Source: Streptomyces virus LukeCage (lineage: Duplodnaviria; Heunggongvirae; Uroviricota; Caudoviricetes). Taken from it: a DNA stretch of 10,077 nt. The position numbers and the translations under genes are program-made. Positions 1 through 10,077 of the stretch are shown one piece after another. The DNA lies in IMG/VR virus record IMGVR_UViG_2974629454_000001, positions 123,119 through 133,195 of that record; one strand, given 5' to 3'. Position 1 is the first letter of the stretch. Every line of letters starts with the position of its first letter. The notes beneath the pieces are model-generated. The model was given only the letters and a program-made list of their open reading frames with translations. It was not told where the DNA came from and made no database searches.

Positions 1-28
1 TTTTGCTCCTAGTGTAGGTGTTTCTTCT

Positions 29-57
29 AGCTTACTTGCACGGAGACTACTTGTCAA
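29..57 (-). promoter_or_regulatory. sigma70/HrdB-type promoter for a gene starting just left of the window
   Basis: Minus strand TTGACA(57-52)-17 bp-TAAGCT(34-29); AGGAG RBS at 10-6. Confidence 0.8.
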
Positions 58-143
58 AGTAGTCAGAGAGCACACTGTTGAGTTGATCAAGAACAGATCA
101 TCCAAGGCTTCGGGCTTTCGCCTTCCCCCTTGCTGATAGCTCA

Positions 144-173
144 AGTCTAACAGAGTCTAGGGTGTTGTGTCTA
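144..173 (-). promoter_or_regulatory. Cassette promoter
   Basis: TAGACA-18-TAGACT on minus strand with extended TGn; no RBS-led ORF found downstream before the next promoter. Confidence 0.65.
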
Positions 174-187
174 CATGGTTCAAGGGA

Positions 188-229
188 GATCATTTCGCCG
201 GGGCGGCTTGTGGCCCCCGAAGGGGCCAC
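188..229 (-). repeat. Boundary element 1 (A-tract, dyad core 197-207, UUCG hairpin 210-229)
   Basis: + strand gatcatttc GCCGGGGCGGC tt GTGGCCCC-cgaa-GGGGCCAC. Confidence 0.9.
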
Positions 230-235
230 CGCTAA

Positions 236-628
236 TTAGGGAATCATCCCCAGAGGTTCGAACGTTCCGATAATCTCGGAATCCTTCACCGCCGCCACAG
301 ACTGATAGGTACCGGGTCGCACCTCAGACTTAGTGTCGTAGGCGACGACCATGTAACCAGCGTCGTCCAGGTCATAGCCGAAGTCATCGAACCATTCGGC
401 CACCTGCTCAGGAGACGTGAGAACACAGAACTCATTGGGCATGATACCGCCCGGCACATCGGTCCACGGCGTGGGGTGCGTCTCGTCGGTGTGCTCACGG
501 CACAGACGGTTGGAAACGGACTTCACCTGCGGGTCGAAAGAGTCGAAACCCTCTCGATACGGACCGGCCCACTTACCCGTACGGTTGCCCTCATGCGTCG
601 GGGGAAGGGCAACACGGTAAACGATCAC
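236..628 (-). CDS. Hypothetical phage protein, 130 aa
   Basis: GTG start, AGGAGGAA RBS at 638-631, own promoter, TAA just upstream of hairpin 1. Confidence 0.85.
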   Translation of the reverse strand: MIVYRVALPPTHEGNRTGKWAGPYREGFDSFDPQVKSVSNRLCREHTDETHPTPWTDVPGGIMPNEFCVLTSPEQVAEWFDDFGYDLDDAGYMVVAYDTKSEVRPGTYQSVAAVKDSEIIGTFEPLGMIP

Positions 629-661
629 GTTTCCTCCTAGGTTTCCCTGGTTGGTAGTCCT

Positions 662-691
662 AGTCTAACGTAGTGTCAGCAGAGATCGCAA
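662..691 (-). promoter_or_regulatory. Cassette promoter
   Basis: TTGCGA-18-TAGACT. Confidence 0.75.
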
Positions 692-701
692 CACAATCAA
701 C

Positions 702-735
702 CATGATCTTTTGACCGGGGCGGCCCGAAGGCCGC
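702..735 (-). repeat. Boundary element 2 (core 714-724 overlapping hairpin 720-735)
   Basis: catgatcttttg ACCGGGGCGGC, stem GCGGCC-cgaa-GGCCGC. Confidence 0.9.
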
Positions 736-739
736 TGTG

Positions 740-1087
740 TCAAGTGCCCATACGAATGATCATCTGTTCGATGATGAACCGGCACACAGAAGCTCGGTTG
801 TATTCGTCGTCATTGCGCGTAGTACCCGCAGCTTCCTTGGCAGCCATTGCGTTAATGATTCCGATAGCCAGATCGAACAGAGGCTTTTGCAATTCCTCAT
901 GCTGGCTACACATCAGATACGCAAGGGTGTGAGCGTTGAATGTACGCTTATCGAGTACAGAGAGAATCTTGTCGGCATCCTTTTCCGCCGCGCTCCGCCG
1001 TGTAGACGTAGTACGTGCGCCCTGATAGACATCAGGAGCAATTACCGAAACCTCTGCCAGACGAAAGATATCGCCATTGCGTGCCAT
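740..1087 (-). CDS. Hypothetical phage protein, 115 aa
   Basis: ATG with GGAGG RBS (1096-1092); last gene of the Lsr2 operon; stop next to element 2. Confidence 0.85.
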   Translation of the reverse strand: MARNGDIFRLAEVSVIAPDVYQGARTTSTRRSAAEKDADKILSVLDKRTFNAHTLAYLMCSQHEELQKPLFDLAIGIINAMAAKEAAGTTRNDDEYNRASVCRFIIEQMIIRMGT

Positions 1088-1102
1088 TGTGCCTCCAATG
1101 GA

Positions 1103-1124
1103 ACGGCCCCCTTTCGGGGGCCGT
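1103..1124 (-). other. Intercistronic 9-bp stem-loop with GAAA tetraloop
   Basis: ACGGCCCCC-GAAA-GGGGGCCGT on minus strand; no U-tract; no promoter follows. Confidence 0.75.
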
Positions 1125-1128
1125 AGCC

Positions 1129-1290
1129 TTACTTGGGTTCGAAGTCTTGCGTATTCCCATATCCATCAGTTACGCTGACAGACATACCGAGTACCGTTGC
1201 CAGGAAGGGGCCGAGAGCTTGGATCATGCTCCATGCCTGGTCTTCCTGGTCATCTCCATTGGGCTCGATTTCGAGCATCACGTTAGGCAT
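1129..1290 (-). CDS. Small acidic hypothetical protein, 53 aa (MPNVMLEIEPNGDDQEDQAWSMIQALGPFLATVLGMSVSVTDGYGNTQDFEPK)
   Basis: Translated by hand; fills the gap between the lsr2 stop and the hairpin; AAGG RBS; not in ORF track. Confidence 0.75.
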   Translation of the reverse strand: MPNVMLEIEPNGDDQEDQAWSMIQALGPFLATVLGMSVSVTDGYGNTQDFEPK

Positions 1291-1299
1291 AGGTCTACC

Positions 1300-1812
1300 T
1301 TACTTGACCTTGACCTCTACGTCAAGACCCAGCACCACCGGGCTGCCGCAGGAACAGTGAGACAGGCTGTAACCGCACTTGCACGCCTCACGCTCGTTGA
1401 AGCGCCACACCTTGCCCTTACGGTCGACGGCCACGTACTCCGTGTTACGGCCACGGGTAGCAGGCGCAGCCGGGCGAACGTCCTTACCGGTGGTCACCTT
1501 CACACCGGTAACAGCCGCAGCCTTGACATCCGGATTGGCCTTTGCGTACGCCTCCAGGATCTCACCGGAGATACGGCCACGGGAGTTGATCTCGATACCG
1601 TTGGCCTTAGCCCACGTGCGAACCTTCTTAGCGTCGTAGGCACCAGCCTTGACAGCAGCGGGCTTGTTGGTACGCACCACGCCAGTGTCAGCGAAGACGG
1701 TACCCGCAGCCTCAGCAGCCTTGATCGCCTCGTTTGCTGCCACACTCATTCGACCACGCTTGCCCATCTCAGCGAGACCGAGGGAAGCGGCGTACTCACG
1801 GCGAGTCTGCAT
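1300..1812 (-). CDS. lsr2: Lsr2-like DNA-binding protein with two RGR-type domains and a Cys-rich C-terminus, 170 aa
   Basis: KKVRTWAKANGIEINSRGRISGEILEAYAKAN matches the Lsr2 C-terminal AT-hook-like domain; own promoter and RBS. Confidence 0.85.
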   Translation of the reverse strand: MQTRREYAASLGLAEMGKRGRMSVAANEAIKAAEAAGTVFADTGVVRTNKPAAVKAGAYDAKKVRTWAKANGIEINSRGRISGEILEAYAKANPDVKAAAVTGVKVTTGKDVRPAAPATRGRNTEYVAVDRKGKVWRFNEREACKCGYSLSHCSCGSPVVLGLDVEVKVK

Positions 1813-1845
1813 TTGGTTCCTTCCGTTGTCCTTCGTTGTACCTTA

Positions 1846-1874
1846 AGCATAACAGAGCAAGGGGGACGGGGCAA
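1846..1874 (-). promoter_or_regulatory. Cassette promoter (lsr2 operon)
   Basis: TTGCCC-17-TATGCT, extended TGn. Confidence 0.75.
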
Positions 1875-1899
1875 CATGAAATTATGTCCGGTTTGTCTC

Positions 1900-1919
1900 G
1901 CCGCCCCGGCCCGAAGGCC
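1900..1919 (-). repeat. Boundary element 3 (core 1900-1910 with flipped centre, hairpin 1908-1919)
   Basis: GCCGCCCCGGC, stem GGCC-cgaa-GGCC. Confidence 0.85.
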
Positions 1920-1923
1920 CGCA

Positions 1924-2646
1924 CTATTTCTTAGTGCGAGAGAACCGGATATCAGCCTTACCGAAGATACACAGGCCGCACGTTACGCACGCGCCACCCT
2001 TTTCGGTAATCAGAGGAATCTGCTTAGCATTCTCGGGACACTTTCCACCGGGAACACCAGTCAGAGTTTCGAAGATCTCTTTGCCCTCGTTGAAGGTTTC
2101 TCCCAGATATGCCATTTTGACACCGGGATTGTCAGCCGCGCAAAGAAGCCCGGCGTTAAGGTTTTCCTTGTCTACACTAAGGTAGACAGCCATGTTGGGG
2201 AATCCGTAGATGCATTCCACGTACTGGAATGAACGGGTGTAAATCCAGAATTGCACATCAGGGTGGTGATAGACCACATAGTTGATGGCAATTGCATATT
2301 CCTCGGAGAAGATATCCCCGTCAGCGTGCCAACGGAAATACTTAGGCACGTTGTACTTTTCGCACTCCGCCTCGAATTCATCGATCATCTGCGTCAGGAG
2401 CTTGACCATTACGCCATAAGGCGCATCCTTAAGCAATTCCCAGTTGTGCATAGCAACAGCAAGGAATGCGGGATACTGCTTTTCGATCCTACCGGCATAG
2501 CAGATGCTCTCACATACACCGGTCGCACCGGGACAAGAGAACGCCTTACCGGACGGCAGAGAGAATGCGTTTTTGATGAGCGACTGCTTACCCGCAGTGT
2601 TGGCTCGGACGGTGGTCTTGCGGTCGTTCGTTCGCTTGAGTCCCAT
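1924..2646 (-). CDS. GP88-like phage protein, probable Fe-S / radical-SAM-like, 240 aa; probably leaderless
   Basis: CPGATGVCESICYA, FRWHADGDIFS and C-terminal CVTCGLC motifs recalled from the phage GP88 family; ATG 6 nt after the -10, no RBS. Confidence 0.75.
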   Translation of the reverse strand: MGLKRTNDRKTTVRANTAGKQSLIKNAFSLPSGKAFSCPGATGVCESICYAGRIEKQYPAFLAVAMHNWELLKDAPYGVMVKLLTQMIDEFEAECEKYNVPKYFRWHADGDIFSEEYAIAINYVVYHHPDVQFWIYTRSFQYVECIYGFPNMAVYLSVDKENLNAGLLCAADNPGVKMAYLGETFNEGKEIFETLTGVPGGKCPENAKQIPLITEKGGACVTCGLCIFGKADIRFSRTKK

Positions 2647-2652
2647 GGATTC

Positions 2653-2681
2653 ATCCTAGCAGACGTAAGAGAGAGAATCAA
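2653..2681 (-). promoter_or_regulatory. Cassette promoter (leaderless)
   Basis: TTGATT-17-TAGGAT, extended TGn. Confidence 0.7.
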
Positions 2682-2692
2682 CATGCTTGAGT

Positions 2693-2745
2693 CAAGATCT
2701 TTTGACCGCCCCGGCCAAACGGCCCCCGAAGGGGCCGTTGGCTTT
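2693..2745 (-). repeat. Boundary element 4 (core 2705-2715 with flipped centre, hairpin 2718-2739)
   Basis: caagatcttttg ACCGCCCCGGC ca AACGGCCCC-cgaa-GGGGCCGTT. Confidence 0.9.
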
Positions 2746-2749
2746 CTGA

Positions 2750-2914
2750 TTACTTGGGAGCGACCTCGAAGTCGTCCAGGCCGAGCGCGATGGTCTCGAA
2801 CTCGGTACCCATGTTGTCGGTCATCTCGGCGACGATGTTGCGAACGAGGGCGACACGCACGGTGGCGGTCATGGGGGTCTCGGCGATGACCTTGGCGATG
2901 GCGAGAGCCTTCAT
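2750..2914 (-). CDS. Small hypothetical protein, 54 aa (MKALAIAKVIAETPMTATVRVALVRNIVAEMTDNMGTEFETIALGLDDFEVAPK)
   Basis: Hand translation; GAAAGG RBS; own promoter; not in ORF track. Confidence 0.8.
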   Translation of the reverse strand: MKALAIAKVIAETPMTATVRVALVRNIVAEMTDNMGTEFETIALGLDDFEVAPK

Positions 2915-2943
2915 TTTGGAGCCTTTCGTCGTGGTGTGTTCTT

Positions 2944-2972
2944 AGTCTAGCGGATGGAACTTGGTTTGTCTA
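2944..2972 (-). promoter_or_regulatory. Promoter without dyad/hairpin
   Basis: TAGACA-17-TAGACT; the -35 TAG is the stop codon of the upstream 32-aa ORF. Confidence 0.7.
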
Positions 2973-3068
2973 CTCGCAGTCGACCAGAATTTCCATGTCG
3001 TCCAGGTGAGCGTCGGCACCGTAGGTGTCGTCCTGCTCGTCCTCAATCTTGGCAAGGGTGACAGCCAT
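2970..3068 (-). CDS. Very acidic micropeptide, 32 aa (MAVTLAKIEDEQDDTYGADAHLDDMEILVDCE)
   Basis: Hand translation; GAGGTGG RBS; own promoter at 3113-3142. Confidence 0.7.
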   Translation of the reverse strand: MAVTLAKIEDEQDDTYGADAHLDDMEILVDCE

Positions 3069-3112
3069 CTCAACCACCTCTCTGGGAGGTTTCCCTCCCT
3101 TTCGATGTCTCT

Positions 3113-3142
3113 AGTCTAACAGACGTAAGCGATGATGTACAA
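3113..3142 (-). promoter_or_regulatory. Cassette promoter
   Basis: TTGTAC-18-TAGACT, extended TGn; leader hairpin GGGAGG-GAAA-CCTCCC at 3099-3084. Confidence 0.75.
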
Positions 3143-3153
3143 CGGGTTCTCAG

Positions 3154-3194
3154 CATGATCTTTTGACCGGGGCGGTTCGCGCCCCGAAGGGCGC
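3154..3194 (-). repeat. Boundary element 5 (core 3166-3176, hairpin 3179-3194)
   Basis: catgatcttttg ACCGGGGCGGT tc GCGCCC-cgaa-GGGCGC. Confidence 0.9.
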
Positions 3195-3200
3195 TAGCCG

Positions 3201-3695
3201 TTAGCGAGGGTTACAGATTCCGCAGTCCCAGCCACAACCGTAACTGTCGTAGCTGTAGCTGTTCTCGTAGCTCAGACGCGCAGCCTCTTCGGCCTTCTCG
3301 ATCTTCTTGACCTCCGCGTCGATCATGTCCTTCGCGTCCTTGAGGCTGAGGAACGGGAAGTCGTTGCGGAGACGCTTGATGCACGTGATCTTGTAGAGCT
3401 TGCCGATCTCCTTGACGATCTTCGGAGCGGCCTCACGCGCCTGGTTGTAAGCGAAGTCCTCGATTCCACGCAGACGAACCAGCTCGCTCTTTTCGAGCGT
3501 CAGACCCTCGTTCTTGAGCTGGATCTGACCCGCGACCTTACCGGCCTCGTACCCGTCCGTGTAGCTCTTGTCGGATGCCGCGAGAAGGGTCATGTCGTGG
3601 TAGTTCTTGATCCTGTCAGCCACGTCCATGGCCTGCGTGAAGCCCATCTCCACACCCTCGTCGAGGAAGATCTTCAAAACGTCCAGGGCGTCCAT
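3201..3695 (-). CDS. Hypothetical protein with bL12 (L7/L12) C-terminal-domain-like motif, 164 aa
   Basis: YKITCIKRLRNDFPFLSLKDAKDMID resembles bL12 KIxVIKxVRxxxxLGLKEAKDLVD; own promoter and RBS. Confidence 0.8.
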   Translation of the reverse strand: MDALDVLKIFLDEGVEMGFTQAMDVADRIKNYHDMTLLAASDKSYTDGYEAGKVAGQIQLKNEGLTLEKSELVRLRGIEDFAYNQAREAAPKIVKEIGKLYKITCIKRLRNDFPFLSLKDAKDMIDAEVKKIEKAEEAARLSYENSYSYDSYGCGWDCGICNPR

Positions 3696-3736
3696 GTGTT
3701 CCTCTCTTAGAGGGAGTGTCCCTCTTTGATGTCTCT

Positions 3737-3766
3737 ACTATAGCAAGGAAAGGGGACCGGATGCAA
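3737..3766 (-). promoter_or_regulatory. Cassette promoter
   Basis: TTGCAT-18-TATAGT. Confidence 0.75.
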
Positions 3767-3777
3767 CACAGTCCACG

Positions 3778-3822
3778 AAGATCTTTTCGCCGGGGCGGCT
3801 AGGCCGCCCGAAGGCGGCCCGC
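3778..3822 (-). repeat. Boundary element 6 (core 3789-3799, hairpin 3802-3819)
   Basis: aagatcttttc GCCGGGGCGGC ta GGCCGCC-cgaa-GGCGGCC. Confidence 0.9.
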
Positions 3823-3825
3823 TGC

Positions 3826-4014
3826 TCAGTATGCGATGTTGAGCTGGAGGTGATCCACCTTCTCGAAGTTGATCACATGGACACCACCGTCAGTGCTCTC
3901 GATGAGAGCGACCTTACTGTACAGCTTCTCCTGAACGGCTTCCACGTTACCCTTCGCACGGAACTTGACGGGCTGGTCGCGGTCGCTGTAGTAGACGGTG
4001 ACGTGAGTGTTCAC
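3826..4014 (-). CDS. Hypothetical protein, 62 aa
   Basis: GTG start, GGGAGG RBS, own promoter. Confidence 0.8.
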   Translation of the reverse strand: MNTHVTVYYSDRDQPVKFRAKGNVEAVQEKLYSKVALIESTDGGVHVINFEKVDHLQLNIAY

Positions 4015-4042
4015 TTTGCCTCCCGGCCTCGTTGATAGCTCT

Positions 4043-4071
4043 AGTCTACATGAACAGAGTCAGGATTACAA
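4043..4071 (-). promoter_or_regulatory. Cassette promoter
   Basis: TTGTAA-17-TAGACT. Confidence 0.75.
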
Positions 4072-4077
4072 CCCCGA

Positions 4078-4108
4078 ACCGGGGCGGCTAGAGGGGCCGA
4101 AGCCCCTC
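4078..4108 (-). repeat. Boundary element 7 (core 4078-4088, hairpin 4091-4108; A-tract missing)
   Basis: ACCGGGGCGGC ta GAGGGGC-cgaa-GCCCCTC; only 6 bp from the -35. Confidence 0.9.
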
Positions 4109-4115
4109 CGCCTTT

Positions 4116-4469
4116 CTACCGACGACCCATGGGAAAACCCTTACGCGCTGCCTCCCTTTCCAGCTCCCATCCGTTGTTCGTCTCGCTGGGGTGAACGTAT
4201 TCGATTTCCTTGATGCCCAGCAGATAGGCGACGAGCAGACGGTGATGACCGTTGGTCACACGGTTACGCTCAGGGCTGTACACGATGGGCGTTTTGATGC
4301 CTTCCTTCTCGATGCTCTCGATGAACGCACGGGGCAGCTCATCGAACTTAGCGAGCATGCACTTTTCCTTGTCGTCCATGTAGCGGGAACCGTAGTTGCC
4401 CGTACGAGAGTCGGAAGCGTCTCCGAAGATCGCATCGTGCCAGAGCTTTTCCACGTTCGCCTGGGGCAT
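4116..4469 (-). CDS. ParB/Srx-like nuclease-domain protein, about 117 aa
   Basis: IESIEKEGIKTPIV...VTNGHHRLLVAYLLG is a ParB N-terminal signature; ATG at 4469 preferred over GTG at 4475 because GGAG lies upstream of it. Confidence 0.8.
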   Translation of the reverse strand: MPQANVEKLWHDAIFGDASDSRTGNYGSRYMDDKEKCMLAKFDELPRAFIESIEKEGIKTPIVYSPERNRVTNGHHRLLVAYLLGIKEIEYVHPSETNNGWELEREAARKGFPMGRR

Positions 4470-4505
4470 CTTCACTCCAAGTTTTCTCGCCCTGTTGGTA
4501 GTTAT

Positions 4506-4535
4506 AGTCTAACGGATGATGTGATGGGGAGTCAA
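4506..4535 (-). promoter_or_regulatory. Cassette promoter
   Basis: TTGACT-18-TAGACT. Confidence 0.8.
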
Positions 4536-4545
4536 CTCAACCCAT

Positions 4546-4590
4546 CAAGATTTTTAGCCGGGGCGGCTAGGCCGCCCGAAGGCGGCCCGC
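4546..4590 (-). repeat. Boundary element 8 (core 4557-4567, hairpin 4570-4587)
   Basis: caagattttta GCCGGGGCGGC ta GGCCGCC-cgaa-GGCGGCC; 34 bp identical to element 6. Confidence 0.9.
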
Positions 4591-4595
4591 CATGA

Positions 4596-4739
4596 TCAGA
4601 CCCAGTTCCAGCCGAGGTGAAGAAGGGCACCGACGATCATGATCAGAAAGGCACTGACACCAGCATTGACGAGAAAGAGCAGAACAGCCTGCGGGCCGGT
4701 GCAGTTGGAAGCGGTGATCGGACCCTTGACGTTGTACAT
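4596..4739 (-). CDS. Small membrane protein, 47 aa (MYNVKGPITASNCTGPQAVLLFLVNAGVSAFLIMIVGALLHLGWNWV)
   Basis: Hand translation; AGGAG RBS; long hydrophobic segment. Confidence 0.75.
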   Translation of the reverse strand: MYNVKGPITASNCTGPQAVLLFLVNAGVSAFLIMIVGALLHLGWNWV

Positions 4740-4746
4740 GTCACTC

Positions 4747-4863
4747 CTAGAGAAAGGCGAAGAGCACAGTCTTTGCTGTCCACAAGCCTAGCATAAGTAG
4801 GCCGATCAGGAAAGGTATGAGAACTAGTAGTCCTGCACACCCGACGATCTTTATCAGACCCAC
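4747..4863 (-). CDS. Small membrane protein, about 38 aa (MGLIKIVGCAGLLVLIPFLIGLLMLGLWTAKTVLFAFL)
   Basis: Hand translation; fills the operon gap; GTG start overlaps upstream gene; no clear RBS, so the start is uncertain. Confidence 0.55.
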   Translation of the reverse strand: MGLIKIVGCAGLLVLIPFLIGLLMLGLWTAKTVLFAFL

Positions 4864-5012
4864 TCAAGGGGGTCGTAGTCGAAGATGTCACGGTGATCAC
4901 GGTAGCGATCTGCACGCTGCCTCTTGATCTCACCGAGCTTCTTGATTTCCTTGACGCGCTTGGTCTGCGCCAGGTATCGCTCGTTCCGCAGCCTACGAAG
5001 ATCTTCTCGCAT
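4854..5012 (-). CDS. Small basic protein, 52 aa (MREDLRRLRNERYLAQTKRVKEIKKLGEIKRQRADRYRDHRDIFDYDPLEWV)
   Basis: Hand translation; GAAGGG RBS; own promoter. Confidence 0.8.
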   Translation of the reverse strand: MREDLRRLRNERYLAQTKRVKEIKKLGEIKRQRADRYRDHRDIFDYDPLEWV

Positions 5013-5035
5013 TTCGTTCCCTTCGTTGTGTCTCT

Positions 5036-5065
5036 AGTATATACAGAGGTGGGAGGGAAGCGCAA
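5036..5065 (-). promoter_or_regulatory. Cassette promoter
   Basis: TTGCGC-18-TATACT. Confidence 0.75.
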
Positions 5066-5075
5066 CATAGATCTT

Positions 5076-5117
5076 CAAGATCTTTTCGCCGGGGCGGCTT
5101 GCGCCCCGAAGGGCGCA
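5076..5117 (-). repeat. Boundary element 9 (core 5088-5098, hairpin 5100-5117)
   Basis: caagatcttttc GCCGGGGCGGC t TGCGCCC-cgaa-GGGCGCA. Confidence 0.9.
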
Positions 5118-5123
5118 GCCTTA

Positions 5124-5462
5124 TCAGTCTCGGATGTTCATGACCTCACGGTAGAACCGAAGGTAGGCATCCGCAGCGTCCTCGGCATCCTCCAAAGACT
5201 CGTAGTCACCGAATCCGTCAAGAGTGGTCATGGTGAACGCTCCCTCTTCGTTGCGGGAAGCGTAGCGGAGGCTGTACGACTTGTCTTCCGGGTCCGATCG
5301 GTATTCGGAAGTGATGAAGATCGATCCGCGCTGACCGATGGGGAAAACGTTCGGCTGGAGTTCCGTGTTGAAGAACTCCATAGACCCCTTCGTGAACCAG
5401 TGTCGGGCGGTGGAGTTGGACTCACGGGACGCCTTGACGATCTGGTGCATCGTGGAGAACAT
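5124..5462 (-). CDS. Hypothetical phage protein, 112 aa
   Basis: ATG, GAGAGG RBS, own promoter, double stop; the HWF..GSMEFFN...FITSE pattern resembles a recurrent uncharacterised phage family (from memory, unverified). Confidence 0.85.
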   Translation of the reverse strand: MFSTMHQIVKASRESNSTARHWFTKGSMEFFNTELQPNVFPIGQRGSIFITSEYRSDPEDKSYSLRYASRNEEGAFTMTTLDGFGDYESLEDAEDAADAYLRFYREVMNIRD

Positions 5463-5490
5463 TTACGTTCCTCTCGCTCGGTGTAAGACG

Positions 5491-5520
5491 AGTCTAACAC
5501 ACTCATAGGACAGAACACAA
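5491..5520 (-). promoter_or_regulatory. Cassette promoter
   Basis: TTGTGT-18-TAGACT, extended TGn. Confidence 0.75.
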
Positions 5521-5536
5521 GCCCTCTAGCAAATCA

Positions 5537-5568
5537 GCCGGGGCGGCCAAACGGCCCCCGAAGGGGCC
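5537..5568 (-). repeat. Boundary element 10 (core 5537-5547, hairpin 5553-5568)
   Basis: GCCGGGGCGGC caaac GGCCCC-cgaa-GGGGCC. Confidence 0.9.
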
Positions 5569-5574
5569 AGATGA

Positions 5575-5685
5575 CTAGCGACCTTGCTTCAAGATCGCAT
5601 CGATGCCATAGAGGAGAATGATTCCCAGTCCGATGGTGTATGAACCGCTGATTACCGAGAGGTACAGAATCATGATCGCTTCCAT
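5575..5685 (-). CDS. Small membrane peptide, 36 aa (MEAIMILYLSVISGSYTIGLGIILLYGIDAILKQGR)
   Basis: Hand translation; ATG overlaps the upstream TGA (TGATG coupling). Confidence 0.7.
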   Translation of the reverse strand: MEAIMILYLSVISGSYTIGLGIILLYGIDAILKQGR

Positions 5686-5951
5686 CAGAGAACCGGCTTC
5701 TTGCCGAGTCCCATGCTCTTGCCGAAGTCGTAGGACTTGCCCTTGACCTCGTATCCCGGAAGAACCTTGGTCACACGGAACGGAGCGGCACGGTGGAGGG
5801 CGGACAGCTTCTCAGCAGAACCCGCAGCCTCGACGTAGACCTTACCGGAACGCTCGTTGACTCGGTACTCGAACTCCACTCCGTACACGGTGGCCATCGT
5901 GATGACGACACCAGCGCGCTTGACGGAAACCTCGCCCATGAGAACGGCCAT
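5685..5951 (-). CDS. Hypothetical protein, 88 aa
   Basis: ATG, GAAAGG RBS, own promoter. Confidence 0.85.
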   Translation of the reverse strand: MAVLMGEVSVKRAGVVITMATVYGVEFEYRVNERSGKVYVEAAGSAEKLSALHRAAPFRVTKVLPGYEVKGKSYDFGKSMGLGKKPVL

Positions 5952-5979
5952 TGTATTGCCTTTCGTTCGGTGTTACTAG

Positions 5980-6008
5980 AGTCTATCAGATGCGGTGGAC
6001 GTTGTCAC
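5980..6008 (-). promoter_or_regulatory. Promoter embedded in the 3' end of the upstream gene (no dyad/hairpin)
   Basis: GTGACA-17-TAGACT. Confidence 0.65.
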
Positions 6009-6264
6009 GCAGTTCGTTGAACGTGTGCGGACTGGTGACGATCTCAGCGTTGCGGTAAAACCCGTGATCCACAAGGACCGTTACCGAGTTATACACAACG
6101 TTCTGTACCGTTCCAGTGTACGCGATCTTGCCGTCAATTTCAAGGCCCTCGTTCAGATAAAGCTGAGCCCAACTGTTGACGACTACGACCCTGTCACCCG
6201 TACGGAGCTTGCCGAAGTTGCTTTGCAGATACTTGCGAATCCTGTAGCTGAGAGGCATCGCCAT
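5986..6264 (-). CDS. Hypothetical protein, 92 aa
   Basis: ATG, GAAGGGGAG RBS, own promoter. Confidence 0.8.
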   Translation of the reverse strand: MAMPLSYRIRKYLQSNFGKLRTGDRVVVVNSWAQLYLNEGLEIDGKIAYTGTVQNVVYNSVTVLVDHGFYRNAEIVTSPHTFNELRDNVHRI

Positions 6265-6287
6265 GATCTCTCCCCTTCGTTAAGACG

Positions 6288-6316
6288 AGTCTACATGACG
6301 CCGGGCGAGATTGCAA
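6288..6316 (-). promoter_or_regulatory. Cassette promoter
   Basis: TTGCAA-17-TAGACT. Confidence 0.8.
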
Positions 6317-6330
6317 CACTTTTTCAAAAA

Positions 6331-6372
6331 AGCCGGGGCGGCCAAACGGCCCCCGAAGGGGCCGTTGGCTTT
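6331..6372 (-). repeat. Boundary element 11 (core 6332-6342, hairpin 6345-6366)
   Basis: GCCGGGGCGGC ca AACGGCCCC-cgaa-GGGGCCGTT. Confidence 0.9.
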
Positions 6373-6374
6373 GA

Positions 6375-6947
6375 TCAGCCGTTCATGCCGCATCCGCACG
6401 GGCAAGAACCCTGGAAGGACTCTTCGGAGGACTCGATGGACTCGCGGGCCACGTCGTTCGTCGTCAGCTTCTCACGCAGCGCATTGAGCGCGGACTGAGT
6501 GGCCAACTCGGGCTCGGGCTTCGGGGAGTCCTTCTCGACCTGCTCGATCTTGTCCCATTCGAGCTGATCGGTGGTCCCGACCGGCGTGATCATGTCCACG
6601 ATGGACTTCGCCTCGATGAGACCCAGCGGACGGAACTTGTCACGCAGAACCTTGATGCAGGTGATCTTGCGGGTGAAGTCACGCGGCGTGAAGTTCGCCA
6701 CGGCCCACGCAGTTGCGGAAACCACGTTCGGGTCGAAGGTGGCACGAATGGAGTTCTTGCCAGCCTCCACACCAGCGTCGTAGCGCTCCTGACCGTACGC
6801 GTACTTCGCGTCCTCGGCCTTGTACTTCTCGTCTTCCATCTTGCGACGGAAGCCACGGTCGATGTCACCCGCGAAGCGGAGAGCGTCAGCGATCTTGGTG
6901 TCGGGGAAGTAGTTGCCGACCTGCTGAACGATCTCGATGCGCTCCAT
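6375..6947 (-). CDS. Hypothetical protein with bL12 (L7/L12) C-terminal-domain-like motif, 190 aa; paralogue of 3201-3695
   Basis: RKITCIKVLRDKFRPLGLIEAKSIVD; GAAGGG RBS; own promoter. Confidence 0.85.
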   Translation of the reverse strand: MERIEIVQQVGNYFPDTKIADALRFAGDIDRGFRRKMEDEKYKAEDAKYAYGQERYDAGVEAGKNSIRATFDPNVVSATAWAVANFTPRDFTRKITCIKVLRDKFRPLGLIEAKSIVDMITPVGTTDQLEWDKIEQVEKDSPKPEPELATQSALNALREKLTTNDVARESIESSEESFQGSCPCGCGMNG

Positions 6948-6995
6948 GAGGTTTCCCTTCGTCTTAGGGGACTTCTTGCCCCCTTCGATGTACTA

Positions 6996-7025
6996 ATCTT
7001 AGCAGAGCCTAGCGGGCTGTGTCCA
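6996..7025 (-). promoter_or_regulatory. Cassette promoter
   Basis: TGGACA-18-TAAGAT, extended TGn. Confidence 0.65.
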
Positions 7026-7035
7026 ACTGTTCTTT

Positions 7036-7076
7036 CAAGATTTTTTGGCCGGGGCGGTTCGCCGCCCGAAGGCGGC
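7036..7076 (-). repeat. Boundary element 12 (core 7048-7058, hairpin 7061-7076)
   Basis: caagattttttg GCCGGGGCGGT tc GCCGCC-cgaa-GGCGGC. Confidence 0.9.
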
Positions 7077-7082
7077 TAGCCG

Positions 7083-7379
7083 TTACTCCCAAGGTGAGTA
7101 GTCAGACTCACGCTCGGCAGGCTTACGCTCGATACGGTCAAGGTAGCGGCCGGTGCTGTTGACGGACCAAATGGCCCTACGCCCGTTGTTGCTGTAACGC
7201 TTCTTGGTCAGCCTCTTGAGAACGGTCTCAGCCTCACGACGAGAGCGAACCTTGACAGACACGCAGGGCTCACGGTAGTTGTAGTACCATCCGCCCTCTT
7301 CCGGACCACCGCACGCGAGGTCTTCGAGATAGATGTTGGCGTAGAACGGCTTGGGCTTACGAACCTTGGGCGTCTTCAT
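7083..7379 (-). CDS. Hypothetical protein with GGPEEGGW motif, 98 aa; probably leaderless
   Basis: The track start TTG at 7415 is the promoter -35; ATG at 7379 lies 7 nt after the TAGACT -10 with no RBS. Confidence 0.8.
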   Translation of the reverse strand: MKTPKVRKPKPFYANIYLEDLACGGPEEGGWYYNYREPCVSVKVRSRREAETVLKRLTKKRYSNNGRRAIWSVNSTGRYLDRIERKPAERESDYSPWE

Positions 7380-7386
7380 AGGGATG

Positions 7387-7415
7387 AGTCTAGCAGAGTA
7401 TTGGGCCGGTGGCAA
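7387..7415 (-). promoter_or_regulatory. Cassette promoter (leaderless)
   Basis: TTGCCA-17-TAGACT, extended TGn. Confidence 0.8.
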
Positions 7416-7430
7416 CAGATTCTCAATTTA

Positions 7431-7452
7431 GCCGGGGCGGCCCCGAAGGGCC
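7431..7452 (-). repeat. Boundary element 13 (core 7431-7441 overlapping hairpin 7439-7452)
   Basis: GCCGGGGCGGC, stem GGCCC-cgaa-GGGCC. Confidence 0.85.
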
Positions 7453-7457
7453 TGACG

Positions 7458-7688
7458 TTACCGCCAGAGGAATTGACCTTGACATGCACAGTCGTTGGGA
7501 ACCTTGTCTACCTTCTTGAAAGCACGAATGATCGTCTCTCGCGGGTAGACAGCTCGCAGGCACTCACGAGGGTTGTGGTGACCTACCTTGATCCACTGGT
7601 CTACGACTTCCACATAGAGGAAAGTCTGTTCGTGTCCGGTCTGCTTCTCTTGCTGAACGTAGACTTCGCCCTCAGAGATCCATTCCAT
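7458..7688 (-). CDS. Hypothetical protein, 76 aa (MEWISEGEVYVQ...)
   Basis: Start revised from 7754 to the ATG at 7688, which overlaps the TGA of the upstream 51-aa gene (TGATG). Confidence 0.75.
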   Translation of the reverse strand: MEWISEGEVYVQQEKQTGHEQTFLYVEVVDQWIKVGHHNPRECLRAVYPRETIIRAFKKVDKVPNDCACQGQFLWR

Positions 7689-7843
7689 CACACACTCCTG
7701 GTCTTGATCTTCTCGCACTTCACGCACTTGCGAACCTGCATGGGCTGAGTCCACGTGACAGGCTTACCCTTGATCCAACCCATAAGAGGGCTGTCCATGT
7801 GAGCAGTGACGAGAACCCACTTCGTCCACTTGTGACGGCACAT
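7688..7843 (-). CDS. Small putative Zn-binding protein, 51 aa (MCRHKWTKWVLVTAHMDSPLMGWIKGKPVTWTQPMQVRKCVKCEKIKTRSV)
   Basis: Hand translation; CxH...CxxC; TAATG and TGATG overlaps on both sides; not in ORF track. Confidence 0.75.
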   Translation of the reverse strand: MCRHKWTKWVLVTAHMDSPLMGWIKGKPVTWTQPMQVRKCVKCEKIKTRSV

Positions 7844-8046
7844 TACGAAAGCCTCCCACAGATGCACTTGATCTTGTCGCCGGGTTCCATGTACGTCTCG
7901 ATGGTGTACTGCGGGATCATCATCGTGGTGCAGTCGTCGTCGCTCGTGTGGATCACGATGAACGCCTGATCACTGATCAGATCGATGATCTCCGTGCGGC
8001 AGTTCGGGTCGGACTTCTTCGGCTGCATGATGTCTCCGGGCTTCAT
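7843..8046 (-). CDS. Hypothetical protein, 67 aa; probably leaderless
   Basis: ATG 6 nt after the TAGACT -10; first gene of a translationally coupled three-gene operon. Confidence 0.75.
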   Translation of the reverse strand: MKPGDIMQPKKSDPNCRTEIIDLISDQAFIVIHTSDDDCTTMMIPQYTIETYMEPGDKIKCICGRLS

Positions 8047-8052
8047 GTATGA

Positions 8053-8082
8053 AGTCTAGCACTCGGATTGGATGAGATGCAA
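8053..8082 (-). promoter_or_regulatory. Cassette promoter (leaderless)
   Basis: TTGCAT-18-TAGACT, extended TGn. Confidence 0.75.
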
Positions 8083-8095
8083 GCCCTACGCCGAT

Positions 8096-8160
8096 TTTTT
8101 AGTCTCTAGATGTCTACACAGATTTTTAGTCATCTAGCCGGGGCGGCTAACTTTTTAGTC
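8096..8160. repeat. Dyad core 14 (TAGCCG-GGG-CGGCTA, 8135-8149) without hairpin, among three TTTTTAGTC copies
   Basis: TTTTTAGTC at 8096-8104, 8123-8131 and 8152-8160. Confidence 0.75.
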
Positions 8161-8245
8161 AGAAAATCACCCCTATGATTCGAAGGTTTTTCGCGCATAT
8201 ACCTAAGAAACACAGGGGTGAAAATCTAAGCGAATTTATTCAGAT

Positions 8246-8470
8246 TCACCAGAGTTCGTCCACTTTGGCCCAGAATCGGTGGACTCGCGGATCGTTGTTG
8301 TCGTTTGCGTAGAACGGATCATGAATTGTGCCCGTCAACGCATTTGCGATTTCGGGCCGGTGGACAGCAACTCGATTGAATACGAATTGCCCATAACGCT
8401 GCCCCTTGTTGTCGCGCATCCATTCTGCGATGGTATCGAGAATGAATTGATTCAAGGACAGTTCGGCCAT
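8246..8470 (-). CDS. Hypothetical protein, 74 aa (MAELSLNQ...QRYGQFVFN...DPFY)
   Basis: ATG at 8470 with GGAAG upstream is preferred over the track start, which overlaps the upstream gene. Confidence 0.75.
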   Translation of the reverse strand: MAELSLNQFILDTIAEWMRDNKGQRYGQFVFNRVAVHRPEIANALTGTIHDPFYANDNNDPRVHRFWAKVDELW

Positions 8471-8474
8471 TAAG

Positions 8475-8651
8475 TCACTTCCAATCGGTGGGAAGTTCGC
8501 CAGATTCGATGATGTTCTTTTCCATTCGCTCGAAAACGACCTTTGCCCCGATGAAAGAGGCAATCAGCTTGTTTCCTTGCGCAGTCATCGACCTTTCGAG
8601 CAACATTCGCAATTCTTCGAGATCCTTTTGCAGTTGCTGCTCAACATACAT
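8475..8651 (-). CDS. Hypothetical protein, about 58 aa (MYVEQQLQKDLEELR...)
   Basis: ATG at 8651 with AAAGGGTG RBS reduces the 86-nt overlap of the track ORF (8726) to 11 nt. Confidence 0.6.
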   Translation of the reverse strand: MYVEQQLQKDLEELRMLLERSMTAQGNKLIASFIGAKVVFERMEKNIIESGELPTDWK

Positions 8652-8853
8652 AGGTTTCACCCTTTCCAGTTCCACAAAGGCAATATACGGAATGCTTTGC
8701 TTCCACCGGGCGAAATCCGCCTTCATTGTACTTTTTCAGAAGGATTTCGAGATTTCCCGAAGAAATTACGCCCGTTTCGGAAAACAGGCCGTTCTTTTCG
8801 AGCTTGAGGGTAAGCGAATGTGTACGAACGGCTTTTGCCCTATTCCTGAACAT
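8641..8853 (-). CDS. Hypothetical protein, 70 aa
   Basis: ATG with GAAAGGG RBS. Confidence 0.7.
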   Translation of the reverse strand: MFRNRAKAVRTHSLTLKLEKNGLFSETGVISSGNLEILLKKYNEGGFRPVEAKHSVYCLCGTGKGETYVC

Positions 8854-8874
8854 TGCTTTCCCTTTCTACCCCTA

Positions 8875-8904
8875 ATGGGGGATACCCTTTCGGATATCCC
8901 CCAT
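8875..8904 (-). other. Intercistronic 13-bp stem-loop with GAAA tetraloop
   Basis: One pair is a G-U wobble only when read on the minus strand (C/A mismatch on plus), indicating a minus-strand RNA structure. Confidence 0.75.
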
Positions 8905-8910
8905 ATTGAG

Positions 8911-9054
8911 TTACGCCAGTTCGGAAACGTGCGGATAGTCGGTTTCGTCCATGTCCACCGTACGCATGTCGTCCTGTACGGTAGATACGGGCAGGGTGCT
9001 CACAGAGACCCATCCCTCAGAGACGGCCCGCTCCAGAAGTTCGAGAGTGGTCAA
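8911..9054 (-). CDS. Small acidic protein, about 47 aa (MTTLELLERAVSEGWVSVSTLPVSTVQDDMRTVDMDETDYPHVSELA)
   Basis: TTG at 9054 with GGAAGGG RBS, downstream of the promoter at 9088-9116; the track start GTG lies inside the -35. Confidence 0.6.
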   Translation of the reverse strand: MTTLELLERAVSEGWVSVSTLPVSTVQDDMRTVDMDETDYPHVSELA

Positions 9055-9087
9055 GTTGATCAGTCCCTTCCGTCTTGGTGTAGTACC

Positions 9088-9116
9088 AGTATACACAGCC
9101 CATACGCTGTGCACAA
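9088..9116 (-). promoter_or_regulatory. First leftward promoter
   Basis: TTGTGC-17-TATACT. Confidence 0.7.
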
Positions 9117-9228
9117 CCTAGATCCTCCGGGAAATTTTTGTACGCTTTCGTACACGCGCGGGGGATTTGTCCGGGAATTCCGTAATGCCCTCTTAAAGAG
9201 GAATGCCCCCTATGCGCTGCATGCCCAG

Positions 9229-9302
9229 TGTGTACCCATATGGTAGGGTATGTACCCTATGTACCATATGCCCTATATGTACCCCTATGTACCAGTATGT
9301 CC
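9229..9302. repeat. Degenerate tandem micro-repeat TATGTACC (4 exact, about 3 degenerate)
   Basis: Exact at 9249, 9258, 9276, 9286; variants at 9229, 9267, 9296. Confidence 0.85.
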
Positions 9303-9312
9303 GATTTGTCCG

Positions 9313-9323
9313 GCCGCCCCGGT
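9313..9323 (+). repeat. Dyad core 15 (GCCG-CCC-CGGT) upstream of the rightward gene
   Basis: Matches RCCG-SSS-CGGY; CCC on the sense strand, as in most leftward cassettes. Confidence 0.7.
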
Positions 9324-9390
9324 CGGCAATCCTTTACCAAGCCGTTACCTAAAAACCTCGGATTCAGGGGTTTTCCCGTGTGTGGTGGGG

Positions 9391-9396
9391 TAGTCT
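9391..9396 (+). promoter_or_regulatory. Probable -10 of the rightward promoter
   Basis: TAGTCT followed by leader GGTACAACGA, identical to the start of the lsr2 leader; no clear -35. Confidence 0.45.
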
Positions 9397-9431
9397 GTAG
9401 GTACAACGACAGAGACAAGGGAGACAGCGAC

Positions 9432-9890
9432 ATGATCACCACCACCGCCCCGGTTACCCACAACAGCAACACTCACCAGTGCAGGGACAACGACCGTACG
9501 GCCGGTAGCGCGTACCGTAGGCAGCTTCTCGCTACGGTCCTGTACCTGGCTAGCCTTACGGGGCACTCGGACGGTGAGACGTACGCTGTGTGTGTGGGTT
9601 GTGGTGAGAATGCATACGTGGGGGGTGCACCCCGGAACATGGACACGCTGAACCTTGGTCACTGTGAGGCAGACGCAACGGGGGGTACCTACTGCGCTGC
9701 GAACATGCTCCCCCTGTGCAGGCAGTGCAACGAGGACATGGGTAAGGATGCCCTTACCGATGTGCTTGTCCCCCTGTATGACAACCGTCACATGTGGGAC
9801 GGTAAGTTGATCAAGGACAGTGGCAAGGTTAAGCAGGAAGCGCAGGCAAACCGAGGACGTGCCAACTGGAAGCGCCCTGCGAGCGTCTGA
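9432..9890 (+). CDS. HNH endonuclease, 152 aa
   Basis: CVGCG zinc knuckle plus LGHCEADATGGTYCAANMLPLCRQCNEDMG (H...N...CxxCN); ATG at 9432 with AAGGGAG RBS preferred over track start 9228. Confidence 0.8.
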   Translation: MITTTAPVTHNSNTHQCRDNDRTAGSAYRRQLLATVLYLASLTGHSDGETYAVCVGCGENAYVGGAPRNMDTLNLGHCEADATGGTYCAANMLPLCRQCNEDMGKDALTDVLVPLYDNRHMWDGKLIKDSGKVKQEAQANRGRANWKRPASV

Positions 9891-9905
9891 GACGCTTTGA
9901 GAGTA

Positions 9906-9937
9906 GCCCCTAGGTCTGAGTACCTAGGGGCACTTTC
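9906..9937 (+). terminator. Intrinsic terminator after the HNH gene
   Basis: GCCCCTAGGT-ctgagt-ACCTAGGGGC (10 bp) followed by ACTTTC. Confidence 0.75.
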
Positions 9938-9957
9938 ATGCCCGGAGACGGGCGCAC

Positions 9958-9979
9958 ACGGCTTTTGAAAGCCGTTTTC
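9958..9979 (+). terminator. Possible second terminator
   Basis: ACGGCTT-ttga-AAGCCGT followed by TTTC. Confidence 0.45.
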
Positions 9980-10077
9980 AAATGGCCTGCCATGCCCTGT
10001 GGAACCTTCCCCGGAGAGAATGTCAAGGGATATGGGCGCACTAATTGAATTGTTACAAAGGTATGCGAAGCATGTAT

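Follow-up and report, generated by a model that had tools for sequence, protein, structure and literature searches.

A boundary module of hairpin, invariant dyad and promoter-like sequence repeated in the terminal repeat of a Streptomyces phage

The long terminal repeat of a Streptomyces phage contains a row of about 15 small leftward gene cassettes, and the boundaries between them carry a common module in which a hairpin, an 11-bp dyad and a promoter-like sequence follow one another in the same order. This repetition at gene boundaries was confirmed. We lean, with somewhat better than even confidence, towards reading the array as a pre-early host-takeover set like those of T5 and SPO1, made of cassettes resembling the PeSL (promoter-early stem-loop) cassettes of other phages, in which the dyad would be both a boundary read by a protein and a crossover point.

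Terminal repeat and boundary module

The source is a ∼133-kb phage of cluster BE2 (Karimacvirus). Its closest relatives are Streptomyces BE2 phages at 80–89% identity, which bears out the actinophage assignment of the original prediction. The direct terminal repeat (DTR) is 12,291 bp long, with one copy at genome positions 1–12291 and the second at 120905–133195, and the unique region has 108.6 kb. The window, that is the whole stretch of 10,077 nucleotides that was analysed, corresponds to DTR bases 2215–12291, and its end coincides with the DTR end. It would represent the pre-early, host-takeover portion of the repeat, made up of autonomous expression cassettes. Metatranscriptome contigs show the region to be present in RNA libraries, and no more than that.

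The coding strand is the minus strand, and on it the module runs from a UNCG/GNRA-tetraloop hairpin through the dyad, an A/T tract, a -35 GTTG and an extended -10 TGnTAGACT to a leader and a Shine-Dalgarno sequence. There are 13 such boundaries in the window and 14 across the DTR. The 13 ordered modules originally predicted were all recovered, as dyads with an adjoining hairpin and a minus-strand promoter-like site; the elements named then stand, but the unit is longer, reaching ∼115 nt with the conserved leader and Shine-Dalgarno sequence. The A-tract described as usual, of AAAAGATC type, is found in about 9 of 13 modules, the remaining ones having T-rich or CGGACA-repeat tracts. A model of the module, proposed earlier and run here as an nhmmer profile, gave matches confined to the DTR (best unique-region match E=0.005) and 13–15 modules per relative genome.

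All modules are given here in window coordinates and lie on the minus strand. Module 1 (C|B, 118–231; 73 bits in nhmmer) has its hairpin at 210–229, its dyad at 197–207 and, as read from the sequence, a pair of -10 boxes, both TAGACT, whose ends are at 149 and 159; the other modules were also hit by the profile. In module 2 (D|C, 635–739) the hairpin (720–735) and dyad (714–724) overlap by 5 nt and are followed by a CAAAAGATC tract and a TAGACT at 662–667. Module 3 (E|D, 1821–1922) has a flipped dyad (1900–1910, GGG on the coding strand), CGGACA repeats instead of the A-tract and a -10 TATGCT; its UUCG hairpin is weak, and the claim of a hairpin at all 13 boundaries holds with the qualification that this one has just 4 bp and overlaps the dyad. 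A flipped dyad (2705–2715) is also found in module 4 (F|E, 2629–2740; hairpin 2718–2739), together with the CAAAAGATC tract and a TAGGAT. Then come module 5 (G|F, 3084–3194; hairpin 3179–3194, dyad 3166–3176, TAGACT 3113–3118), module 6 (H|G, 3706–3824; 3802–3819, 3789–3799, TATAGT), and module 7 (I|H, 4014–4114; 4091–4108, 4078–4088, TAGACT 4043–4048), a short form in which the A-tract is missing. These are followed by module 8 (J|I, 4477–4593; 4570–4587, 4557–4567, TAGACT 4506–4511), module 9 (K|J, 5008–5119; 5100–5117, 5088–5098, TATACT) and module 10 (L|K, 5461–5568; 5553–5568, 5537–5547, TAGACT 5491–5496). Module 11 (M|L, 6263–6367; hairpin 6345–6366, TAGACT 6288–6293) has TTTTTT after its dyad (6332–6342), module 12 (N|M, 6970–7082; 7061–7076, 7048–7058) has a TAAGAT, and in module 13 (O|N, 7359–7466; TAGACT 7387–7392) the hairpin (7439–7452) overlaps the dyad (7431–7441).

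At the upstream end of the array (8096–8161, minus strand) the dyad at 8137–8147 has no hairpin, as predicted, and is flanked by three GACTAAAAA(T/A) repeats, with the TAGACT of operon O (8053–8058, minus strand) just downstream. Two further dyads were found at 9313–9323, adjoining CGGACAAATCGGACAT of the module-3 subtype and upstream of the rightmost leftward genes, and at 9444–9454, within the first codons of a plus-strand HNH endonuclease gene (9432–9890). Left of the window there is a bare dyad at genome position 754 and a full module of hairpin, dyad and promoter at 1170. A minus-strand hairpin at 1096–1125 (GGCCCCC-UUUC-GGGGGCC), between genes of 115 and 53 amino acids, lacks both dyad and promoter on inspection of the sequence, so that hairpin and dyad are separable elements. 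Predicted minus-strand promoters without hairpin or dyad also occur inside cassette F (2944–2972, TAGACA-17-TAGACT, between two small genes) and cassette L (5980–6008, GTGACA-17-TAGACT).

The cassettes hold ∼22 small leftward ORFs (236–8046, minus strand), including an Lsr2-like gene (1300–1812), a GP88-family gene (1924–2646), a ParB/Srx-like gene (4116–4475), a DUF7447 gene (5124–5462) and two phrog_5819 paralogues (3201–3695 and 6375–6947), while the rest are ORFans. TAGACT occurs 12 times on the window minus strand, twice within one module, in agreement with the earlier count of 11 of 18. On the coding strand of the DTR there are 9 copies of the combination TTG-17/18-TAGACT, versus 6 in the unique region, a ∼13-fold greater density in the DTR. 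With their TTG/TANNNT boxes and extended -10, the predicted promoters resemble the host sigma-HrdB type, a likeness supported at the sequence level. The UP-like A/T tract, such a promoter, the leader and the Shine-Dalgarno sequence would launch the next gene, and the stable hairpin would close the upstream mRNA by 3'-end formation or stabilisation. UUCG hairpins of the unique region have U-tracts; in the DTR the U-tract is absent in 10 of 14, and because most copies lack it the hairpin is probably leaky as a terminator. The original reading as an early expression platform gains partial support from the promoter, strong Shine-Dalgarno and stable tetraloop hairpin, the anatomy of autonomous units, and from their location in the long terminal repeat.

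An invariant dyad beside a covarying hairpin

The dyad is the only stretch of sequence identical across all modules. The repeat claimed for it, RCCG-SSS-CGGY, was borne out: the window has 16 matches versus 0.10 expected, and none of 200 shuffles reached 16. Each DTR copy has 18 dyads and the unique region has none. Five relatives have 32–43 per genome, with the reversed pattern as a control giving 0–1. In StarPlatinum (36) and Karimac (38) each listed match is inside a DTR, and the totals of the other three are consistent with two DTR copies, Yaboi and Wofford having 1–2 sites just beyond the DTR. The core shows zero variation in 109 sites, and in the window the centre is CCC or GGG without exception. 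This 11-bp boundary palindrome is previously undescribed.

The adjoining hairpins behave differently. A survey of 73 hairpins gave 34 distinct ones, with UUCG, UCCG, UACG, GAAA or GCAA loops and CG/GC swaps at stem positions 2–6; pairing is intact in 97% at position 5 and in 85% at position 6, and the observed pairing was reached by 0 of 1000 arm shuffles. Such covariation points to selection on RNA, while the invariant core of the dyad points to sequence recognition. The dyad may therefore be read as double-stranded DNA by a putative sequence-specific factor and mark the cassette boundary. It is coupled to the hairpin (gap of 1–4 nt or overlap of 3–6 nt) and not to the promoter, the distance to the -10 varying from 29 to 48 nt (mode 45–48).

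The dyad lies ∼46–64 bp upstream of the inferred transcription start, at three different spacings, which is not a classical operator site and counts against the favoured reading. The term "operator-like" used earlier does not fit this position, next to the upstream hairpin and at the crossover point.

The architecture recurs in BE1 phages, with a hairpin and a different dyad, TGTCCG-N3-CGGACA, so that the dyad is genus-specific. In BE1 the TGTC/GACA arms are constant and the centre is variable. At the leftmost site, an orthologous position that is outside any module and has no hairpin, the BE1/BE2 switch is found too. Spacer, hairpin and promoter-upstream sequence diverge within and between genomes, but the dyad does not.

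It is also conceivable, though rather unlikely, that the dyad is an RNA element, forming a second small hairpin (GCCG-CCC-CGGC) that acts as a tandem terminator or as a processing or stabilising signal, with no DNA-binding protein involved. It starts 1–4 nt past the hairpin in most modules, in the place of the U-tract of a canonical terminator, its arms are paired by RNAfold in about half of the modules, and CCC is on the coding strand in 14 of 18 copies, an orientation bias that is also compatible with a role in RNA or with mere descent through duplication. However, the 109 copies show no covariation next to a hairpin that covaries freely, and the outer R-Y pair is frequently A.C. In 2–4 modules per genome some bases belong both to the dyad and to the main hairpin's 3' arm, so that the two structures cannot coexist, and hairpin-free copies occur as well, including bare dyads at both array ends. 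The fixed arms and variable centre in BE1 are likewise what a protein site would look like.

A reader supplied by the host, such as a DNA-binding protein of Streptomyces or an enzyme of nuclease or restriction type, for which the dyad would be a decoy, protection or regulatory site, is in our estimate improbable. By analogy with T5 the DTR, to which the dyad is confined, is likely the first DNA to enter the cell (10.1101/866236), and the search for a dyad-binding protein in the DTR and the adjoining leftward gene block gave no candidate. GCCGGC, CCGCGG and CCCGGG are strictly avoided genome-wide (0 versus ∼20 expected), which shows that host enzymes recognising such GC-rich palindromes exert strong pressure. 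On the other hand, BE1 and BE2 phages have common hosts (S. griseus, S. lividans) and different dyads, which argues against a host reader, since with such a reader a single motif should have persisted, and the literature searched gave no host factor with such a site.

Gain and loss of whole cassettes

Among 13 genomes, eight whole-cassette gains or losses were found (P, Q, I', H, G+H, R, a recent 2.15-kb deletion of P+B+C in phage Birchlyn, and BE1 cassette f). Every junction has the form of upstream hairpin, dyad and downstream promoter. As examples, the G+H deletion of Wofford has its junction at module 5, and in Enygma and Yaboi the deletion of H has one of its junctions at module 6. In 8 of 8 cases the junction is inside the dyad, with an interval of at most 14 bp and outside the equally conserved -10/leader region, although this is partly geometric since little of the gap from hairpin to promoter is left outside the dyad. 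Gain and loss exactly at modules had been anticipated in the original prediction and is what the relatives show; reordering was anticipated too, but none was seen and the order of shared cassettes is fixed among relatives. Its expectation for breakpoints holds for whole-cassette junctions and fails elsewhere: several gene indels and one gene-order swap are located within operons, and many allelic mosaic breakpoints lie away from modules, including inside genes. The modules are thus not the sole exchange points. As the dyad is the only module-wide identical stretch, recombination between two dyads, probably driven by homology (the phage encodes a RecA-like protein), would remove or add whole ready-to-express cassettes.

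The same junctions, together with the bare dyads capping both array ends, the flipped centre of some dyads and the dyad placed within the initial codons of an HNH endonuclease gene of the DTR, could be taken to indicate a dedicated site-specific recombination site in an integron-like array with a putative recombinase. We regard this as very unlikely: no integrase, resolvase, tyrosine or serine recombinase was found in the genome, the site has just 11 bp with 4-bp arms, each cassette has its own promoter, cassette order is fixed, and the RecA-like gene is present. Moreover, it is usually in the dyad that two modules have their longest exact match, and crossover driven by homology thus accounts for the junctions. 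Equally doubtful is a dyad that has no function in itself and stays identical through descent and gene conversion of duplicated modules among ordinary terminators and promoters: common ancestry is clear from identical hairpin-dyad blocks (one shared by genome positions 4919, 7751 and 8546, another by 6003 and 6771) and from the 3' ends that paralogous cassettes G and M have in common, and recombination among relatives is frequent, but the dyad is invariant at 109 of 109 sites amid diverging surroundings, occurs at non-module sites, switched jointly in all copies between BE1 and BE2, orthologous single sites included, and is wholly absent from 108 kb with similar hairpins and promoters.

Comparison with known systems

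In cluster A mycobacteriophages, stoperators are 13-bp asymmetric repressor sites found genome-wide at many gene boundaries, and the protein that binds them is the immunity repressor of a temperate phage. Like the dyad, a putative protein site, they are many copies of one short site in actinophage intergenic gaps near stops and promoters. The BE2 dyad differs in being palindromic, confined to the DTR and present in a lytic phage without a known repressor.

SPO1 and the BE2 phage have no sequence homology. To our knowledge, no repeated boundary palindrome has been described in SPO1. The likeness lies in a terminal region of ∼12 kb that holds ∼25 small genes, early in SPO1 and putatively so in the BE2 phage. 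They form many short operons, all of which have strong host-type promoters and ribosome-binding sites (predicted in the BE2 phage), as given for SPO1 by work from 1998 cited in PMC6873191. Host-shutoff functions are demonstrated for SPO1 and putative for the BE2 array.

T5 is likewise a siphovirus of ∼120–130 kb with a direct terminal repeat of 10–12 kb (8–9% of the genome) and a repeat-rich non-coding region at its inner border, and by analogy the BE2 repeat may hold the first temporal gene class, transcribed by unmodified host RNA polymerase (10.1101/866236; PMC7472727). The published BE1 announcement also compares the DTR with the terminal repeats of T5 and SPO1 (PMC5764925). However, two-step (first-step-transfer) DNA entry, known from T5, is hypothetical for BE phages, T5 has no homology to BE phages, and descriptions of its pre-early units do not present them as uniform cassettes delimited by a dyad.

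The PeSL cassettes of T4-type phages (Arbiol et al. 2010, PMC2839356; Comeau et al. 2014, PMC4122927), to which the original prediction had linked the array, are an analogue but not the same element. Both have a composite motif of promoter, stem-loop and Shine-Dalgarno sequence that recurs between small non-essential ORFans of a plastic region, early in T4-type phages and putatively so here. Insertions, deletions and replacements in close relatives join within the motif, and recombination between neighbouring copies removes, or in BE2 would remove, the intervening DNA. The PeSL stem-loop lies between or over the -35 and -10, whereas here it is outside the promoter, as the 3' hairpin of the upstream gene ∼60–75 nt before the -10. 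A separate invariant palindrome is absent from PeSLs, and in BE2 the crossover maps to the palindrome and not in the AT-rich or -10/Shine-Dalgarno part. Finally, the BE2 host is an actinobacterium, the phage is a siphovirus and the array is restricted to the terminal repeat.

The terminal repeat and its repeated module

A Megablast search with the window returned Streptomyces phages of cluster BE2 (Karimacvirus), with StarPlatinum as the top match (89% identity over the aligning part). The genome is 133,195 bp long, and its bases 1-12,291 are repeated exactly at 120905-133195, which makes a direct terminal repeat (DTR) of 12.3 kb; the window covers DTR bases 2215-12291, so that its right end is the inner edge of the DTR. 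The DTR holds many small genes in short operons, with host-type promoter sequences and ribosome-binding sites. All genes from window position 236 to about 9114 lie on the minus strand, and the single plus-strand gene encodes an HNH endonuclease (9432-9890). To our knowledge, cluster BE phages have the longest terminal repeats known among actinophages. More than 80 genomes of this cluster have been sequenced, and nearly all terminal-repeat genes are of unknown function. Lsr2 binds AT-rich DNA, and an Lsr2-like gene hints at an action on the host nucleoid.

The array of modules at the gene boundaries is real, strongly non-random and conserved. The window has 16 copies of the 11-bp palindrome RCCGSSSCGGY (the dyad), where 0.10 would be expected, and every copy has a centre of CCC or GGG. 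As the original prediction had described, 13 boundaries carry on the coding strand, and in one order, a stop codon, a tetraloop hairpin, the dyad, an A/T tract and a promoter. A MAFFT alignment of 14 DTR modules gives a consensus of hairpin, GCCGCCCCGGc, AAAaGATC, about 10 nt and tGTTGnnn, followed by 17 nt, TCTGnTAGACT and aGAgaCATCgAAGGG; since it continues through an extended (TGn) -10, a conserved leader and a Shine-Dalgarno sequence, the repeated unit is about 115 nt long. The predicted-promoter consensus GTTGnnn-17-TGnTAGACT is present in 14/14 modules, and the conserved leader ends in GAAGGG or GGAGG before an ATG or GTG. Streptomyces vegetative promoters follow the pattern TTGnnn, TANNNT, which the promoter part of the module fits. 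The form TTG-17/18-TAGACT occurs nine times on the DTR coding strand and six times in the entire unique region, the 108.6 kb outside both DTR copies.

A module profile, proposed earlier as a check, found nothing comparable in the 108.6-kb unique region (top match E=0.005); its DTR matches are the training copies, and it is the absence elsewhere that is informative. The same profile recovers 13-15 modules per genome in five relatives. Rfam gave no match at E<=1 on either strand of the window, and among the matches listed in a viral-contig scan for TTCGG-N4-14-GCCGCCCCGG, most were single chance ones in GC-rich contigs.

A second module subtype is seen at window 1821-1922 and 9300-9330, with a GGG dyad (coding strand) and no AAAAGATC tract; two CGGACA/GAGACA half-sites, 9 bp apart, follow the dyad in the place of the tract. 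Around the bare dyad at 8137 (window 8096-8161) there are three minus-strand copies of GACTAAAAA(T/A), 27-29 bp apart and immediately upstream of the array's first promoter; GACTAAAAATCT repeats take the equivalent place in phages of cluster BE1. At 9228-9330, in the stretch that separates the leftward genes from the plus-strand HNH gene, TATGTACC-type repeats at 9-bp spacing are followed by GTCCGATTTGTCCG and a dyad.

Judged by its pattern of change, the hairpin is an RNA element. The 73 dyad-adjacent hairpins of six genomes have 34 distinct sequences, and stem positions 2-6 hold a CG pair in some and a GC pair in others. Position 5 is paired in 97% and position 6 in 85%, neither being imposed by the selection rule of at least four pairs, and no shuffle of the 3' arm attains the observed pairing. 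Orthologous hairpins show compensatory changes, for example GCCGCC/GGCGGC here and GCGCCC/GGGCGC in StarPlatinum. The loops are mostly UUCG, less often UCCG, UACG, GAAA or GCAA, all of which are extra-stable RNA tetraloops. In a canonical intrinsic terminator a GC-rich hairpin is directly followed by a U-tract. Here every module has a hairpin, but behind the DTR hairpins the dyad occupies the usual place of the U-tract, whereas UUCG hairpins of the unique region do have U-tracts. Because the U-tract is missing after 10 of the 14 DTR hairpins, these are probably leaky terminators and/or stabilisers of 3' ends.

Cassette gain and loss among relatives

Cutting the DTRs of six BE2 genomes at their modules and grouping the fragments by tblastx gave cassettes A to O and, in relatives, the additional P, Q, R and I'. 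This phage and StarPlatinum read A B C D E F G H I J K L M N O. Karimac begins A P B C, Yaboi reads A P B C D E I' F G I and lacks H, Wofford reads A Q B C D E F I and later N R O and lacks both G and H, and Enygma lacks H. At the base level, every difference between the strings joins the upstream gene's hairpin and a dyad to the downstream gene's promoter, and in the eight whole-cassette events the junction lies within the dyad in 8/8. Among BE1 phages there is one such event, that of cassette f in Jay2Jay, and it has BE1 dyads at its bounds. In Birchlyn the D|A boundary is identical to Karimac D|C up to CCGCCCCGGTCA and from there to Karimac P|A, and by this comparison three cassettes (2.15 kb) were recently deleted, with a crossover within 12 shared bases. 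Yaboi has an extra ParB/Srx-like cassette between E and F (Yaboi 5294-5683), the position that ParB/Srx-like copies occupy in BE1 phages; its identity is about 35% with the resident ParB-like gene and about 40% with the BE1 copies, and cross-genus cassette capture is possible.

The reading of the region as expression cassettes open to exchange was thus largely right, both in the anatomy of the predicted promoters and in the whole-cassette junctions at modules; the early timing in that reading is a prediction. Of the expected gain, loss or reordering at modules, gain and loss of whole cassettes are seen, with their junctions in the dyad, but shared cassettes are not reordered, their order being constant across the six strings. 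Nor are modules the only points of exchange: besides the eight junctions, other indels and mosaic breakpoints lie elsewhere, inside operons or genes. At least four gene-level changes fall inside operons and off the modules, affecting a 36-aa gene (window 5577-5687, missing in StarPlatinum), a 59-aa gene (7688-7867), Wofford gp9, and two genes of operon O whose order is swapped relative to Karimac. The idea that sharp identity steps mark the modules was dropped, as a sliding-window comparison shows mosaic transitions inside genes as well as at modules.

As to mechanism, there is little between hairpin and promoter besides the dyad, which is also, as a rule, the longest stretch that two modules share exactly, so a junction in the dyad is what homology-driven recombination is expected to give. 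The genome has a RecA-like gene, and a whole-genome search found no tyrosine or serine recombinase (PF00589, PF00239) and no RecT, which favours general recombination over an integron-like route. Integrons have an adjacent IntI-type tyrosine recombinase and promoterless cassettes with 57-141-bp attC ends, expressed from one Pc promoter. In this phage no IntI-type recombinase was found in the whole genome, every cassette comes with a promoter of its own, and the boundary site measures 11 bp, for which reasons an integron was rejected.

Several cassettes have features of their own. The GP88-family gene (PF17338, window 1924-2646) has homologues in cluster A mycobacteriophages (42-46% identical), and both dyads that flank its cassette have a flipped centre, a flip kept in most relatives. 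Cassettes G and M (3201-3695 and 6375-6947) are paralogous: both belong to phrog_5819 and weakly match the C-terminal domain of ribosomal L7/L12; they have their 3' ends (TAACGGCTAG) and hairpin type in common. The G protein is only 40-57% identical to its counterparts in relatives, where the flanking DNA is 85-95% identical. Three tiny hydrophobic ORFs (47, about 39 and 36 aa; 4596-4860 and 5577-5687) have the look of membrane peptides, the 36-aa one also missing in Karimac.

Sequence at least 99% identical to window 100-8200 is found in rhizosphere metagenomes and metatranscriptomes from several studies. Logan contigs from four rhizosphere metatranscriptome runs contain many DTR genes at >=99% identity, although such contigs carry no strand, ends, levels or timing; some span modules and others end near them.

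The dyad and its putative reader

The dyad core CCG-(CCC/GGG)-CGG is without variation in 109/109 copies from six genomes, as would befit a sequence element. There are 18 dyads per DTR copy and none in the unique region. The five relatives have 32-43 per genome, and all listed matches (complete for StarPlatinum and Karimac) are in a DTR, the totals of the other three fitting two DTR copies. A bare dyad caps each end of the array (genome 754 and window 8137), the latter lacking a hairpin as first noted.

In phages of cluster BE1 (Samistivirus: NootNoot, Jay2Jay, Lululemon) the DTRs are free of RCCGSSSCGGY. Their architecture is the same, with the UUCG hairpin abutting a longer palindrome, TGTC(C/G)G-N3-C(C/G)GACA, that has fixed outer arms and a variable centre. 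The array's leftmost site, which has neither hairpin nor promoter, lies between flanks conserved across the genera (GGGACCTTTCAAT ... CTTAGCCTAACTAAC) and has the BE2 dyad in BE2 genomes and the BE1 dyad in BE1 genomes; since this orthologous site follows the genus version, all dyad copies changed together. Such a joint switch is the behaviour of binding sites co-evolving with a putative trans-acting reader. The BE1 arm CGGACA is about 7-fold enriched in BE1 DTRs and shows no enrichment in this genome. Byblos, a more distant phage that also has the GP88-family gene, lacks any array of this kind.

The dyad is invariant, palindromic, exclusive to the DTR and replaced by another version in the other genus, all of which argues for a putative dimeric factor that reads it as double-stranded DNA. 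Neither an HTH or RHH protein nor any sequence-specific DNA-binding fold turned up when all DTR proteins and the leftward block next to them were searched with Pfam, PHROG and Atlas; the Pfam and PHROG scans gave only Lsr2, a ParB/Srx-like domain without HTH, a Dps/ferritin-like protein and HNH. The dyad had been called operator-like, which is probably wrong: the distance from its centre to the inferred start downstream takes three different values, about 46-64 bp, and its position is tied to the hairpin instead, which argues against a classical operator.

Among the alternatives to a DNA-binding factor, an RNA role as a second small hairpin keeps some weight, given that 14/18 copies share one coding-strand orientation and that the dyad stands in place of the U-tract. 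In 2-4 modules per genome the dyad shares 3-6 nt with the 3' arm of the hairpin, so that the two could not fold simultaneously. A host factor is a less likely reader, since BE1 and BE2 phages have common isolation hosts, yet their dyads differ. That the dyad is a functionless relic is hard to reconcile with all copies having switched version together between genera. A restriction-site reading was dropped, as the dyad fits only the loose BglI pattern GCCN5GGC and CCGG and CCSGG counts are unremarkable. As a separate observation, GCCGGC, CCGCGG and CCCGGG do not occur anywhere in the genome, although about 20 would be expected in the unique region and about 5 in the DTR, and CGCG is rarer than expected (136 against 347); the missing GC-rich 6-bp palindromes look like restriction-site avoidance.

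What reads the DTR-exclusive dyad is the most interesting question. One answer, attractive but improbable, is that the dyads are the cis part of a DTR-specific system, in which a putative phage protein on 16-18 palindromes, in matched pairs in BE1 and BE2, would control the pre-early class (by shut-off, insulation or coupling to stepwise entry) and also actively promote cassette exchange, an integron-like capture without a known recombinase family. Being DTR-exclusive and genus-specific, the dyad gives a search for its reader a sharply defined target. Pre-early transcription units become directly annotatable if every gene has its place in a uniform, portable expression cassette. The arrangement would explain how BE phages trade host-takeover and counter-defence genes, as recombination at an 11-bp boundary site always gives an expressible gene, and the region is a set of compact parts (predicted strong promoters, leaders and hairpins) for engineering Streptomyces. 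The dyad may also inform how the first temporal class is switched off, which is open even for T5 (PMC7472727).

Comparison with known systems

No description of the module or the dyad was found in the literature searched, where the literal dyad sequence occurs only in unrelated eukaryotic and viral primers. A BE1 genome announcement compares the repeat to those of T5 and SPO1 and is silent on repeated modules (PMC5764925). In location and gene content the region is like SPO1's module for host takeover, in which about 26 early genes of small size, provided with strong promoters and ribosome-binding sites, lie in a 12.4-kb terminal region (PMC6873191), and like the pre-early, first-step-transfer region of T5 (10.1101/866236; PMC7472727). 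As in those two large lytic phages, the direct terminal repeat is about 10-13 kb long (here 12,291 bp of 133,195 bp). In mode of evolution it is like the PeSL elements of T4-type phages (PMC2839356; PMC4122927): a Shine-Dalgarno sequence and start codon stand at the 3' end of the motif, and where close relatives differ by an indel or replacement the junctions lie in the motif, with some other indels elsewhere. The PeSL stem-loop, however, sits between the -35 and -10 boxes or over the -10 (PMC2839356), whereas the hairpin described here is outside the promoter, about 40-60 nt upstream of the -10 and mostly 1-4 nt before an element that PeSLs do not have, the dyad.

Follow-up and report, generated by a model that had tools for sequence, protein, structure and literature searches.

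In Streptomyces virus LukeCage, a large, lytic cluster BE Streptomyces phage of the genus Karimacvirus, each copy of the direct terminal repeat (DTR; 12.3 kb) carries 18 perfect copies of a 9-bp dyad (consensus with flanking bases R-CCG-(GGG or CCC)-CGG-Y), whereas the 108.6-kb unique region carries none. The dyad precedes almost every early-gene promoter of the DTR, a pattern that points to a candidate phage regulator. Judging from the sequences compared here, we lean towards reading the 9-mer as an operator core, present in many copies and bound by a two-fold-symmetric protein that the phage would encode; such a protein would tag DTR transcription units, with shut-off or insulation a likelier purpose than class I activation. 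A published description of this dyad was not found in the literature.

Distribution of the dyad

The window analysed here, a stretch of 10,077 nucleotides, belongs to the DTR, and its end is the exact right DTR boundary. It contains 16 exact copies of CCGGGGCGG/CCGCCCCGG against 0.09 expected, a number attained in none of 200 shuffles. Fifteen of these are intergenic, in agreement with the original prediction, and the remaining copy (9445) lies inside the HNH gene. Dyads with one mismatch are absent from the DTR, whereas six, the chance level, are found outside it. Among the sites of five relatives, 95 are perfect and a single one, located at a cassette position, is decayed. The arms are 3–4 bp and the core is 9–15 bp of nearly pure G+C. 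As predicted, the centre is only GGG or CCC in every copy (GGG on the plus strand in 12 window copies, CCC in four, at 1901, 2706, 9314 and 9445), and at 4555 and 8135 the arms are longer, TAGCCG...CGGCTA. The window copies are as follows, with the centre given for the plus strand.

198–206, GGG; hairpin 210–229 begins 3 nt rightward, promoter of the next leftward gene to the left
715–723, GGG; overlaps with the stem of hairpin 719–736
1901–1909, CCC (flipped); upstream of the Lsr2-like gene promoter, with a CGGACAT half-site between dyad and −35; flipped in all six Karimacvirus genomes examined
2706–2714, CCC (flipped); upstream of the GP88-family gene promoter; usual orientation in the Wofford orthologue
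3167–3175, GGG; hairpin 3179–3194; crossed by RNA contigs
3790–3798, GGG; hairpin 3802–3819
4079–4087, GGG; hairpin 4091–4108; crossed by one RNA contig
4558–4566, GGG; extended arms (4555–4569); hairpin 4570–4587
5089–5097, GGG; hairpin 5099–5118; crossed by RNA contigs
5538–5546, GGG; hairpin 5553–5568; orthologues in BoomerJR and Wofford are flipped, their promoter module being swapped as well
6333–6341, GGG; hairpin 6345–6366
7049–7057, GGG; hairpin 7061–7076; crossed by one RNA contig
7432–7440, GGG; overlaps with hairpin 7439–7452
8138–8146, GGG; extended arms (8135–8149); no adjoining hairpin; amid three GACTAAAAA repeats
9314–9322, CCC; divergent control region, ~110 bp upstream of the rightward HNH gene, adjoining CGGACA half-sites and a GGTACAT array
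9445–9453, CCC; within codons 5–8 of the rightward HNH gene; kept in all Karimacvirus genomes examined, either as a functional site or through coding constraint

Position relative to hairpins and promoters

A cassette consists of a UUCG-loop hairpin that ends the leftward gene, the dyad, and the next host-type promoter. In intergenic space the dyad is always packed on the hairpin, where one is present, at 0–6 nt or overlapping with it (the interval to the stem being 3 nt in 8 of the 13 window cassettes, with tight coupling in three genera), and the distance to the next promoter, 7–55 bp, is the variable part. The gap to the −35 is 22–26 bp in 10 of the 14 leftward cassettes and 16–17 bp in three, with 7 bp (dyad 4079, the shortest such gap) and 55 bp (dyad 8138) also found; for dyad 5089 the gap was taken as 23 bp, re-read by eye. 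These groups agree within 1 bp with those described originally, and the main one puts the dyad near −63 to −65, so that the proposed class I activator distance stands for this class. It does not extend to the whole set, however: the dyads are centred, by estimate, near −46, −56, −64 and −95, with no helical phasing. The idea that the dyad is coupled to the promoter in class I fashion likewise gives way to its packing on the hairpin at variable promoter distance, and consensus host-type promoters at 84–117 kb do without a dyad. The UP-like A-tract, described originally as next to the dyad, keeps a constant 10–11 bp to the −35 but a variable distance to the dyad; it therefore belongs to the promoter and not to the dyad. 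Dyads 8138, 9314 and 9445 have no hairpin, and the dyad at genome position 755 has no recognisable promoter within ~100 nt downstream.

Centre flips and the palindromes of sister genera

At dyads 1901 and 2706 CCC is on the plus strand though the UUCG hairpin and the promoter stay leftward as usual, and dyads 2706 and 6333 are identical over ~34 nt from the right arm onward, the flipped centre being the sole difference; both observations of the original prediction were thus reproduced. Orthologous flips with unchanged flanks were found between BoomerJR and Karimac, Wofford and LukeCage, and Paradiddles and Mildred21, and some flips accompany swapped promoter modules. In silico, the centre flip carries no RNA folding energy cost. 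The copies also display an orientation bias, with CCGCCCCGG on the sense strand in about 14 of 16 leftward cassettes; both dyads by the rightward HNH gene read CCGCCCCGG in the HNH sense as well.

Sister genera possess different palindromes at the same place: GACCGG-S-CCGGTC in Tomasvirus, TGTC(C/G)G-NNN-C(G/C)GACA in Samistivirus and TGGCGCC-S-GGCGCCA in Coruscantvirus. All are GC-rich and of odd length, the Tomasvirus and Coruscantvirus forms being perfect around a single central G or C, and a genome-wide check found each restricted to the DTR of its genus. The arms differ symmetrically from genus to genus. At an orthologous site ~750 bp from the left end the flanks are conserved in three genera and the arms are each genus's own. 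The version of the palindrome follows the phage genus, not the host: phages of two dyad types infect S. griseus ATCC 10137, S. lividans JI 1326 likewise has phages of two types, and one dyad type occurs across several hosts. Cassettes have been gained, lost and swapped among relatives at dyad junctions; hairpin stems, spacers and promoters vary among cassettes, and the 9-mer is invariant.

The palindromes of Karimacvirus, Tomasvirus and Coruscantvirus could fold as a 4–6 bp stem with a 3-nt loop. Across 58 Samistivirus sites, no significant base-pair covariation between the arms was detected (87.4% paired cells vs 85.8 ± 1.0 in shuffles), and at one inner pair, unpaired in 20 of the 58 sites (34%), 32 Watson-Crick pairs were observed against 32.9 expected. 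The arms of the Samistivirus dyad thus act as half-sites that vary independently.

A candidate operator, its rivals and known systems

Among the functions originally proposed, an orientation-independent site for a dimeric protein fared best: an orientation-tolerant, two-fold-symmetric double-stranded DNA site best fits the occurrence in four genera, the symmetric arm changes, the arm independence and the flips. The dyad would be read as double-stranded DNA by a symmetric phage-encoded protein, probably a homodimer, which would tolerate the GGG/CCC flip. It tags nearly all DTR transcription units, presumably the first-expressed, host-RNA-polymerase-dependent genes, and because it is placed after the end hairpin of a gene and just ahead of the promoter that follows, its occupancy could switch the whole DTR as one block; promoters of the same type elsewhere, having no dyad, would be unaffected. 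We prefer a negative or insulating role, be it shut-off of pre-early genes, a block of alpha-CTD or the UP-element, or a stop to read-through, while a virion-delivered activator may act at the dyad instead. As stated originally, the window encodes no recognisable regulator or recombinase, and protein searches found no candidate binder.

The distribution, the perfect conservation, the genus-specific palindromes, the arm independence and the flips are direct observations; protein binding, the phage origin of the binder and the sign of regulation are what we infer from these patterns. The operator reading is supported by the restriction of 18 perfect copies to the DTR with no near-misses, by one architecture with different palindromes in four genera, by the genus-specific arms of the left-end orthologous site, by the half-site behaviour of the arms, by clean orthologous flips together with the absence of a folding cost in silico, by dyads that lack a hairpin or a recognisable promoter, by the dyad-free consensus promoters at 84–117 kb, and by a version that follows the genus and not the host. 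The same reading is weakened by the perfection of all 18 copies, which is stricter than in most operator sets and more like an enzyme target, by the hairpin packing with variable promoter distance, which is compatible with a role at the RNA 3' end, by the orientation bias, which a truly symmetric reader would not need, by the potential for stem-loop folding in three genera, and by a location 47–95 bp ahead of the start site, atypical of simple steric repression.

The close packing is in line with a dyad that belongs to an RNA 3'-end module, either as the tail of the UUCG hairpin or as a small second hairpin, and that would join the main hairpin in terminating or stabilising leftward mRNAs without a U-tract. 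The UUCG loops are confined to the sense strand, RNAfold forms the dyad mini-hairpin in some cassettes, a flip of the loop leaves the stem intact, and the RNA contigs of the best-covered gene end at 6332 and 6337, by dyad 6333 (a weak hint), where a U-tract comes after the mini-hairpin, which was flagged as terminator-like. However, 6333 is the only window copy with a U-tract after it on the sense strand; most cassettes have an A-tract there, whereas the unique-region terminators of this genome are canonical hairpins with a U-tract and no dyad. RNA contigs cross seven dyads, so that hairpin plus dyad would be leaky at best, three dyads have no hairpin at all, and the folds are not destabilised by in-silico flips. 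Taken with the lack of covariation in Samistivirus, where the inner mismatch removes a stable stem in 34% of sites, this makes the module unlikely. Recognition of the dyad by a host Streptomyces transcription factor, a class I-type activator (the mode favoured originally) at hand when the DNA enters, is decidedly improbable: the main class is centred near −64 beside an A-rich UP-like box, and −35 hexamers are weaker at DTR promoters (TTGCGA, TTGCAT, TTGATT) than at unique-region ones (TTGACA), but the spacing classes are unphased, the Samistivirus distance from site centre to −10 is broad (33–85 bp), and unrelated palindromes occur in genera infecting the same host strains, with one type spread across several hosts.

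All-or-none conservation would also suit the target of an enzyme, such as a nicking or HNH endonuclease (compare the single-strand interruptions of T5) or a modification enzyme, or a crossover point for cassette shuffling between phages. An HNH endonuclease gene is present in the DTR with dyads on either side of its start, and cassettes are exchanged at dyad junctions. Yet HNH is the best-conserved DTR protein (60–95% identity) while the dyads of different genera are entirely unlike, nicking is as a rule specific to one strand while the dyad flips, modification targets would not be limited to the intergenic spaces of one 12-kb segment, and homologous exchange would need more than a 9-bp core; we regard this explanation as improbable. 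A recombination core with an invertible centre, raised originally, finds no support: no recombinase is present, the arms are short, and the RNA contigs crossing seven dyads show no centre variants, the last being weak evidence. Finally, the dyad could have no function of its own and hitch-hike with a repeated hairpin-promoter module, the dyad owing its uniformity to gene conversion between cassettes, as the long stretches common to cassettes, e.g. that of 2706 and 6333, and the flips that move with promoter modules might suggest. This we hold to be very improbable, given that the surrounding stems, spacers and promoters differ while the 9-mer never does, that palindromic symmetry is kept in four genera despite different sequences, and that the left-end orthologous site has switched its arms to each genome's own type.

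Several known systems resemble the candidate operator in part. Like the dyads, the hairpin promoters of the coliphage N4 virion RNA polymerase are reportedly short inverted repeats, rich in G+C and with three nucleotides at the centre, that precede the earliest genes, but they work as extruded DNA hairpins that need the virion enzyme, whereas the dyads precede ordinary −35/−10 promoters, their stem pairing is not conserved in Samistivirus, and the annotations of this phage group include no phage RNA polymerase. Sites of class I activators, for instance CRP at −61.5, share a dimer-type palindrome (near −64 in the main class here) upstream of an A-rich UP-like box; they keep helical phase, unlike the dyad centres (near −46, −56, −64 and −95), which in Samistivirus take almost any value within these limits. 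The setting recalls Bacillus phage SPO1, whose host-takeover module is said to lie in the terminal redundancy with TF1 sites, and T5, whose terminal repeat is the pre-early (first-step-transfer) region: in both, a long terminal repeat holds small early genes with their own strong host-type promoters and terminators, and the repeat genes are selectively shut off. SPO1 TF1, a DNA-binding protein of the phage that prefers sites close to early promoters of the terminal repeat, would parallel the dyad reader; it is, however, HU-type and depends on modified DNA, and no HU-type gene was seen here. Neither SPO1 nor T5 is known to have a shared exact palindrome. The conserved inverted repeats (CIRs) of phiC31, reportedly operators of the c repressor, are likewise numerous and highly conserved between early genes of a Streptomyces phage, near promoters and terminators. 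PhiC31, however, is temperate and its CIR binder is the immunity repressor, whereas the present phage is lytic with no recognisable repressor; CIRs are described as 17 bp long and not GC-only, in contrast to the shorter, almost pure G+C, DTR-confined dyad. The stoperators described, by report, for mycobacteriophage L5 and cluster A phages are tens of near-identical short intergenic sites with an orientation bias relative to transcription, and through them a single protein can silence numerous transcription units, a block to elongation being one of its means. Each stoperator is an asymmetric 13-mer bound by a monomer in a strict orientation, and the set is distributed genome-wide, whereas the dyads are palindromic, flippable and found only in the DTR.

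Dyad copies in the terminal repeat

The window corresponds to bases 2215–12291 of the 133,195-bp phage genome. It was matched by 81 records, and its nearest public relatives are Streptomyces phages of cluster BE, genus Karimacvirus (StarPlatinum is 88.9% identical). The first 12,291 bp of the genome recur at its right end as a direct terminal repeat (DTR), so that the right end of the window coincides exactly with the DTR boundary. The G+C content of the DTR is 54.8%, versus 47.7% in the unique region, and almost all DTR genes are oriented leftward. On the sense strand, the intergenic regions are ordered as stop codon, GC-rich hairpin with a UUCG loop, the 9-mer dyad CCG-(GGG or CCC)-CGG, often a AAAAGATCTTGA box, a −35 element of the TTGnnn type, a −10 element near TAGACT, Shine-Dalgarno sequence and start codon. 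The unit composed of the hairpin of one gene, the dyad and the promoter of the next gene is referred to as a cassette.

The exact 9-mer, counted in both orientations, occurs 16 times in the window (0.09 expected) and 18 times per DTR copy, with no copy in the 108.6-kb unique region of LukeCage. One-mismatch versions are absent from the DTR, and the six found in the unique region correspond to the chance level. In the window, 15 copies are intergenic, each between hairpin and promoter, and the dyad at 9445 lies within the HNH reading frame. The centre is GGG or CCC in every case, and longer, six-pair arms are present at 4555 and 8135. At sites 1901 and 2706, that is, in 2 of the 14 leftward cassettes, the dyad is flipped (GGG exchanged for CCC on the plus strand, or the reverse) while the hairpin and promoter are not, and ∼34 identical bases adjoin the opposite centres of sites 2706 and 6333. 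The original prediction of the dyad is thereby reproduced in its copy number, GGG/CCC centre, extended arms and two flips. Most leftward cassettes carry CCGCCCCGG on the sense strand, as do both sites at the rightward HNH gene when read in the HNH sense. We ascribe this bias to common ancestry of the cassettes, albeit a functional cause could also apply.

Genome positions 12352–12360, 61 bp past the right end of the window, hold a sequence close to the dyad, CCGTCCCGG (in relatives, CCGGGACGG), with GATGATCTTG ahead of it. This near-copy is conserved immediately beyond the DTR end in LukeCage, StarPlatinum, Karimac and BoomerJR.

Genus-specific versions and centre flips

The first 13.5 kb of thirteen relatives were compared. 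Within Karimacvirus the core is invariant in six genomes, with 18–21 copies in each; the intermediate CCGGSCCGG was never seen among the Karimacvirus sites and a single decayed dyad was found (Karimac 10605). In sister genera, the corresponding position between hairpin and promoter, immediately next to the hairpin, is taken by another odd-length GC-rich palindrome.

Versions of the dyad by phage genus
Karimacvirus: R-CCG-(GGG or CCC)-CGG-Y (consensus of 73 distinct sites from five tabulated genomes)
Tomasvirus: GACCGG-S-CCGGTC
Samistivirus: TGTC(C/G)G-NNN-C(G/C)GACA
Coruscantvirus: TGGCGCC-S-GGCGCCA

Whole-genome pattern counts in Coruscant, Tomas, Jay2Jay, Paradiddles and Mildred21 gave 10–15 dyads of the phage's own version per DTR and none in the ∼110-kb unique interior; Jay2Jay and Paradiddles have one additional dyad at ∼11 kb, beside or just past the right boundary of the repeat. 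The dyad is a DTR-confined, perfectly conserved and orientation-tolerant palindrome with genus-specific counterparts. Streptomyces griseus ATCC 10137 is the host of both Karimac and Paradiddles, and S. lividans JI 1326 of both BoomerJR and Jay2Jay, and the dyad version thus goes with the phage genus, not with the host. Neither the cassette array nor the dyad is present in the BK-cluster phage Annadreamy or in phage Byblos, and the BE-phage satellites MiniFlayer and MulchRoom contain no dyad of either helper type.

The site ∼750 bp from the left genome end is orthologous in three genera and has conserved flanks, its arms reading ttaaCCG...CGGttca, cgaCCGG...CCGGtcg or tgtCCGG...CCGGaca according to the genus. 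Clean flips with unchanged flanks were observed at this site between BoomerJR and Karimac and between Paradiddles and Mildred21, with Jay2Jay displaying a state intermediate between the latter two (CCGGCCCGG). Another clean flip distinguishes the GP88 cassette of Wofford from those of LukeCage, StarPlatinum and Karimac. The flips at BoomerJR 8195 and Wofford 7331 are accompanied by a swapped downstream promoter module, which points to exchange between cassettes. For genera whose centre is one base, flipping amounts to a single transversion. That only the two homopolymer end states are kept in Karimacvirus suggests that the reader needs a G4/C4 run.

Pairing, promoters, terminators and RNA

A palindrome may be either a site for a dimeric protein or a hairpin. 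Pairing was assessed in 58 distinct aligned Samistivirus sites, a few of which are spurious matches in coding DNA, using a six-pair stem. Paired cells amounted to 87.4%, versus 85.8 ± 1.0% after shuffling (48 of 500 shuffles reached the observed value), and the covariation score was not raised in these sites. One inner pair is unpaired in 20 of the 58 sites; it is of the Watson-Crick type in 32 of 54, versus 32.9 expected if C or G were chosen independently in each arm. The Samistivirus arms thus behave as two independently read half-sites, not as a stem, and the arms are also nearly independent at position ±5 in Karimacvirus. When the centres of the LukeCage dyads were flipped in silico, the predicted RNA fold was not destabilised and was often stabilised, the native orientation being no more stable; RNA pairing does not therefore explain the preferred orientation. 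The dyads at 8138, 9314 and 9445 have no neighbouring hairpin, and the one at genome position 755 follows the last leftward gene and has no recognisable promoter in the ∼100 nt downstream of it. A small stem of 4–6 bp with a 3-nt loop may still form in the three genera with good palindromes: RNAfold draws it in some cassettes, and the stem at 6333, which is followed by a U-run, scores as terminator-like.

With respect to promoters, our gaps between dyad and −35 (22–26 bp in 10 of 14 cassettes, 16–17 bp in three, then 7 and 55 bp) agree with the spacing classes from which a class I activator distance had been proposed. The proposal itself is not supported. The distance from the site centre to the −10 clusters at 34–35, 43–46 and 51–53 bp in Karimacvirus and is spread over 33–85 bp in Samistivirus, and this lack of helical phasing argues against a classical class I activator. 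The A-tract beside the dyad, originally regarded as UP-like, is better assigned to the promoter, since the AAAAGATCTT box of Tomas is held 10–11 bp from the −35 while its distance to the dyad varies by 2–5 bp. Furthermore, many host-type promoters (consensus TTGACA-N17-TAGAGT or TAGACT) without a dyad are present on the plus strand at 84–117 kb of the genome; the dyad is thus not needed for promoter function and marks the DTR units specifically. These dyad-less promoters precede many small genes and tRNA genes of the right arm.

Several further repeats were observed near the dyads. The A-rich box holds a perfect palindrome, AAGATCTT (window 699–712, 2690–2703, 3151–3164, 3774–3787, 5073–5086 and others), at the position of which Coruscant has AGATG-N8-CATCT; instead of being a plain UP element, this box may be bound by a second protein. 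Three GACTAAAAA repeats (window 8096–8175; genome 10310, 10337 and 10366, minus strand) flank the hairpin-less dyad 8138, an arrangement found again in Tomas, Samistivirus and Coruscant, and may represent an array bound by a different protein, ahead of the promoter of gene 7843–8046. Four GGTACAT repeats and similar GGGCAT units are present in the divergent control region (window 9230–9330) that separates the leftward array from the rightward HNH gene, and CGGACA(T) half-sites there directly adjoin dyad 9314. CGGACAT also adjoins dyad 1901 and the one at genome position 755, and forms arrays in Samistivirus and Byblos.

The association with hairpins is tight: 3 nt separate the hairpin stem from the dyad in 8 of the 13 window cassettes, the two overlap in three, and the gap is 0–3 nt for most sites in all three genera measured. 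In all 13 cassette hairpins (e.g., 210–229, 3179–3194, 6345–6366) the sense-strand loop is UUCG and a U-tract is lacking; they hence differ from intrinsic (Rho-independent) terminators, in which a GC-rich hairpin directly precedes a U-tract. A terminator scan flagged none of the 13, with a T-run after the dyad only at 6333; terminators of the unique region of the same genome consist of a canonical hairpin followed by a U-tract. Termination assisted by a roadblock was rejected because a polymerase halted at a protein-bound dyad would stall before the 3′ arm of the hairpin is transcribed.

Contigs 99% identical to the window, including the span 2786–7364, were found in rhizosphere metatranscriptomes from two studies. 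Their cover is very uneven, from zero in places (7393–8064 and 9073–9408) to ∼20-fold at 6385–7056, which speaks for RNA and not carried-over DNA and suggests active infections in soil. The contigs span dyads 198, 3167, 4079, 4558, 5089, 5538 and 7049, so that hairpin and dyad together constitute a leaky stop at best. The best-covered gene, 6375–6947, has contig ends at 6332, 6337, 6375 and 6385 on its 3′ side and at 6937–6978 on its 5′ side; the stops at 6332 and 6337 are a weak hint of RNA 3′ ends, as a single study supplied both and RNA ends cannot be defined from contigs. This gene and 3201–3695 encode paralogous proteins (phrog_5819) with a weak match to the ribosomal L7/L12 C-terminal domain and cysteine-rich C-terminal tails. 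An invertible recombination core, initially considered as an alternative, is not supported: no recombinase family is found in the window, none is annotated in Karimac, and no centre variants occur in the RNA contigs across the seven sites, a weak indication given that contigs drop rare variants.

The putative binder and known systems

Profile matches of all 25 window ORFs (Pfam and PHROGs) are confined to Lsr2_DNA-bd, GP88, DUF7447, a weak L12 C-terminal domain, ParB N-terminal-like and HNH. Besides the Lsr2-like and GP88-family proteins, the HNH endonuclease and two L12-like paralogues, the window encodes a ParB N-terminal-like protein that lacks an HTH, and numerous small orphans. Among the repeat ORFs, no member of an HTH, RHH or repressor family was found, which bears out the earlier impression that the window holds no obvious regulator or recombinase. 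Six-frame searches of the genome (HTH_3, HTH_17, RHH_1, Sigma70_r4, WhiB) yielded only a 49-aa HTH protein at 66.6 kb and a WhiB-like gene at 113 kb. The 49-aa protein, not retained as a candidate binder, is possessed by cluster BK phages too, though these are without dyads, and the annotated 'DNA binding protein' adjoining the repeat is Dps-like by eye. Lsr2 proteins prefer AT-rich DNA and the Lsr2-like protein is therefore an unlikely reader of the dyad. By eye, this protein (window 1300–1812) has two RGR-type Lsr2 DNA-binding repeats, of which Pfam reports one, and a C-terminal four-cysteine cluster. A repeat-encoded protein of 119 aa matches ParB N-terminal-type PHROGs only (no Pfam match, no HTH), and the dyad presumably bears no sequence likeness to parS.

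Because dyads occur only in phages with the DTR gene array, the predicted binder gene most likely lies inside this array. Eight array proteins are common to all four genera. Models of two such repeat proteins, a basic one of 98 aa (pLDDT 66) and one of 115 aa (pLDDT 51), are of low confidence and gave no structural match with Foldseek against the PDB. A protein atlas look-up provided no lead on the binder, and a basic helical protein of 52 aa is confined to Karimacvirus.

On balance, we favour by a modest degree the reading of the dyad as a multi-copy operator for a predicted phage-encoded symmetric DNA-binding protein that would control the terminal-repeat genes as a block, and we regard shut-off or insulation as a likelier role than class I activation. 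Far less probable, in our estimation, is that the dyads are not ordinary promoter operators but handles by which a predicted phage protein, possibly delivered with the virion and co-evolved with its sites in each genus, treats the whole DTR as one physical unit. Such a protein might act by capture or ratcheting on the DNA that enters the cell first (as in T5-like first-step transfer), might bridge the ∼18 sites so that they make up a transcription hub protected from silencing by host Lsr2, or might form with the U-less hairpin a new switchable terminator.

The Streptomyces phages of cluster BE are large and strictly lytic; to our knowledge, their early programme is uncharacterised and almost all terminal-repeat genes are without an assigned function. 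With its perfect conservation, its restriction to the repeat and its four genus-specific versions, the site defines the complete regulon of the predicted regulator, is directly amenable to testing, for which Coruscant and S. venezuelae form a tractable system, and offers a natural specificity-swap series for the co-evolution of a DNA-binding protein and its sites. The dyads may account for the separate switching of first-expressed genes and other host-type promoters, and could yield orthogonal protein/operator pairs for Streptomyces engineering.

No description of the dyad motifs was found in the published literature searched, a search that did not extend to the phiC31 CIR papers. The nearest known systems, we presume, are the phiC31 CIR operators, the L5 stoperators and the terminal-repeat early modules of SPO1 and T5; membership of the dyad in any of them is not demonstrated and the relationship is one of likeness. 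N4-type hairpin promoters combine conserved stem pairing with a virion RNA polymerase, whereas the dyad lacks pairing covariation and the Karimac genome has no annotated RNA polymerase. L5 stoperators are asymmetric, strictly oriented and spread genome-wide; the dyad, in contrast, has palindromic arms, is flipped in some leftward cassettes and between orthologous sites, and is absent from the unique regions of LukeCage, Tomas, Coruscant, Jay2Jay, Paradiddles and Mildred21. With operators of the phiC31 CIR type the dyad shares a conserved inverted repeat present in many intergenic copies near early promoters, as well as independent half-sites, that is, symmetry without base-pair covariation.
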